A stretch of DNA of 64,000 nucleotides, taken from assembly GCA_963714015.1 (NCBI GenBank), contig OY970223.1:2080001-2144000 (forward strand), read 5' to 3'. A model generated the notes under the pieces. It saw nothing but the letters and a program-made list of their open reading frames with translations, did no database searches and was not told the DNA's origin. Source of the DNA: Vulcanimicrobiota bacterium. Lineage in GTDB: Bacteria; Vulcanimicrobiota; Vulcanimicrobiia; Vulcanimicrobiales; Vulcanimicrobiaceae. Shown here one piece after another: positions 1 through 64,000 of this stretch. A program made the position numbers and the translations under genes. Numbering within the stretch: position 1 is the first letter of the stretch; each line of letters starts with the position of its first letter.

Positions 1-384
1 TGTCCAGTTTCGGCCTTCTGGCCCGTCCTCTACGCGCTTTAGAAAGTCGGCGTTGCCCACCCAATCGCCGTACATCAGGGCCGCCTGGTAAATGTATTCC
101 TTCCCTGCCTCCATTGCGGCCTTCGTTTCAGACAGCCGACGGAGCAGCGGCCAAGAGCCATCAATGCAGTACACGTCATGGCTTGACTGAAGATCCGTCA
201 AGTACGCCTGTTCGTGCTCGCTTCCGAGCCGGCGCAATATTTGTGACTGCCCTTCTTCGGGTTTGGCCTTACCCCCAGGTCCTTCTGGCAAATGAAGTAA
301 GTCGAGCGTGGTCAAATGGGGACATAGCAGAAAGTTGTTTAGATCGGTCGCCGAGTATACTGTGCGTCCTTCCAAAATCTGCAT
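1..384 (-). CDS. TM0106-family RecB-like nuclease, N-terminal part (continues off the left edge)
   Basis: Own translation from ATG 384: MQILEGRTVYSATDLNNFLLCPHLTTLD...RLGSEHEQAYL...AMEAGKEYIYQAALMYGDWVGNADFLKRV, the typical N-terminus of this family. Absent from the ORF track because it has no stop in the window. Confidence 0.85.
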   Translation of the reverse strand, partial: MQILEGRTVYSATDLNNFLLCPHLTTLDLLHLPEGPGGKAKPEEGQSQILRRLGSEHEQAYLTDLQSSHDVYCIDGSWPLLRRLSETKAAMEAGKEYIYQAALMYGDWVGNADFLKRVEDGPEGRNWT

Positions 385-391
385 GGAGGCG

Positions 392-733
392 CTATCCCAT
401 CCGCGGATTCTTCGAGCGGGCGTTCCACGAACTCGCTTGGGTCCCGAGCACTTTTGTGTCGGCGACAGGGTGCATGTTGGTTTCGCGGTCCCGTGCGCAA
501 GCGGCCAACGGAATGTTGCATTGCCAGATGCGCATAGGTAGCGCACTGCAGGTAGGGTCACCGAGGTGCAAGGCGGCTTCCAGGCGCATGAGTTGCGTGC
601 CTTCGACGTCGGGTTTGGCCTTGCGTGGATTCTTGAACGACCGCAACGACTTGAGTTGCGGTAAGCTCCCGAATTCAACGTAATTGTTCAAATCCGCGGC
701 GGTGTAAATCCACTGCCTGTCAGTAAGCTGCAT
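392..733 (-). pseudogene. Internally deleted paralogous fragment of the TM0106-family nuclease
   Basis: ATG 733 with GAGGAG RBS; MQLTDRQWIYTAADLNNYV...KAKPDVEGTQLMRL-EAALHLGD...VADTK aligns piecewise to the adjacent gene. Confidence 0.65.
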
Positions 734-899
734 ACGCTCCTCGCCGCGCCTTGCTGGCTCTCGCCCGTTATCCTTCGCCACAAACCGATTTTGCACTACA
801 GCCTGTGTCAGACGTATGACAAGCGAGTTCCAGCGGCCGGAGGATGAGCCCGGCACGGCAAGGGTTAGGAATCTTGCGGCCGCTACGGGTCGCCTATAC

Positions 900-1200
900 T
901 CCGGTGTCGTGCGGCATAAGCTTTTTGCAGCCTCCCGAATCCACCGGGTAAGCCTCCCCTCCCAATCGCGCAGGGTCCCACTAGCGTCTGCGCCGCGGGG
1001 TCAACGCCATGAGCAGCGCACACTTCACCACCTGCTCGTGGTCGTAGGCTCTCGTGCACCCTTCTACGTTCTGCCTTTGCCGGCGAAATTCAAGAAACGC
1101 GTCGAGTTCCGTTAGCACGGTGCACCAGCCCTCAAGTCCACGAACCGAATCGTACTGCACCACCCGGATGTAGGCTGACGACGCTGGTGGTATTGCCCGC
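900..1200 (-). pseudogene. Decayed C-terminal fragment of an SF1 (UvrD-like) helicase
   Basis: YIRVVQYDSVRGLEGWCTVLTELDAF resembles motif V; LLMALT/R..QTLV resembles motif VI; frames are broken. Confidence 0.5.
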
Positions 1201-1471
1201 GTCGGCGATTGGGAATACGCGCCGGCATCGCGCTCTCAGCGCGGCCCGTCGTTTCCAAAAGCAGGTTCGGAAAGCGAAACCATGAGTTCTGGCTCGCACA
1301 GCAGCGCTGCATCGCTGTGTAGGAACCGTATCCAACCCACGGTCGCACCAGACGTGGAGAAGGCTATCGTGAGCGCCCAATGTTCGTAAGCTTAGACTAT
1401 AGCCTAGATCGTACGATTGCGCTCTGTACGTACTGCTGTGGGACGGCACTCTGCGCGCCGCCTTAGGACTT

Positions 1472-1501
1472 TTGACAATTACGGCGCCCTCGCGGTAGAA
1501 T
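1472..1501 (+). promoter_or_regulatory. sigma70-type promoter
   Basis: TTGACA (1472-1477), 18 nt, TAGAAT (1496-1501). Confidence 0.6.
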
Positions 1502-1779
1502 CAAACTCGGCCGGCTGACATTCGTGACTCTAGAAACGGCGAATCCGGCGGTGAGCTTGCCCAGTTTGCTCCGCCGGTCCGCCAAATCGCTGGAAACTAA
1601 GAAGCCTACGCGTTCCTTAACCCGTTACGAACGGCAGCGCTTGTTGCTGGCTACTCAGACTTTGAATCGTAACCCAAAAGATTCCCGGCGGTCATTTGTT
1701 GTTCAAAAAACATCAGCTCTAATGTTGAACGATCGGTAACGTCAGTTATTATTTCCCACAATCTTTTATTTGGAGGACC

Positions 1780-2613
1780 ATGAAGCAGATAACCCCAAAA
1801 CATCTCAAGTTAATCACAAATATTTGCGATTTGCGTAGGTCAGGTTTCAGGGTCGCGCAAATCGCCGAAAAAACTGGCAAAACGCGGCAAACTGTCTATA
1901 ACGCATTGAAGAACGGTGAACGCCTTGGCATAATTGACCATGCGTCTTATTGTCGCGAAAAACCGACAGCGAGCGCAATCTACCGCGAGTTGGCTCGTCA
2001 ACCTTCTCTCGTAGAGGTTGCTCAAGCCCTAAGAATGAGTCCCGGTCGGCTGCAGTATTACATACGCTCGCAATCAATCGATACTGATGTATCGGCGCCG
2101 GTTCGTAGGGCACTTAGAATCGACAGACAGAAACACCGGCTTCGTCAGTGGTATCTCGAACTACACAGCGAATTGCACGACCATCCAAGCACGACGGAAA
2201 TGCAGAGCGCAGATGGAGGGCGTGCTAAATATGCCTCCATAATCCGCATCTGGGGTTCGATTGAAGCATTCCGAACGGAATTACGAGTACGCCGAAAATT
2301 TAAGGTTAACCCCGTTTGGCTACACCGAACCAATAAAGAACGCTCAACTCTCCATGCCTCCAGGCGTAATGATGCAAAACGGCGGATGCTTGCATTATTA
2401 CAGGTCGATAGGGAAACTACAATGGCCGAGATACTAAGCGTTTCTGGCTTCAAAGACCTGACGGCGCGCGCGCTTCTCAAAGAGCTTGTGGATGATGGCA
2501 TTGTGGTTGTATTCGCCGGCAGGCCTAAGACGGTTCGCGTTAAGATGCACGTTGCTGCCTCGGATACCTCTACCGTATTCGAACCCCCACTTGGCGTAAC
2601 AGGTGTAAGATAG
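1780..2613 (+). CDS. Multi-HTH DNA-binding protein with a central homing-endonuclease-associated-repeat-like segment
   Basis: GGAGG RBS; HTH AQIAEKTGKTRQTVYNAL; second HTH LVEVAQALRMSPGRLQYY; ELHDHPSTTEM...YASIIRIWGSIEAF; C-terminal wHTH TMAEILSVSG...LKELVDDGIV. Confidence 0.7.
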   Translation: MKQITPKHLKLITNICDLRRSGFRVAQIAEKTGKTRQTVYNALKNGERLGIIDHASYCREKPTASAIYRELARQPSLVEVAQALRMSPGRLQYYIRSQSIDTDVSAPVRRALRIDRQKHRLRQWYLELHSELHDHPSTTEMQSADGGRAKYASIIRIWGSIEAFRTELRVRRKFKVNPVWLHRTNKERSTLHASRRNDAKRRMLALLQVDRETTMAEILSVSGFKDLTARALLKELVDDGIVVVFAGRPKTVRVKMHVAASDTSTVFEPPLGVTGVR

Positions 2614-2829
2614 GAACCGCATCGCCGCCTGGGCACGCACGTCAGTCCGTAATTTTACAGCCGCCGCCCGCTTGCGCCACCATGACCGGACTCCACGCGA
2701 AAGTACTTCACCCCGCGCGCTCCACCCAGCGAACCTGGCGTCCTACGAGGACATTGAAAACTTAGCATCTACATGCGACGGGCGCATGTAGAGCCGTGCC
2801 CGAGTTGAGGTCTACGGTCCCGCCGGCCC

Positions 2830-3402
2830 TTGCATCTAGTCTGGCTCGCCGTTAGCAGCTCGCCACGCAGCTGGCGCCCTGGCAGCAGGCTGAAAAGTGT
2901 GCCGCAAAGATGTAAGCGCCGGGGGTTCGACCCCGATCGCTGCGCCCGATTCTTCGAAGGGCGCGAGTACGAGGTAGACGACAAGCGATCCGAGTCATGG
3001 GTTTCCATACTCGCAAAGGTGGAAGACGAGTACTTTCACGTGCTTAGGGACGACGAAGACCCGCAATTTATGAACGTGCGGCTGCGATACACGCTCGGGA
3101 CCCTCCGGCGTTGGAAGAAGCGACGTCATAAAGCTGGCGAATCATGTAAACAGAGCTGGAAAATCGACAAGGCGATCGTTAATTTCTCAGATGAGGGGGC
3201 CATATGTGTTTTTCAATTCGAGTTTCTTGTGTTTGAGCACGAGGCATTCGAGAAAGCATTCGATCCCGTCCGCGAACACCTCAGCGGCGTGGCCAAAGAA
3301 TTTTTCAACCTCAAGTTGCGAAGTGCCAACCCTACGACATGGTCTGGGCCTATAATGTACCCATGGAACAGAACGATGCGCTCCGCAACCGCCGCGCCTT
3401 GA
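2830..3402 (+). CDS. YbjN/T3SS-chaperone-fold-like hypothetical protein (start uncertain, possible compensated frameshift)
   Basis: FFEGREYEVDD...YFHVLRDDEDPQF...WKIDKA...FEKAFD; alternate frame at ~3105-3150 reads SDVIKLANHVN, which fits the fold better. Confidence 0.45.
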   Translation: MHLVWLAVSSSPRSWRPGSRLKSVPQRCKRRGFDPDRCARFFEGREYEVDDKRSESWVSILAKVEDEYFHVLRDDEDPQFMNVRLRYTLGTLRRWKKRRHKAGESCKQSWKIDKAIVNFSDEGAICVFQFEFLVFEHEAFEKAFDPVREHLSGVAKEFFNLKLRSANPTTWSGPIMYPWNRTMRSATAAP

Positions 3403-3842
3403 AGGCGCTCCTCGACGCTAACGGTTACCGTTCCCATCGCATTAGCGATTCCGGCTACGAGATACCTTTCGCGGGAAAGTTCCGGGACTGGCATATCCGT
3501 GCGAGAATTCACAACGGCTGGCTTTTGCTCAACACCTATTTCATGGAGGTTCCGGAAAAAGGCCCGCAGCGTAGTGCGTTGCTTGAACGTATGCTCGAAA
3601 TGAACGACGTCATGAATGTTGCGAAGTTCAGCAAGTCAAAGGAAGTACTCAGCCTGGACTTAGAGTATCGCGAAGAACATGCCGATGCTGCGGCGTTTAA
3701 CGGGCTTGTATCGCTAATGCACTCTCTGTGCGAGGAGTACTATCCGCAGTTGTTTCGGATTGCGTCAGGCGACAGCGCGATGGAGTCCTTGCAACAAGCA
3801 TTTCAAAGGCCAGCGCTCTCGACGCAATCCGACATCGGTTAA
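3363..3842 (+). CDS. YbjN-domain / CesT-like chaperone-fold protein
   Basis: ALLERMLEMNDVMNVAKFS...LSLDLEY pattern; TATAAT ends 6 nt before the ATG. Confidence 0.7.
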   Translation: MEQNDALRNRRALKALLDANGYRSHRISDSGYEIPFAGKFRDWHIRARIHNGWLLLNTYFMEVPEKGPQRSALLERMLEMNDVMNVAKFSKSKEVLSLDLEYREEHADAAAFNGLVSLMHSLCEEYYPQLFRIASGDSAMESLQQAFQRPALSTQSDIG

Positions 3843-3985
3843 CGCTCGTGTTCGGCGCACATCTGCTCCGCCAGTTTCCCCGTACTCCACTGCCGCGGCG
3901 GGTACACGATTCTGGCGTCCGCTCCGAAGCCGAACGTCCAACGAACGACCTCACCGACATCGCTCACGGTGAACGCCATCTTCGC
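3839..3985 (-). pseudogene. 3'-end remnant of a WYL-family regulator (WCX domain)
   Basis: AKMAFTVSDVGEVVRWTFGFGADARIVYPP vs ATMTFIVGDVGEVVRWALGFGIDAKVVAPA in the WYL gene at 15140-16111 (19/30 identical by hand). Confidence 0.8.
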
Positions 3986-3998
3986 CTTATTGGCCGTC

Positions 3999-4025
3999 GT
4001 ATCGTATACCGATACATGATATAAT
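3999..4025 (+). promoter_or_regulatory. higBA promoter with palindromic candidate HigA operator
   Basis: GTATCG-N5-CGATAC (3999-4015) next to extended -10 TGaTATAAT (4017-4025). Confidence 0.65.
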
Positions 4026-4031
4026 TTTTGC

Positions 4032-4334
4032 TTGGGAGAACGGTTTGGGGATGAGGAAACATGGTTGATCGCAGAGGGGGAGGCAACGAAAGCCACTCGG
4101 CGGGTACTCCCGCAAAATCTCCACGAGGTTGCTCAGACGCGGATTGGCTTTGTGCTACAGATTCGAGCGCCACAAGACTGGCGTCGTTTATCCGGGATTC
4201 AAAATGCTGCGGGGACACCTGCGCGGCCGTACCAATTCCGTATCGGCGGCGCGTATCGCGTTCGGTTCCAGTGGCAAAACGGCCGGGCCGCGAACGTCGT
4301 GGTTGGCGACTTTCACGATGAGGACGGAGGATGA
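4032..4334 (+). CDS. higB: HigB/RelE-family toxin (divergent)
   Basis: FGDEETWLI...YQFRIGGAYRVRFQWQNGRAANVVVGDFH; ATGA overlap with the downstream antitoxin. Confidence 0.75.
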   Translation: MGERFGDEETWLIAEGEATKATRRVLPQNLHEVAQTRIGFVLQIRAPQDWRRLSGIQNAAGTPARPYQFRIGGAYRVRFQWQNGRAANVVVGDFHDEDGG

Positions 4335-4657
4335 AAACTATCGCTGAAGTGACTGAAACGCTGCCGCGCAAGCGACGGCCTACACACCCGGGGACTGCAC
4401 TACGCGATATTATCGAGGAGCACGGCCTCACACAGCAGGACTTCGCCGATCGACTCGGCATCGCGCGGCACCGGTTGAACGAGATCCTGAACGGCAAGCG
4501 TAGCGTAACGCCGGACACGGCACTGCGCCTCGGGCGCGTACTCGGGACGAGTCCGGACGTATGGCTGAATATGCAGCTCGCGTGCGATGTCTGGGACGCA
4601 ATGCATGCGCCCACCGCCAAGCAGATCGCGCGCCTGAAGCCGCTCGCCATAACGTGA
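4331..4657 (+). CDS. higA: HigA (VapI) antitoxin
   Basis: PTHPGTALRDIIEEHGLTQQDFADRLGIARHRLNEILNGKRSVTPDTALRL...WLNMQ. Confidence 0.92.
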   Translation: MKTIAEVTETLPRKRRPTHPGTALRDIIEEHGLTQQDFADRLGIARHRLNEILNGKRSVTPDTALRLGRVLGTSPDVWLNMQLACDVWDAMHAPTAKQIARLKPLAIT

Positions 4658-4898
4658 AGGATTACCGGCTACAACGCCCCAGGCCCCATTGCCATCCTAA
4701 ATGCAATCTAGGGCACTCGGACTGGGTACTCACTGAACGGCCGTTGAATCGAATGGGAATTGCGGAGTGGAAGCGCTGCGCTGCCAAAATGCTTTCCGAT
4801 CTGAAGCGATTCGTTGCCCTCCGCGACGACGCCCTGTTCGTTGCGGGGAACCGTTAACAATGGCTAACGGAACTTATGCGGTTTAACTGGTCCTACGG

Positions 4899-5649
4899 AT
4901 GATCGGAAAGAAACAGCCCCCCTCCGGCACGTTCGACTGGGATCGTCGCGACTATTTACGGGATAATCAGTGCTGGACAAGTGGCGACATCCTTGCCGAG
5001 GATCGCGTGCTTGCAGCATGGGGTAAGTACCGCATCGTGTACGGTCCATTCGACGTACCGCCCACGCCGAAAGCGAGGATCATTCTTTTAGGGCTGACGC
5101 CCGGCTTCGCGCAGTTAAAACTGGCAAATGAGGTGGCTCGCGATGCGACGGCGACAGGCACGGTTGACTGGTCGGACATCGGCAGCAGAATAAGAGAGCG
5201 GGCGGCCTTCGCTGGGCCGATGCGAGTAAATTTGGTTGCCATGTTGGATAAGCTCGATGTTCATCGAGAGCTAGGCCTGAATACATGCGACGAGCTTTTT
5301 TTGCCTGACGTGCAGATTGCCAGGACGACCTCGGCGCTGCGATATCCCGTCTTCATAAATGGGGACTCCAACTACCACGGTGATCGCGCCATCACTACGG
5401 CTCGGCCCTTCAAAGAGATGCTCGATCGAATCCTCGCTCCTCAGACTTGCCGCAATGCCGGATGAGATGATCGTGCCGTTTGGCCCCTGCGTGGAGTCGA
5501 CCTTGGAGTACCTTCGGGCGAGCGGGCACATCAGCGAACAGCGCGTGCTGCGTGGATTTCCGCACCCTTCCCGAGCAAACGGCCATCGCGCAAAGACGTT
5601 CGAGCGCAATTTCGCCCGTATGCGAGAGGTCGTCGCGTCATGGCGCTAG
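4899..5649 (+). CDS. Uracil-DNA glycosylase superfamily protein (frameshift at ~5445)
   Basis: ARIILLGLTPG motif A, AFAGPMRVNL, TTSALRYPVF and C-terminal FPHPS motif B across two ORFs; removing A5445 restores LAPQLAAMP. Confidence 0.75.
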
Positions 5650-6088
5650 CGGCGCCTATCGCACGGGGAGCGTCGGAAAAGGATGGAGATTCACTTCTCG
5701 CCGACCTTATGCCGTACCCATGCCATGACCGTCAGTCCTGGCCGTATGACGGCATTTGCGCATATTCGACCCGAGCAATATACGAAGCGGCGATGCGTCC
5801 CAGCGGATTGCGGTCCTACGCGACAAGGTTGCGACGCGCCAATGCAGACTTGTTGTATGCAGCGGCAAAGCGACTGGACAATTTTCGAGCAGACTCTTCC
5901 CGTCGGTGTTTTTGCCGAATCCGTCCGCCCTTCAAGGTTGCGAGTCAGGATGAAGAAGAATGGTGCTTTCGCCGCATTTTAGCGGGCGTTACTTTAACAC
6001 GGAGCAGCAACTGAACGCTTTCGCGCGAGACGGCCTTAAGCGAAGTCAGTACGTAAGTTCTCAAAAGCCGAACCAGAGGGCGGCCGAA

Positions 6089-6853
6089 ATGGCAAACACG
6101 AACTATTATAAGACCCACGTCGAACCGTACGTTCGAGCCGAGTTGGAACGCCGGCACGGCGTCCGATTCGAGTCCAAAATATTAAGGCTCACGACGGGAG
6201 GAACGCACGAGTTCGACGCCGTTGCATTGGATGGCTCCATAGTGGCCAGCATTAAGTCGCTTTCTGGAAAGACCGCATCAGGAAAGCGACCGGCGGCGAA
6301 ATATTCGACCTGTCTCGCTGAACTGTACTTTCTCTCGCTCGTGGAATCACCGCGCCGCATCCTTGTCCTCACCACGCCGGACTGGCACACGATGTTTACG
6401 AAATACATCGAAAACCGCCTAGCCCCTGGGCTTGAAATAGAACTCATTCATCTTCCGTCGGAGATCCAACAAGAAGTCGACCGCGTGAAGGGGTTAGCCA
6501 GTAATGAGGTCTCCCTTTCATCCGTTGTCGCAGTTGCTGAAGCGATTCCGAAACCGAGGCCTCCAAGACTGTTGAAATCAGCGCGCGTCGTATCTGCCGG
6601 CCCGGCGAACGGCTGTCGCGATGAGATACTGAAGGCTGCCGCCCACCTTGGTTCGTTGGGGCAAACAGATTTCACGCCGGATGAGATAATCCGCACTCTA
6701 CGCGACCGCGGCACAAGGTACGCGGAGTCTACCATCCGCACGCACGTCGTTTCCGTCATGTGCAAAAACGCGCCCCAAAACCATTTGACTGCGTACGCGG
6801 ATCTCGAGCGGGTTGGCCACGGACGCTATAGGCTGCTTGGACACGTCGAGTAG
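6089..6853 (+). CDS. PD-(D/E)XK-fold nuclease-like domain plus C-terminal winged HTH
   Basis: GTHEFDAVALDGSIVASIK; C-terminal CRDEILKAA...FTPDEIIRTL...YAESTIRTHV...ERVGHGRYRL. Confidence 0.65.
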   Translation: MANTNYYKTHVEPYVRAELERRHGVRFESKILRLTTGGTHEFDAVALDGSIVASIKSLSGKTASGKRPAAKYSTCLAELYFLSLVESPRRILVLTTPDWHTMFTKYIENRLAPGLEIELIHLPSEIQQEVDRVKGLASNEVSLSSVVAVAEAIPKPRPPRLLKSARVVSAGPANGCRDEILKAAAHLGSLGQTDFTPDEIIRTLRDRGTRYAESTIRTHVVSVMCKNAPQNHLTAYADLERVGHGRYRLLGHVE

Positions 6854-7028
6854 GCTAACATCTGCGACCTAAGTCGCGGCCCGTGTGCTCTCTTCATATA
6901 CACGCGGTTGCCGGCGTTCGTACCGCCCGCTGCTCTCTCGAAAAGTTAACAAACCGTCCCAGGCTGCTCACCCCGGCCGGAGCGAATAAGCGCCGCAACA
7001 AAATCACCATTGCATCAACGGAGTGGGC

Positions 7029-8867
7029 ATGGCAATCACGGCACCGCCGGCGTCTTTAGACGACGCCGTTCTTTCGCATTATCGTCTCGTCGCGCCGGTC
7101 ATGGAGGCCAATTTCGGGAATATCCCGATCGTCTGGACGACGTACTCAAGACGCGATCCACACGCCGTGGCCACGTGGCACCAGCAGTGCTTCGGCCATT
7201 ACTCGCACCTGAGCGCCGAGCATTTGCAACACCTCGTCAGCATCGGGGCGCAGGAGTTCTTCTCATGGTTTCCGATAGCGGAAGATCCCGAGCGATGCCG
7301 CTTTCTGCGGTTCTTGCTCGAAGCGCCGAATGTGCCTAAATCAATGCTCGTCGAGGCCGCGCACGCGCTGCGTCAGGAATTGCTAAGCGACGGTCGAGAG
7401 TCACTTCCGCTGCTTGCGTCCGGCGACGGTATTACGCTGTGGGTTCCTGTTGCCGATGGGCCGGACTACACACAAGCGCGCACGTATTGCCATTTGATCG
7501 CCGCGCGCCTCATCGCAAAGCATCCCAACCTGGTTTCGCTAGCGCCGAATACGCATGTCGACGGGTGCGTGCACCTGCACGTTTCCTCGAACGCGGTGGG
7601 CCGCTGCAGCATCATGCCGTATAGCATCCATCACCAAGGGCGCCACGTTGCCATGCCGCTCGAATGGGACGAAGTCTCCGAGCAAAACCTGCATACTCCA
7701 TCGATTGAGAACTTTGCAGCTCGCTTCGCCGAGCGCGGCGATCTCTTCGGTGCACAGGTCGCCGCCATAAAAGCATTGCCGCTGCCGGCGGAACCGAAGG
7801 AATCGTCAATAATGGCGGCCGGCGCCGGCTCCTCTCGTAACGCGAAAGGTGATGACATTCGTGCAGTTATCGCCGTGCTCTCTGATGGAGTTCCTAGGAC
7901 AATTCAGGAGCTCCAAAAAGAGATCGCCGCGCGCAAACTCATTAAGGCTCCGAGCCTCAACAGTCTGGCCGCGGCGCTAATCTCGTTCATTGAGCGGCTT
8001 GAGAGCAAGGGCCGCAAGCCGCCGATCATTCAGGACTTCGATAAACGCTATCGCCTGAATCAACCGCCCGACAATTGGCCGCTCCAGCCATGGACTGAGC
8101 CGACCCTGTCCGACGAAATGCAGAAGGTCGTCGATCGGTTGCGCGCGACGTCTAAGGGCGACCAGCCCACAGCCTTCGAGCAGGCGGTTTGCGACGCGCT
8201 GGCCGCGCTTAATTTCTCGGCCGTACATGTTGGCGGTAAGAAAGCGCCGGACGGATACATTGATGCTCCCCTCGGCACACTCGGTTACCGCGTAATGATT
8301 GAGTGCAAGTCTGGGGACGCTGACCATCCGAACATCTGGGAGGCGGCGAAGTTTAAGGACCAGTATGGCGCTCAATACTGCATGCTGGTCGCACCCTTTG
8401 TCGGGGACGAACGCTTCATTCGCGAGGAAAGCCAGACGCATGGGGTGAGCACTTGGAGTCTCGGCGATCTCATAACGGCGCTGACGTATGAGTTCACGCC
8501 GCTCGAGCTCGAGGCTTGCTTTGCTCCCGGTGTGGCAGCCTATGACGTTCTCACCGATCTGAAGTGGTCGCGCCGGCATGGGCAGGTTAAAGATCTAAAA
8601 ATTATGGCACAGATTATTCAATCCTCCGGCTGGGTGACGCAGCGTGCCGCGCTGGAAGCGGGAAGTTCCAAGGATGCCCCGCTGCTAACAGAAGATGCGG
8701 CTATGCTGCTCGTTGATCAATATCTCGCGGCGCAAAATTGCAAAGCGTCGTGCACCCGCGAACAGGTACGCCTGGCGTTCGAATATCTGACCAATCCGCT
8801 CGTCGGCGTCGCAGTTTGGACGGATGCGACGAAGACGGCGATCGTGGTCGTTTCGCCGCCGCAATAG
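7029..8867 (+). CDS. Fusion: degenerate LigD-type primase-polymerase domain, wHTH and Mrr-like restriction endonuclease
   Basis: PolDom-like YRLVAPVM, NAVGRCSIMPYS, VAMPLEWDEV, RGDLF; endonuclease motifs AFEQ...PDG...IECK. Confidence 0.8.
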   Translation: MAITAPPASLDDAVLSHYRLVAPVMEANFGNIPIVWTTYSRRDPHAVATWHQQCFGHYSHLSAEHLQHLVSIGAQEFFSWFPIAEDPERCRFLRFLLEAPNVPKSMLVEAAHALRQELLSDGRESLPLLASGDGITLWVPVADGPDYTQARTYCHLIAARLIAKHPNLVSLAPNTHVDGCVHLHVSSNAVGRCSIMPYSIHHQGRHVAMPLEWDEVSEQNLHTPSIENFAARFAERGDLFGAQVAAIKALPLPAEPKESSIMAAGAGSSRNAKGDDIRAVIAVLSDGVPRTIQELQKEIAARKLIKAPSLNSLAAALISFIERLESKGRKPPIIQDFDKRYRLNQPPDNWPLQPWTEPTLSDEMQKVVDRLRATSKGDQPTAFEQAVCDALAALNFSAVHVGGKKAPDGYIDAPLGTLGYRVMIECKSGDADHPNIWEAAKFKDQYGAQYCMLVAPFVGDERFIREESQTHGVSTWSLGDLITALTYEFTPLELEACFAPGVAAYDVLTDLKWSRRHGQVKDLKIMAQIIQSSGWVTQRAALEAGSSKDAPLLTEDAAMLLVDQYLAAQNCKASCTREQVRLAFEYLTNPLVGVAVWTDATKTAIVVVSPPQ

Positions 8868-8974
8868 GTTTGGAGCACTAGCCGAATCTCAGGTCCGGTT
8901 TGTTTCGGGCAAGGCAAGGACGGTAAGGCGCAAAACCGTCTTGCCGCAGCTCGTCCATCGCGGGAACGAGCAGT

Positions 8975-9122
8975 GTGCCGAAGAAACGCGACGTGCGGCG
9001 AATGCTCCTGGCTGACGATTGGGAACACCAAGCCCGGGAAGGTCACGCTTTCGGGGAAGGATAGTCTTGAGTTACCGGACGGCACTTGGAAGAATATTCG
9101 GCGTCAGGCAGGTTGGAAATGA
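8975..9122 (+). pseudogene. hicA: HicA toxin with internal deletion of the GSH catalytic segment
   Basis: GTG start VPKKRDVRRMLLADDWE joined out of frame to TKPGKVTLSGKDSLELPDGTWKNIRRQAGWK*; ATGA overlap with hicB. Confidence 0.8.
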
Positions 9123-9331
9123 GCAAATACGCGGTGGTTATTGAGAAGTCTAGTAACGGATACGGAGCCTATGTTCCCGACCTTCCGGGTTGCGTCGCCG
9201 TTGCTGAAACCGCGGATGAGGTAGAGGATCTTATTAGGCAGAGCATTGCGCTACATTTGGCCGCCCTACGCCAAGACGGCGATCCCGTTCCGGAGCCCAC
9301 GACGCGTGTTCGCGAATTGGAAGTCGCGTAG
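9119..9331 (+). CDS. hicB: HicB antitoxin
   Basis: MSKYAVVIEKSSNGYGAYVPDLPGCVAVAET...DGDPVPEP. Confidence 0.92.
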   Translation: MSKYAVVIEKSSNGYGAYVPDLPGCVAVAETADEVEDLIRQSIALHLAALRQDGDPVPEPTTRVRELEVA

Positions 9332-9534
9332 CGAAGAAGCGTCGAAAAATCGTTGCACTGCGAGGGATCTCTGCCGACGCGTCCTCGCGCAATTGAATTC
9401 ATGCGTCCGGTGCGCGGCTCGATGGCCGCTAATGTTTGCCGTCCGACGCGATCTAGGCCATTCTTACCAAAGGAGCGCCTCGGAACGCATCTAACCGTAA
9501 TCTAAAGCTTCCTGTTTTGAAGGGGTGGGCATTT

Positions 9535-11580
9535 GTGTTTGCACCGCGTCGTACGATTGTACTCTGCGTTACTTTGGGCGCGCTGGCCCTCCTAGCCGCA
9601 GGATGCTCCCACGCGGTCAGCAGCGCGCTTCCGCCCCGAACTAATTCGGTCAAGCGAGCCTCGATCGTCTATCGAGAAACGCACGCCGTCCCTCCGCGGC
9701 TCGGACAAGGCTCGCACGTAAGCGCGAACGCATCGTATCGCGGCGACGTTACGACGCTGCCGGCGAACTTGGCATTTCCGGCTGGTGTAGCCTATAACCC
9801 CGCAAGCGGTGCGCTTTACTTCATCACCGGTTCCGGCGAATATCAGCTTGTCGAGCTTGCGAAAAACGGCGCCGAAATCGTGCTCGCCTCGCTGCCGTTC
9901 CAGCCGACCGCCCTCGTCTACGACGCTGCAACGAAACTCGTCTACGTAACCTCGCCGTACAATGAATCCGGCTATCAGTACCCGTGCGTCGTCGCCGTCG
10001 ACTCAAGCGGCAATATGACCGTTCTTGCCGGCGGGACCGCAAACGGCCATACGGACGGGCAAGGTTCGGCAGCGACATTTGCGTCGTTAAATGCGATAAC
10101 GATCGACGCGAAAGATGGTGCCCTTTACGTTGCCGACAGCGATCGCATACGTCGTATAACTACTGCGGGCGCCGTTACGACATTTACACCTGCGAACTCC
10201 ATTTCGGCCAACGGCCTGGCATGGAGCAAGGTCGACGGAAACTTCTATGCGACGGATGCGCCGGAGGACGAAATCAAATCAATAACCCCGAACGCGGCTA
10301 TCAAGACGATTGCCGGCCAATGCCTCGGGGGTGGTCCCTCCTCATGTGCCGAGCTTCAGCGCGACGGGGCTGGGAAGAAGGCGCTATTCGCCGGGCCCGA
10401 AGGAATTGCCGTCTCGCCGACTACGGGCGATCTCTATGTCGCCGATTTCGGAAACAACTCGATTCGCGAAGTGACGCCGGCGGGCCTTACGTCGACACTG
10501 GCCGGCAACGGGCTGGCGGCAAACGTCGACGGCGCCGGGCTGAACGCCGAATTCGATGCTCCCTGGGCGTTGACGATGTCCGGCAATACGCTGTACGTCG
10601 CGGACTCCGACTTGAATCTGCAAAAGTCCGCCGTTCGCGAGGTAACGACGACAGGCAGCACGCCGCCTCCGCCCCCAACGCCGATTACGTATTTCGATAC
10701 GGTCACGCCCGGCGCGGAGCCGTTTGCCATCGATTCGCGCTCGACGAACGCGACCACAATGTGGTACAGCGAGTTGACGCGCCGCGTCGCGAGTCTGACT
10801 ACCGCGGGAAAGAGCACCGAATACACGACGACGTCGCAGAAACCGTCTGATACGCCGCAGGATATCGTCCTGGGCAGCGATGGCACTCCATGGTTCTATG
10901 ATGGCGCACAAGGCTTGATTCAGCATCTTGAGGCCAATGGGAGCATTCAAGGATTCAGCCTGCAATTCGAGATTTGCTGCGGTGCGCCGTTATGGCCCGA
11001 TAGCCTGACCTACGGCCCCGACGGAAACGTGTGGCTGATCGACGGCAGCGATATCGATTCCGTTACACCCTCCGGCACGGTTACCCCGGTCAAAGGGCCG
11101 TCGAGCGACTCGAGCACGATCGCTTTCGGGGGAGACGGTACCATATGGCTGTCCGGCAGCGGCTCCGAACTTACGCAAATCGATCGCACCGGCAAGGTCT
11201 TGGCAACGTATAACGTTCCGGTCAATTTCATTACGGAGGCGCCCGACGGGAACATCTTGTTCACGCAAAATGATGCCGTCGGGGAAATCGATATCAAGAC
11301 GCGGCTCGTTACCATCTACCCGATTTACGAGCAACTTCCGGGGTGCCAACCGTCCCAGTGTTCGCGCTACATCGGCACCATCACGACCGGTTCCGACGGC
11401 GCCTGGTGGTTTACGGAAGGCATCGGCTACATCGGCCGTCTCGATCCCAACGGCGGCTTCACGGAATACCAAATTTTGGCGGCTCACGCAAAGCCGTTCG
11501 ATCTCGTCTCGGGTCCGGACGGCAACCTGTGGTTCACGGATACCGGCGCGCAAAAAATCGGCAAGCTGGCGCTGCAGTAA
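9535..11580 (+). CDS. Lipoprotein with NHL-repeat propeller and Vgb (virginiamycin B lyase)-like propeller
   Basis: Lipobox LAAGC; NHL repeats (PEGIAVS..GDLYVADFGNNSIR); Pro linker; Vgb repeats (GPDGNLWFTD). Start 9517 or 9535. Confidence 0.85.
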   Translation: MFAPRRTIVLCVTLGALALLAAGCSHAVSSALPPRTNSVKRASIVYRETHAVPPRLGQGSHVSANASYRGDVTTLPANLAFPAGVAYNPASGALYFITGSGEYQLVELAKNGAEIVLASLPFQPTALVYDAATKLVYVTSPYNESGYQYPCVVAVDSSGNMTVLAGGTANGHTDGQGSAATFASLNAITIDAKDGALYVADSDRIRRITTAGAVTTFTPANSISANGLAWSKVDGNFYATDAPEDEIKSITPNAAIKTIAGQCLGGGPSSCAELQRDGAGKKALFAGPEGIAVSPTTGDLYVADFGNNSIREVTPAGLTSTLAGNGLAANVDGAGLNAEFDAPWALTMSGNTLYVADSDLNLQKSAVREVTTTGSTPPPPPTPITYFDTVTPGAEPFAIDSRSTNATTMWYSELTRRVASLTTAGKSTEYTTTSQKPSDTPQDIVLGSDGTPWFYDGAQGLIQHLEANGSIQGFSLQFEICCGAPLWPDSLTYGPDGNVWLIDGSDIDSVTPSGTVTPVKGPSSDSSTIAFGGDGTIWLSGSGSELTQIDRTGKVLATYNVPVNFITEAPDGNILFTQNDAVGEIDIKTRLVTIYPIYEQLPGCQPSQCSRYIGTITTGSDGAWWFTEGIGYIGRLDPNGGFTEYQILAAHAKPFDLVSGPDGNLWFTDTGAQKIGKLALQ

Positions 11581-11594
11581 GGGAGAAGAAGCTC

Positions 11595-13683
11595 GTGCTA
11601 AGATCGAGTAGCAAGAAGTTTGCGGCAGCGCTGAGTTGCATACTGATTATCGCTCTACAGGGCTGCGCGCAAAAAGTGGGAAGCGGCGTGGTGCCGGCAA
11701 TTAAAGCTCACCAACCGGCGCACGCATCCCTTGCCGTCGTCCGTCACACCGTGCACCTGGACGCGCAGCGGAACGCACTCGGCGGCACGCACGTTGGAGG
11801 GAGCGGATATCGCGGAAACGTGGTTACGCTGCCGCCATCGCTCATAAGCCCCACGGACGTAACCTACGACCCGGACGATGGAAACGTCTATGTCCTTTCA
11901 GAGATCTCCGGGCAAAACGCCTATCAGATTCTAAAGATAACACCGGCCGGCGTGGCGACCACGTTCGCGAAGCTTGGACCACTGGTATACGGCATTGTTT
12001 ACGACCATGCCACGCAGTCGTTTTACGCGACGAGTCCGTACCTGCCGCCCAACGATTATGCGGGCGTCTACGCTATCACGAGTGCGGGTAACGTGTCGAT
12101 TCTTGCGGGAGGCTCGTCGTGGGGCCAGCAAGACGGTCAAGGACAAGCGGCAAGTTTTTTGAACCCGACCGGAATCACACTCGATGGTGCTAATGGGACG
12201 CTGTACTTGGTCGACAGCGATCGAATCCGCGCGGTAACTCCGGGAGGTGCGGTCACGACGTTGACGCAGCCCGGTTCGATCGGCGGTGAAAGCAGTGATG
12301 TCCGAGCCGGCATTGTCTGGAATCCCACAGACGGCAACTTCTACGTGGCCGCCCCGGCTACCGACAGCGTTCAGCGCGTGGCCTCCACAGGAGCGGTGAG
12401 CGTATTGGCCGGGCAGTGCGTGGCCAATCAGAACCAACAGTGCGCGCCTCTGGAGCGTAATGGGCCCGGCACGAAAGCTTTGTTCGCGACGCCGACGGGC
12501 ATCACCGTAACCGCGGCCGGCAACCTTTACGTCGCCGACAGCCAGAACAATGCGATTCGCGAAGTGACGACCGCCGGCATGGTCAGCACATTGGCCGGGA
12601 GCGGAAGAACGGGATCGGTCGACGGCGCCGGCTTGAACGCCGAGTTTAGTGCGCCGACCTCTCTTACAACCGTCGGCGGAAAACTCTACGAACTCGACTC
12701 GTCTTGGAACGGTGGAGCGCTGCGTACGGTCACGACTGCCGGTTCCGCGCCGCCGCCGCCTTCTTCCTTAATCACAATGTACGAAACGGCAACGCCGGGT
12801 GCGCAGCCGTTTGCCATCGATTGGCGGGCTCCGGCGAAAACGCTGTGGTACACCGAGTTGACCGGGCGCATCGCAGCAATCACTCCCGCGGGGCAGAGCA
12901 CGGAATATCAGATAATCCCACATCCGCGGTTTTCTACGCCGACCGATATTGCACTTGACGGCAAGGGCACGCCGTGGTTTTACGATCCGCCCGACGGCGT
13001 TTTGTCGCACCGTTCGGGCGGGGGAAGGGTCACGTCGTACAAGCTCAACTATCAGTACAATCAAGGGCCGCCCTCATTACCCGATTCAGTTGCCTACGGC
13101 CCGGGCAACACGATGTGGCTGACCGAGTTCCAGCTTGCCGATTCCGTATCGTCGGAGGGCGTGCTGAGCAGACTTCACGATAAACGGCTTGTTCGGCGAC
13201 GGAAATCCAATTGCGTTTTCCGGCGACGGTTCGTTGTGGATGTACAACAATGCGTACCCCACTTCACAGATCGTCAAGATGGACACGCACGGTAACGTCC
13301 TCGACACATACGACTTCGCAGTGAAGTTCATTACCGAGGCGCCCGACGGGAACATTCTGTTCACGCAGGCCGATGCAATCGGTAAAATCAACGTCGCCAC
13401 CGGCGTTATCGATTACTATCAGATCTATCAGCCGGTTCCGGGGTGTCAGAGCTACTGCTCGCGCAACATCGGCACAATCACGGTCGGCTCGGACGGCGCA
13501 TATTGGTTCACGGAAAATGCCATCGGCTACATCGGACGCATCGATCCGAACGCGGGTTTTAGCGAATACCCAATCCTCGCGGCGCACGTCAACCCGTTCG
13601 ACATCGTCCCCGGGCCGGACGGCAATGTCTGGTTCACCGATACCGGCGCACAGAAAATCGGAAAGATCAAAGTGAAACTGTAG
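11595..13683 (+). CDS. Tandem paralog NHL+Vgb lipoprotein (frameshift at ~13172)
   Basis: Lipobox ALQGC; colinear with the upstream gene; deleting A13172 gives VLSSFTING and joins the two ORFs. Confidence 0.85.
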
Positions 13684-13886
13684 CAGGCCTCGGCTCCTGA
13701 AGATTCTTGCGCGCCGCAGAATTGATGTTGAGATCATTCAGCGACATGGGAAACGCGGCAAGTTGTGATCGAAGCGCGTGAGCTTTACCGCACTGCGGGG
13801 AGGGGCCTCGATAAAAATCGCTATGAGCCCGTCGGGTCTCCGAGCCGTGCCAAGCCTCTGGCGCCACGATGCGCTAGGATTTGCCC

Positions 13887-14613
13887 GTGACGTGGCTCAT
13901 TATCGCCCTTATCCTCTGGTTCGGCGGCAAGCTTCTCCTCAAGGCGACTGGCGCAGACAAGCCATACTTCCTTTGCCGCAAGTGCGTACGAATTACGCAT
14001 GGAAGCAGCAGTTGCAAGTACTGCGCCGACGCTGTTTCGCTGGTTGAGCAAGACGACCATCTCCACGTGCGCCTCGATTTTGAGTTTTCCGGTGAACGAA
14101 TCAAAATCGTTCAAACACTGGAGATGCTCTCGGCCGAGCTGAAGTGCATTGCGGATGCTTCCGAACTACCCCGGCCTGCGCCGGTTCGCGCAGTAGCCAC
14201 GCCCGATGTGAGGCAAGCACTGCTGCCGCTGATTGCGCAGCTTCTCGGGCCGGCTGGCTACCGTTTTCGAGCAGGCGCAGCAACGGTTCGAGCAATCAAG
14301 CTCGGCGACGGGATCCCCCCAAATGTTCTGCGATGCGTATCGGTATCTCTTGGGGCAGATCGTCGATGCAGAACGAGCGTTTGCGGCGGTCAATATTCCG
14401 CCGAACCTATACGCGACCGCCAAGGCTTTTCATGGTGTTCTTCAGTCAATCCGTGGGCAGCTTGCCGCATGGCCGGCGTCATTGGCGGCAGATGCCGGCG
14501 CGGTCAGGGGACAGGAGTACCATGGAGTTCTGGCCGTATCGTGCGACGTCAGCGCGTTCTATCGCGCATTAAGCGGCGAAGTTGAAATATGCCAGGCGTT
14601 GCGCACGCGATGA
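13887..14613 (+). CDS. Membrane-anchored hypothetical protein with CxxC-CxxC Zn ribbon (frameshift at ~14244)
   Basis: N-terminal hydrophobic helix; CRKC...CKYC; two overlapping ORFs join next to AGCT 14239. Confidence 0.55.
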
Positions 14614-14622
14614 AGTAGCGTT

Positions 14623-14928
14623 CTAGACGCCGGTTGTTTCTCGCAGAGGTTGAATTTCACGTTCGATTTGTTTACGTAGAGTGTTCTTGGCGGAGTCCAA
14701 ATCATAACGCGTTTGGAGCGATAGCCAAATTTCCGGTCCGGTTCCAAAAAAGCGGCTCAGCCGTAGCGCCGTGTCCAGCGTAATCCCGCGCTCACCCTTG
14801 AGGATTGCTCCGACGCGCGTTGCGGGAACGTGAATTTTCATCGCTAGGGCATTGGCGCTCAACTCGAGCGGCATTAGAAAGTCTTCAGAGAGGAGCTCCC
14901 CGGGATGGACGGGGCCAAATGTTTTCAT
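14623..14928 (-). CDS. higA: HigA (VapI) antitoxin
   Basis: PVHPGELLSEDFLMPLELSANALA...GERGITLDTALRLSRFFGT...WLSLQTRYDL. Confidence 0.93.
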   Translation of the reverse strand: MKTFGPVHPGELLSEDFLMPLELSANALAMKIHVPATRVGAILKGERGITLDTALRLSRFFGTGPEIWLSLQTRYDLDSAKNTLRKQIEREIQPLRETTGV

Positions 14929-14972
14929 TATGTGTGCGGTTTCCAGCTAGTTCTAAAGACAACAAAGTCACA

Positions 14973-15143
14973 TCAATGATAGTCAACAATGGTCACGTTG
15001 TAAGCGTCGCCATCCCTCCAAACGAAGCCAATGCGATACGTTTGGTTGATCCGAATCGAGTGTTGTCCAGCTCGATCCCCGGAAAGCTTCTCGAGCTGTA
15101 GGCCAGGGCCTCGCAAAGCGTGCAGCGATGTAATTTCATTCAG
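14973..15143 (-). pseudogene. higB: 5'-truncated HigB toxin
   Basis: Own translation LNEITSLHALRGPGLQLEKLSGDRAGQHSIRINQTYRIGFVWRDGDAYNVTIVDYH*; no in-frame start; begins at the WYL stop codon. Confidence 0.85.
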
Positions 15144-16111
15144 AGAACAGCGTGTTCGTCGTAAAGTCCGACTAAGGCATCCGCGATGCCTCGGGCGCAG
15201 TCAACGGCCTCCGCCGGCGCGACGACCTTGGCATCGATGCCGAAGCCGAGCGCCCAACGCACGACCTCGCCGACGTCGCCGACGATGAATGTCATCGTTG
15301 CCGATCCGTCCGCGTGCGTGTCGATCTCTTGAGCGCGCTGCCATTGGCGTGAGGTTGCCGAAGGGGCGAGCGCGGGCGAAATCCATACGGAAACGCGATG
15401 CTTCTGCGTACCCTGAATAAAACCGAGCACGTCGTCGTTCTGATAGTGCGCAGGGATCGGCTGCGGCGAGAACGAGCCCGCCCGTTTGACGGGCGGTGCG
15501 ATGCTATCGAGCGCGTAGTACTTCCAGTTTCGGGCGGCAGGATCCCGGGCCAGCAGATAGTAGCGGCCGGAGCGTACAATCGCGCACCCCGGCTCGACGC
15601 GCCGCTCTTTGCCCGAGTAGCGAAACGTCACGCGGGCGTTGTTGGCCCAGGCGGACTGCAGTTCGTCAAAGATCTGCGCCACGCGGCTGCCTTGGAGCAG
15701 CGCCGGTTGTAGAAAGCGCAAGAAGCGGCGATCGTCGCGCGACTCTTCGCCTTCAATAGATTGGAGCTGCGCCTGCACCGGCGGTCCCAGGGCACGGCCG
15801 ATGTCCCGAATCAGCGAGCGCAGCGCGCGGCTGCTCTTGTCCAGCGCGGTCGGCCGGCGATCGAAGTCCAAGAGGCGGACGACATCGTGTTCGCTCTTTT
15901 CGGCGATGCGGAAGCCGGCGCGCTCGCCGATCGCGCGCAATTCCTGCAGATCGCGTAAGATGGTGCGCTCCGATGCCTCGTACTCCTCGCACATGCGGCT
16001 CAGACGCACGAACTTGTTGCGCACCAGTTCGAGCAGAATACGGATCTTGCGTTCCGTCGCACCGCTGGGCTCCCCGGACTGACGGCCTTTGCCGCTAATC
16101 GCTTTGGGCAT
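15140..16111 (-). CDS. WYL-domain transcriptional regulator (HTH-WYL-WCX)
   Basis: N-terminal wHTH SERTILRDLQEL; WYL domain VTFRYSGKERRVEP...GRYYLLA...KYYALDSI; WCX VVRWALGFG. Confidence 0.9.
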   Translation of the reverse strand: MPKAISGKGRQSGEPSGATERKIRILLELVRNKFVRLSRMCEEYEASERTILRDLQELRAIGERAGFRIAEKSEHDVVRLLDFDRRPTALDKSSRALRSLIRDIGRALGPPVQAQLQSIEGEESRDDRRFLRFLQPALLQGSRVAQIFDELQSAWANNARVTFRYSGKERRVEPGCAIVRSGRYYLLARDPAARNWKYYALDSIAPPVKRAGSFSPQPIPAHYQNDDVLGFIQGTQKHRVSVWISPALAPSATSRQWQRAQEIDTHADGSATMTFIVGDVGEVVRWALGFGIDAKVVAPAEAVDCARGIADALVGLYDEHAVL

Positions 16112-16191
16112 GCAGCTCTATTCGACGCGAGATGGCGTAATCTTCATCGCAGAGGCCGTCCAGGGCGTACGAAAGCGTACCGGGCCCGGCG

Positions 16192-16371
16192 CTAGTGCCA
16201 CATTCCCACTGCCAGCACGAGCAGCAGCAGGCCGATCAACGTCAAGAGACAGCCGAAGGCATTGCCTTCCGTTGGGCGCTTCACTTGCGGTGCGCGGTTC
16301 TCGTCCTCGTCGCAGAACAGCAGGTCATACATCGGCAAGTTCTTCGGATCGCGCGGATCCAGGGGTTTCAT
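16192..16371 (-). CDS. Small hypothetical protein with C-terminal TM helix
   Basis: MKPLDPRDPKNLPMYDLLF...GCLLTLIGLLLLVLAVGMWH; CATAAT 6 nt upstream of the ATG. Confidence 0.55.
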   Translation of the reverse strand: MKPLDPRDPKNLPMYDLLFCDEDENRAPQVKRPTEGNAFGCLLTLIGLLLLVLAVGMWH

Positions 16372-16575
16372 GCTGGTATTATGCGGGTGCCGCGCGCCAC
16401 GGCTTTGACGCAAAGGGTCAGCATTCTAAGCGGCCTTGAGACGATCTTCACGCATCTCGTTGAGGTTGAAATGCACCAAAAGGATCTGTGCATTGTCACG
16501 CAGTGCATTGATCAACGGCTGCACTTGCGCGCGCGATTCGATTGCCGTTGTCTCGCCGCGACCCAGCGGCGGGCG

Positions 16576-16606
16576 ACGATATTTTGGCGCCGGGAGCGAT
16601 TTTTTG
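16576..16606. promoter_or_regulatory. Paired candidate operator boxes upstream of the peptide operon
   Basis: ACGATATTTTG (16576) and GCGATTTTTTG (16596), 20-bp spacing. Confidence 0.55.
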
Positions 16607-16640
16607 CAGGAGCGCCCAAAGTGACGGCCAAGGAAGCGCC

Positions 16641-18635
16641 GTGGAAAAACATCTGCGTTGCGCCCTCGCGCTGTGCGTATCATTGGCGTTATCGGGCTTG
16701 CCCAATGCCGGCCTGGCGGCGGTCGGTCCGCTAACGCCGCATCCTCGCGCGGTCCAAGCGGTTTCGGTCAACGCCGCTGGACGACACGCTCCGGCGCCGC
16801 TGACGGCTTCGGATTTAGGCCCGTTCATGGACGGGCTTTTCGCGTATGCCATTCAGCGGGCAGGCATACCGGGCGGTGCGATCGTCGTCGTCCGCGACGG
16901 CAGCGTGCTGCTTAGCAAGGGGTACGGATTCTCAGACGTCGCCAAGGGCGCGCCGGTCATTCCGGATCAGACGTTGTTCCGGCCCGGCTCGGTGTCCAAG
17001 CTTTTCACATGGACGGCCGTCATGCAGCAAGTGGAAGCGGGACGGATCGACCTGGACACGGACGTCAATCAGTACCTCGACTTCAAGATTCCGCCCGCGT
17101 TCGGAAAACCGGTGACCATGCGCGACTTAATGACGCACACGCCCGGTTTTGACGAAACGATCCGCGATCTCATCTTCGACAAAACAAGTGAGCTTTATCC
17201 GCTGGGCGACTACTTGAAGAAGCGCATGCCGGCGCGTATTTTCCCGCCTGGGAAGGTGATTGCGTACTCCAATTATGGTGCAACGCTGGCCGGATACATC
17301 GTGCAGCGCGTTTCGGGTGAGCCGTTCGATCAGTACATCGCGCGGCACATCTTCAAGCCGCTTGGGATGAACCATTCGACGTTTGTCCAGCCGTTGCCGC
17401 GTGCAATGGACCGGTTCATGTCGAAAGGCTACGTTGACGGCCCGCAGAAGCCGCCCACGCCGTTCGAACTGATCGAGGCTGCGCCCGCAGGCGCGTTGAC
17501 CACGACGGTTACGGACATGTCGCATTTCATGCTCGCCTATCTGCAGGGCGGCCGGTACGGCGGCGGCAGCATCCTCAAACCGGCGACGATCGACGAAATG
17601 TGGAAGTTGCAGGTTGCGCCGGCGCCGGGCATCATCGGGTTCGATCTGGGTTTCTATCAAGAAAACCGCAACGGTCTGGTGATCGTCGGTCACGGCGGCG
17701 ATACGAACGCGTTTCATAGCGACCTGCATATCATTCCGAGCCGGCATATCGGCTTTTACGTGACGTTCAACAGTCCGGGCAACGCAGGCGCCGTCGAAAA
17801 AGTTCGTACGGAGATCTTCAACTCATTTCTGAACCGGTATTTCCCGTACGTGCCGCCGGCGGAGAAGACCGTCGCGAATCCGGGCCGTGATGCCGCGCGG
17901 GTCGCGGGTTGGTATCAAAGCAGCCGCCGCGATGCGCGCGCGCTTCGCCTCGTGTACGCGCTCGGTCAGAGCAGCGTGAGCGCGTTGCCGAACGGCGAGA
18001 TCGAAGTGAGCGGGCTGACGAACCAGGCCGACACGCCGCTGCGCTGGCGCGAAGTCGGTCCGCTCTATTACCGGCAGACCGATGGGCAGGCGCATCTGCG
18101 GTTCAACACGGATGCGAACGGCCGAGTGATTTCATGGGCGAGCGATCTGTCCAACATGGTTTCGGTCATGCAGCGGGTCAACGGGCTTGAAGCGCTCGGA
18201 ACGCTCAAGCTCATGCTGGCGTTGTTTATTGCGATCCTCGCCATCTCGCTGCTGATTCGTCTCGGTGCGTGGATCGCGCGCCGAAAACTGCACTTGCGAT
18301 TGGAACTGAGTGCGCAAGAACGCTGGGTTCATCTCGCTGCGCGGATCGGTGCAATTGCGTTTCTGGCAACGCTCCTGGGCTGGGTGGCGCTCCTTTCGAA
18401 CGATGCGATCTTGCTTTCGCCTGCCCTCGTTCCGCAGATGATCGTGCTCTACGTCGCAGGCGTGATTGCTATTATCGGAGGCGTTGGAATGATCGCGGAG
18501 ACGGTGCTGCGCGTTTCCAACGGTCCGGGCGGATGGCTCGTACGGTTGGGCGAGATTCTCGTCGGCCTCGCGGCAGTTTACGGCATATGGCTGTTTGCGG
18601 CATTCGGCCTCGTGAACTTCGTGACGAACTTCTGA
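16641..18635 (+). CDS. Serine hydrolase (S12/beta-lactamase class C-like), signal peptide and C-terminal TM helices
   Basis: SVSK, YSN and HGG motifs; GTG start after AAGGA. Confidence 0.9.
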   Translation: MEKHLRCALALCVSLALSGLPNAGLAAVGPLTPHPRAVQAVSVNAAGRHAPAPLTASDLGPFMDGLFAYAIQRAGIPGGAIVVVRDGSVLLSKGYGFSDVAKGAPVIPDQTLFRPGSVSKLFTWTAVMQQVEAGRIDLDTDVNQYLDFKIPPAFGKPVTMRDLMTHTPGFDETIRDLIFDKTSELYPLGDYLKKRMPARIFPPGKVIAYSNYGATLAGYIVQRVSGEPFDQYIARHIFKPLGMNHSTFVQPLPRAMDRFMSKGYVDGPQKPPTPFELIEAAPAGALTTTVTDMSHFMLAYLQGGRYGGGSILKPATIDEMWKLQVAPAPGIIGFDLGFYQENRNGLVIVGHGGDTNAFHSDLHIIPSRHIGFYVTFNSPGNAGAVEKVRTEIFNSFLNRYFPYVPPAEKTVANPGRDAARVAGWYQSSRRDARALRLVYALGQSSVSALPNGEIEVSGLTNQADTPLRWREVGPLYYRQTDGQAHLRFNTDANGRVISWASDLSNMVSVMQRVNGLEALGTLKLMLALFIAILAISLLIRLGAWIARRKLHLRLELSAQERWVHLAARIGAIAFLATLLGWVALLSNDAILLSPALVPQMIVLYVAGVIAIIGGVGMIAETVLRVSNGPGGWLVRLGEILVGLAAVYGIWLFAAFGLVNFVTNF

Positions 18636-18637
18636 CG

Positions 18638-19634
18638 ATGATGACGACGACGCTTTCAACCCGCCTGGAACGTTGGCCGTTCAAATATTCTTTTCGCATA
18701 TCCGGTTACGAGTGGACCGATTCCGAAGTGGCATACGTCGAGATCGGGCGAGACGGCCTGAGCGGTCGCGGAGAGTGCGCGGGGGTGTACTACAAAAACG
18801 ACTCCCCGGAACATTCGCTGGCCGAAGCGGAGCGCGTCAGCGGCGACGTCGCTCGGGGCGTCGACCGGCATGCGCTCCTCACGCTGCTGCCGCCGGGCGG
18901 CGCGCGCAACGGCATCGACTGCGCGCTGTGGGAACTCGAGTCCAAAGAGCAGCAACGCCCGGTTTGGCAACTCGCCGGCGTCCCCGAACCGCGCCCGTTG
19001 CTGTCGACCTATACGATCGGCTCGGACGCACCCGAGAAAATGGCCGAACGCGCGAGAGCATTCCTCGACGCGCGCGCACTGAAACTCAAACTCACCGGAA
19101 CCGCCCGCGACGGCGAGTGCGTTCGAGCCGTACGGGCCGTACGCCCGGACGTGTGGCTCGGCGTGGATGCAAATCAAGGCTTCACGCGCGAGAAGCTTCA
19201 TGGAGCTGATGCCCGTGCTCATCGAGTCGGACGTCAAAGTCATCGAGCAGCCGTTTCCGCTCGATCGCGATGCGGATATGGACGGCTTACGCTCGCCCAT
19301 CCCGGTCGCGGCAGACGAGAGCGCGCAGACCGCCGATGATTTACCGAAACTTGCTGGCCGCTTCGACATCGTCAATATCAAACTCGACAAGTGCGGGGGC
19401 TTGACGGCAGGACTCATAATGGCGAATCGAGCGCGCGAACTCGGGTTCAAGGTCATGATCGGCAATATGAGCGGCACGTCGCTCGCGATGGCGCCGGCCT
19501 TCGTCCTCGGCCAGCTTTGCGACATCGTCGATTTGGACGGGCCATTGCTGCTGACAACCGATCGCGAGCCGTCCGTGCAATATCGCGACGGGCACATTTG
19601 GTGCGATGAAAACGTGTGGGGATGGACGGCATGA
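18638..19634 (+). CDS. Dipeptide epimerase / N-acetyl-D-Glu racemase-like enolase superfamily enzyme (frameshift at ~19193)
   Basis: KLKL, VDANQG, IEQP, AADES, NIKLDKCGG and DLDG motifs. Confidence 0.9.
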
Positions 19635-20749
19635 AAATGCCGGCCGCCGCTCTCGCGTTCATGCTTTGCAGCAGCGCGCAGGCCGTCGCGAGTCCGCTAA
19701 GCTCGGCGCAGATAAAAGCCGTCGACGCCATAGCATCGAACGCGCTGGTAAAGCAACATATCTCGGGCTTGGAGATCGGCATCGGACGCGGCGGCACGCT
19801 GTTGTTCGCGCAAGGATACGGGCTGCGCGATCGCGCGCGGCGCCTGCCCGTTACGGCGCAGACGATCTTCCCGGTAGGATCGATTACCAAGCAGTTCACC
19901 GCAGCGGCAGTTATGCTGCTGGTGCAGCGCGGTCGCGTCGATTTGAACGCGCATGTCGCGCGTTACCTTCCTCATGCGCCGCACGGCAACGAGATCACCG
20001 TGCGCGAGCTGCTCGATCAAACCAGCGGGCTGCCGGATTATTTGGAAGACAAAGCGCTTCTGGGCTCGATTATGTCCGGCAAGGTCGGCCCCGATTCGGT
20101 CGAGCGACTCGTCTCGCTCGTCGACGGCAAGCCGCTGCACTTCAAGCCCGGCACCAAATGGGAGTACTCGAACACCAACTACGCGCTGGCCGGATTGCTC
20201 GTCGCGCGCGAGAGCGGCATGCCGTACGGGCATTTTCTCAAGACGAACGTTTTAACGCCGGCGGGCATGACCTCGACGCAATATCTGCGCTGGTCCGTGC
20301 CGGCCGGCAGCGACGTGACGCGCGGATACGATTGGACGAAGAACGGATTTTCCGTCTTGGCCAACTTTTCGATGGACTGGGGCAATGCGGCGGGGGCACT
20401 GGCTTCGAACGCCGGCGATCTGATTCGTTGGGACGAGGCATACTTCGGCGGCAAGCTACTTACGCCGGCGAGCGTTCGAATCTCGACCCAGCCGCCGCCG
20501 GGCATCGTGATGCTCCCCACTAAGAATCGCGTGAACGACTTAGGGATCGGCTACGCTTTCGGCTGGGTCCAGGCGCGCGCCGAGGGCCGGCAGCTCATTT
20601 GGCACAACGGTGGTCTGCCCGGGGCGCGCGCTATGAACGCCTTTTTTCCGGCCGATCGTTTGGAGATCGTCGTGCTGACCAATGCGACGCAAGCGGACCC
20701 CGAGGATATCGCGCTGAGCATCGCTCGTAGAATTTACGATGGAAGATGA
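19631..20749 (+). CDS. Secreted serine hydrolase (S12)
   Basis: Signal peptide; SITK, YSN and HNG motifs. Confidence 0.9.
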   Translation: MKMPAAALAFMLCSSAQAVASPLSSAQIKAVDAIASNALVKQHISGLEIGIGRGGTLLFAQGYGLRDRARRLPVTAQTIFPVGSITKQFTAAAVMLLVQRGRVDLNAHVARYLPHAPHGNEITVRELLDQTSGLPDYLEDKALLGSIMSGKVGPDSVERLVSLVDGKPLHFKPGTKWEYSNTNYALAGLLVARESGMPYGHFLKTNVLTPAGMTSTQYLRWSVPAGSDVTRGYDWTKNGFSVLANFSMDWGNAAGALASNAGDLIRWDEAYFGGKLLTPASVRISTQPPPGIVMLPTKNRVNDLGIGYAFGWVQARAEGRQLIWHNGGLPGARAMNAFFPADRLEIVVLTNATQADPEDIALSIARRIYDGR

Positions 20750-22209
20750 AGATCTTCACGGGCGCCATCGTTACGGAAACCAACACCTTCTCGCCGATTC
20801 CTACGGGGATGGAAGCGTTCCGGCTGAACGGGCTTCAGCACGGCAGCCGCGAGCCGATTCAAATTTCGAATGAGTTTGCGACCCTCGTGCACTGGCGTGA
20901 GCTGGCGCTCTCCGACGGATGCACCGTAAGTGAAAGCGTAGCGGGATTCGCGCAGCCGGGCGGACCCACCGTGCGTTCCGTGTACGAAGCCTTGCGCGAC
21001 GAGCTGTTGGAGGATCTGCGGCGCGCGTGTCCGGTGGACGTCGTATTGCTGTATTTGCACGGCGCAATGGTCGCGCAGGGCTACGACGATTGCGAGGGAG
21101 ACATTCTCACGCGCGTGCGTGATTTGTGCGGCGAGGGGACCATTATCGGGGCCGAACTCGATCCGCACTCTCACCTGACGCAGACGATGCTCGACCGGAC
21201 GAACGTGCTGATAGCGTACGATGAATACCCGCACACGGACATCGTCGCTCGAGCGCAAGACTTGTACCGGCTCTGTATGGCTGCCGCGCGCGACGAAGTT
21301 CGACCGGTTTCCCGCGTCTTCGACTGCCGAATGACTGCAATCTATCCGACGAGTCTCTCACCGATGCGAGCGTTCGTTGACGCCCTCAAATCGCTGCGCA
21401 CCGGGAAGGTGCTCACGACGAGTTTGATTCACGGTTTTCCATGGGGAGACGTTGCCGAAGCCGGGACGAAGATGCTCGCGGTTTGCGACGGCGATCCGGT
21501 TCTGGCCGAACGCGTGGCGACGGAACTGGGCCGAGAGTTTTATGGAATGCGGGAGGCCGCGCGAATCCACACGCTGAGTATTGACGAAGCGCTCGAAGCG
21601 GCGCATTCCGGTGGAAGATATCCCGTAGTGCTTGCCGACGTTGCCGACAATGCCGGAGGCGGCGCGCCGGGTGACGCTACGTTCTTACTTCAGCGCTTGA
21701 TCGAGCGCCGCGAAAAAGATGTGGTCAGCGGAGCGTATTATGACCCGGCCGCGGTGCAAATGTGCTTTGAAGCGGGGGAAGGGGCGACACTGGATCTGCG
21801 CGTCGGCGGAAAGATGGGAGCGGCGTCCGGTTCGCCGCTGGACGTGCGCGTTCGCGTCCGCGCGTTGCGCGAGGAGCACGTGCAAGATTATATGGACGAC
21901 AGTGCACCGTGCGCGCTCGGGCGGTCGGCGTGGGTGGATGCCGGAAACGTACAGTTGCTGCTGGCCTCCGTGCGCAGTCAAATCTTTGCGCCCAACGCAT
22001 TTACGGGGCTGGGCATCCCGCTCGAAAGCGCGCGCATCATCGTCGTCAAATCGTCGCACCATTTCTGGGGTAAGTTCGCTCCGATTGCCGCGAAGATCTT
22101 TCACGTCGACTCTCCCGGAGCGCTGTCCATGGATTTTGCCGCAATTCCGTACCGCAAGCGCGATCCGCTGTACTGGCCGCGCGTCGCCGATCCGTTCGCA
22201 AACGAATGA
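20746..22209 (+). CDS. M81-family metallopeptidase (MlrC-like)
   Basis: ETNTFSP, LHGAM, LDPH, YPHTD, DNAGGGAPGD, VVKSSHHF. Confidence 0.92.
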   Translation: MKIFTGAIVTETNTFSPIPTGMEAFRLNGLQHGSREPIQISNEFATLVHWRELALSDGCTVSESVAGFAQPGGPTVRSVYEALRDELLEDLRRACPVDVVLLYLHGAMVAQGYDDCEGDILTRVRDLCGEGTIIGAELDPHSHLTQTMLDRTNVLIAYDEYPHTDIVARAQDLYRLCMAAARDEVRPVSRVFDCRMTAIYPTSLSPMRAFVDALKSLRTGKVLTTSLIHGFPWGDVAEAGTKMLAVCDGDPVLAERVATELGREFYGMREAARIHTLSIDEALEAAHSGGRYPVVLADVADNAGGGAPGDATFLLQRLIERREKDVVSGAYYDPAAVQMCFEAGEGATLDLRVGGKMGAASGSPLDVRVRVRALREEHVQDYMDDSAPCALGRSAWVDAGNVQLLLASVRSQIFAPNAFTGLGIPLESARIIVVKSSHHFWGKFAPIAAKIFHVDSPGALSMDFAAIPYRKRDPLYWPRVADPFANE

Positions 22210-23792
22210 ACCGGACTGCCTGTGCATTCGCGTTAGCCGCTGCGCTGGCCGCCGTCTGCACCGGGTGCTCGCGCCGGTCGGCCGCCGTTGCGCCGCACGA
22301 CCGCCTGGCCATCGCCGTGCAAGCCGAACCGCAATCGTTGGACCCGCTCTTGATCGAAGGGCAGCCGACGGCGCTCGTCGTTCCCACGATTTTCGACTGG
22401 CTCGTGACTGCCGATTCACGCGGCGAACTCGTCCCCGATCTGGCGAGCAGCGTTCCCTCGACGGCGAACGGCGGCATCTCGCCGGATGGTTTGACCATCA
22501 CCTATCATCTGCGCAAAGGCCTGCACTGGCAGGACGGCGCGCCGCTGACCGCCGCCGACGTGGCGTTCGGCTATTCGGCCGTGATGAACCCGCGCAACGA
22601 CGTGCTCTCGCGAGAGGGATTCGACGTCGTTCGCAGCGTCAGCGAAGTCGATCCCACCACCGTACGCGTGCGTCTGAAGCGACGGTTTTCACCGATTGTC
22701 GCCACACTTTTCGGACCCGATCAAAACTATCCGGTGCTTCCCCGGCATCTGCTTGCGCGTTATCCCAACGTCAATCAGATTCCGTTCAACACGTCGCCCG
22801 TCGGCTCGGGTCCGTACCGCGCGATTTCGTGGAAGCGCGCGGAGTCGGTTAGTCTGGCGGCAAATCCGCGCTACTTCGGCGGCACGCCGCGCATCGCGCA
22901 GGTAGCCTGGAAATTCATTCCCGACGACAACACGATACTGCAGCAACTGCGCACGCACGAGATCGACGCCGCGTTCTATGCCGACCCTGCCTATCTGCGG
23001 CAATATGAAGCGATACCGGGCATGGTGGTCGCCCGCACGCCTATAGCCGGTACGGCAGCACTGTATTTCAACACCCAAGACCCGGTGATGAGCGACGTAC
23101 GCGTGCGCCGCGCGATCGTCGAAGCGATCGACATTCCAAGACTCGTTCATGATGCGACGCGCGGCGGCGAAACGTCGGAAAATGCCGGCGCGGGGCTTTT
23201 CTCCTGGGCTTTCGATCCGGCCGCCGAACCGCCGGCGCAAAACCTGGCCGACGCAAAGGCGTTGCTCGCTGCTTCCGGGCACGAGCGCATGACGATCCGT
23301 TTCATTTTAGAGAGCGGCGACGCGCAAGGCGAACAGGTGGGCGTGGCATTGCAGCAGGAATTGCGGCCGCTCGGTATTACCGTCGTGCTGCGAACGTTCA
23401 CGCCGGTCGAATACATGGCGCCCGCCGCGAGCGGCGGACCAATGTTCGGCGGTCATTTCCAAATGGCGTTTTTGCAATTCTTGACCGGAACCGACCCGAA
23501 CGGGCTGGCGTATTTCGGGTGCAGCGAGGTCGCGCCGCGCGGCTTCAATTTGAGCCGAATTTGCGATCCGGTCATCGAACGCGCGTTTCAAGCGGATGCG
23601 CGCACGTACGATCGCGCCGAACGCCTGCGGTACTTGTCTATCGTTCAAAGGCGGTTGGCGCAGACCTTACCGTTCGTGCCGCTGTGGCATCGCCGAGCCA
23701 TCTCCGTTTACCCGCAGTGGCTCAGCGGAGTGAGCCCCTCGCCGGTAACTCCCTACTGGAATATTGGAGCCTGGAGCATTCATGGACCGTAG
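22206..23792 (+). CDS. Peptide ABC transporter substrate-binding lipoprotein (family 5)
   Basis: Lipobox CTGC; ISPDGLTITYHLRKGLHWQDGAPLTAADV; PVGSGPY; DVRVRRAI. Confidence 0.92.
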   Translation: MNRTACAFALAAALAAVCTGCSRRSAAVAPHDRLAIAVQAEPQSLDPLLIEGQPTALVVPTIFDWLVTADSRGELVPDLASSVPSTANGGISPDGLTITYHLRKGLHWQDGAPLTAADVAFGYSAVMNPRNDVLSREGFDVVRSVSEVDPTTVRVRLKRRFSPIVATLFGPDQNYPVLPRHLLARYPNVNQIPFNTSPVGSGPYRAISWKRAESVSLAANPRYFGGTPRIAQVAWKFIPDDNTILQQLRTHEIDAAFYADPAYLRQYEAIPGMVVARTPIAGTAALYFNTQDPVMSDVRVRRAIVEAIDIPRLVHDATRGGETSENAGAGLFSWAFDPAAEPPAQNLADAKALLAASGHERMTIRFILESGDAQGEQVGVALQQELRPLGITVVLRTFTPVEYMAPAASGGPMFGGHFQMAFLQFLTGTDPNGLAYFGCSEVAPRGFNLSRICDPVIERAFQADARTYDRAERLRYLSIVQRRLAQTLPFVPLWHRRAISVYPQWLSGVSPSPVTPYWNIGAWSIHGP

Positions 23793-25473
23793 GATAAACC
23801 GCGCGGTCGCTGCATGCATTTGCGCGGTGCTGCTGGCGCCGGGAATGACGCTCGCAGCGTGGATCGAAGACGCGCAGTTACGGAGCGTCGACGCGGTATT
23901 CAAATCGTACGGGCCGCAGACGCCGGGATGCGCATTGGGCATTTTTCATGATGGCCGCATCGCGTACGCGCGAGGATACGGAATGGCCGATTTGGATCAT
24001 GCGATTCGTATCACGCCCGGTTCGCTTTTCGACGTGGGGTCGGTCTCAAAGCAGTTTTCGGCGGCGGCAATCGTGTTGCTGGCCGATGAGGGCCGCTTGT
24101 CGCTGAACGACGACGTGCGCAAATATATTCCCGAGATGCGAAACTACGGTGCCCCAATCACGCTCAACGAGCTGATGTGGCATACGAGCGGCCTGCGCGA
24201 CTACACGGATTTGCTGGATCTGCAAGGTTACGGCCTGGAGCAGGTAACGACCGACGAAGAAGCATTGGCCGCAATAGTCCGTCAGCGCGGTCTCGAGTTT
24301 CCCAGCGGCACGCAGTACGAGTACTCCAATACGAATTACTTTCTGCTGTCCGTCATCGTCAAGCGCGTTACCGGGAAGACGCTCGCGCAGTTCGTCAAGC
24401 AAAACGTCTTCATGCCTTTGGGTATGACGCACACCACGTACCGCACGGACTACGCAATGCTGATCCCAAATCTCGCAATGGGCTATGCGCCTGCGGCAAA
24501 CGGCCAGTTCGAGAACAGCATGTCGAACTGGCAGCAGACCGGCGATGGCGGAGTGCAACTCTCGATCGATGACGCCATTAAATGGGACGAGAACTTCTAC
24601 CACCCGATCGTCGGCGGATCGCGGATGGTCGAGCAACTCCGGACGCCGGGTCATTTGGCGAACGGTAAGCCGCTGCAATACGCACGCGGGCTATTCGTCG
24701 GAAGCTACCGGGGGCTGCCGTCGATCTCGCACGGCGGCGCCTGGATCGGTTATCGCGCGGAATTCGACCGCTATCCAACGGTGCACACCTCGGTGGTCGT
24801 GCTCTGCAACTCCGGCGGCGCGCATCCCGGAGCGCTGGCTCAGGATGTTGCCGACATCGTGCTCAAACCGTTCTTAAAGGGTGCGCGCGAGGGCGCGGTC
24901 GCTGCGGCATACGGCAATCCCATCGCTGCGCGGTATGTGACCGGCGAATACTTTGACGCCATCGGCGGAGACGTCTATCGCGTAACCGCGCACGGAAGCG
25001 GCATCGCGCTCGAGACGGGCGGCAGCTCGTATCCGCTTCGCGCGGTGAGCCGTACTGCATTCCAAATCGGTTCGACGACCGTTCGCTTTGCGATCGGCAG
25101 CGACGGAACGGCGCAGGCGCTCACACTCGACGCCGCGGGCGAATCGACGACGGCCCGGCGATATACGCCTTGGAAGCCGCAGGCATCGGAGCTCTCGGGC
25201 GTTACGGGTGAATACTACAGTCCCGATCTCGACACTGCGTGGGGTCTGCGGGCCGTCGGCGCAACGCTTGCAGTACAGCCGTCCCGTAATCTTCCCAGCG
25301 GTGCTGCAGGGCCCCTGACGCCGGTTTTGCGCGATACGTTCTCCGACGAAGGCGGCGGATTCACCATCCGGCTGGATCGCAACCATAGCGGCGCAATCGA
25401 CGGCTTCACGCTAGGTGCCGGACGAGGCCTTCGATCCATTGAGTTTACTCGCGCCGTCCGATCGCGCCAGTGA
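23782..25473 (+). CDS. Secreted serine hydrolase (S12, MlrB/D-peptidase-like) with C-terminal beta domains
   Basis: SVSK, YSN, HTSGLRDY, GDGG and HGG motifs. Confidence 0.9.
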   Translation: MDRRINRAVAACICAVLLAPGMTLAAWIEDAQLRSVDAVFKSYGPQTPGCALGIFHDGRIAYARGYGMADLDHAIRITPGSLFDVGSVSKQFSAAAIVLLADEGRLSLNDDVRKYIPEMRNYGAPITLNELMWHTSGLRDYTDLLDLQGYGLEQVTTDEEALAAIVRQRGLEFPSGTQYEYSNTNYFLLSVIVKRVTGKTLAQFVKQNVFMPLGMTHTTYRTDYAMLIPNLAMGYAPAANGQFENSMSNWQQTGDGGVQLSIDDAIKWDENFYHPIVGGSRMVEQLRTPGHLANGKPLQYARGLFVGSYRGLPSISHGGAWIGYRAEFDRYPTVHTSVVVLCNSGGAHPGALAQDVADIVLKPFLKGAREGAVAAAYGNPIAARYVTGEYFDAIGGDVYRVTAHGSGIALETGGSSYPLRAVSRTAFQIGSTTVRFAIGSDGTAQALTLDAAGESTTARRYTPWKPQASELSGVTGEYYSPDLDTAWGLRAVGATLAVQPSRNLPSGAAGPLTPVLRDTFSDEGGGFTIRLDRNHSGAIDGFTLGAGRGLRSIEFTRAVRSRQ

Positions 25474-26517
25474 CGAAGCGATAGCCTCCCACAAACGCGC
25501 GCCGCCGTTACGGACCGGATCGTCGCAAGGCAAGCCCGTTTCGCGAGCCGCGTCGTCGATGGCGTTCTGTGCCGCCGGTGCATCCAGAGCGGAGGTGTCG
25601 AGAACGATCGCCGCCACACGCGCCGGCTTGACGTGTGCGAGTATATCTTCGTGCGCCTTGACGAGCTCGCGCAGCGGCGGTATGGCATTGCTGAAACCAT
25701 CGATGCGCGCGGTGCCCGGCCGATGGCAAAGGATCAGCGCATCCGGGGCGCTGCCGTAAAGCAAGCCGAACGTCACGGGCGCATACGCCGGATGAAAGAT
25801 CGAGCCTTGGCCTTCGACGAGCAGCACGTCGCTCTGTGGGGACGCCTGCAGCACTAGTTGCTCTGCGGCGCCGGTGACGAAATCCGAAATGACGCGATCG
25901 ACGCAGGTTCCCCAGCCGGCGATGATAATGCCCGTCTGTCCCGTCGCGATGAATTCGGCGCGCGCGCCGGCTTGGAGCGCCGCGCGTTCGATCTCCAGCA
26001 TTGCGGTCATTTTTCCGACGGCGCAATCGCTGCCGACCGCGAGCACCACGCGCTGCGGCACGTCATAGGCGGCGCCGCTGAAAAGCGGAATCTTGCCCAC
26101 CGCGCGCACGTCCCATAAACGCACGCCCCGTTTGCCGGCTCGTTCGACGAACTCGGGATCGTCGTTGAAAAACTGATGCAGGCCGTTGACGATCTCCAAA
26201 CCGGCGTCGATGGCGTCCAGCACGCGCTCGCGCAACTGAGGCGGCAGCACGCCGCCGTGCGTTGCGACACCGATGAGGAGCGAAGTGGGCTCGTGCGCAA
26301 GCGCTTGCGCGACGCCGGCAACGATCGGAGCATCGCACGGAAGGGACGGCACGACGTCGCAGACACGCTTGCCCGCGTACGCGGAGTCGATGACCGCCGC
26401 AATCTCGCCGGCACGAAAACGCATGACGCCGTGCGCCGTCTTCCCGGCCGACGGATCGGCAAGGTAGCCTTCGGTGAGAACCGCGTAACGGCGGTTGCGG
26501 GTGCTCGAATCGGCCAT
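25411..26517 (-). CDS. DUF1611-family protein (DgcN-like D-Glu N-acetyltransferase)
   Basis: GKTAHGV, GLEIVNGLH, VGSDCAVGKMT, ATGQTG, VEGQGS, GSAPDALILCH. Confidence 0.9.
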   Translation of the reverse strand: MADSSTRNRRYAVLTEGYLADPSAGKTAHGVMRFRAGEIAAVIDSAYAGKRVCDVVPSLPCDAPIVAGVAQALAHEPTSLLIGVATHGGVLPPQLRERVLDAIDAGLEIVNGLHQFFNDDPEFVERAGKRGVRLWDVRAVGKIPLFSGAAYDVPQRVVLAVGSDCAVGKMTAMLEIERAALQAGARAEFIATGQTGIIIAGWGTCVDRVISDFVTGAAEQLVLQASPQSDVLLVEGQGSIFHPAYAPVTFGLLYGSAPDALILCHRPGTARIDGFSNAIPPLRELVKAHEDILAHVKPARVAAIVLDTSALDAPAAQNAIDDAARETGLPCDDPVRNGGARLWEAIASSLARSDGASKLNGSKASSGT

Positions 26518-26545
26518 TGGCAAGCCCTTCGGGAGGCAAAGGGAA

Positions 26546-26556
26546 CAGAATATTGT
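26546..26556. promoter_or_regulatory. Candidate operator box upstream of the DUF1611 gene
   Basis: CAGAATATTGT inside the quasi-palindrome AACAGAATATTGTT. Confidence 0.55.
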
Positions 26557-26610
26557 TACTTTCGCCTTTATTTTGGCGAAAGGCGCTTTCCTCCCCCAAT
26601 CCGCCTCGCG

Positions 26611-27222
26611 TCAGTACATTCGCCCCGTCGTAATCGAAACGATGGACGCCGGCCGGCCGGAGTCGTTGCGGACGCGGTGCCGGTAAGCCGCCGAAAAAAC
26701 GCAGCAATCGCGCTCGTTCATAGGGTAATCGACGCCGTCCACCACCACGACGACTTCTCCCTGGGTCACGTACACCACGTCGATTCCCTCGTGGGAAAGC
26801 TCGTCCTTGAGTTTGCTGTGCGGGGCGAGTTCGACGGTGACGAAGTCCAAATCTATACCCGGAAGATGAAGCGCCTCGTACTTTACGCCGCGGCCGCGGT
26901 TAATCGTGGCCCGGTTCTCCTTGCGAACGAAGTTGGGGCGAGAGAGGCGCGATGTAAAGCCCAAAAACGAGCCCAGATCGTACTCGAAGAATTGGGCAAG
27001 ACGCGCCAGGCGGCCGAGCGAGATGTCGGATTCGCCTCGCTCGACGGCGCGAATAAATGACTCGGAGAGACCGCTCTTTTCCGCAAGCTCCCGAACGCTG
27101 GCGTTACGCTGCTCGCGCAACCGCTGCAGAATTCGCCCGACGTCGGGAACGGAGCCCTCTGCGGCAGGCCGCTGGTCTGCTTCGGAGTCACCGCTCGCGC
27201 GCTTCTTGGCCGCTCGTTTCAT
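26611..27222 (-). CDS. XRE-family HTH plus cupin transcriptional regulator
   Basis: SVRELAEKSGLSESFIRAVERGESDISL; cupin HEGIDVVYVTQGEV...HRVRN. Confidence 0.9.
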   Translation of the reverse strand: MKRAAKKRASGDSEADQRPAAEGSVPDVGRILQRLREQRNASVRELAEKSGLSESFIRAVERGESDISLGRLARLAQFFEYDLGSFLGFTSRLSRPNFVRKENRATINRGRGVKYEALHLPGIDLDFVTVELAPHSKLKDELSHEGIDVVYVTQGEVVVVVDGVDYPMNERDCCVFSAAYRHRVRNDSGRPASIVSITTGRMY

Positions 27223-27243
27223 AGGCGGCCTATTCGCCCCGTG

Positions 27244-27291
27244 ACGAAATTTTGCTGCCGCCGAAATTTCGCTCGCAAGCACAATATTTCA
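27244..27291. promoter_or_regulatory. Three candidate operator boxes between the XRE gene and TBDR
   Basis: ACGAAATTTTG (27244), CCGAAATTTCG (27261), ACAATATTTCA (27281). Confidence 0.55.
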
Positions 27292-27374
27292 GAGGAGTGG
27301 GCTCGGCACGAACGGAAGGCTCGGGCGGTTCTTGGGCCACCAAGGGTTTTATTCATTATAGAGGAGTGAACGCG

Positions 27375-30300
27375 ATGCAGATTCGGCGGGTATCCTCACT
27401 AATTGCAGCGATGGTGTGCGCTCTTGTTTTGCTGACGCCTATGGCGGCGAGCGCCGCGGCGGACACCAGCACGATCTCCGGCACCGTACAAACGAGTGAC
27501 GGGACGCCGCTCGGCGATGCCGCCCTCACACTCGAAGGGCAAGCGCGAATGTCGACGGTCAGCGATTCAAAGGGCGCGTTTCAATTTTCGAACGTGCCGA
27601 CCGGTCTGTACACGCTTGTCGTCACCAAGGCGGGTTACCAGACGTACACTAACGACGACGTTGCGGCGTTCATCGGCGAAAACGCAACCGTGAACGTCGT
27701 TCTGGCGGAATTGTCGTTCTCTTCGCTGCGCACCATCGCCAATATATCGACGAATCAGCCGGGCGTCGCATCGATCAACAAATCGACCGCTTCGGTAACT
27801 TCGATTTCCGGCCAAGTCTTCGCGAACCAAGGGCAAGCGCAGGTCACGAAGGTCCTCAACGAGACTCCGGGCATCATCACCTCTCCCTATAACTCCGAAA
27901 ACGGCAATCCGAGCAACGGCGATTCGCCCGGGTCGCCTCAGACGCCGCAAATTCGCGGCGCGCTGCCCTATGAAACCGAATCACTCATCGACGGTCATCC
28001 CGTTTCGGTCGGATCCTCCGGCTACTATTCGCCGAATCTGCTCAACCCGTGGCTGCTGCAGGGCGTGGAACTCGTGAAAGGTCCCGGCTCGATGCCGGAA
28101 GAGATCAACTACGCGATCAACGGCACGGTGAACTACCGCACGCTGGATCCGACGGCGCAGCGTAGGCAGTCCGTGATGTTCGGCTACGATAATTGGGGCG
28201 GCGTCACGACAGGCTTCAAGGCGACGGGCTTTACGTCGAACCACAAAATCGGGTACGCGGTCGGATATGTAACCGACGGAGCGCCGGGACCGCTCAATAA
28301 CTTCTCGTACAACGCGACGCAGCTTCCGCTCGACAGCGGTCCGGTAGGGGGTCCATATTACATCAACGGCCAGCAGGTTGCGCTGATCGGCTCTCCGGTT
28401 GGTTTAGGCGCCGGCCCGGCGAAGCTTGCTCCGTACGACGGCATGGGTGTAAATTTCGTCGATCCGGTGGTCGGCTGCTGCTTTACGATGGACACCGGCT
28501 ATCACTCGACATCGGAACTTGCGAAGATGCTGTTCAACTTCTCGAACAGCACGTCGCTGACGCTCTCCTACCTGGGCGGCCAGAACATGTACGGGAACGG
28601 AGACGTCAATGCGTACTCCGACTCGCTCGTCGGCAACACGGGCTTGCCGGCCGCATATTTTGCACCCTGCGGCAGCGCGAGCGGTCCGCTCAACTGCAAT
28701 CCCTTCGCCACGGGAACATCCTATAATTGCGCAAGCACCGGGGGCCCCGCGTGCAATTCGGCTGTGCCCTTTGACGTCAGTTCCGTCAACGGTGCCGGCC
28801 ACACGTGGACGCAGCAGAACCTTTTCCAAGGCGAGTTCCGCACGACGCTCGGAAGCACGGGGACGGTGCTTGCGCGCTACTACACCGGCTCGTTGGATGA
28901 GTACGCTCTTTTGGGGTCTTCGGGCTCGCAATTGAACTACGCGTTGAATACGTTCGGCACGATTCCGTTGTGCCCGACGGGCACGACGTTCGATCAAAGC
29001 GCGCCCGTTGCAGCAGGCGGCACGGATACGAACGGATGGCTGTGCGTGCCTCCGGGCGGCGGGTCGGGATCCGGTATCGCGCCGGTGAACACGACGTTCA
29101 CCGGACAGAGAGTCGCATTCTCGACTCCCAACGAGGCAAACACGTTCCTCACGAACGATGCAATGAGCGGTGAAACGCTCGAACTGCAGGAGCTGCTCGG
29201 CCGGAACACGGTGACGCTGGCTTTCGACCGCTCGCAGCAGTCATCGACGGAAACGGCGGATGAGCCGTCCGTCAATATTATCGTCAATAGTCCGTTCAAA
29301 GGATCGCAGCAAACGTTCCAGACGATCTCGCTGCGTGACAATACCGCGCTCAACCGCAAGGTCATGTTGAACCTCGGCGACTACGCCATCAACTATCTGA
29401 GCCACTATTCGCTCGACAAAGGCGCGACTTGGAACGACGCCACACACGTCTACAACGAGCCGCGCGCGGCGGTTACGTGGCTTCCGACCGGCGACACCGC
29501 CTTGCGCTTCTCGACGGGCGGATCGGTTGCGCCGCCGTATATCAGCCTAATCTCCTCCGGCGGTTCGTCATGGAGCGCGATCATCGGCGGTGTCCCCGCG
29601 GCGGGATACCTCGAAAATGCCAATAACGGCAACATCAACGCGGAGACGGCATGGAGCTACGACCTGGGACTGGATCAACGCGTCGAACGCTCGACGGCAG
29701 TCTCACTCGATCTGTACTTCACGCAACTTCACAACCTGTTTTTGAACGAGACAAGCTCGATAATTCCGCCGACGTTTGGTCCCGCTCCCGGAATGTGTCC
29801 GAACTTGCCGTGCGAGGTCTCCGAAACGGCGAACCTGGGCCAAGCTCGTTATGAGGGTGTCGAGTTTGCGCTCGACAACACTCCGGTGTCCGGTCTGGGC
29901 TGGAAACTGCAAGGTTCGGTGCAGCGCGCCTTCACCTACAATCTCCCGCCGTACTTTTATTGCGCCGGCTCGACCGTTGTGACCAAAAGCGGTCCGGTCA
30001 CAGTCCCACCGGGGCCGGGCTGTATCTATAACACAAACCTCGCGGTCCTTCCCGAAGTGAATTTCGGCGGTCAGCCCACGGCACTGGCGGGAGCTCCGAA
30101 CGGCATCGGCAGCGCGCGCGTACCGTATTCGCTTGGATACGGCGAGCTCAACTGGACGGGGCACGGCCAGTATTACAACCTCGGTCTAACGTACTTCGGC
30201 ACGAACAACAGACTTCAACGTGCCGGCGTTCGCCGTGGTCTCGGCCAACGCTCGCTGGAACATCGGCAATCACGGCACCAGTCTGCGGACTCTCGGGCGA

Positions 30301-30487
30301 CAACCTTACGAATGCCTATTCGAATCCGTACGCGGACTTTTTCAGCGGCATACCGCTGCAGCTCGTCAACGGCGCAATGCAGACTAATCCGCTGACCGGC
30401 GCGTTCGAACCGGCCAATGTCGCCGCGACGCCGCAAGGCAACTACGGACCGGCGAGCTTCCGTATCATCCTGGTGCAGGACTTCTAA
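27375..30487 (+). CDS. TonB-dependent receptor (frameshifts at ~30212 and ~30289)
   Basis: Signal peptide, CarboxypepD_reg-like N-domain, plug IRG..PYE..LIDGHPV..VELVKGPG; corrected end ...FRIILVQDF* has a terminal Phe. Confidence 0.9.
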
Positions 30488-30491
30488 CGTC

Positions 30492-32611
30492 GTGAAACGT
30501 TTGGCGATCGTCGCTGCGGCGCTCTTCGTGAGCGCCGCGGCGTGTCCGGTCCATGCTGCGCCGGGCACCTTTACCCTTGAATCGGTTCTCGGATATCCAT
30601 ATCCGCTGCATCTCGTTTCAGGGGCGAACGGACGGACGATTGCGTACGTGCTCGACGAACGCGGTGTGCGCAACGTGTTCGTCGCGAGCGCTCCGGATTA
30701 CGCTCCTCGCAACGTTACCAACTTCACGGCGGACGACGGTCAAGAGATTACCAATCTGAGCGTCTCGCACGATGGAAAATACGTCGTGTTCGTGCGCGGC
30801 GGCGATCACGACTCCAACTGGCCGCCGCCGTTTCCGCCCGATCCCTCAGCCGCCACCGTTGCGCCGCAGATGGAGGTATGGTCGGTTGCGCTTCAGCCGG
30901 CGGGAAAAGCGCTGGTCATCGGCAACGGCGACGCGCCGGCCGTCTCGCCGGATAACCGTCGCGTTGCGTTCGTTGCGCCGGATAATTCGGTCTCGTGGGC
31001 GCCTCTGGACGGCTCAGGAAAAGCGGACAAGTTATTCTTCGACGAGGGACAAGACAGCGATCTGGAGTGGTCGCCGGACGGAACGCGGCTGGCGTTCGTC
31101 TCGACGCGCACCGATCACAGTTTTATCGGGATTTACCGCGACGCGCAGACGCCGCTGCGCTTTCTTTCCCCGTCGACATCGCAAGACGTCGAACCGCGCT
31201 GGTCGCCGGACGGAACGCGAATCGCGTTTTTACGTTTGCCCGGAAACGGCGGCCCGCCGACGACCGATTTTGCTTGGATCGTAACGCCGTGGAGCTGTGG
31301 ATCGGCGATGCCGGTACGGGCTCCGCGCGCCGTATCTGGTCGAGCGCGAACACGCTGCGCGCATCCTACCCGGACGAATTCGATCCATCGCTGCGCTGGA
31401 CCGTTCCGGATCGCATTACGTTCCTTACCAGCGCGGACAATTGGCCGCACATCTATTCCATCGCTCCGGACGGCGGCGCGCTCGAGCTGCTGACGCCGGG
31501 GCGCTATATGGTCGAAGACACCGCGGTTTCCGTTGACGGAAACAGCATCGTGTTCAGCGCGAACACCGGGCGCACGGCGGGCGACTTCGATCGCCGGCAC
31601 TTGTTCAGGGCCGGCGTGAAAGGCGGCGGCGTGCGCGAGCTCACCGCAGGAACCTCCAGTGAGTGGGGACCGGCGTCGACCGCGAACGGCATCGCGTTTA
31701 TTCAAGCGGGCAGTAAGGTGCCGCCCCTGATAACGGTTGCGTCCGCAAACGGCGGTGCGCCGCGTGCAATCGATCGCGATCGCTTGCCGGCGGATTTCCC
31801 CGTTTCGCAGCTGGTCGTTCCGCGCAGCGTTACGTTTCGCGCAGCAGATGGAAGTACGACGTACGGACAAATCTTCGAGGGTGCCGGCGCGGGCCGCAAG
31901 CCCGCGCTCGTATACGTCCACGGCGGACCGCCTCGTCAGATGCTTACGACGTGGCATTACATGGACTATTACACCAACGGATACGCGGTGAATCAATACT
32001 TGGCAAACCACGGCTTCGTCGTGCTGTCGTTGAATTACCGGCTGGGCATCGGATTTGGCTACGACTATGCGCATCCCGCCCGCTGGGGGCCGACCGGCGC
32101 ATCGGAATATAACGACGTGCTGGGCGCGAACGCGTATTTGCGAAGTTTGCCATACGTCGATGGGAAGCGCATCGGCATTTGGGGCGGCTCCTACGGCGGT
32201 TATCTGACGGCGCTCGCGCTCGCGCGCAACTCCGATCGTTTTTGCACGGGCGCCGATTGGCACGGCGTGCACGACTGGTCGTCGGCTGACATTCTGCCCG
32301 ATCCGCCGGCGCGCTATCAACTCCAAAACATGAAGCGGGAGCGACGGATTGCGTGGGAATCCTCGCCCGACTCATCGGTTGGAAAGTGGCGCTCTCCGGT
32401 GCTTCTGATTCAGGGCGACGACGATCATAACGTGCGGTTTCACCAGACCGTCGACTTGGCGCGCCGGCTGGATCTCGCGCGAGTTCCGTATAACGAACTG
32501 GTGCTTCCCAACGAGATCCACGGCTTTCTGCGGCATGCGTCGTTCGTTCAGGCGGATACGGCCACGGTCGATTTCCTCACCGCGCATTTAACCGCATCGG
32601 CCTGCCACTGA
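30492..32611 (+). CDS. S9 family (prolyl oligopeptidase/dipeptidyl aminopeptidase) secreted peptidase (frameshift at ~31292)
   Basis: PD40 repeats WSPDG; VHGGP; WGGSYGG; QGDDD; EIHGF. Confidence 0.9.
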
Positions 32612-32620
32612 AATTTGCGC

Positions 32621-34359
32621 TTACGGTAACGCGATACGGTAGTAGTCCAGATCGTCGACGCGCATCCGCTGCATGATACCCGCCGCCGGCGTGTCGAAGC
32701 GGATCGTCGAGGTGCCCGCGCGGAAGGTTCCGTCGGCTTTTGGAACGAGAGGCGCGCCGTCGACGGTAAGGCTTCCCTTCAACTCGTAGACGCGGCTCGT
32801 CGCCGGAACGCCCCATAAACCGAGCGTCTCATAGCGGCCGATGAAGGCATTCCATGCCGGCGGATACGTGAACGTTCGCGGTCCGCTGTAAGCCGCATTC
32901 GTGTACCATTGCGAACCTGAAACCACTTCGTCGACCTTGCCGGCTTTGTTGCGCAAAAACGTTAGGCCGTAGATCGCAAATCGCGGATCGTCGACCCAGA
33001 ACGGACCGAAGCGCGGATACAGCGTTTTCGGCCCCGCAGGGCTATCCATTGCCAGCGCCTTGCCGTCGGTGCTAAACGACAACGAGGAGCCGTCGGATGC
33101 GGTAAACGTCCCGGCATAATCGGATGCCTGAGAAACTTGCGTACGCTGCAGATAGTTTCCGATAGCCGGCGGAATCGGGGGAAGCGGTTGTCCCTGGCTT
33201 TGAGCACGCAGTACGGCAATCGCATAAAGCACGATCGCACACGGATGCAGCGGCGATTCGACGAGATTCGACATGGCAATGACGCCGAAGCCGCGCGTAA
33301 CGTCGGCTTCCATGCAGGCGGTATAACCGGCAATTCCGCCGGTGTGGCCGACGATCTTGTCGCCATTTTCGTCGTGCACCGCCAAACCGAACGCATAGTG
33401 CGCGTACAAGTTCGGCGCTTCCGCGAGTTCGGGAGATTTCTGGCCGGCCGGTTTTCCGTTGTTCGTGTCGGGCGTGGTCCACAACGCATAGCTTTCCGGC
33501 GAGATGATCCGTTTACCGGCGTCGTTCACGCCGCCGTTCAGGATCAGACGCAGGTATTTGGCCATGTCTTCCGGCGTCGAGATTACCGAGCCCGCCGGAT
33601 CCTCGAAATCCCCCGGGAACGAGGGGACGAGCTTCGGACTAGGCGGCGTAAGGATGTTCGAATCGTCGAAGACGTAACCGTACGCCGCATCATCCAGAGT
33701 CTCGGGTGTGAATACGGGACTGCTGCGCGTCATGCCGAGCGCGTCAAAGACGCGCGCCTGAACCGAGTCCGCCCACGGTTTGGCGTCGAGCGCCGCTAAG
33801 ATTGCGCCGGCAGTCGCAAGACCGTCGTTGGAATATTCCCAGCTCGTTCCGGGCGGGTAGGTCGTGTGAGCCCGGTGCAGCGCGGCGACGCTGTAGAGAT
33901 ACCCCGGCGAAAACGAGTAGTCGCCGGGAACGCCCGCCGTATGCGAGAGAGCTGGTGCGCATAGATCGTTCGGCCTTGCGAGTCGATGGAGAACCACGGC
34001 AAATACGTGCGCACGGGCGCCTGCGGATTGAAGCGCCCCTGATCGCGCAGCTCCATAAGTGCGAGCGCCGTCATGCCCTTGGTGATCGAACCGATCGGAT
34101 AGCGAGTTTGGGGCGTCACCGGCGCTTTTGCGTCTACGTTCGCATATCCAAGGGTCAGAATGCGCAGCGTATGCTGTTTATCGGTGATCGCCACCGACAT
34201 TCCGGGCGCGGCTTGCTCGAGTAAGGCCTGCGGCGCATAGCTTTCGATCTGCCGCAGCGCGTCGTCAACACTTGGGGCGGCTGCAGCCGCCGGAGGAGAG
34301 AGCGGTAAAAGCGACGCCGCCAAAGCGGCCGCGGCGATACGAATGCACGTGGTACGCAT
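32621..34359 (-). CDS. Secreted serine hydrolase (S12) (frameshift at ~33948)
   Basis: Signal peptide; SITK; YSN; GHTGG; two ORFs join at AHQL[x]SHTAG. Confidence 0.88.
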
Positions 34360-34405
34360 GCGGTGTTGGTACGGCGCAAAAGGGGCGGCTCCTAGCAGGC
34401 GCAGA

Positions 34406-34436
34406 CAAAATATTGTCAAAGGCGGCAGTATATCGT
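34406..34436. promoter_or_regulatory. Paired candidate operator boxes between divergent hydrolase genes
   Basis: CAAAATATTGT (34406) and CAGTATATCGT (34426), 20-bp spacing. Confidence 0.6.
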
Positions 34437-34450
34437 CGTTTAGAGGGAGG

Positions 34451-36031
34451 GTGTTTTTGGGGAGCGTCGAGGCGCGCTTGGAAGCAGTCTTCAACCAATT
34501 CGACTCGGCGCGCGATCCGGGCTTCGTGGCGGCCGTTGCGCGTCCGGGCGTACCCGATTGCCGGCGCGCAGGCGGAGTCTCGAGCATCGAAAGCGGAGCG
34601 CGCAACGGCGAACAGACGCGTATGCGCATCGGTTCGACCACGAAGCAATTCACGTGCTTGGGCGTGATGCTCTTGGCCGAAGAAGGCTTGCTTTCAATCG
34701 ATGACGATATCCGCGCGCACCTTCCCGAACTTCCAATGTATCCGCGGCCGGTCGCGATTCGGCATCTCATGTCGAATACCGGCGGATTGCGATGCTATCT
34801 CGATTTGATAGGCATCTTGGCGGGTTTCGATCGGGCGATCTCCGCGCAGCGTGCGCGGCGGCTGATGCTGCGTCAGCGCAGCGTCAATTTCGATGCGGGA
34901 GAACGGCTGATCTACTGCAACGGCGGGTATCTGCTGCTTTCGATGCTGATCGAACGCGTTGCGAAGACTCCGCTGGGAGAATTTTTTGCAAAGCGGATCT
35001 TCGAACCGCTCGGCATGACGCGCACGTCATTTGAACCGGACGATTCCAAACTGCTTCCTGAGTCTGCAACGCTGCACCAGCGGCATCCCGACGGTTCCTA
35101 TCATCGCGGCACGATTGGCATCGGCCTGAGCGGAGACGGTGCGATCGTTTCGAGCGTTGAGGACCTGCTGCGCTGGCTGCGGAACATGGATTCTCCGGTA
35201 ATCGGAAACCCCAAAACGTGGTCGGCGATGCTGAGCGCGGGCTCCGATAACGAACACGGGTACGGCTTCGGGTTGATGCACAACGCCTATCGGGGGATTC
35301 GAGTCGTAGAGCACGGCGGAACGGTGTTCGGCGGCCGTTGTCAGTCGCTCAAGGTTCCCGATCACGGCATCGACATCGCAATCATGAGCAACGCGTCGGA
35401 CGTGTTTCCTGCGCAGATAGCCGACCGCGTGCTGGACGCATTGCTGGAGGGCAAGCTGGATTCCGCAGCCGCGCTTGCTTCCGCGCAGAAAACCGGCGCA
35501 TTGGCCGGCACGTTTTATTCGGCCGAAACCGGCGATCTGATGCGAATAGTGACCAAAGACGACGGCGTGTTCATGGCGGGCGAATCGGGCGAAGCGCCGC
35601 TATACGAACTGCCGGAGGGCGGATTTCGGACGAACTTCGCTTCGCTCAGCGTTGCCATACGCGAGGCGAATGGCGCAATCGAAGTTCGGGAAGGCGGCCA
35701 TCGTGCCGTTCTCGGGCGCGTTCAGGCGGAAAGCTGCCAGTCCATCGATCCGTACCGCGGCTTGTACGTAAACGCGGACTGTGAAGCGCAAGCGGCGATC
35801 GACGGCGCAACGACGCCGCGAATGGTGCTCGAGTCGCCGTACGGCTCGACCGCTTACGCGCTCGAACCGCTCACGCAAGACGTGTGGCTTGCGCAGCTTC
35901 AAGACACGTGGTTTCCGCTCAGGCTCCTCGTCGAATTTCGGTCCGGCCCGGACGGCGAGTTGCTTTGGATCACGACCGGGCGTACGAAGCGGCTTCAGTT
36001 CGATCGGCGGCAAAAAGGAGCGCATCGATAG
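34451..36031 (+). CDS. Cytoplasmic serine hydrolase, D-aminopeptidase-like (S12)
   Basis: GGAGG RBS then GTG; STTK, YCN, GDG and HGG motifs; no signal peptide. Confidence 0.85.
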   Translation: MFLGSVEARLEAVFNQFDSARDPGFVAAVARPGVPDCRRAGGVSSIESGARNGEQTRMRIGSTTKQFTCLGVMLLAEEGLLSIDDDIRAHLPELPMYPRPVAIRHLMSNTGGLRCYLDLIGILAGFDRAISAQRARRLMLRQRSVNFDAGERLIYCNGGYLLLSMLIERVAKTPLGEFFAKRIFEPLGMTRTSFEPDDSKLLPESATLHQRHPDGSYHRGTIGIGLSGDGAIVSSVEDLLRWLRNMDSPVIGNPKTWSAMLSAGSDNEHGYGFGLMHNAYRGIRVVEHGGTVFGGRCQSLKVPDHGIDIAIMSNASDVFPAQIADRVLDALLEGKLDSAAALASAQKTGALAGTFYSAETGDLMRIVTKDDGVFMAGESGEAPLYELPEGGFRTNFASLSVAIREANGAIEVREGGHRAVLGRVQAESCQSIDPYRGLYVNADCEAQAAIDGATTPRMVLESPYGSTAYALEPLTQDVWLAQLQDTWFPLRLLVEFRSGPDGELLWITTGRTKRLQFDRRQKGAHR

Positions 36032-36094
36032 ACTCAGCGTGTGACCTCGAACACTATTCCGCTGAAGTAGCACGGCGGGCAGTTGCGACGCAGC

Positions 36095-36548
36095 CTAGTG
36101 CGGCTGGTGAGGGCCGGAAATGACTGCCAGGAGACGCCCTAAATCCTCAAGGTCCGTTTCGTTATAACGGCTAGTAAAATGTTCGCGTATGCCTCGGACA
36201 TGGGTCCGCGCTGCAGCTCGCAGTGTGGTCAACCCCTTATCGCTGAGGCAGACGCGAACAACTCTAGCGTCCTCTTCCGATCGCCGGCGTTCAAGCAGGC
36301 CGCCTTCAATCATCTTGTCGACGAGTCGCGTTAAACCACTCGGCGACATAAGGATACGATGCGCTATGTCGACCATTCGCAGCGACCTTTCGGGTGCTCG
36401 TCTCAGACGTAAGAGAACGTCGTACTGAGTTAACGTCAGCCCGTGCTCCTTGCGCAACTCGTCTTCTAGAGAAGCAAGCACGATGTGCTGCGCATGTAGG
36501 AAGGCCTGCCACGTGTCCAGCCTCCGTTCCGGATAGGCGAGGGCTCAA
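36095..36548 (-). CDS. MarR-family regulator (5' frameshift at ~36532)
   Basis: WQAFLHAQ...LTLTQYDVLLRL...SGLTRLVDKM...DARVVRV; TTG start after GGAGGT. Confidence 0.85.
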
Positions 36549-36561
36549 AGTCCTGACCTCC

Positions 36562-36619
36562 ACAATAGTTGCACTAGCAACTGTTTCGTGCTACAATAGT
36601 TTCTCACGCAACTATTGTA
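36562..36619. promoter_or_regulatory. Two MarR-type palindromic operators overlapping a sigma70 promoter
   Basis: AGTTGC-ACTA-GCAACT and TACAATAGTT-N8-AACTATTGTA; TTGCAC-17-TACAAT on the + strand. Confidence 0.75.
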
Positions 36620-36632
36620 CAGGAAATTAAAC

Positions 36633-37229
36633 GTGCCGTCCACAAGTTCCCCCACGCGAATTTTGCCGATTTGCGGCAGCCTGCGACTCGGATCTTACAA
36701 CCGCAAGCTCCTCGAGGCTGCTGCCGCGTGGGCCCCTCAGGGCCTCTCGTTCGAGCCTCTTCTTCCGTTGGACGATCTGCCCTATTTTGATGAAGACTTG
36801 GAAGAGCGAGGCACGCCCGAATCCGTTACTGCTCTATGTCGCCGGGTCGACAATTCCGACGGCTTGTTGATCGCAACACCCGAGTACAATCAGGCGATTC
36901 CGGGCATTCTCAAGAATGCGCTCGACTGGCTTTCACGCAGCACGCCCGAGGTTTTGGAAGGCAAACCTGTCTGCGTAGTGGGAGCCTCGCCGGGGCCGTG
37001 GGGCACGCGCCTAGCCCAATCGGCGTTGCGTCAGCTGTTATACACAACAGGTGCGCTCGTGCTTCCGCCTCCCGCAATGTTCGTCGCGAACTTTTCCAAA
37101 CGCTTAAACGATCGGGAGGAACTCGTCGACGAACGGATTCTCCTTAACCTGGCGCGTCTTATGTCCCGCTTTGAAACGTGGATCGAGCTGACTGGAAGTA
37201 TCACCAAGTGGATGAAAGCGCTATCTTGA
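36633..37229 (+). CDS. NADPH-dependent FMN reductase
   Basis: GSLRLGSYN, ATPEYN, LKNALDW. Confidence 0.92.
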   Translation: MPSTSSPTRILPICGSLRLGSYNRKLLEAAAAWAPQGLSFEPLLPLDDLPYFDEDLEERGTPESVTALCRRVDNSDGLLIATPEYNQAIPGILKNALDWLSRSTPEVLEGKPVCVVGASPGPWGTRLAQSALRQLLYTTGALVLPPPAMFVANFSKRLNDREELVDERILLNLARLMSRFETWIELTGSITKWMKALS

Positions 37230-37688
37230 ATTATTGCGCGGCCAGTGACGACGCCATGGCGCAGCTGCCTGATCTTCGTGCCCAATGGGCGGCCGAATCG
37301 GGCGTCGATTTGGATGGTCTATTCGCGGGTTGGCGGAATCGTTACGTGGCGTATTTCTCAGCGAAGCGACGCAGTGGAGAAGCTCAGGTTTTCGTCGCAA
37401 GGCTCGAGGGAGCCGTAGTGGGCAACGTCGTCGTGCAAATTGCGGACAGCTATCGGCGCGCAGCTTTCGGAATCCGTACGGCGAAGATCAATGCGTTGTA
37501 CGTTGATCCGGGCTTCAGAGGGCAAGGCGTCGCCAATCGGTTAATGGAGACTCGCTCTGCAATGGGCACGCGAGAACAAGTGCACCGGGGTTCGGCTGCA
37601 CGCAAGTGAGCAGGCGGGACCGCTTTATGCAAAGCTTGGGTTCGTATCCGGCAACGAACTCGAACTCGACTTGAACCACTCCGATTAG
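37226..37688 (+). CDS. GNAT acetyltransferase (frameshift at ~37550)
   Basis: LYVDPGFRGQGVA; corrected MELALQWAREN...RLHAS...LYAKLGF. Confidence 0.85.
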
Positions 37689-37698
37689 CGCTGCAATA

Positions 37699-37767
37699 CC
37701 GCTCCCTGCATCGACAATCGCAGTTCGCTGCAAGACCCTATGCCATTCCTCATAAATCTCGTAGAAT
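37699..37767 (+). promoter_or_regulatory. LytTR-type direct repeats and -10 element
   Basis: CCGCTCCCTG (37699), CAGTTCGCTG (37721), CCATTCCTCA (37743) at 22-bp period; TAGAAT 37762-37767. Confidence 0.55.
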
Positions 37768-37776
37768 AGCCGCAGA

Positions 37777-38844
37777 GTGAAGCGGCTCTGGATTCTTCTT
37801 TGGTGGCTAGCCCTAGCGCTCTTCGACGCAACGAGGACCGTCGAGGTCATGCGGTCGGAGGGGATGCAGCACAACTGGCCGGTGCTGTTTGTGATCGAGG
37901 CGTTGGAGTGGCTGCCCTGGGCTGCTGCTACGTGGTTCATCGTCGCGCTCAGGCAACGTCTTCGATCTGCGCCACGTGCAGTGACGTGGAGTGCGCTCGT
38001 CGTGACGGCACTCTGCGCCAACACGGCATTTGCGGCGTGGACGACGTTTCTCGTGGTGACCTTCCGGCCGTTCGGTCCGGATTTCCCGAAGAACGCGTTC
38101 GCGCATTTCGTCAGCGGGTTCGGAGATGGCCTTTTGACGACGATCGTTTTTTTTGCGCTGATCATCACGATGAATAATTTCTTCGAGTCCCGCGAGCGCC
38201 TCGTAAAACAGAATATGGAATTGGCGCAACTCAATGCAAAGCTTGCCCAAGCAGAACTTAGCGCGCTGCGCCACCAGATCGAGCCGCATTTCCTTTTCAA
38301 TTCTTTGAATTCTATTGCCGGACTCATTCGAGAAGAAAGGTCCGGCGAGGCGATCGGCACGCTTGTGAGCCTGAGCGACTTCTTACGTCGCACGCTCTCG
38401 GAATCTAACCGTCAAGAGGTGCCGCTCTCCGAAGAGCTGGACTTCGTCGCGCAGTACCTTGCCACGCAGAAGGTGCGTTTCGCGGAGCGGTTGCAACTCA
38501 GCGTGGACGTGCCGGTGCAACTGCAAAGTGCGGTGGTTCCAAACCTCATTCTCCAGCCGCTGGTCGAGAATGCGATTAAGCACGGCGTCGCCAAGCGCAG
38601 GGAGGGCGGCTCCATACGCATTGCAGCGACCTCGCGAGACAACCGGCTGCACATCAGCATTTCCAATGACGGCCCACCGCTATCTCCCGATTGGGACGTA
38701 ACATCGGCCGGCGTCGGTGTGAGCAACGTCCGTGCTCGGCTACGAGCGCTCTACGGCGATGCCGCATCGTTTGTCATGAACGCGCAAAGCGCCGGCGGCG
38801 CCGAGGTCGCAATTACCGTACCGCTGCGCACCGCTGCGAACTGA
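37777..38844 (+). CDS. LytS/YehU-type sensor histidine kinase
   Basis: TM N-terminus; LRHQIEPHFLFNSLNSI; LQPLVENAIKHG; GVGVSNV. Confidence 0.92.
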   Translation: MKRLWILLWWLALALFDATRTVEVMRSEGMQHNWPVLFVIEALEWLPWAAATWFIVALRQRLRSAPRAVTWSALVVTALCANTAFAAWTTFLVVTFRPFGPDFPKNAFAHFVSGFGDGLLTTIVFFALIITMNNFFESRERLVKQNMELAQLNAKLAQAELSALRHQIEPHFLFNSLNSIAGLIREERSGEAIGTLVSLSDFLRRTLSESNRQEVPLSEELDFVAQYLATQKVRFAERLQLSVDVPVQLQSAVVPNLILQPLVENAIKHGVAKRREGGSIRIAATSRDNRLHISISNDGPPLSPDWDVTSAGVGVSNVRARLRALYGDAASFVMNAQSAGGAEVAITVPLRTAAN

Positions 38845-39575
38845 TGGCGATACGAACGCTCGTGGTCGACGACGAACCGCTCGCGCGGAGCAGCGTCCTT
38901 GCACTGCTCAAACGGGACCCGCAAATCGAAGTTGTCGGCCAGTCGGCCGGTGGGGCCGACGCGCTCGAGGACATCCGGCGCCTCTCACCGGATTTAGTGT
39001 TCCTCGACGTTGAAATGCCCGAATGCGATGGGTTCGACGTGCTCGAGATGCTCGGATCCGCGGGCGGCCCGGTCATTGTTTTTGTAACGGCGTATGACAA
39101 ATACGCCATCGCCGCGTTCGATGCGGGTGCGCTCGACTACGTGCTGAAGCCCTTCGACGACGCGCGATTCCACCTCGCGCTCGCTCGTGCAAAGGAACGA
39201 ATTCATGCTGCGGGATCTTTGCCTGGATCGCTGCGCAATATCGCGATCAAATCGCATGGCTCCGTTTCGTTCATTCCAGTCGAGCGCATCGATTGGATCG
39301 AGGCCGCGGACTATTGTTCGCGCCTTCACATCGCGGGCACAAGGCATCTGCTGCGCCGGAGCATGGCCGATCTCGAACGAGACTTGGAAGGGCTGGATTT
39401 TTGCCGCATTCATCGCTCGACCATCGTGAATCTTTGGCGGGTTAGCGAAGTGGGGCCGGACGAGAACGGCGACTACGAAGTACGCCTCATTGACGGCAGC
39501 GCACATCGCCTTAGCCGCAGGTACCGGCGCGACTTCCAGGCGAGAATAGAGACGTTCAAGATAAACCGGCGCTGA
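38844..39575 (+). CDS. LytTR-family response regulator
   Basis: VVDDEPLAR, FLDVEMP, DYVLKP, FCRIHRSTIVN. Confidence 0.93.
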   Translation: MAIRTLVVDDEPLARSSVLALLKRDPQIEVVGQSAGGADALEDIRRLSPDLVFLDVEMPECDGFDVLEMLGSAGGPVIVFVTAYDKYAIAAFDAGALDYVLKPFDDARFHLALARAKERIHAAGSLPGSLRNIAIKSHGSVSFIPVERIDWIEAADYCSRLHIAGTRHLLRRSMADLERDLEGLDFCRIHRSTIVNLWRVSEVGPDENGDYEVRLIDGSAHRLSRRYRRDFQARIETFKINRR

Positions 39576-40526
39576 GCTGAACGACGAGCCGTTCGCCGTT
39601 GAACCGGCTCGCTGCCTTTGAAGTGCGGTAAATCCGCTTCGCCAGGAGGGGTACCGCAAGGTCCACCCGAGTTCGCGTTTCGCCAGCGCATTTGATGCTC
39701 CGCGCGATTCGGTCGCAATCACCACTACCGCCTCCCCGGCGAAGATGCGCGCGAGCCAGCGCGGATAATGCGGCGGTGGCTTTGCACCCAGCAGTCGGGC
39801 CAATACCGGAAGCCATTCGCGCACCGGCGCCGGTTCATCGTCGACAACGTTGTATATTGCAGGCCCATCATGCTCGAGGGCAAGCACGGTTGCCCGAGCG
39901 GCATCCTCTAAGTGAATGAACGATGTTACGCCGGCGCCATCGCCGACGATCGGGAAATGACCCTTACGAATCGGGTCGAGCATCGCGTCGCCCTCGTCCC
40001 CGTACAGCGCGCCATAGCGCAACGCAATGCCTCCGAAACGCGTCACGGCGTCCTCCAGGTATCGCAGTGCATCGAAGGCTTTTCGCATCGCGCGCGGCGG
40101 GGCCGGATCGAGCCGATCCGCCTCGGCTTTCACGGGGCCGCCGATTCGCGCATATCGTCCGCTGGCGTAGCTCTGCGCGACGAATCGCCGTACGCCCCCT
40201 TCATGGGCCGCCGCAAGCAGCGCATCGGTGCCCTCGGTCCGGAGGCGATTCGTCAGCGCGAAACCCTGCTCGAACTTTCGCACGTCGAGATGTTTGAGCG
40301 CAGTCGCTTGGTGAATGATCGCGTCAGGTTTTGTCTCCAGAACGGCGCGCCTTACGGCATGCCCGTCAAGAAGATCGACCTTCATCGGCAGCGCGCCTAG
40401 CCCGCGCACCCGTTCGGCGTTCTGCGGGGATGTATAGGTACCGACGACGTCATGGCCGCGTTCGATCAACTGCGGCACTAGCCGCGCTCCGATTGCACCA
40501 CTCGCGCCGGCAAGAAATACTCGCAT
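39556..40526 (-). CDS. NAD-dependent epimerase/dehydratase (extended SDR); 3' frameshift at ~39623 inferred
   Basis: GASGAIG Rossmann motif; LRYGALYG; YNVVDDEP. As read, the ORF overruns to 38994; restoring AGCT gives a stop at 39556. Confidence 0.85.
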
Positions 40527-40691
40527 GAGCACCTCGTAAACACGCAGCGCGAGCTCGACGTATGTATGTTAAGCATTGCGATGCCCGGCTGCAATAGGCA
40601 AGATTGTCCAACGTTTTGTGGACGCCTATGTTGTGCCGTCGCTGTCCGACCAAGGCGTCCAACCGTTCGAAGGCGATTTTTTTGAGGAAGA

Positions 40692-40722
40692 GCAGACGGC
40701 GAGCAAAGAGCTCGCCGCCTGC
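40692..40722 (-). terminator. Hairpin downstream of the TBDR gene
   Basis: GCAGACGGCGAGC-AAAGA-GCTCGCCGCCTGC; weak U-tract. Confidence 0.5.
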
Positions 40723-40743
40723 CTATTGAGGAGTGCTATGGAT

Positions 40744-43700
40744 TTACAATCGCCGCTGCAGGTAGAACTGGAATGTCGTTCCTGCGTTGTACGGCACTTG
40801 GAATGGGCCATTGGCGTTCGTTCCCAGGAAGTCGTCGCGCACGCCGGTGAACCAGAGCGCACTGCCAGGATAGGCGGTAGCCAGCGTTCCCGTCTGCGGG
40901 CCGGACACGCCCGTTGCGACCGGCTGGTACTGCTGGTTGGGATACCACAGCCCGTAGTGGTTGTTGAACACGTTGCCGACGTACGCGCCCAGCGTCCACG
41001 GCGTACCGGTTGGCGAATACTCGAGATCGAGGTCGAGCTCGCCGTGAGCCTTCGTGACGGCGTTGCCGGGAAGCGCCGGTTCCGAATAACCGCGCGAAGC
41101 ATCGATATTCGGCGAGAGATAGTTACCCGGATTCGCCGGATCGATGAAGTACGAGGCGTTGTACGCGTTACCCGGACCCTCTGGACCGCCAAGCGGCGTT
41201 GCCGCGCCGAAGTTGGTCTCGGGAATCCAAAGATACTGACCGTTTACCGCGCCGTACGTTTCCGATCCAACGCCGGTCGGGAAGCCGCCGTCGAATGCGA
41301 AGATCGGGTTGATTTTCCAACCGTTCGCGGTCTTCCAACTCAAGCCCAATCGGCCTTGGAAGGGCGGCAAGAATGCGCTGCGATACAATTCGCCGCTTCC
41401 GAACTCGTATTGGAAGAGGATCGGCAGTTGATCGTCGGCATAGTTCGTGTTGCCTTCGCCGACCGGCGGCGTGGACGAGAACTCGCTGATGTAGTTCATC
41501 GTCAAGAACCCGCTCAGGCCGGTCGGCCGATCGGGCGAAGTGAGCATGAACTCGAGCCCCGAGGTTTTTTCAACGCCGTTTGCCTGCGTTGCAAAGACCG
41601 CAGCGGAGGTCTGGCCGGTAATCGGATTGGGCGGAGTGTTTGAGAGAAGCGTGTTTTCTTCGACATTGTAGCCGCGGCGATAGAAGCCCGTAAGCTTCAT
41701 GCTGAAGCCCTTAACCGGGCCGCTTGTGAATTGGTGGGACCACTGCAGATCCCAATTGTTGTAGGTCGGTGGTCCGTACCCGCCAAGATCCGGCGCGTCG
41801 AAGTTCTGGTCGCCCAGCCAGTACAATGAGTCGGCGTAGTTCGGGCATTTGTAGAGATTGCCGGGACCGTTATACGCCGGAGATCCCGGCAGCGATGAGT
41901 TCCAGCCGCTGCCGCAGCCCGGCTGGGCCATGCTGTCCTTCGCGGGCATCTGATTGAAGAATGCCGGAACGTTCGAAAGATCGAACGGCGTTCCGGCCGT
42001 CTGCGCAAAGAAGAAGCTCACGGATCGCCCGTAGGAGAAGCGCAGCGCGTCGTCCGCGCCGATTTGGTACGAGGCGGCAAGACGCGGCTGCACCTCGCGC
42101 GGTCGCAAAAAGTCGTTGCCCAATCGCTGGCCCGGATCGACGTCCGACGGATTCGAAAGGGCCTCGGTGGTGAAGTTGTACGGGTTTTGCCCCCAATCCA
42201 GGCCGTCGGCGTCCAGACGCACGCCGTAGTCCACATGCAGACGCGAATTGACCGTCCATTGGTCGCGCAGCCCGATGCCGGCCTCATGGAAGATTGCGTG
42301 ATGATAATCGATCCCTTGAGTCGGAATGCGCGGCAACGAGCCGATGCCGTTCCACAAGCCGTGCGCCAGCATGTAGCTGTAGATATAGCAGGATCCGGCA
42401 GTCGTCGAGCCCGGGTAATCCGGACACGGATTGCCCGGGCTTACAGGCTGCATCGTGTTGGCGGGAAGATACCAGTCGGAGATGTCGGGCAAGAACGCCA
42501 TCCCGTCCGAGGCAAGACTTGCTTGGTTGACGCCCGCACCGCTGTATCCAAGGGTCTCCGCCGAAAACCACGGCGCCTGGAGGTTCCAACGCGGGAGATC
42601 GTCTTGGTACCGCACGGCGAGCGTGGTGGTGTGGTTCGCTCCGAATTGGTGCGTCAGGTCGATTTCCCCGAAGACGCGCTGGCCGCCCAACGCCTGGTCG
42701 GCTTCCTGGAACGAGCCGTCGTTGTAGGTTTGCGAGATGCTTTGATTATAGAAGTTGGCCCAGTTGGCGTTGAGGAAAGTCGTTGGATTGAGGTTCCAAG
42801 TGTAGCCGAGCTTGTTGAACGTCAGGGGCGTTGCAAAGGTTTGCGCGGCCGACGTCGGCAAAGCATTCGAGGACGGAACGCCGGGAAGCAGATAAACGGT
42901 AGCCGCATACTCCTGCGCCGGTGTTTGAATGACGTTCCCATTCGGGCCGGTCACACCTGGATAGGTAACAACCCACGGCGCCGCCGACAGCGCGTTGTAC
43001 GGATAGAACGTGGCTTGCTGCAAGCCGCCGTAGTTTCCGTACTGGTCCTCGTTCGAGAGGCGCATCAGCCACTGCAGCGACATGTTATTGTTGTGCCCGA
43101 ACCGCAACACGAAATTGTTTTGGAGGTCATCGTGGTCGATGCGGCTGACTCCGAAGTACTGACCGATTGTCGCCGCATCGGCGCCATACGGTGCATATTC
43201 CGGAACTTGGCGCGATCCGTCGTACGATAAGTAGTCGCTCAAGCGGTTGTTCGGGGTCGCCCAGGCGTAGTTCAGATCGAGCTGGTGATCGTAGTAGGGC
43301 GATGAGACCTGCGCATTCAGCATGCCCGTTGCCGGATAGGTTCCGCGCGGCGGCACGATGTTGATAACGCCGGCACCGATGTTGCCTTGTGTCGCGTCGC
43401 CGGAACCGGAAACGACCTGGAGCGATCCGCCGGTCCCGCCGGCGAGGTTGTTCAAATAGCCGCCGGTGCCGTTGGCTCCGCCGCCGCCGTTTCCGTCGAA
43501 GAACGGAATCGTGAAGTTGACGCCGTCGTACTGGTAGCCGAGTTCAACATTGAGCGAACCGCGAACCGTGATGTTGCCCTGCGAATCCAGCATTGCGCCC
43601 GGGGCAGCCAGAATCAGGTTTTGCTCATTGCTCGAGGCGACGTTTCCCAGCGCCTGAGTGATGCGCTGGCCGCTAATCGTCGTCACATCTTGCGTTTGCG

Positions 43701-44130
43701 TCGGCTGAAATGCGCCGCTGCGCGCGCGTGAGTTGACGTGAACGATCGTTTTTATCGAAGAACTCATTCGGACCACGCCGACACTGTCGGTCTCGTCGCC
43801 GAAGACTGCCACTCCGGGCTGTGAAACCGATTCGTAGCCGGTCTTCGTAAACGACACGGTATACGTGTCCGCCGGAAGGCCGAGCAGCGTGAAACGTCCG
43901 CCGGGATCGGTTGAACCGGTGAAGGAACCGGACGCCGATTGAGCGGCGATGCGAACGTCCGCGAGCGGCTTGCCGGTACTTGCATCTCGAACAGTTCCCG
44001 TTAAGTTTCCTTGCACGCCGCCCGCCGCAAATGCCGGCGCGAGTGACGTTGCGAACAAACTCAGCGTCATCAGAATCGTCGAGCAAATCGCCGCGCCCCG
44101 GCGCCGCCAAGGGCCATGGATTGAAGGCAT
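40744..44130 (-). CDS. TonB-dependent receptor
   Basis: Signal peptide, CarboxypepD_reg-like domain, plug VRGS...YQYDGV, beta strands (LRDQWTVNSRLHVDYGVR), C-terminal FQFYLQRRL. Confidence 0.9.
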   Translation of the reverse strand: MPSIHGPWRRRGAAICSTILMTLSLFATSLAPAFAAGGVQGNLTGTVRDASTGKPLADVRIAAQSASGSFTGSTDPGGRFTLLGLPADTYTVSFTKTGYESVSQPGVAVFGDETDSVGVVRMSSSIKTIVHVNSRARSGAFQPTQTQDVTTISGQRITQALGNVASSNEQNLILAAPGAMLDSQGNITVRGSLNVELGYQYDGVNFTIPFFDGNGGGGANGTGGYLNNLAGGTGGSLQVVSGSGDATQGNIGAGVINIVPPRGTYPATGMLNAQVSSPYYDHQLDLNYAWATPNNRLSDYLSYDGSRQVPEYAPYGADAATIGQYFGVSRIDHDDLQNNFVLRFGHNNNMSLQWLMRLSNEDQYGNYGGLQQATFYPYNALSAAPWVVTYPGVTGPNGNVIQTPAQEYAATVYLLPGVPSSNALPTSAAQTFATPLTFNKLGYTWNLNPTTFLNANWANFYNQSISQTYNDGSFQEADQALGGQRVFGEIDLTHQFGANHTTTLAVRYQDDLPRWNLQAPWFSAETLGYSGAGVNQASLASDGMAFLPDISDWYLPANTMQPVSPGNPCPDYPGSTTAGSCYIYSYMLAHGLWNGIGSLPRIPTQGIDYHHAIFHEAGIGLRDQWTVNSRLHVDYGVRLDADGLDWGQNPYNFTTEALSNPSDVDPGQRLGNDFLRPREVQPRLAASYQIGADDALRFSYGRSVSFFFAQTAGTPFDLSNVPAFFNQMPAKDSMAQPGCGSGWNSSLPGSPAYNGPGNLYKCPNYADSLYWLGDQNFDAPDLGGYGPPTYNNWDLQWSHQFTSGPVKGFSMKLTGFYRRGYNVEENTLLSNTPPNPITGQTSAAVFATQANGVEKTSGLEFMLTSPDRPTGLSGFLTMNYISEFSSTPPVGEGNTNYADDQLPILFQYEFGSGELYRSAFLPPFQGRLGLSWKTANGWKINPIFAFDGGFPTGVGSETYGAVNGQYLWIPETNFGAATPLGGPEGPGNAYNASYFIDPANPGNYLSPNIDASRGYSEPALPGNAVTKAHGELDLDLEYSPTGTPWTLGAYVGNVFNNHYGLWYPNQQYQPVATGVSGPQTGTLATAYPGSALWFTGVRDDFLGTNANGPFQVPYNAGTTFQFYLQRRL

Positions 44131-44294
44131 AGTGTGATGCTCCTGTATGTGCCGGGCGGCCTAGGCGATCGAGTCACCGTTGTTTCCTTGTTTCCGACGG
44201 TCGCGATTGCCGCCGTCTTCCCCGGGGGCGCAGCTTCACGCATGCACCCACGATCATTGTAGCGAAGCGTTAGCGCTTACGTCATAACACGAGC

Positions 44295-45035
44295 TCAGTC
44301 AATTTTGCGCGAATTCTTCTGCTGCAAACGGTATCGCATCGGTGTTAGGCCGGTCGACTTCTTAAATGCACTAGCAAAGTATGATCGATCCGGAAACCCG
44401 GCAGCAAGCGCGACCTCGGCAATGCTGGCGGACTCGCCACATAGCAGTGCGCATGCCGATCGGATGCGGCAGGCGAGCAGATACGCGTACGGCGTCGTGC
44501 CGGTCGCTGCTTTGAACTGCCTTAAGCACGCGAACGTGGAAAGCCCGGAGATAGACGCCATGCGCCTAAGCGTGAATTCGTTGTGTGAGTCGCGTTCGAT
44601 CAATCGCTTGAGATGCAACATTCGCAGCGGGATTCCGCGACGCCCGCGAACCCGCGAACGCTGCGAGGCCAATTCGAAGGCCTTGAAAATGAGCGACTCG
44701 AAGCGCTCGTCGTCATCACAGCGGGAAGCGGTGCGCAGCAAAGGTAGTATACCATTTGCCGGGATCCGCTCGCGTCCAAAAATAGGCCCGATGCCGGAGT
44801 CGATCGCACCCGTCGGCAAGGCCGCGAAAAGCCGTTCTTTGGGGGTGCCTTGAAGTTCGATAGTAATGCTATGCGAGTAAGTTAGGACCGTTTCCATTCC
44901 ACTTGATAAGGGCGCAGCCGCGATGCGCAGCAACGCGGCGTATTCGGTAATTCGAGCAAATCGAACGCTATCAAACTGCCTCTCGGCACGAACGCTCTCA
45001 AGGCTCGCTTCGAGTGCGCTAGAGCAGAACCTCAA
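44295..45035 (-). CDS. AraC-family HTH domain (probably the C-terminal part of a wHTH-AraC fusion)
   Basis: TLRRMASISGLS...FKAATGTTP...SIAEVALAAGFPDRSYFASAFKKSTGLTP. Confidence 0.8.
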   Translation of the reverse strand: MRFCSSALEASLESVRAERQFDSVRFARITEYAALLRIAAAPLSSGMETVLTYSHSITIELQGTPKERLFAALPTGAIDSGIGPIFGRERIPANGILPLLRTASRCDDDERFESLIFKAFELASQRSRVRGRRGIPLRMLHLKRLIERDSHNEFTLRRMASISGLSTFACLRQFKAATGTTPYAYLLACRIRSACALLCGESASIAEVALAAGFPDRSYFASAFKKSTGLTPMRYRLQQKNSRKID

Positions 45036-45333
45036 ACCGGTAACCGCATCCCGGAATGGTCGCGATATGTTTTGTTTGCGGATCGTGCCGTCCGAGCGTT
45101 TGCCTTAGACGGTACATGCATTGTGCAAGCGCAGCGTCCGTTACGTCGGCCTGCCTCCAGACGGCGTTCGCTATTGCGTCTTTGCTGAGGATAACTCCGG
45201 GCGACGTTGCAAGCAGGAGTAGCAAATCGATCTCCTTAGGGCGAAGGGCGACGAACGATGAACGATGCCGCAGTGTTCGAGACGGTACATCCAGTACGAA
45301 TTCTCCAAATGCAATTTCTCTCAAGCGCTTCAC
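45019..45333 (-). CDS. OmpR/CadC-type winged-helix DNA-binding domain
   Basis: FGEFVLD...LRPKEIDLLLLL...AVW...LRQTLG...IATIPGCGYRF. Confidence 0.8.
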   Translation of the reverse strand: MKRLREIAFGEFVLDVPSRTLRHRSSFVALRPKEIDLLLLLATSPGVILSKDAIANAVWRQADVTDAALAQCMYRLRQTLGRHDPQTKHIATIPGCGYRFEVLL

Positions 45334-45517
45334 TCCGCAAAACGACTATGTACGTCGGCGTGCTTCCGCGTTACAAGATCATACAACGCCACTGCCGTCT
45401 CTTTGTGACGTCGATACGGACTTGCAGCGAACTGCGATTTTCGTGCAGGGAGCGGTATCGCGCATAGTGCGCCTATTAGCGTACGATTAGTAGAATCGGA
45501 GGTCGCGTCGTCAGCGT

Positions 45518-46306
45518 ATGAAGAGAGCAACGTTTACCGCGCTGGCCGGCGCCATTGCCGGAATGCTTGCGACAAAATCGTTCCCTGTGGATTCGGCGGT
45601 ACCACATGCGGCGCCTCAAGACACGCAGCGCGTTGCAATGCTCGTGTATCCAGGGATGACGGCGCTCGACATGATCGCACCTCAGCTCGTTTTCGATGTG
45701 CTTGGAAATACCGACGTCCAACTTGTATGGAAAGATCGCCGGACCATCCAAAGCGATACGGGCGTGCCGATCGTTCCAACGCAATCGTTTGACGAGGTCG
45801 CGCCCGACCTAACGGTGCTGTTCGCTCCGGGAGGCTCGAAGTCGTATCCCATGATGAACGACCCTGACGTCGTCCGATTTCTGCAGCGCGTCGGTCCAAG
45901 CGCCGAATACGTTACGAGCGTTTGTACCGGATCGCTCATTCTTGGCTCAGCCGGACTGCTGCGCGGCTACCGCGCGACCACGCATTGGGTCGTTCACGAC
46001 GTGCTCGCAACGCTCGGCGCGATCCCCGTCACCAAGCGCGTCGTCATCGATCGGAACCGAATCACCGGCGCCGGCGTTACCGCAGGTCTGGACTTCGGAC
46101 TGACTATGGCTTCGAAACTTCGCGGTGACGATTACGCTCGCATGCTGCAGCTGCTGTTTGAGTACGATCCGCAGCCTCCGTTCGATGCCGGAAGCGAGGC
46201 GAAAGCCGGAGACAAGATCGACCGCGACGCTCGCGCCGTCTTTGCGTCCCAAGTCGCATCGGCGCAAAAGGAAGCCGCGTTCGCACGCCGCCGCCTTGCC
46301 CTGTAA
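45518..46306 (+). CDS. DJ-1/PfpI family protein (isonitrile hydratase-like) with export signal
   Basis: TALDMIAP, SVCTGS, ATTHW, GAGVTAGLD, EYDPQPPF. Confidence 0.9.
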   Translation: MKRATFTALAGAIAGMLATKSFPVDSAVPHAAPQDTQRVAMLVYPGMTALDMIAPQLVFDVLGNTDVQLVWKDRRTIQSDTGVPIVPTQSFDEVAPDLTVLFAPGGSKSYPMMNDPDVVRFLQRVGPSAEYVTSVCTGSLILGSAGLLRGYRATTHWVVHDVLATLGAIPVTKRVVIDRNRITGAGVTAGLDFGLTMASKLRGDDYARMLQLLFEYDPQPPFDAGSEAKAGDKIDRDARAVFASQVASAQKEAAFARRRLAL

Positions 46307-46348
46307 ACACGCGTATTTATGAGACTGAGTTTGCTTTAGAGGTCACTT

Positions 46349-47041
46349 ATGAGGAACATCACCTGCGCACCCTTAATCGTCTTACTTGCTTCTTGCGCGC
46401 GAGCATACGGGCAGTTGCCGGCGGACGGTCCTTATCCGACGATGGCGCCCATCTCGCAGTATCTGATGCCTCGTGCCGTTGAAATCCAGATGGCGCGCAG
46501 CGCAGCACCGGCGTCGATCTCCGGAAACGCTCAGGTGCTCGTGCTTACCAAGAGCGGCTACGTAGTTGCCGCGAACGGGAGCAATGGCTGGGTCTGCCTA
46601 GTCGGGCGCATGTGGAGTGCAGGTCTGGACGATCCCGAATTTTGGAATCCGAAGGGGCGTGGGGCGGCCTGTCTGAATCCGCCGGCCGTGCAAAGCGTGC
46701 TGCCGTTTTACGTCGCTCGCGCAAAGTGGGCCCTGGCCGGTGACACGCGCGACGAGATCGCAAAGAAGTCGTACGCAGCCTACGCCGATCATCAGTTCAC
46801 CGAACCGCGCGGATTCGCATTGATGCTCTCGAAGGAAAGTTACCTGAATGACGGCGTGAAGGGCCCATGGCGCCCTCACATTATGCCGTTCGTCGCCAAA
46901 GACGAATTGGGCACCTGGGCCGCAAATTTCAAGGGGTCACCCATCCTTTCACCGGCGACGGATACGTTCCGCTCGTACGAACCGGTGACGCTCGTTATCC
47001 TGGCCCCGTTCTGGTCGGACGGGTCGCCGGCTCCGAAGTAA
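46349..47041 (+). CDS. Secreted hypothetical protein
   Basis: Signal/lipobox-like LASC; GAGG RBS; intact 230-aa ORF. Confidence 0.75.
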   Translation: MRNITCAPLIVLLASCARAYGQLPADGPYPTMAPISQYLMPRAVEIQMARSAAPASISGNAQVLVLTKSGYVVAANGSNGWVCLVGRMWSAGLDDPEFWNPKGRGAACLNPPAVQSVLPFYVARAKWALAGDTRDEIAKKSYAAYADHQFTEPRGFALMLSKESYLNDGVKGPWRPHIMPFVAKDELGTWAANFKGSPILSPATDTFRSYEPVTLVILAPFWSDGSPAPK

Positions 47042-47078
47042 CGCGATCTACTGCAACAAAGACGGGGAGACTCTTCAA

Positions 47079-47561
47079 ATGTCGAGGTTTACGGCGATAT
47101 TACCGGCTCTTGTTCTCCTTTTCTTGCCGACCTTATCCGTTTCAGTGGGCGCTAAGGAGGGCGCCTCGCCGGAAGCCTTAACCGTCCAGAGCGCGCTAAC
47201 CACCGAAGAGCGGATCTCGAGCGCGCTGCAAGCGAACGACACCTCCGCGCTGCGGGAGCTATTGGCTCCCGACTGGATCGTGATCAGCGCCTACGGCGGT
47301 CGAACGAGCCGGGGCGACATCCTCGAGGCGATCAAAACCGGAATTTGGATTCATACCAAGGTCGCGATTTCGAATCCGCGCATCCGGATTTACGGCAGAG
47401 TGGCGCTCGTAACGACCCACGCGAGCGAGTCCGGCATTTCGATGCACAAACCGTACTCCGACGTCCAAGAGTGCCAAACCGACGTTCTTTATTGGAAGAA
47501 TGGGGCGTGGAAGTCCGAGCTCTTGCACGAGTCGTTCAATAAAGCCCCATCGAACTGCTAA
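47079..47561 (+). CDS. NTF2/DUF4440-like secreted protein
   Basis: LRELLAPDW...RIRIYGRVALVT...TDVLYWKNGAWK...HES. Confidence 0.8.
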   Translation: MSRFTAILPALVLLFLPTLSVSVGAKEGASPEALTVQSALTTEERISSALQANDTSALRELLAPDWIVISAYGGRTSRGDILEAIKTGIWIHTKVAISNPRIRIYGRVALVTTHASESGISMHKPYSDVQECQTDVLYWKNGAWKSELLHESFNKAPSNC

Positions 47562-47634
47562 GCGATCACTTCGCTGCTGCTCAATAGGGAGGCCGAACTG
47601 GTCGAGGAACGCTGAGTGAATAAGGTATTTAATT

Positions 47635-48029
47635 ATGATGCGTCAGGCACGGGGCCGGTTTACGAACACCGCTCACATCGCGACTTCTCTTGGACCAGAT
47701 GATACCGCCGGCCGGTCCCGCATAACGGTGCAACGAGTTTCTAGCGAGATCTTGCAGGCCAAGGCGGCGGCGAGCTTCTTGTGTGTCGCACCGGCACGGA
47801 GACGTTCGGTTATGCCGGGATGGACGAGTTTCGCGAAACGATTGAGGGAAGGGAGGGAAGCTTCGTATACCAACACGGCGGATTGCACGACGCCCATGCG
47901 TCAAGCGCTTTCGGGTTCATCGTAAGTCATTCCGGGACTGGCGGGCTTAGGGAGATCACCGGTAACGTGGAAATTAGCGTTACGGAAAACGACGAGCACC
48001 GCATCACGTTGGATTATGATTTGCCCTAA
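47635..48029 (+). CDS. DUF3224 family protein (frameshift at ~47745)
   Basis: GDLAGQG...YAGMDEF..TIEGREGSFVYQH...SGTGGLREITG...HRITLDYDLP. Confidence 0.75.
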
Positions 48030-48095
48030 AAGCGGAATGTCGTTTCAGCAGCAAATTTATGAATTGATCCGGCGAATGCGGGGTAAGATGGCAGC

Positions 48096-48437
48096 ATGAA
48101 ACATAAGACTGCTGCAATTGTCCTTGCGATAACAGCGCTCGCGTTTGCGTCCCCCCGCGCGGCGCTCGCTGCATCGACGTTCTACGGAATCACCAAGCAC
48201 GTGTCCGTAAATAATATTAAGGTTTACAACCCCAAATCCAAGCAGACGTTGAGTTTCGTGATCCTTCCGAAATTCGACCGAGTTTTCTCGGGTGACGGGA
48301 AAACGACGTATCAAATGAAGGACGTCAAGGCCGGCCGTTATGTCGGCATAATCTACGATCAGTCGGTCCTGGGCGCGCGTCACGCTGACAGGATTTATCT
48401 GCTGAACAACGCGAACGCGCGAATCAGCGCGCAGTAG
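48096..48437 (+). CDS. Small secreted hypothetical protein
   Basis: Clear signal peptide ending ALA; TAAGAT 6 nt upstream of the ATG. Confidence 0.75.
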   Translation: MKHKTAAIVLAITALAFASPRAALAASTFYGITKHVSVNNIKVYNPKSKQTLSFVILPKFDRVFSGDGKTTYQMKDVKAGRYVGIIYDQSVLGARHADRIYLLNNANARISAQ

Positions 48438-48494
48438 ACCGTCGGCGTTGAGCGGCCGGGTCACATCGGCGGCCGCTCGATCTATGTATCAGCC

Positions 48495-49346
48495 ATGATC
48501 GGATCCGCTCAACGCTTTTTCGCCGTGGCGGCACTATCGGCTGCGCTGGGTGCCGGAATCTTGCCCGCGCCCGTAATCTTCGAGCCTACGATCGTAGTGA
48601 ATAACGACAGTACGCCGAGCTTTACGCCGGACGGCAGCATGATGATTTTCGCGCAGGGCGACGCAAAGAATCATGACACAATTGTGGAGTCGCACCTCGC
48701 CGGAGGACACTGGACGGCGCCCGTCGCCGTGCCGTTCTCCGGTAAGTATCAGGATATGGACCCGGTTTTTTCCCCGGATGGAACGTATGCGATCTTCTCA
48801 TCGCTCCGTCCGCTGGCGCCGAAGAAAGGCGTTGCGGCGAACCTTTGGCGCGTCGACCGTACGGCGGCAGGCTGGGGGACGCCGGTGAAGCTTCCCCCCA
48901 GCGTGAACGACGGCGCTTTCAACGTGGCACCGAGCATTGCGCGGGACGGTACACTCTACTTTCTGCACATTCGGAATCACTTGCACGAGCTCTACCGCGC
49001 AGCACTCGAGGGAAGTACCTATGCTACGGCGACGCCATTAGCGTTCAGCGCCGGAGAGAAGGGCGACTACGACCCCGGGATTGCGCCGGATCAATCGTTC
49101 CTGGTTTTCGCGAGTACGAGCCGCAATGGAAGCAGCAACATCGAACATTTGTATATCTCGTCTAACCGCAACGGCACCTGGAGCACGCCGCGGCCGTTGC
49201 GTTATGCCGGCGACTACGCGGCGCCCGGCAACGACGCATCACCACTCGTCTCAGCCGACGGCAGGACGCTGTTTTTCTCGAGCGATCGCAAAGGAAATTT
49301 CGCCTGGAAGCTGCCGCTGGACGATACTTCAGGCGATACGCGTTAA
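48495..49346 (+). CDS. PD40/TolB-like beta-propeller protein, secreted
   Basis: PSFTPDG, PVFSPDG, PGIAPD, PLVSADGRTLFFSSDR. Confidence 0.85.
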   Translation: MIGSAQRFFAVAALSAALGAGILPAPVIFEPTIVVNNDSTPSFTPDGSMMIFAQGDAKNHDTIVESHLAGGHWTAPVAVPFSGKYQDMDPVFSPDGTYAIFSSLRPLAPKKGVAANLWRVDRTAAGWGTPVKLPPSVNDGAFNVAPSIARDGTLYFLHIRNHLHELYRAALEGSTYATATPLAFSAGEKGDYDPGIAPDQSFLVFASTSRNGSSNIEHLYISSNRNGTWSTPRPLRYAGDYAAPGNDASPLVSADGRTLFFSSDRKGNFAWKLPLDDTSGDTR

Positions 49347-49516
49347 TTTCTCGCGACGACCTGTCTGCTGCTTTCGGTGCCCGTCCCATTCCGGACTGGC
49401 GGCGGAAGGTGGTGTTTGACGAAACGCGCAAATATTCAACCGAGTCTTGAATGCTAATGAACGGGGTGGCTTGTGCATTTTCGCGGTAACATCTCCATTT
49501 TTACGATCCCGGCCTG

Positions 49517-50425
49517 GTGCGAGCGTTGAGCGCGCCGTTGATCCCCGCTGCGGCGGTTCGCTACGGCGCTTTCGTAAATGCGGCGTATGCAATGCATTTC
49601 GAAAAGACTGGGGATCCGCTTCACCCGCGGCCGAGTATGCCTGAAGGTTGGACGATGCGCTCCTGGCTGCTGATGTCCGATTTTGCTTTCGGCGACGTCT
49701 CTGCGAAGTTCTACGGCTTCATCGCTCAGAACGACGAGGAGCCCACACAATTCGTGCTTGCGCTGCGGGGTACCGAAGGGATGGTGGAATGGTGGGACGA
49801 CGCGCACTGCTTGCCGGTGCCGTTCCGCTACGTGCCCGACGCTGGGAAAGTCGCCGAGGGCTTCGACAAGATCTATCAAACGCTCGACATTGTGGACGCA
49901 CCGCTTCCGGCCGCCGAGAGCGCGTTCGTGCAACGCAATCCGGAAGCGCAGCCGGACGCAGCGGGGACGTTTGCCCAGCGCGTTTCACGTTCGTTGCACC
50001 GGCATGCCTTGCGGCGCGCGAAGATCAAAGGTGTGACTCCCAAAGCGGAACAGCTCGTCGTGACTGCACATAGCTTGGGTGCGGCGCTCGCCACCTTGTT
50101 CGCGGTGGAGAACGATCGCAACGGCTCGGTCAACGTGACGACCGTGTGTACGTTCGCAAGCCCGCGCGTAGGCAACCAAGAGTTTGCGGACGCGTTCGGC
50201 CGGTTGAACCTGCCCGCATCCTGGCGCGTGTACGTCGATCAGGACTTCGTTCCCAAAATTCCGCCGAGCCTATTGGGCTATCGGCACGTCGATGATTCGT
50301 ACGGCTACGATTGTTCCGGCAAAGTTCGATGCTCGCCGGTATGCTGGCACGCCATGGCCACGCATCTATCGATGCTCGATCCGTCGATTCCCATTACAGC
50401 CGACTGCGCCCGTCAGGGAATCTAG
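49517..50425 (+). CDS. Lipase class 3 family protein
   Basis: ALRGT, AHSLG, TFASPRVGN, DFVPKIPP. Confidence 0.88.
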   Translation: MRALSAPLIPAAAVRYGAFVNAAYAMHFEKTGDPLHPRPSMPEGWTMRSWLLMSDFAFGDVSAKFYGFIAQNDEEPTQFVLALRGTEGMVEWWDDAHCLPVPFRYVPDAGKVAEGFDKIYQTLDIVDAPLPAAESAFVQRNPEAQPDAAGTFAQRVSRSLHRHALRRAKIKGVTPKAEQLVVTAHSLGAALATLFAVENDRNGSVNVTTVCTFASPRVGNQEFADAFGRLNLPASWRVYVDQDFVPKIPPSLLGYRHVDDSYGYDCSGKVRCSPVCWHAMATHLSMLDPSIPITADCARQGI

Positions 50426-50530
50426 TGTTGCATCATGGCTGCGACGCGATAGTCAGCGCGGTAGCCCGGGCCGATTGACCCAATCCATTTAGCGGATGAC
50501 GCTGCACGGCACTGCGGCTACGATAACTGG

Positions 50531-51808
50531 ATGAAGCGCAGTGTATTGCCTGTTGCCCTCGCTTTCGTTCTGACGGCGTGCGGCGGAGGGGCCGGCGGCG
50601 GCGGTGGTACTTCGATAACTCCGGGCGGCTCAGGCGGCTCGGGCGGCGGCGGAGTTGGCTCTACGCCGACACCCCCTCCGGGCGGGACGGCGATTACGCT
50701 GACCGTTACGGGCGGAGCATCGCCGAGCGTGGCTGCAGTCCAGTCCGGCACCGGAACATGGACGAAAATCGCAATGACCGGCTCGACGGCGACATTCACG
50801 GTTCCGGCTGGAACGGCGCGATACGGAGTTGCAATCGTCTGCGGTAAGTCGGAACTGATCGAAATGTTGACGGTTACCGATAGCTTGAATCCCTCCATCA
50901 CCTGCGGCGGGGCCGGAGGAACGTCACAATCGCTCGGCTTCGATGCTTCCGGGATAAATAACGCGACGAATGCCGATCTTTACGTCGGCAGCGCCTTTCA
51001 AGAAGAGACGATTCCAAAAGGAACGGGCGACGTAAGGAGTGCGCCTGCCGGAACGCAGGACGTCTCGTTGATAGCGTACGACAACAACGGCGATCCATTG
51101 GCTGTCAAAATAGAGCGGGGCGTAAACATTACGGGCGGTCCCATGCCGGCAATCGTCGACACGAACGCTGATTTGACCGGCAAAGCGACGCTGACGATGA
51201 GCGCGCCGCCGAGCGGCTTTACGGCCACAGTCAACGACTGGTATCAGACGGCCGGCGGAGCCGATTTAGAACTGCAAGACCAAGCCGCTATGACTTGGTT
51301 TCCGACGCTTGCCGCCGCAGACGCGCAGAATGGTGACGTCTATCATATCGAAGCATTCGCCGCTTCAAACGGCGCGATTCCCAATGAGGTCGGCGTATTC
51401 TCAACATTCTCAAAGGCGGCGAATCAAACCCTGACGTTTCCCGCGCCGCTTTCGTACGGCGGCCCCGTACCGGCGCAATATCCGGCGTTTTCGGTCCCCG
51501 AGTACGGCGGTTTCAACATTACCGGAAATGCCGCGTATGAATTCGCGATCTTCGGTAGTTCTTCATCAATTGAGATTGGCGCCAGCCCGCAATACCTGAA
51601 GATCAACGGCGACACTCTAACCGTTCCGGATCTTTCGTCCTTGGGCGGATTCATAAGTGCGCCGTCGTCCGGAAATCGTGAAACCTGGATCCTCGGAGAA
51701 CGCATGACCACTACGCCGCTCGACGGCAACTATCTCGGACGGCAACCGCCGTCGAGCAACTCGCTGCTGGAGTACGCACAAGAGGCCGGCGAGTTTACCG
51801 TTCCTTAG
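50531..51808 (+). CDS. Hypothetical lipoprotein
   Basis: Lipobox LTAC, Gly-rich tether, beta-rich body. Confidence 0.8.
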   Translation: MKRSVLPVALAFVLTACGGGAGGGGGTSITPGGSGGSGGGGVGSTPTPPPGGTAITLTVTGGASPSVAAVQSGTGTWTKIAMTGSTATFTVPAGTARYGVAIVCGKSELIEMLTVTDSLNPSITCGGAGGTSQSLGFDASGINNATNADLYVGSAFQEETIPKGTGDVRSAPAGTQDVSLIAYDNNGDPLAVKIERGVNITGGPMPAIVDTNADLTGKATLTMSAPPSGFTATVNDWYQTAGGADLELQDQAAMTWFPTLAAADAQNGDVYHIEAFAASNGAIPNEVGVFSTFSKAANQTLTFPAPLSYGGPVPAQYPAFSVPEYGGFNITGNAAYEFAIFGSSSSIEIGASPQYLKINGDTLTVPDLSSLGGFISAPSSGNRETWILGERMTTTPLDGNYLGRQPPSSNSLLEYAQEAGEFTVP

Positions 51809-51813
51809 CCGGA

Positions 51814-51834
51814 GTAGTTGTAAAAAACAAGTAC
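51814..51834. promoter_or_regulatory. Candidate HxlR operator
   Basis: GTAGTTG-N7-CAAGTAC upstream of TATAAT 51858. Confidence 0.6.
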
Positions 51835-51869
51835 TATACAGAATTGAAAGATGGCGCTATAATAGGCTC

Positions 51870-52511
51870 GTGCCGGCAAGGGTCTATGGTCAATACTGCG
51901 GTTTCGCCAGGGCGCTCGAGATCGTGGGCGAGCGGTGGGCACTGCTCGTCGTTCGGGATTTGCTGATCGGTCCGAAACGCTTTAGCGACCTGCAGCGCGG
52001 CCTGCCCGGCATCCCCAGCAACATTCTTACCGCCAGATTGAAAGAGCTGGAAGAGACGGGTGTCGTCCAGCGCCGGCTTCTCCCGCGGCCCTCCGGAGCG
52101 GTGGTTTATGAATTGACGGCCGATGGACAAGCCTTGGAATCGCCGGTAATCGCACTCGGGCGCTGGGGAGCCAAGCATTTGGGAGAGCCGCGCCCGGGAG
52201 AAGTGATAACGCCGGACTCGTTTGCGAGTGCCTTGCTGACGACGTTTCGTCCCGAGAACGCCGGACGATCGAACGCGAAGTTCGAGGTGCGTATGGGCGA
52301 AATCGTCGTGCATGCGCACGTGCGCGAGGGCAAGGTCGCGGTCGGCACCGGCCCGATCGAAAAACCCGATCTCGTGATCGAGGGAGGTCCCGCGATCAAG
52401 CAGTTGATGGCACGGGAGATTACGGCGGATCAGGCGGTGAAGAGCAAGATGGTCAACGTCAAGGGTGACGTGAAGCTTCTGAATCGCTTCGTGCAGCTGT
52501 TTCAGATATGA
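51870..52511 (+). CDS. HxlR-family winged-helix regulator with SCP2 domain
   Basis: YGQYCGFARALEIVGERWALL...RFSDLQRGLPGI...YELT; C-terminal VKGD. Confidence 0.92.
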   Translation: MPARVYGQYCGFARALEIVGERWALLVVRDLLIGPKRFSDLQRGLPGIPSNILTARLKELEETGVVQRRLLPRPSGAVVYELTADGQALESPVIALGRWGAKHLGEPRPGEVITPDSFASALLTTFRPENAGRSNAKFEVRMGEIVVHAHVREGKVAVGTGPIEKPDLVIEGGPAIKQLMAREITADQAVKSKMVNVKGDVKLLNRFVQLFQI

Positions 52512-52513
52512 GG

Positions 52514-52540
52514 AAGGGAGCCGTGGGTTGCGGCTCCCTT
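52514..52540. terminator. Hairpin terminator between convergent genes
   Basis: AAGGGAGCCG-N7-CGGCTCCCTT. Confidence 0.75.
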
Positions 52541-52559
52541 TGCGTTTAACCGCGCGAGA

Positions 52560-53723
52560 CTACCAGTAAAAGTTGCAGCCCGTTCCACCGGAATTGCACA
52601 CGACGACGTCTCCCGTGTGCGGCCACGACGGACCGGTGTCATCCTCGGTCCAGTCGATGCCCTGACTGCTTTGATTGTCGTAATAGTAGCGTCCCTGAAC
52701 GTAGGCGTAATCGCCGACTGCAACCCACGGCCATTGCGAAGGCGGTTTGTGGTTGGGAGCCTGCGCCATCGCGTCGAGGTTGGAGACGATCTCGATGTCG
52801 TATCCGGACGGCATCTCAACGTAGAAGTAGCCGTGCAGGCCGCTGGACGTTCTCTTCGCCGGCAACACTTGCGTGACGCTGCCGCAGACGTCTACGAGTT
52901 GATCGTCGCCCGGCTGAAGTTGACCGTTACCGAATTCTTTCTGATACGTGAGGAATTGCTGGTCGTTGCAAGGATATGCGGTCGGCGTGGGGCTGGGACT
53001 CGGGCTCGGCGTTGTACTCGGTGTCGGTGACGGCGTCGGGGAAGGGGTGTTTGACGGATTCGGCGTCGGCGTTGGCGAGTTCGACGGACTCGGAGTCGGC
53101 GTGTTCGTTCCGCTCCATGCAACGTCGTCCACGTATTGGAAAATGTAACCGCCGCTCCAGCCGTTTCCGTGCGCGCCGAAATACAACCAAACCGTTCGTC
53201 CGGCGTAAGAAGCGACGTTGTACGAAAGCTGGACCCAGCCTTTGGTCTTCGCGGCGGTGGTGTACAGGTTGTCGAGTACGTTACCGCTGCTGTCCAGCAG
53301 ATCTGCTTCTTGCCAAGCGTAGTCGGTGTTGACTTCGTTTGTGCCTTGCCACACCCAGAACGCGATGTTGCCGTTCGAAGGGACCTGAACTTCTTGACAC
53401 ACGCCTGAATCGCCGTTGACCTCGGGAGCGGAAGTGGAACCGCTGAATTCCGAATAGGATCCGGAGTGTGCTTTGGCGCGGGTGATCGATGCGTTGACGT
53501 CTCCGCACTGTTGCCAGTACGTGAAGCCGCCGGACTCAAATCCCCGGTCCATGAGTTTTCCGCTCGAGTCGAACGCGTGCCGCCCGTTCTGATGCGGAAG
53601 CACGATTCTGCGAGCAACCGAATCGCCGCGAGAAATCGGTGCCGTTGCCGGGTTGCCGCCTTGACCTGCGCACGCAGCGAGCACAAGCGCGCTAATCAAT
53701 AGCAGACCTCGTAGTTTTCGCAA
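52560..53723 (-). CDS. Lipoprotein: CBM-like beta-sandwich, PT linker and DUF3465-like domain
   Basis: GGAGG then TTG; LAAC lipobox; GFESG...YVDDV; TPTPSP linker; VTQVLP...H.YF...SNLD...GDY..VQGRYYY...IDWT. Confidence 0.7.
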   Translation of the reverse strand: MRKLRGLLLISALVLAACAGQGGNPATAPISRGDSVARRIVLPHQNGRHAFDSSGKLMDRGFESGGFTYWQQCGDVNASITRAKAHSGSYSEFSGSTSAPEVNGDSGVCQEVQVPSNGNIAFWVWQGTNEVNTDYAWQEADLLDSSGNVLDNLYTTAAKTKGWVQLSYNVASYAGRTVWLYFGAHGNGWSGGYIFQYVDDVAWSGTNTPTPSPSNSPTPTPNPSNTPSPTPSPTPSTTPSPSPSPTPTAYPCNDQQFLTYQKEFGNGQLQPGDDQLVDVCGSVTQVLPAKRTSSGLHGYFYVEMPSGYDIEIVSNLDAMAQAPNHKPPSQWPWVAVGDYAYVQGRYYYDNQSSQGIDWTEDDTGPSWPHTGDVVVCNSGGTGCNFYW

Positions 53724-53993
53724 GACAGACCTCCACAGTGGAATCGCTCCTATTTTGCGGCATCGGGTGGATGCGTGTATAGCGGCGATTCGCAGGTAAG
53801 TGAAAACGCGTGCTCTTGCGATAATCACGCGTGCAGCATTTGCGCAACGATGCGGTAGACGATTTTATCGTGTTGCGCACGATCGGGATACCTCGCCTTT
53901 GGATGACAGCTATTTGACATCCCCCCGATCTTGGGGGGAGCGCCGCCGCGCCGCTGAATGCTATGGTTGTACGAACGAGCTTTGGGAGGGTCA

Positions 53994-55532
53994 ATGGTGC
54001 CGCGTTCACGCAGCAGGTCTCTTTTTACATATGCCGCGATCGTCGCCGTCTTTATGGCCGGCTGCCATGGTTCAGGCGGAAGTCTCACGCCGCCCGTTTC
54101 GGGGCCGGCGCCCTTCGGGCAATCCCTGATCGACCAAGCTTTGCAGCCTGGCCTCGCGCCGCTGAGGAGTCAGCCTCCGGTGGCCATGCAGCTTTCGTTT
54201 TTGATGACCGACGGATCCGTATTAGCGCAAAGCAACCAAGACAACGCCGCCTGGTACAAATATCTTCCGGACAAGAACGGCAACTATAGCGACGGCACTT
54301 GGACTCAGGTCGCAAGGCTGCCCCAAGGATACGGGCCCAGCGCGTTTTCTTCGGCGGTTTTGGCCGACGGACGACTGTTGATCAGCGGCGGGGAGTACAA
54401 TTCACCGGGCAACTACAATCTGCAATTGACGAACCTGGGCGCGGTCTACGATCCGATTCAGAACACGTGGACGAAGCTGGGTCATCCTACGGGATGGCAA
54501 TGGATCGGTGATTCACCGAACAGCGTCTTGCCGGGCGGCAAGTTCTTTATGGCGCAGAAGCTCACGAAAGCCGGCGCAGAACTCGATCCTAAAACGCTGC
54601 AGTGGAAGATCGTCGGAACCGCCGGCAAGTCGGATTTCAATGCGGAAGAGGGCTTCACGCTGCTTCCCAACGGCACCGTGCTTACCGCAGACGTCAAAAA
54701 CGCGCCCAACTCGGAGATCTGGAATCCGGGTACGGGGCAATGGAAAAGCGCCGGTTCGACCATCGTCGATCTTCATTCACCCACGGATATTCAAGGTTGT
54801 CTGACCTACGGGCCCAAGCCGCAAGACTGCTACTACCCTCCGGGCGAAATCGGCCCGTCGATTCTTCGGCCGGACGGGACGGTTTTCTATTTCGGTTCGT
54901 ACACGGCCAGCGGCGGCGCGGGACATACGGCGATATACAACATCGCCACGGGAACATGGAAGGCCGGTCCCGATTTTCCGAACGACGATAACGCCGGCGA
55001 TTCGTTCGCGGTGCTGCTTCCGAGCAGTGACGTGCTCGTGCTGGGCTCGAGCGGAACGATGTACCTTTACGACGGCAAACAATTTACGAACGTCGGAAGC
55101 GTGAGCGGCGCGCCGTTGCTGCTGCCGACCGGACAGGTCTTGATGGTAGGCTCAACGGACGTCCTGTATACGCCCGCTGGTAAGCCGCAGGCATCGTGGG
55201 CGCCGACGATTTCGTCGGTACCGGCGACCGTTACGCGGGGCCAAACGTACACAGTTACCGGCACGAAGTTCAACGGCTGGGGACAGGCGATGTCTTTCGG
55301 CGACGAGTATCAAAACGCCACGAATTATCCGCTGGTGCGCATCAAGAATGTTGCGACCGGACACGTATTCTATGCCAGAACGCACGACCACAGCACGATG
55401 GCCGTGGCAACGGGTTCCAAGCCGGTCTCGACGCATTTCGACGTGCCCGCAAATGCGGAAACCGGCGCGAGCACGCTCGTCGTCGTTGCCAACGGCATCG
55501 CGTCGGCACCCAAGAGCATCACGGTCCAGTAA
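53994..55532 (+). CDS. Kelch/galactose-oxidase-like propeller lipoprotein with C-terminal Ig-like domain
   Basis: MAGC lipobox; repeats VLADGRLLISGG, LLPNGTVL, LLPTGQVL. Confidence 0.8.
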   Translation: MVPRSRSRSLFTYAAIVAVFMAGCHGSGGSLTPPVSGPAPFGQSLIDQALQPGLAPLRSQPPVAMQLSFLMTDGSVLAQSNQDNAAWYKYLPDKNGNYSDGTWTQVARLPQGYGPSAFSSAVLADGRLLISGGEYNSPGNYNLQLTNLGAVYDPIQNTWTKLGHPTGWQWIGDSPNSVLPGGKFFMAQKLTKAGAELDPKTLQWKIVGTAGKSDFNAEEGFTLLPNGTVLTADVKNAPNSEIWNPGTGQWKSAGSTIVDLHSPTDIQGCLTYGPKPQDCYYPPGEIGPSILRPDGTVFYFGSYTASGGAGHTAIYNIATGTWKAGPDFPNDDNAGDSFAVLLPSSDVLVLGSSGTMYLYDGKQFTNVGSVSGAPLLLPTGQVLMVGSTDVLYTPAGKPQASWAPTISSVPATVTRGQTYTVTGTKFNGWGQAMSFGDEYQNATNYPLVRIKNVATGHVFYARTHDHSTMAVATGSKPVSTHFDVPANAETGASTLVVVANGIASAPKSITVQ

Positions 55533-55540
55533 TGTAACGC

Positions 55541-56182
55541 GTGACCGCGTTCCGCGAGGAGTCTGAGGAGCACGTCGTCCACCGCCTGGAGGCGTTCTCG
55601 GACATTGTCATTGGATTCAGCCTAGCCCAGCTCACGTTAAACCTGGTCTTTCCGGCGGATGTCTTGGATCTCTTTGGGAAGGATTCGATCACCCTCATCG
55701 CGTTCGTGATGACGTTCGGCGTCGTCGCTTCGATGTGGTGGACGCACCACCGCATGTTTACGCATTTTTTCGTGCCCACCGCGCTGAACATCGTGCTGAA
55801 CTTCTGCTCCCTGGGCGCCGTGATGTTCTTGGTGTACACGCTACAGGTGTGGCTGCATGCGACCAAGCACCATTACGTCGCGTACGTCATGTACGCCGGA
55901 TCGATCGCTGCGATCATGCTGATCAATTCGTTTCTCACGTTCCGCGGCGTGAAGCTTCGCGGGGATCGCATGCCGCGAGAAATTGCGGACCGCGGCCGGC
56001 GCCGCAGCCGGCGCTTGATGGTCATCGGATTGGCTTTCGCGGCACTAGCAGCGTCAACCGCGATCGTTCGCAACAACAACGAGTTGGGAAATATCATCCT
56101 CGTCGTTACCGCTGTCCTCATCGGGCTGCTGCGATTAGCCGAGTGGCGCAGCTCGCCCACTCCGATGCGCCCACGTAGCTGA
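55541..56182 (+). CDS. TMEM175 (DUF1211) potassium channel family
   Basis: RLEAFSD signature; WWTHHRMF; multiple TM helices. Confidence 0.85.
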   Translation: MTAFREESEEHVVHRLEAFSDIVIGFSLAQLTLNLVFPADVLDLFGKDSITLIAFVMTFGVVASMWWTHHRMFTHFFVPTALNIVLNFCSLGAVMFLVYTLQVWLHATKHHYVAYVMYAGSIAAIMLINSFLTFRGVKLRGDRMPREIADRGRRRSRRLMVIGLAFAALAASTAIVRNNNELGNIILVVTAVLIGLLRLAEWRSSPTPMRPRS

Positions 56183-56251
56183 GACGGGCAGGCAAGTAGG
56201 CCGTTGGTCCCGCCAGCCGCGAAAATCGCGGCTGAGGGAAGCGACGATTGT

Positions 56252-56284
56252 GCACTTGTATTTAGCAAGTACACTTGCTATAAT
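56252..56284 (+). promoter_or_regulatory. DoxX promoter with HxlR-like operator
   Basis: GCACTTG-N7-CAAGTAC (56252-56272); TTGTAT-17-TATAAT. Confidence 0.65.
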
Positions 56285-56337
56285 GACCGGGAGGCAGTGT
56301 CCCATGCGTGGGCGCCTTGTAAAGAAGGAGAACGACA

Positions 56338-56748
56338 ATGCAATCCAGCCTGACGATTCAGCCCTCGCAATCGACCTTGTGGACAGCCCGTGTCATCGAA
56401 GTGCTCGTTGTGCTCTTTATGCTCTTTGACGTCGTCGGCAAGTACATGCGCCCGGCGCCCGTGGTGGACGCTTTTGCAAGACAAGGTATGCCCCTGGCGC
56501 TTGCGCCCCTCATCGGGACGCTGCTGCTGGTGCTGACCGTGTTGTACGCTCTGCCCCGCACGTCTGTACTCGGCGCCGTTTTACTGACCGGCTATTTCGG
56601 CGGTGCGTGCGCAGCCAACATGCGTGCCGGCTTCTCGCTGTTCGAAACGCTCTTTCCGGTCCTCTTCGGCATCCTGATGTGGGTGCCGGTCTATCTTCTG
56701 GAACCGCGGCTGCGCGCCGTGCTTCCTCGAAGGCTCGAAGTGGAATAA
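56338..56748 (+). CDS. DoxX family membrane protein
   Basis: LYALPRTSVLGAVLLTGYFGGA; AAGGAG RBS. Confidence 0.88.
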   Translation: MQSSLTIQPSQSTLWTARVIEVLVVLFMLFDVVGKYMRPAPVVDAFARQGMPLALAPLIGTLLLVLTVLYALPRTSVLGAVLLTGYFGGACAANMRAGFSLFETLFPVLFGILMWVPVYLLEPRLRAVLPRRLEVE

Positions 56749-56798
56749 AGTGACAAAACCTCCTGCACCCGGTGCGGAGGTAGGATATTATCGACTCT

Positions 56799-58577
56799 AT
56801 GCGTCGTACGGTCCGAGGAAAACTCGGAGATTTCACTACCGACCCGGCAAGGCTGGCGATTCTCTGCGCCTACGCCGTCGTCATCGGCGCGCTGTGCGCG
56901 GGCGTCGCCAAGGCCTTGCTCGCGCTAATCGGATTCATCACGCAGCTCGCGTATTTTCAGCGCATCGGATCGGCGACGCTCACGCAACCCGATCCGGGCC
57001 ATTTGGGCCCCGTCTCAATCCTGATTCCAATCGCGGGCGGCCTGGCAGTGGGCCTCATCGCGCGGTACGGATCGGAAAAGATCCGCGGACACGGCATTCC
57101 TGAAGCGATTCAGGCGATTTTGGATCGCGACAGCGTCATTCAAGCGCGCGTCGCATACCTGAAGCCGATCGCCTCCGCAATTACCATCGGGACCGGTGGA
57201 CCGTTCGGCGCGGAAGGTCCGATCATCATGACGGGTGCGGCCTTCGGATCGTTGTTCGCGCAGTTCATTCGACTGACGTCTATCGAACGCCGGGTGCTGC
57301 TCGTGTGCGGAGCTGCTGCGGGCATGTCCGCGACGTTCGGTGCGCCCATTGCTTCGGTCTTGATCGCCGTCGAATTGCTGCTCTTCGAATGGAAGCCCCG
57401 CAGCTTCGTTCCCGTTGCTGTGGCGGCGTTCATCGCTGAAGTAATTCGCACGATCATCATCGGGCCTAATCCGCCGTTTCTCATCGCGCATCCTCATGTA
57501 ATCCATACGAGCGCGCTCGGATGGGCTGCAGTGGTCGGTATCGGGGGCGGCGTCGTATCGGCCGTCATGACGAAACTCGTTTACACAACCGAGGACTTGT
57601 ACGAGCGGCTTCCGATCCATTGGATGTGGTGGCCGGCGATTGGCGGAGCGATCGTCGGTGTGGGCGGATGGTTCGTGCCGCAAGCGCTGGGTGTGGGGTA
57701 CGCGACGATCAACGGCCTGCTGAACGCGCAACTGGCAATCGGCGTCGTCGTCGGAATTATCATCGTAAAGGTCGTCATTTGGATTGCGGCGTTGGGCTCG
57801 GGCACGTCGGGCGGCGTCCTTGCGCCGCTGCTGATGATCGGCGGCGCGATGGGCACCTTGTTTTCCATCGCGATACCCGGACACGACGCATCCGTGTGGG
57901 CGACGGTAGGAATGGCTGCGCTGATGGGCGGCACGATGCGCGCACCGTTCATGGCGACGATCTTTGCGCTCGAAACGACGCATGCTTGGAGCCTGCTGCC
58001 TTCCGTATTCATCGGATGCGTTGCGGCGACGTCGTTTACCGTCATTTTCGTCCCGCGTTCAATTCTCACGGAGAAACTCGCCAGACGCGGCATGCACGTC
58101 GCTCGCGAGTATTCGGTACATCCCTTCGAGCTAATCGCGGTGAGCTCGGTGATGATTGCGCGCGGCGCCATACCTGAGCTGAACGGCGAGATGACGGTGC
58201 GCGAAGCGGCCGAACGGCTCGTCCAGGTTCATCCGGCCTCGCAATACACCGAATATCCCGTCGTCGATTCGAACGGCGCACTTACCGGATTTGTCCCTTA
58301 CACGGAGATTCTCTTCAGGAACCGCAACGGCGGCGCAGGCGATCGTCGACTCTCGTCGCTGGCGCGCAGGCCGCTGACCGTACGCAGCGAGGATCGCGTG
58401 CGTTCGGCGGTCAGTTCGATGGCGCGCGCTCGACGCTCGAGCGTTGCCGTACTGGACGAAGAACAGCGCTGGTGCGGTGTGTTGACGGTTGCGAATCTGC
58501 TCGAGGCGTGGCGCAAGGGCATGGCCATTGAAACCCGGCGGGTCCGCGTGCGATCGCTGTCGCGTCTTAGCACGTGA
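56799..58577 (+). CDS. ClC chloride channel/antiporter with CBS domains
   Basis: GHGIPE, GGPFGAEGP, GTSGGVLAP; C-terminal CBS pair. Confidence 0.92.
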   Translation: MRRTVRGKLGDFTTDPARLAILCAYAVVIGALCAGVAKALLALIGFITQLAYFQRIGSATLTQPDPGHLGPVSILIPIAGGLAVGLIARYGSEKIRGHGIPEAIQAILDRDSVIQARVAYLKPIASAITIGTGGPFGAEGPIIMTGAAFGSLFAQFIRLTSIERRVLLVCGAAAGMSATFGAPIASVLIAVELLLFEWKPRSFVPVAVAAFIAEVIRTIIIGPNPPFLIAHPHVIHTSALGWAAVVGIGGGVVSAVMTKLVYTTEDLYERLPIHWMWWPAIGGAIVGVGGWFVPQALGVGYATINGLLNAQLAIGVVVGIIIVKVVIWIAALGSGTSGGVLAPLLMIGGAMGTLFSIAIPGHDASVWATVGMAALMGGTMRAPFMATIFALETTHAWSLLPSVFIGCVAATSFTVIFVPRSILTEKLARRGMHVAREYSVHPFELIAVSSVMIARGAIPELNGEMTVREAAERLVQVHPASQYTEYPVVDSNGALTGFVPYTEILFRNRNGGAGDRRLSSLARRPLTVRSEDRVRSAVSSMARARRSSVAVLDEEQRWCGVLTVANLLEAWRKGMAIETRRVRVRSLSRLST

Positions 58578-58604
58578 AGGGGTTTTGGAATATGCGAGCG
58601 GCGT

Positions 58605-59549
58605 TCAGCGGATCACTGTCGAGCGGGGATTGCGCTCCAGAGAAGGGCGGTCCCAATTGCCCAGGCCGGCTGCGGACTCGTACGTCGCTTGGAAAAAATC
58701 GAGGACCATCGCGTCCGGATCGGATGACTGACGCACAGCATCGTACGGGAGCAGAAACTCACGCAGTTGAGTGTTGTATGAAGATTCCGCCGGACCGGAC
58801 GCGGCCTCAGCAAAGCCCGGGGGCTCGGGATACGCGTACGCGTAGAACATTGCGTCCAAACCGTACCCGCCCGGCCAAAATCCGCAACTGCTGACCTCAT
58901 GCGAGTACGCCTCGCGCGTAATCCAATCCGGCAGATTCGGAATGCCGCCCGGATGTTCGGGTGCGCGGCGTCCCGAGAAACGCGTAACCGCCAAGTCCAG
59001 CGCGCCCCAGAACAGGTGCACCGGGCTCACTTTCCCGATGAAGCGCGAACGGAATTCTTTTGCAAGCCGATCTGCTTGCAGCAGCACGCGCCAGAAGCGA
59101 TGCGCGTACGCTCTATCGTACGCGGTATGCGTCCGATCTTGTTCGAACGGGATGGCGTCCGGAATCTCGCTGGGCATCGTGCGAATACGCGTCTCAATTC
59201 CGTGTTCGCGGAGTTGCTCCATGACGCGGCTGTAGAATGTCGCCACCGCCATCGGCTCGAGGGACATTGCCGTTTGCATACCATCGCAATCGGAGATTTC
59301 GAGGCGGTGAGCGATGAAGTCGAAGTCGATTTGAAACGATCGGCTGCTGCTGCAAGGCATGGCGGATGTCGTCAGCCCTCGTGACGTCACGTAGAGCGCG
59401 ACCTGCCACCAGTGGTTGACCATCGGCTCGTGCGCGAGACGGATCTTTCCAACGACCTGCGTCCACAATTGGAGTGTGTCGAGCGTGTCTTTCCAGACGT
59501 CAACGTGCAGTTCGGGCCAAGCAGGTTCGGCCCGAAGCTCGGCGGTCAT
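58605..59549 (-). CDS. DUF5996 family protein
   Basis: QVVGKIRL...NHWWQV, SPVHLFWGALDLAVTRFSGR, YSHEVSSCGFWPG. Confidence 0.88.
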   Translation of the reverse strand: MTAELRAEPAWPELHVDVWKDTLDTLQLWTQVVGKIRLAHEPMVNHWWQVALYVTSRGLTTSAMPCSSSRSFQIDFDFIAHRLEISDCDGMQTAMSLEPMAVATFYSRVMEQLREHGIETRIRTMPSEIPDAIPFEQDRTHTAYDRAYAHRFWRVLLQADRLAKEFRSRFIGKVSPVHLFWGALDLAVTRFSGRRAPEHPGGIPNLPDWITREAYSHEVSSCGFWPGGYGLDAMFYAYAYPEPPGFAEAASGPAESSYNTQLREFLLPYDAVRQSSDPDAMVLDFFQATYESAAGLGNWDRPSLERNPRSTVIR

Positions 59550-59558
59550 AGGCAACTC

Positions 59559-60386
59559 CTATTGCTGAAAGAGCGCGTTCAGCTCGGCATAAGGAATGCG
59601 TTCCGCGGCAAAGTCGAACGATCCGTTTTCTTTCAGGCTTTTGGCCATGTCGCGAAAGTGGGCCAGAGCGTATGAGGTTGAACCGGAGCCCGTGCTGATT
59701 CGCGCCACGCCAAGCTCGGCCATTCGGCCCACTGTCGGAGCGCCGGCGCCCGCCAAAATGTTCAGCGGACCATTGATTGCCTTTACCAGTTCAGCGATCG
59801 TGGGTTCATCGGTGACGCCCGGCACGAACGCGCCGGCGGCGCCGGCTTCCAAATAAAGGTTGGCGCGGAGCACCGACTCCCGGAATCGCCACTCGTCGCT
59901 GTCGCCGAGATCCAGCAAAAAAGAATCGGTACGCGCATTGATGACGAGAGGCACGCCAAGCTCTGCAGCCGTCGCACGCATCGCCCGAATACGCGCGGCA
60001 TGGAACTGCGGCTCGACTAGTCCGCCGTTGCCGTCCGCGTCCTCGAAATTCAATCCGACTGCGCCGGCCTGAATCGCGCCGCGCGCCGTGGCTGCGGCGT
60101 CTTGTTCGCCGGGGCCGTAAGCCGCCTCCAGATCCGCGGTCACCGGCGCATTGACGACGCGGCTCACGGTGCGCACGCAGTTCAGCATCTCTTCGCGAGA
60201 GATGCGTTCTCCGTCGGCGTAGCCTTGCGCAAATGCGACGCCGGCGCTGGTTGTGGCGATCGCCGGGTAACCGAGACTTTCGATGATTCGCGCAGTGACG
60301 GCGTCCCAGGCATTGATCAGCACGAGGGGCTGACCTGGTTTATGAAGCGCCAGGAGCGCTTCGGCTTTTTCGCGTTGTGTGGGCAT
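59559..60386 (-). CDS. Isocitrate lyase/PEP mutase family protein
   Basis: NAWD, ATTSAG, VTADLE, GLNFED, INARTD. Confidence 0.9.
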   Translation of the reverse strand: MPTQREKAEALLALHKPGQPLVLINAWDAVTARIIESLGYPAIATTSAGVAFAQGYADGERISREEMLNCVRTVSRVVNAPVTADLEAAYGPGEQDAAATARGAIQAGAVGLNFEDADGNGGLVEPQFHAARIRAMRATAAELGVPLVINARTDSFLLDLGDSDEWRFRESVLRANLYLEAGAAGAFVPGVTDEPTIAELVKAINGPLNILAGAGAPTVGRMAELGVARISTGSGSTSYALAHFRDMAKSLKENGSFDFAAERIPYAELNALFQQ

Positions 60387-60446
60387 GCCCTTTGTAACCC
60401 GGCTCAAGCAGTCCGGGCTGCACCATGTTCGACGCCGGAGACGGAT

Positions 60447-60764
60447 TTAGGCGGCGTGCACGCAGTCGATGATCGGGAAGACGGCGTCGACGCTGGTGAT
60501 CCTAAGAATCCGACGGCCGAATTCGCTGGGCATCGCGATTAAGACCCGCTGCCGCGGTATGCGCAGGCGCCGGAAGTTGCAGAGCTCGTAGAGCGCGGAA
60601 CTATCGAAGTAGCCGCATTTGCAGAAGTCGATGAGAACGTGAGGCGCGGTGGTGTCCAGAGCGTGAAGAGCCTGGTGAAAGGGCGATTGCGTCGAGATGT
60701 CGAGTTCTCCGTCGACGACAAGGACCGGAACGCCGGAATGCGTTTCATTGATGAATTGCGGCAT
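60447..60764 (-). CDS. STAS-domain anti-sigma factor antagonist
   Basis: VDGELDI...VLIDF...YFDSSAL...RILRITSVD. Confidence 0.88.
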   Translation of the reverse strand: MPQFINETHSGVPVLVVDGELDISTQSPFHQALHALDTTAPHVLIDFCKCGYFDSSALYELCNFRRLRIPRQRVLIAMPSEFGRRILRITSVDAVFPIIDCVHAA

Positions 60765-60843
60765 GCACCTATCGTAGGCGGTCCCCGGACGGCAAACAAG
60801 ATTCTCTAAGGGCAGCGCCTCAGACTTGTGATCCGGCCTGGGA

Positions 60844-61257
60844 TTATGCCTCCGCTTCCCGGCGTCGCGCAGCAAAGGAGCGCGCGGCAATCAGCATCGC
60901 GTGCTGAATTTCGTGAAGCGGCTTTGTGCGCAGCATCACGATCGGCACGTGATCCGCGAGGTAAGGGTTGCTGCCGTGGAACCACGCGCGCGCCGTTTCG
61001 ACGTCGCTTGGGTGGACGAGCGTCAGGGCCAGCTGCAGCGCAAAGCGCAGCACGTGCGGCCGTTGAGGGCCTCGTCCATGCATCCATTGCGCGACCGCGC
61101 GCGTTTCCTGAACGCCGCCGATGTCAGCCACGGCCGGGGCACCAAGAATGTCGGTAAGGAGCCGGACGACATCCTCGATCGGCGCGCTCATGGCGCGCTC
61201 GTGCGCTTGAGCGTCGTCTCCCGGCAGAAGGTTTTCGCCGGCTTCCTTGGTCCTCAT
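60844..61257 (-). CDS. Xre/MbcA/ParS-like antitoxin (no adjacent toxin)
   Basis: LGAPAVADIGGVQETRAVAQW HTH; ARAWFHGSNPYLADHVP toxin-binding-like motif. Confidence 0.7.
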   Translation of the reverse strand: MRTKEAGENLLPGDDAQAHERAMSAPIEDVVRLLTDILGAPAVADIGGVQETRAVAQWMHGRGPQRPHVLRFALQLALTLVHPSDVETARAWFHGSNPYLADHVPIVMLRTKPLHEIQHAMLIAARSFAARRREAEA

Positions 61258-61352
61258 CACACCGTATATACCATACGAAATCCCAGCTCGAAACATGCAA
61301 TAAAATACATGGTGGCGGCTTGCTTAGGAGAGTGTCGGGGGAGCCGAAGAGC

Positions 61353-62291
61353 TTAGCGGATGTTCGTGTCGGGTTCGGCCATGAGAGCTTCTTTGGTGAC
61401 AAAGAAGCTGAGGGGTCGCGAGGGCCGCTCCGCCTGGGCGATCTGCTCGAAAGAGATGCTAGCCCGTTCGTAGCGGTGATCGCCCACGCCCACCGGTGCA
61501 AGGGCTGTCTCCGAACTGATGTACTGGGCACCGTTCACGTCGTCGAATGTTATCAGCCACGGGACCTTGGAGGCGGCGAAGTTGCCCGCGCTCACCAGTT
61601 GCACGGTGTCGTACGTGTGCGTCTCGACCCATAGTTCGCGCAAGCGCAGCTTTTGCGGATCGTAGTTGGGCGTGAGTTTGAGGTGGTAGCATTGGACGCC
61701 GTTCAGCGTCTCGATCCCCGCAAATTCGATCGTGTAACGGCGCGAAAACGCGGTGACTGAAGCGATCGTCTTATCGCTGCCGCTCGTGACGCTCTGCTCG
61801 GCTTTGGAGGCCGGAACGGGATCGTTGAACTCTTTGCGTATTTGATCGACCAGCGGATCGCCGGACGGCTCGTCACCCTGGCTCGAGGCAAGCGTCATGC
61901 CAAACGAATAGGTAGGCGAGACTATCGGAACGCCGAGAAAATCCACCGCTTCGCCGGGATTACCGACGCGTTTGTCCATCAGCGGTTGAAAGTTCCGTTT
62001 TGGAATCAGATGGATCGTTACGCCGTTCGGATCGGGCGGAGCGGCTTGCTCTTCGTCACTGATCGGATTGACGCCGATTTTGCCGTTTGTCGAATCGAAC
62101 GCCAAATGATAATGCTTGGCCTTGGGGACGCCGTTCTCCGTCACGTCTACCGCCACGGTGTACGTGAGATAGTCGGGATAGCGCTGCTGCGCCCAGACCT
62201 GGCGAGCCTGCGCGAAAATACCGTACGGATCGGGCGTCCCGGCAGAGCCGGCCGTACCCGGCAGCAGAAGGCCCGCTAGAAGGTGCAGCAC
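61353..62291 (-). CDS. Secreted hypothetical protein (LolA/RseB-like beta-rich C-terminal region)
   Basis: Short signal; GIETLNGVQCYHLKLTP...LRELWVET. Confidence 0.65.
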   Translation of the reverse strand: MLHLLAGLLLPGTAGSAGTPDPYGIFAQARQVWAQQRYPDYLTYTVAVDVTENGVPKAKHYHLAFDSTNGKIGVNPISDEEQAAPPDPNGVTIHLIPKRNFQPLMDKRVGNPGEAVDFLGVPIVSPTYSFGMTLASSQGDEPSGDPLVDQIRKEFNDPVPASKAEQSVTSGSDKTIASVTAFSRRYTIEFAGIETLNGVQCYHLKLTPNYDPQKLRLRELWVETHTYDTVQLVSAGNFAASKVPWLITFDDVNGAQYISSETALAPVGVGDHRYERASISFEQIAQAERPSRPLSFFVTKEALMAEPDTNIR

Positions 62292-62301
62292 TCTGCCCTC
62301 A

Positions 62302-64000
62302 TCATACCCCATCCTGAGCGCAAAGCGACACGCGCACGTGGTTGCCGTAGTTTCCCATCCGCTCGACGCAGAGGTTCTGGCCGATTGTGCGCACGATGAA
62401 CAGCCCGCGTCCCGATTCGCTGAAGGTGTCTGGGAGAGTATCCGGCACGCGAAACGGCTTGCCTGAGTCGATGACGTGCAGGGTTGGCGTATCGCCGGTC
62501 CATTCGAGTTCCACCTCGACCGGACCGGGAGCGTGCCGCACGACGTTACCGATCAGCTCGCCGAAGATGAGCTCTGCCGTTTCGATGAGCGGCAAGGCCG
62601 AGCCGCGAGAACGCAGATGTTCGACGAGCTCCAGGCGGGCGTTCTCGGCTGCGCGCGCGTCGTCAACTTTGAACGACCACTGTGGCCGATCGCCGACGAG
62701 CACCGTGAGAACCGCCACGTCGTCGTGCGAGGCTTTTCCAACGCACGACTGTTCGATCAGGTGCGCAGGTTCGATCGAGTGAACGATTGCGTCCGTCTGC
62801 AAAATCGCGTTCAGGCACGCCTCGCCTGCTTTCCAGTCGCGCGATCCTTCGATGAGGCCGTCGGTATAAAGCGTGATGAAATCTTCGGCCTGCAAACCGG
62901 CCTCCTCGCTAGGGGCCGCTTCCGCCAGAGTACGCAATCCCAACGGAAGTCCGGAGGATTTCAGTTCGATGAGCCGGCTGCCCCGGCGCAGTATGGGATA
63001 AGGATGGCCCGCATTTGCAAAGCGGATCGTCTTGCGATCCGGACTGATGATGCCGACGAACGCCGTAACGATCGTTTCGGGATAGCGTTTGCTCAGAAAC
63101 CAGCCCGCAGAGTCCAAAATACGTGCGGGATCGCGTTCGTGAAGCGGCACGACGCCGAGCGCGTGCCGTACTTTGCTCATGACGGCTGCCGCCTCGATGC
63201 CTTGTCCGGTAACGTCGCCGACGCTGATGACGACCGAACCATCGTCCAAATCGATGACGTCGTACCAGTCCCCGCCGACTTCGGATTCGGTGCCGGCCGG
63301 TGAGTATATCGCGTTCAAGAACAAGCCCGCCGGCCGCGGAATGATCGACGGCAGCGAGGCTCGCTGAAACGTCGTAGCGATGCGGCGCTCCCGCTCGAGC
63401 GTCTCGGCGTTTTCGATGGCAATAGAGGCGCGGCCGGAGATCTCCACCAAGCCGGGCAGATCTTCCAAATCGTAGTAGCGCCCCGAGTCGGTATAGTAAA
63501 CGAAAATCGCGCCGAACGTGTGCGTGCGCGTGGCGAGCGGAACCACAATAGCGGACGTCGGTTTGAGCGCGTCGACGCCGGGAGAGAGATACGGCCAACC
63601 GCGATCCTTGAGCCGGTGAACGTTAAGATGTTCCCGCACGATCGGCTCGCCGGTCCGCAGCCGCTCGATTAACTCTTTCTCCGCAGCGGGCTGCATGGTG
63701 CGCGTGCCGACGAATGACTCTACGAGCGGCTTCATGGCGGAGTCGCGATGCGCCGCCGCAATTGCGCGCAACGCGACGTCGTCTTCGATCCGCGCGACGA
63801 AAACTGCGTCAGCCATCTCGGAAACGATAATCTCCGCAACGGCTTGGAAGGTGTCGTCGAGATCGGACGACTCGATGAGGAGCTGACTGATCTTGGCCGA
63901 GAAACGTAAACGCTGTGAGGTGCGGCGCGCTTCGTCGAAGCGCCGCGTGTTGCTCATCGCCGCTCCTGCCCGCGATGCGACGGCAAGGGCCACGTCGAGA
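62302..64000 (-). CDS. GAF + SpoIIE/PP2C phosphatase + HATPase (RsbU-RsbW-like), 5' partial
   Basis: VGGDWYD, GDVTGQG, NAGHP, YTDGL, DDVA; ELIGNVVRHA, ESGRGL. Confidence 0.92.
   Translation of the reverse strand, partial: LDVALAVASRAGAAMSNTRRFDEARRTSQRLRFSAKISQLLIESSDLDDTFQAVAEIIVSEMADAVFVARIEDDVALRAIAAAHRDSAMKPLVESFVGTRTMQPAAEKELIERLRTGEPIVREHLNVHRLKDRGWPYLSPGVDALKPTSAIVVPLATRTHTFGAIFVYYTDSGRYYDLEDLPGLVEISGRASIAIENAETLERERRIATTFQRASLPSIIPRPAGLFLNAIYSPAGTESEVGGDWYDVIDLDDGSVVISVGDVTGQGIEAAAVMSKVRHALGVVPLHERDPARILDSAGWFLSKRYPETIVTAFVGIISPDRKTIRFANAGHPYPILRRGSRLIELKSSGLPLGLRTLAEAAPSEEAGLQAEDFITLYTDGLIEGSRDWKAGEACLNAILQTDAIVHSIEPAHLIEQSCVGKASHDDVAVLTVLVGDRPQWSFKVDDARAAENARLELVEHLRSRGSALPLIETAELIFGELIGNVVRHAPGPVEVELEWTGDTPTLHVIDSGKPFRVPDTLPDTFSESGRGLFIVRTIGQNLCVERMGNYGNHVRVSLCAQDGV

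Follow-up and report, generated by a model that had tools for sequence, protein, structure and literature searches.

A non-catalytic LigD polymerase-domain homologue joined to a FokI/HindIII-like nuclease: a candidate restriction-type endonuclease family of Eremiobacterota

The gene described here raises the question of what purpose a LigD-type polymerase (PolDom, AEP) domain can serve when it has lost its catalytic motifs and is joined to a restriction-type nuclease. The gene is located in the window that we analyzed, a 64-kb stretch of contig OY970223.1. Its open reading frame is bounded by positions 7023-8867 on the + strand, and the ATG at 7029 is the likely start, with a GGAG sequence five bases upstream. 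The order of the encoded domains is AEP (~10-250), linker, winged helix 1, PD-(D/E)xK nuclease, and winged helix 2 (Table 1). The AF2 model of the 612-aa protein has a mean pLDDT of 87.5, but the pTM of the full-length model is only 0.53 and so the packing of the domains is not fixed by the model. When positions 5500-9600 were scanned for promoters and terminators, no promoter-like site was found, and terminator-like sites were about as frequent as expected by chance. No RNA dataset is listed for the locus, which is represented by a single DNA run (share 0.06).

Table 1. Coordinates of the gene, its domains and motif remnants, and the surrounding variable segment
Feature	Positions	Strand	Remarks
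Whole gene, 612 aa + stop	7029..8867	+	GGAG ribosome-binding site 7020-7023; 100% identical to collection protein P0002
Degenerate LigD polymerase-domain (AEP) fold, residues ~10-250	7056..7778	+	Pfam PF21686, Foldseek; mean pairwise identity 0.40 (39 homologues)
Motif I remnant R94-F-L96-L-E98-A99 (canonical F-D-L-D-P)	7308..7325	+	L96 38/39, E98 36/39, R94 39/39 homologues
Motif II remnant A130-S-G-D-G-I-T136 (canonical S-G-G-x-G-x-H)	7416..7436	+	His lost; family consensus D-G-x-G-G-x-A
Motif III remnant V181-H182-L-H184 (canonical v-L-L-D)	7569..7580	+	H182 38/39, H184 36/39 homologues
Flexible, poorly conserved linker, residues ~251-271	7779..7841	+	pLDDT <50 at residues 256-272; mean pairwise identity 0.13
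Winged helix 1, residues ~272-345	7842..8063	+	VIA-align Z 8.1-8.8 to small winged-helix domains
PD-(D/E)xK nuclease, FokI-cleavage/HindIII/BspD6I/Mrr type, residues ~361-517	8109..8579	+	Predicted catalytic E384, D408, E425, K427
C-terminal winged helix 2, residues ~518-612	8580..8864	+	VIA-align Z 9.0-9.4: cullin WHB, RNA polymerase III subunit, YceH
Strain-variable segment, ~11.2 kb, containing the gene	3980..15180	.	Missing at syntenic site of same-genus genome G210

By both Pfam and fold, residues ~10-250 are genuinely homologous to the LigD polymerase domain, as the first-pass annotation of this DNA had proposed for the first ~250 residues. The Pfam family LigD_Prim-Pol (PF21686) matches residues 62-240 at E 6.5e-19 (68.9 bits, cut-off 27.4), a PDB sequence search matches the Mycobacterium tuberculosis LigD PolDom 2iru at E 2.2e-7, and a Foldseek search with the AF2 model returns 2r9l_A at E 3e-13. 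Superposition on 2irx gives a TM score of 0.74 and an rmsd of 2.6 Å over 265 columns, and PolDom structures overall range from TM 0.72 to 0.74 (Foldseek). The likeness to LigD PolDoms (PF21686; 2IRU, 2R9L, 2FAO) is one of common fold and detectable sequence homology, and it extends to several structural signature residues kept here, namely the first-helix Y, the W-x-P strand, the xxN Asn, and the P-Y-S turn. The NCBIfam equivalog ligD_pol (TIGR02778) scores 54.1 bits, far under its curated cut-off of 214.7. The domain is still constrained, since mean pairwise identity among the 39 homologues is 0.40 in the AEP domain vs 0.13 in the linker, and Y18, P33, A74, W80, P82, R94, N188, A189, and P197 are invariant in the alignment.

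The canonical PolDom of the same genome (L001 1375-2322; motifs FDLDP, SGGHGMH, and LLDYNQN) served as the reference for the catalytic motifs. In this alignment FDLDP corresponds to F95-L96-L97-E98-A99, SGGHGMH to A130-S-G-D-G-I-T136, and vLLD to V181-H182-L183-H184. The 612-aa protein retains none of the three metal ligands and has also lost the motif II His: compared with LigD PolDoms, D-x-D of motif I has become L-x-E, the His of motif II has become Thr/Ala, and the Asp of motif III has become His. The substitutions agree exactly with those given in the first-pass annotation (RFLLEA, ASGDGIT, and VHLH), and the loss is conserved in homologues, with the DxD pair kept in 0 of 133 family rows vs 17 of 17 canonical controls. 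As judged from these alignments, the N-terminal domain is shown to be a PolDom homologue that would be incapable of polymerization. A further difference from LigD PolDoms is that the N-terminal strands bearing the 5'-phosphate pocket are absent. This pocket is placed at Asn13, Lys16, and Lys26 of the M. tuberculosis protein in a passage of PMC8656161. By alignment, the family lacks any equivalent of the N-terminal 20-40 residues of canonical PolDoms, in which the pocket is situated; the third pocket residue (Lys of the 'TK' turn) aligns with D12 in this protein, at a site that varies among family members. The earlier suggestion that the AEP domain senses DNA ends as PolDom does was thus not borne out, and DNA-end sensing by this domain is not supported specifically.

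The C-terminal half of the protein resembles restriction enzymes. By structure, the nuclease domain comes closest to FokI, N.BspD6I, the R.BspD6I small subunit, and HindIII, with VIA-align Z scores of 15.1 for FokI, 14.1 for HindIII (rmsd 2.8, 151 aligned), and 11.8-12.2 for BspD6I (12.2 for N.BspD6I). Foldseek matches the nuclease domain to FokI at E 1.6e-7, and a profile search of the PDB matches FokI at E 0.02, in which PDG and ECK are aligned to PDG and DTK of FokI. The motifs TAFEQ (E384), APDG (D408), and IECK (E425, K427), previously described as intact, are invariant in 39 of 39 aligned homologues. Taken together, the motifs and the model show the predicted nuclease core to be a FokI/HindIII/Mrr-class PD-(D/E)xK domain in which all catalytic residues are invariant. 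Neighbours of the nuclease in the ESM-Atlas fall in Mrr_cat, FokI_cleav_dom, and AlwI clusters. As to the first-pass label of an Mrr-like endonuclease, Mrr_cat (PF04471) is the Pfam family that most relatives match (17 of 23 C-module relatives at E <= 0.1) and P0120 (24.7), P0235 (27.9), P0118 (21.8), and P0179 (22.3) score above its cut-off of 21, but the protein itself stays below (16.5 bits over its full length, 18.2 bits when the C-module is scored separately).

Two winged helices flank the nuclease. The first is followed by a conserved linker, FRxNxPxDxWP, in which N344, D348, W350, and P351 are invariant. Its top structural neighbours include four Z-alpha domains at Z 8.1-8.8, which is a middling range, and the model offers a possible Z-alpha identity as a lead only. 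A HARE-like helix-turn-helix had been proposed between the AEP and nuclease domains; a winged helix is indeed present there, but the HARE label is unconfirmed, with no Pfam match to HARE-HTH (PF05066) in the protein (E <= 0.01) or in any of 23 C-module relatives (E <= 0.1). One ESM-Atlas neighbour cluster carries HARE-HTH (score 0.84), likewise a lead only. The second winged helix, overlooked in the first-pass annotation, also aligns with the ORC/Cdc6 winged helix at Z 8.3.

The order of winged helix and cleavage domain aligns with FokI residues 302-579, and the H-x-G-G...P-D-G and (D/E)-x-K motifs align as well. However, the protein has no FokI-type D1/D2 recognition domains, and it differs from both FokI and HindIII in its extra C-terminal winged helix, its N-terminal dead AEP domain, and its lack of a methyltransferase partner. 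FokI-type type IIS enzymes require dimerization of the cleavage domain and have a cognate methyltransferase. Here 0 of 133 flanking ORFs encode a DNA methyltransferase. This speaks against a type II system of the classical kind and, together with the lack of a conserved neighbour cluster in 80 loci, points to a solitary enzyme. Mrr-family enzymes and the winged-helix-fusion type IV enzymes of PMC11037411 likewise combine a winged helix and a PD-(D/E)xK nuclease with no neighbouring methyltransferase, and in a passage of that paper this absence is used to argue modification dependence of the winged-helix fusion endonucleases. The type IV traits found here are a solitary nuclease, flanking winged helices as putative DNA readers, and the absence of methyltransferases from the flanks. 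No AEP domain in described Mrr-family or winged-helix-fusion enzymes was found in the literature searched.

The protein matches no PADLOC model, which agrees with the first-pass remark that its architecture was not recognized as a named system. PADLOC-DB v2, the models of which we take to include Shedu, returned 0 families at E <= 0.01 for the protein and six neighbours, and PHROGs gave no match for the protein; neither collection thus links it to a known defence system, which counts against a defence role. Full-text literature searches found no paper in which an inactive PolDom is joined to a nuclease of the restriction type.

Our current hypothesis, to which we assign a probability of roughly 0.5, is that the gene encodes a single-polypeptide, methyltransferase-less restriction-type endonuclease with a non-catalytic AEP regulatory domain, which would be carried as an accessory gene and probably act in defence against foreign DNA. 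The winged helices would place the protein on DNA, possibly in a modified or unusual form, as in Mrr-type type IV enzymes, and the non-specific cleavage domain would cut once two copies meet, as in FokI. The dead AEP domain would be retained by selection as a non-catalytic regulatory module that binds nucleic acid or nucleotide, or drives oligomerization, and in this way controls firing of the nuclease. The nuclease module could work alone, with a separate divergent AEP gene, or with an M4 peptidase instead.

This modularity is visible in the family. Besides the AEP fusion, the nuclease module occurs on its own, with the AEP part encoded by a neighbouring gene, or in fusion with an M4 peptidase (P0118 and P0150). 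In the split form, found in 4 of 12 C-module-only loci, the AEP part is a separate head-to-head gene that likewise carries the LEDGGAHH pattern. In the C-module tree (FastTree) the 'alone' forms are scattered among fused ones, and some of them may be gene-call fragments on short contigs. We infer that the AEP module is a separable accessory to the nuclease module.

The fusion is not peculiar to this contig, a concern that the first-pass annotation had raised. There are 130 relatives across species genomes, and of the 401 phylum genomes 149 contain a match to the gene (96 of 247 of high quality). Within genera its occurrence is patchy (39 of 80 and 18 of 33 genomes), with at most three matches per genome, and an in-frame stop interrupts 12 of the 150 matches listed. 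The family is optional, movable, and almost confined to the soil phylum Eremiobacterota. An imperfect direct repeat (~3860-3990 and ~15170-15300) marks the two edges of the variable segment that contains the gene; its left copy repeats, in degenerate form, the 3' end of the WYL regulator gene at 15140-16111. Integration linked to a tRNA was rejected, as the 64-kb window contains no tRNA. To examine the neighbourhood, 1155 crude ORFs from 80 loci and the window were clustered; no conserved cluster was linked to the gene, and a conserved operon partner was therefore rejected. The only large cluster is an NHL/Vgb-lyase paralogue family in 19 loci, the next largest covers 8 loci, and an LprI-like cluster adjoins the gene in 5 loci. 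The upstream DUF7669 gene was set aside as a partner because it is not found beside homologues. Since the gene is patchy, multi-copy, and without a conserved neighbour, and since its segment is absent in G210, it looks like an accessory gene.

The gene had been placed among toxin-antitoxin (TA) modules. In the window this context consists of one HicB-like ORF (9086-9331) and two Xre-type HTH ORFs, but it is thin and no toxin was detected. Across the family some flanking genes are of TA, defence, or mobile type (AbiEii, HicA, HigB, CAP12-TIR, Fic, and IS1595); the flanking genes are mostly ordinary or unannotated, and the loci are thus not classic defence islands. Variable neighbourhoods, patchy occurrence, multi-copy genomes, and an indel segment flanked by an imperfect repeat would also be left by a selfish or toxin-like nuclease gene, namely a mobile endonuclease, restriction-type or homing-like, spreading and decaying in Eremiobacterota while bringing the host no benefit. 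The matches interrupted by stops and another copy in this genome that seems to be frameshifted could be read in the same way. We consider this unlikely, in that Pfam detects no integrase, transposase, or intein context in the segment, the four domains are strongly conserved over ~130 species genomes, and 0 of 44 pattern matches in IMG/VR viral contigs were confirmed as relatives. Moreover, the frameshifts may be assembly errors, as the canonical PolDom next to Ku in the same genome is likewise in two pieces. A viral origin of the family was rejected on the IMG/VR result and on a BFVD fold search, which returned only generic primases and restriction enzymes.

A different possibility is that the AEP palm has been re-tooled, such that E98, H182, and H184, together with Asp130 in most members, form a new single-metal site with hydrolytic or ligand-binding chemistry alongside the nuclease. 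The replacements at the former metal-ligand positions are conserved rather than random (Table 1), an Asp is present at position 130 in 31 of 39 homologues, and of the 133 rows in the wider set, 97 have E98 and 94 have H-x-H. There is also a precedent within LigD, as a part of PMC8656161 describes a His-His-Asp manganese site in the phosphoesterase domain. However, a deeper-branching group of members (P0125, P0130-P0133, and P0138) has unrelated residues at these positions, the window protein has neither Asp130 nor the family Arg201, and spatial clustering of the residues comes from AEP topology only, which makes new chemistry distinctly improbable. The window protein is off-consensus at H201 (R in 38 of 39 homologues) and at A130 and S131 (mostly D and G), and it is on a long branch (0.69) in the FastTree tree; these departures from otherwise conserved positions suggest that its own AEP domain may be decaying further, which counts against the regulatory reading given above.

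The genome encodes Ku, a LigD-type PolDom, and a ligase, with Ku 1.26 Mb from the gene; Ku matches 318 of 401 phylum genomes and is common in the relevant taxonomic families (269 of 296 genomes in family f1), and at one locus (L029) a canonical PolDom and a ligase are nearby. Unlike a LigD PolDom, the protein has no linkage to ligase or Ku. The first-pass statement that neither ku nor ligase is nearby holds for the 64-kb window and for the homologues, as Ku is beside 0 of 80 family loci, ligase beside 1 of 80, and PolDom beside 1 of 80. Despite the derivation of the AEP domain from an NHEJ polymerase, a role in end joining, in which PolDom-like contacts with Ku or LigD would bring the nuclease to breaks to process their ends, is therefore the least probable of the readings, since the 5'-phosphate pocket segment is missing, the family is present in 149 of 401 genomes vs 318 for Ku, and six genomes (G029, G033, G077, G111, G279, and G281; completeness 91-98%, four at least 95%) carry a full-length member without a Ku match, which also counts against the Ku-dependent role raised earlier.

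Returning to the restriction-type endonuclease with a regulatory AEP domain, a functional analogy may be Shedu. DNA-end sensing by SduA is reported in portions of two preprints (bioRxiv 10.1101/2023.08.10.552793 and 10.1101/2023.08.10.552762). SduA similarly combines a PD-(D/E)xK core with interchangeable N-terminal sensor domains, and by analogy the present protein may work in a similar manner. It is not a member of that system, as its nuclease is FokI/HindIII-like and not shown to be DUF4263-like, and there is no PADLOC match. A bolder and doubtful extension is that the dead PolDom is a pattern-recognition module. It would have retained the capacity of PolDom to engage either DNA (primer-template junctions, gaps, or paired ends) or a Ku/Gam-type end-binding protein and to pair on it, so that the FokI-like domains meet and cutting is licensed. 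If true, this would define a new class of single-protein immune nuclease in which the sensor is a recycled repair polymerase, with sister proteins that have a live M4 peptidase or no sensor.

In the source annotations, members of this family are named 'DNA primase' or 'hypothetical', and these names need correcting; were the AEP domain not to control the nuclease, the family would still be an unannotated restriction-like enzyme. The family provides a clean, family-wide case of a repair polymerase domain stripped of catalysis yet under selection, on a restriction-type nuclease, in a phylum that is poorly studied and mostly uncultured. The natural series of fused and split forms, and of forms that lack the AEP module or have a peptidase in its place, makes AEP control directly testable, and if the module does control the nuclease, it would be a new kind of sensor among single-protein defence nucleases.

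The N-terminal domain of the 612-aa protein is a true homologue of PolDom, the LigD polymerase domain of the AEP superfamily, since Pfam, PDB sequence, and Foldseek matches all agree. The Pfam model LigD_Prim-Pol scored 68.9 bits against a cut-off of 27.4 (E 6.5e-19), and the PDB sequence matches are LigD polymerase domains from M. tuberculosis (2iru, E 2.2e-7), Methanocella (5dmu), and P. aeruginosa (2fao). All NCBIfam LigD models scored far under their cut-offs (ligD_pol, 54.1 bits vs 214.7). The AlphaFold2 model of the full-length protein, built from an alignment of 39 homologues, has a mean pLDDT of 87.5 and falls below 50 at residues 1-6 and 256-272 only; its pTM of 0.53 does not fix the packing of the domains. 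Foldseek matched the N-domain to the PolDom structures 2r9l_A (E 3e-13) and 2irx (TM 0.74, rmsd 2.6 Å, 265 columns), ranking PolDom first, Prim-PolC second, and other AEPs last. The gene is the single long ORF at its site and likely starts at an ATG with GGAG in front. An identical protein (P0002) is present as one unnamed sequence in the public protein collection, where a search found no name for the family in any source; its members are labelled "hypothetical protein" or, by JGI, "DNA primase". None of the PADLOC models fits the protein, and full-text literature searches found no description of a dead PolDom joined to a restriction-type nuclease.

Coordinates of the gene, its protein domains and motifs, and related loci (window nucleotides unless residues or another genome are given)
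Feature	Position	Strand	Evidence or remark
Degenerate copy of regulator gene 3' end	~3860-3990		~70% identical to ~15170-15300
Upstream 297-aa protein	5960-6853	+	DUF7669 at its end (E 4.1e-10), otherwise unannotated
Long ORF	7023-8867	+	ATG 7029, GGAG 7020-7023; 612 residues
63-aa ORF	8824-9015		no Pfam match
HicB-like antitoxin ORF	9086-9331	+	PF15919, E 2.6e-11; HicA partner undetected
Three overlapping ORFs	9517-11580, 11343-13295, 13189-13683	+	all with NHL/Vgb-lyase beta-propeller repeats
WYL/WCX regulator gene	15140-16111	-	
LigD_Prim-Pol match	residues 62-240		Pfam
Motif I (canonical F-D-L-D-P)	F95-L96-L97-E98-A99		MAFFT
Motif II (canonical S-G-G-H-G-M-H)	A130-S-G-D-G-I-T136		MAFFT
Motif III (canonical v-L-L-D)	V181-H182-L183-H184		MAFFT
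Small winged helix	residues ~269-345		VIA-align Z 8.1-8.8: Z-alpha of ZBP1, ASFV I73R, PKZ; cullin WHB; ScpB
Restriction-endonuclease core	residues ~361-517		VIA-align: FokI, HindIII, N.BspD6I, R.BspD6I small subunit
Second winged helix	residues ~518-612		VIA-align Z 9.0-9.4: cullin WHB, RNA polymerase III subunit, YceH; ORC/Cdc6 Z 8.3
Host canonical PolDom	L001 1375-2322		ATP-dependent ligase gene comes after
Second family copy, host genome	L003 (G000:C1:3329161-3332697), ORFs 934-2202 and 383-985	-	broken between P-D-G and E-C-K, apparent frameshift
PolDom adjoining Ku, host genome	L002 (G000:C1:819539-820331)		Pfam model positions 1-177 and 173-254, in two frames
Ku beside L002	820500-820991 (L005)		
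Tandem pair in another genome	G182:C2:3062-6089	same strand	C-module-only copy adjoining full-length copy (one in-frame stop)

This PolDom-derived domain is unable to polymerise yet is conserved. The first-pass annotation had proposed that all three catalytic motifs are replaced, and when 15 family N-domains were aligned by MAFFT with the host genome's canonical PolDom (FDLDP, SGGHGMH, LLDYNQN) and two further canonical PolDoms, the residues were exactly those it had named. Conservation of the loss was assessed by aligning an HMM of family positions 60-250 to every protein in hand, which gave 171 domain hits, 150 of them complete at eight key positions (21 gapped rows were dropped). The D,D...H...D set is kept in 17 rows, all canonical LigD/PolDom proteins (P0083-P0098 and the host genome's own), and the D-x-D pair is kept in none of the remaining 133; the loss of the metal ligands is thus shared by the family. 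In the main clade the replacements are themselves conserved (L96 and H182 in 38/39, E98 and H184 in 36/39); across the wider set, E98 is found in 97/133 rows and H-x-H in 94/133, and a deeper branch (P0125, P0130-P0133, P0138) carries unrelated residues at these positions. E98, H182, and H184 may form a new site for a metal or a ligand where the catalytic metal was once bound. Judged from the alignment, the domain is under constraint, because its mean pairwise identity is 0.40 vs 0.13 for the linker and nine of its residues are invariant. The window's protein itself is a somewhat atypical member: at the position of the nucleotide-binding Arg in the P-Y-S-x-R turn, Arg in 38/39 homologues, it has H201, and its A130 and S131 replace the D and G of most homologues.

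The annotation had further suggested that the AEP domain acts like PolDom in sensing DNA ends, a proposal that has lost support. In the M. tuberculosis LigD PolDom, an excerpt of a LigD review (PMC8656161) assigns Asp137 and Asp139 of motif I as metal ligands, Ser172, His178, and Arg244 as holding the nucleotide, and Asn13, Lys16, and Lys26 as a 5'-phosphate pocket required for synapsis. By alignment rather than superposition, the N-terminal 20-40 residues, where canonical sequences have the first two residues of the pocket, appear to be absent from the family, and the third pocket position is D12 in the 612-aa protein and variable among other members. The missing pocket segment weakens end sensing, which may nevertheless occur because PolDom, in the same excerpt (PMC8656161), additionally contacts DNA and pairs up via loops.

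The remainder of the protein, termed the C-module, comprises a nuclease of the restriction class whose active site is intact, with a winged helix on either side. The C-terminal 350 residues were modelled separately, using an alignment (A2) of 23 sequences, mostly stand-alone forms (pLDDT 89.6, pTM 0.80), and VIA-align of this model against 48,161 PDB representatives resolved the three parts. FokI (chain 302-579, its last winged helix plus cleavage domain) aligned over 213 residues with Z 15.1, its rmsd of 13 being due to a different relative placement of the domains. The nuclease core matched HindIII (Z 14.1, rmsd 2.8, 151 aligned), N.BspD6I (Z 12.2), and the R.BspD6I small subunit (Z 11.8). 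Foldseek likewise returned FokI (E 1.6e-7) and HindIII (1.8e-4), and FokI was the sole match of the A2 profile among PDB sequences (E 0.02), pairing H-x-G-G..P-D-G with FokI HLGGSRKPDG and E-C-K with FokI D-T-K. Mrr_cat scored 16.5-18.2 bits in the 612-aa protein, under its cut-off of 21, and was found in 17/23 relatives at E <= 0.1 (best 9.4e-7), with FokI_cleav_dom in 1/23. E384, D408, E425, and K427 are invariant in 39/39 homologues, as are H400, G402, D412, E438, K441, E467, and H471; no other region of the protein is as well conserved as the nuclease, whose mean pairwise identity is 0.59. As for the HARE-like helix previously placed before the nuclease, the winged helix stands, and the HARE label lacks confirmation, Pfam HARE-HTH being undetected in the protein (E <= 0.01) and in 23 C-module relatives (E <= 0.1); the label appears on one ESM-Atlas neighbour cluster (score 0.84), a lead only. 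Four of the top structural neighbours of this helix (residues 8-84 of model m44780adf1735) are Z-DNA-binding Z-alpha domains, that of CyHV-3 ORF112 being the fourth, a likeness with middling scores that may merely reflect small domain size.

Fusion to the dead AEP domain is the commonest form among the near-complete C-modules in hand (95/123); 25 stand alone, some of which may be gene-call fragments, and three follow other N-termini. Two of the latter, P0118 (696 aa) and P0150 (703 aa), join a thermolysin-type M4 peptidase with its HExxH kept to the C-module, a protease-nuclease fusion that is unusual in itself. In an examination covering 18 of the 80 loci, four of the 12 C-module-only loci (L069, L070, L074, L082) carry the AEP-like domain as a gene of its own, directly upstream and on the other strand, with the family pattern LEDGGAHH in L070 and L074; no such gene is present in the remaining eight loci. 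In a FastTree of 122 C-modules (rows below 300 profile positions, rows shorter than ~280 residues, and the duplicate P0001 left out; no bootstrap, arbitrary root), stand-alone and fused forms are mixed, with at least 14 changes forced by well-supported branches. The two parts recur together, fused or as neighbouring genes, which argues that the AEP part and the C-module function jointly; that the AEP part is often missing speaks for its being an accessory to a nuclease sufficient by itself.

The family is distributed as an accessory, solitary gene restricted in lineage, and neither a methyltransferase nor Ku nor a ligase is its partner. A word-index search returned 97 proteins, 81 of them family members (P0002-P0082, E <= 4.7e-51) and 16 canonical LigD/PolDom proteins (E >= 3.4e-13); the members are labelled Candidatus Eremiobacteraeota, Baltobacteraceae, or Cybelea, with single Dormibacteraeota and Limnocylindrales entries. 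An exhaustive representative search gave 980 matches at E <= 1e-3, of which 107 reached E <= 1e-30. The fusion also extends beyond the window's contig, a relative being encoded in 130 stretches of one-genome-per-species contigs. The 80 stretches kept come nearly all from Eremiobacterota (Vulcanimicrobiota, WPS-2) MAGs, and the few labelled Dormiibacterota, Acidiferrales, Limnocylindrales, or "uncultured Burkholderia" may be binning errors. IMG/VR viral contigs yielded no confirmed relative. Of 401 phylum genomes scanned with the profile (E <= 1e-30), 149 matched, a tally that takes in C-module-only matches and a few near E 1e-31 that are possibly canonical PolDoms. Matches were found in 96/247 high-quality genomes and 47/116 genera, in three taxonomic families (f1 135/296, f2 4/5, f3 9/30) and none of 18 others, patchily within genera (39/80 and 18/33), and at most three per genome; 12/150 among the matches listed have in-frame stops. 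Ku is present in 318/401 phylum genomes (f1 269/296), and six genomes with a full-length member lack a Ku match (G029, G033, G077, G111, G279, G281; 91-98% completeness). The phylum tallies include genomes flagged unpublished; those individually cited are not among them.

For the gene context, crude ORFs (longest non-overlapping, >=70 aa) from the 80 loci and the first 20 kb of the window (1155 in all) were clustered by BLASTP and searched with the host genome's Ku, ligase, and PolDom. The annotation had noted no ku or ligase nearby, and this is borne out: neither occurs in the 64-kb window, Ku appears in none of the 80 loci, and a ligase with a canonical PolDom appears in one (L029). Positions in the host genome are 0.82 Mb for Ku, 2.08 Mb for the start of the window, and 3.27 Mb for the PolDom-ligase pair. 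No gene-linked neighbour cluster emerged save the NHL/Vgb-lyase paralogue family (19 loci), whose recurrence probably results from its great abundance in these genomes; the window's three such ORFs are possibly one large frameshift-broken gene. By Pfam, the 133 directly flanking ORFs include no DNA methyltransferase and are mostly ordinary or unannotated, with scattered AbiEii, HicA, HigB, CAP12-type TIR, Fic, DUF4160, DUF6036, DUF4760, and IS1595 transposase genes. No DUF7669 protein was found beside homologues of the gene.

In G210, a genome of the same genus, the homologue of window 3354-3980 adjoins that of 15180-16093, within the regulator gene, so ~11.2 kb including the gene is missing at the syntenic site. 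Given the degenerate copy of the regulator 3' end, an imperfect direct repeat flanks this segment. Pfam detected no integrase in the segment, and the window has no tRNA; G210 carries two family members at other sites. The split second copy in the host genome, which has an intact counterpart elsewhere (P0032), may be a pseudogene, or its break may be an indel of the assembly. For the Ku-adjoining PolDom, the two-piece match suggests either that this NHEJ polymerase is frameshifted or that the single-contig assembly contains indel errors.

We propose that the protein would cut foreign or otherwise marked DNA in an Mrr-like type IV or FokI-like manner, and that the AEP domain would regulate this cutting. 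The family is best filed as a modular restriction-type nuclease carrying an unusual, inactivated repair-polymerase module.
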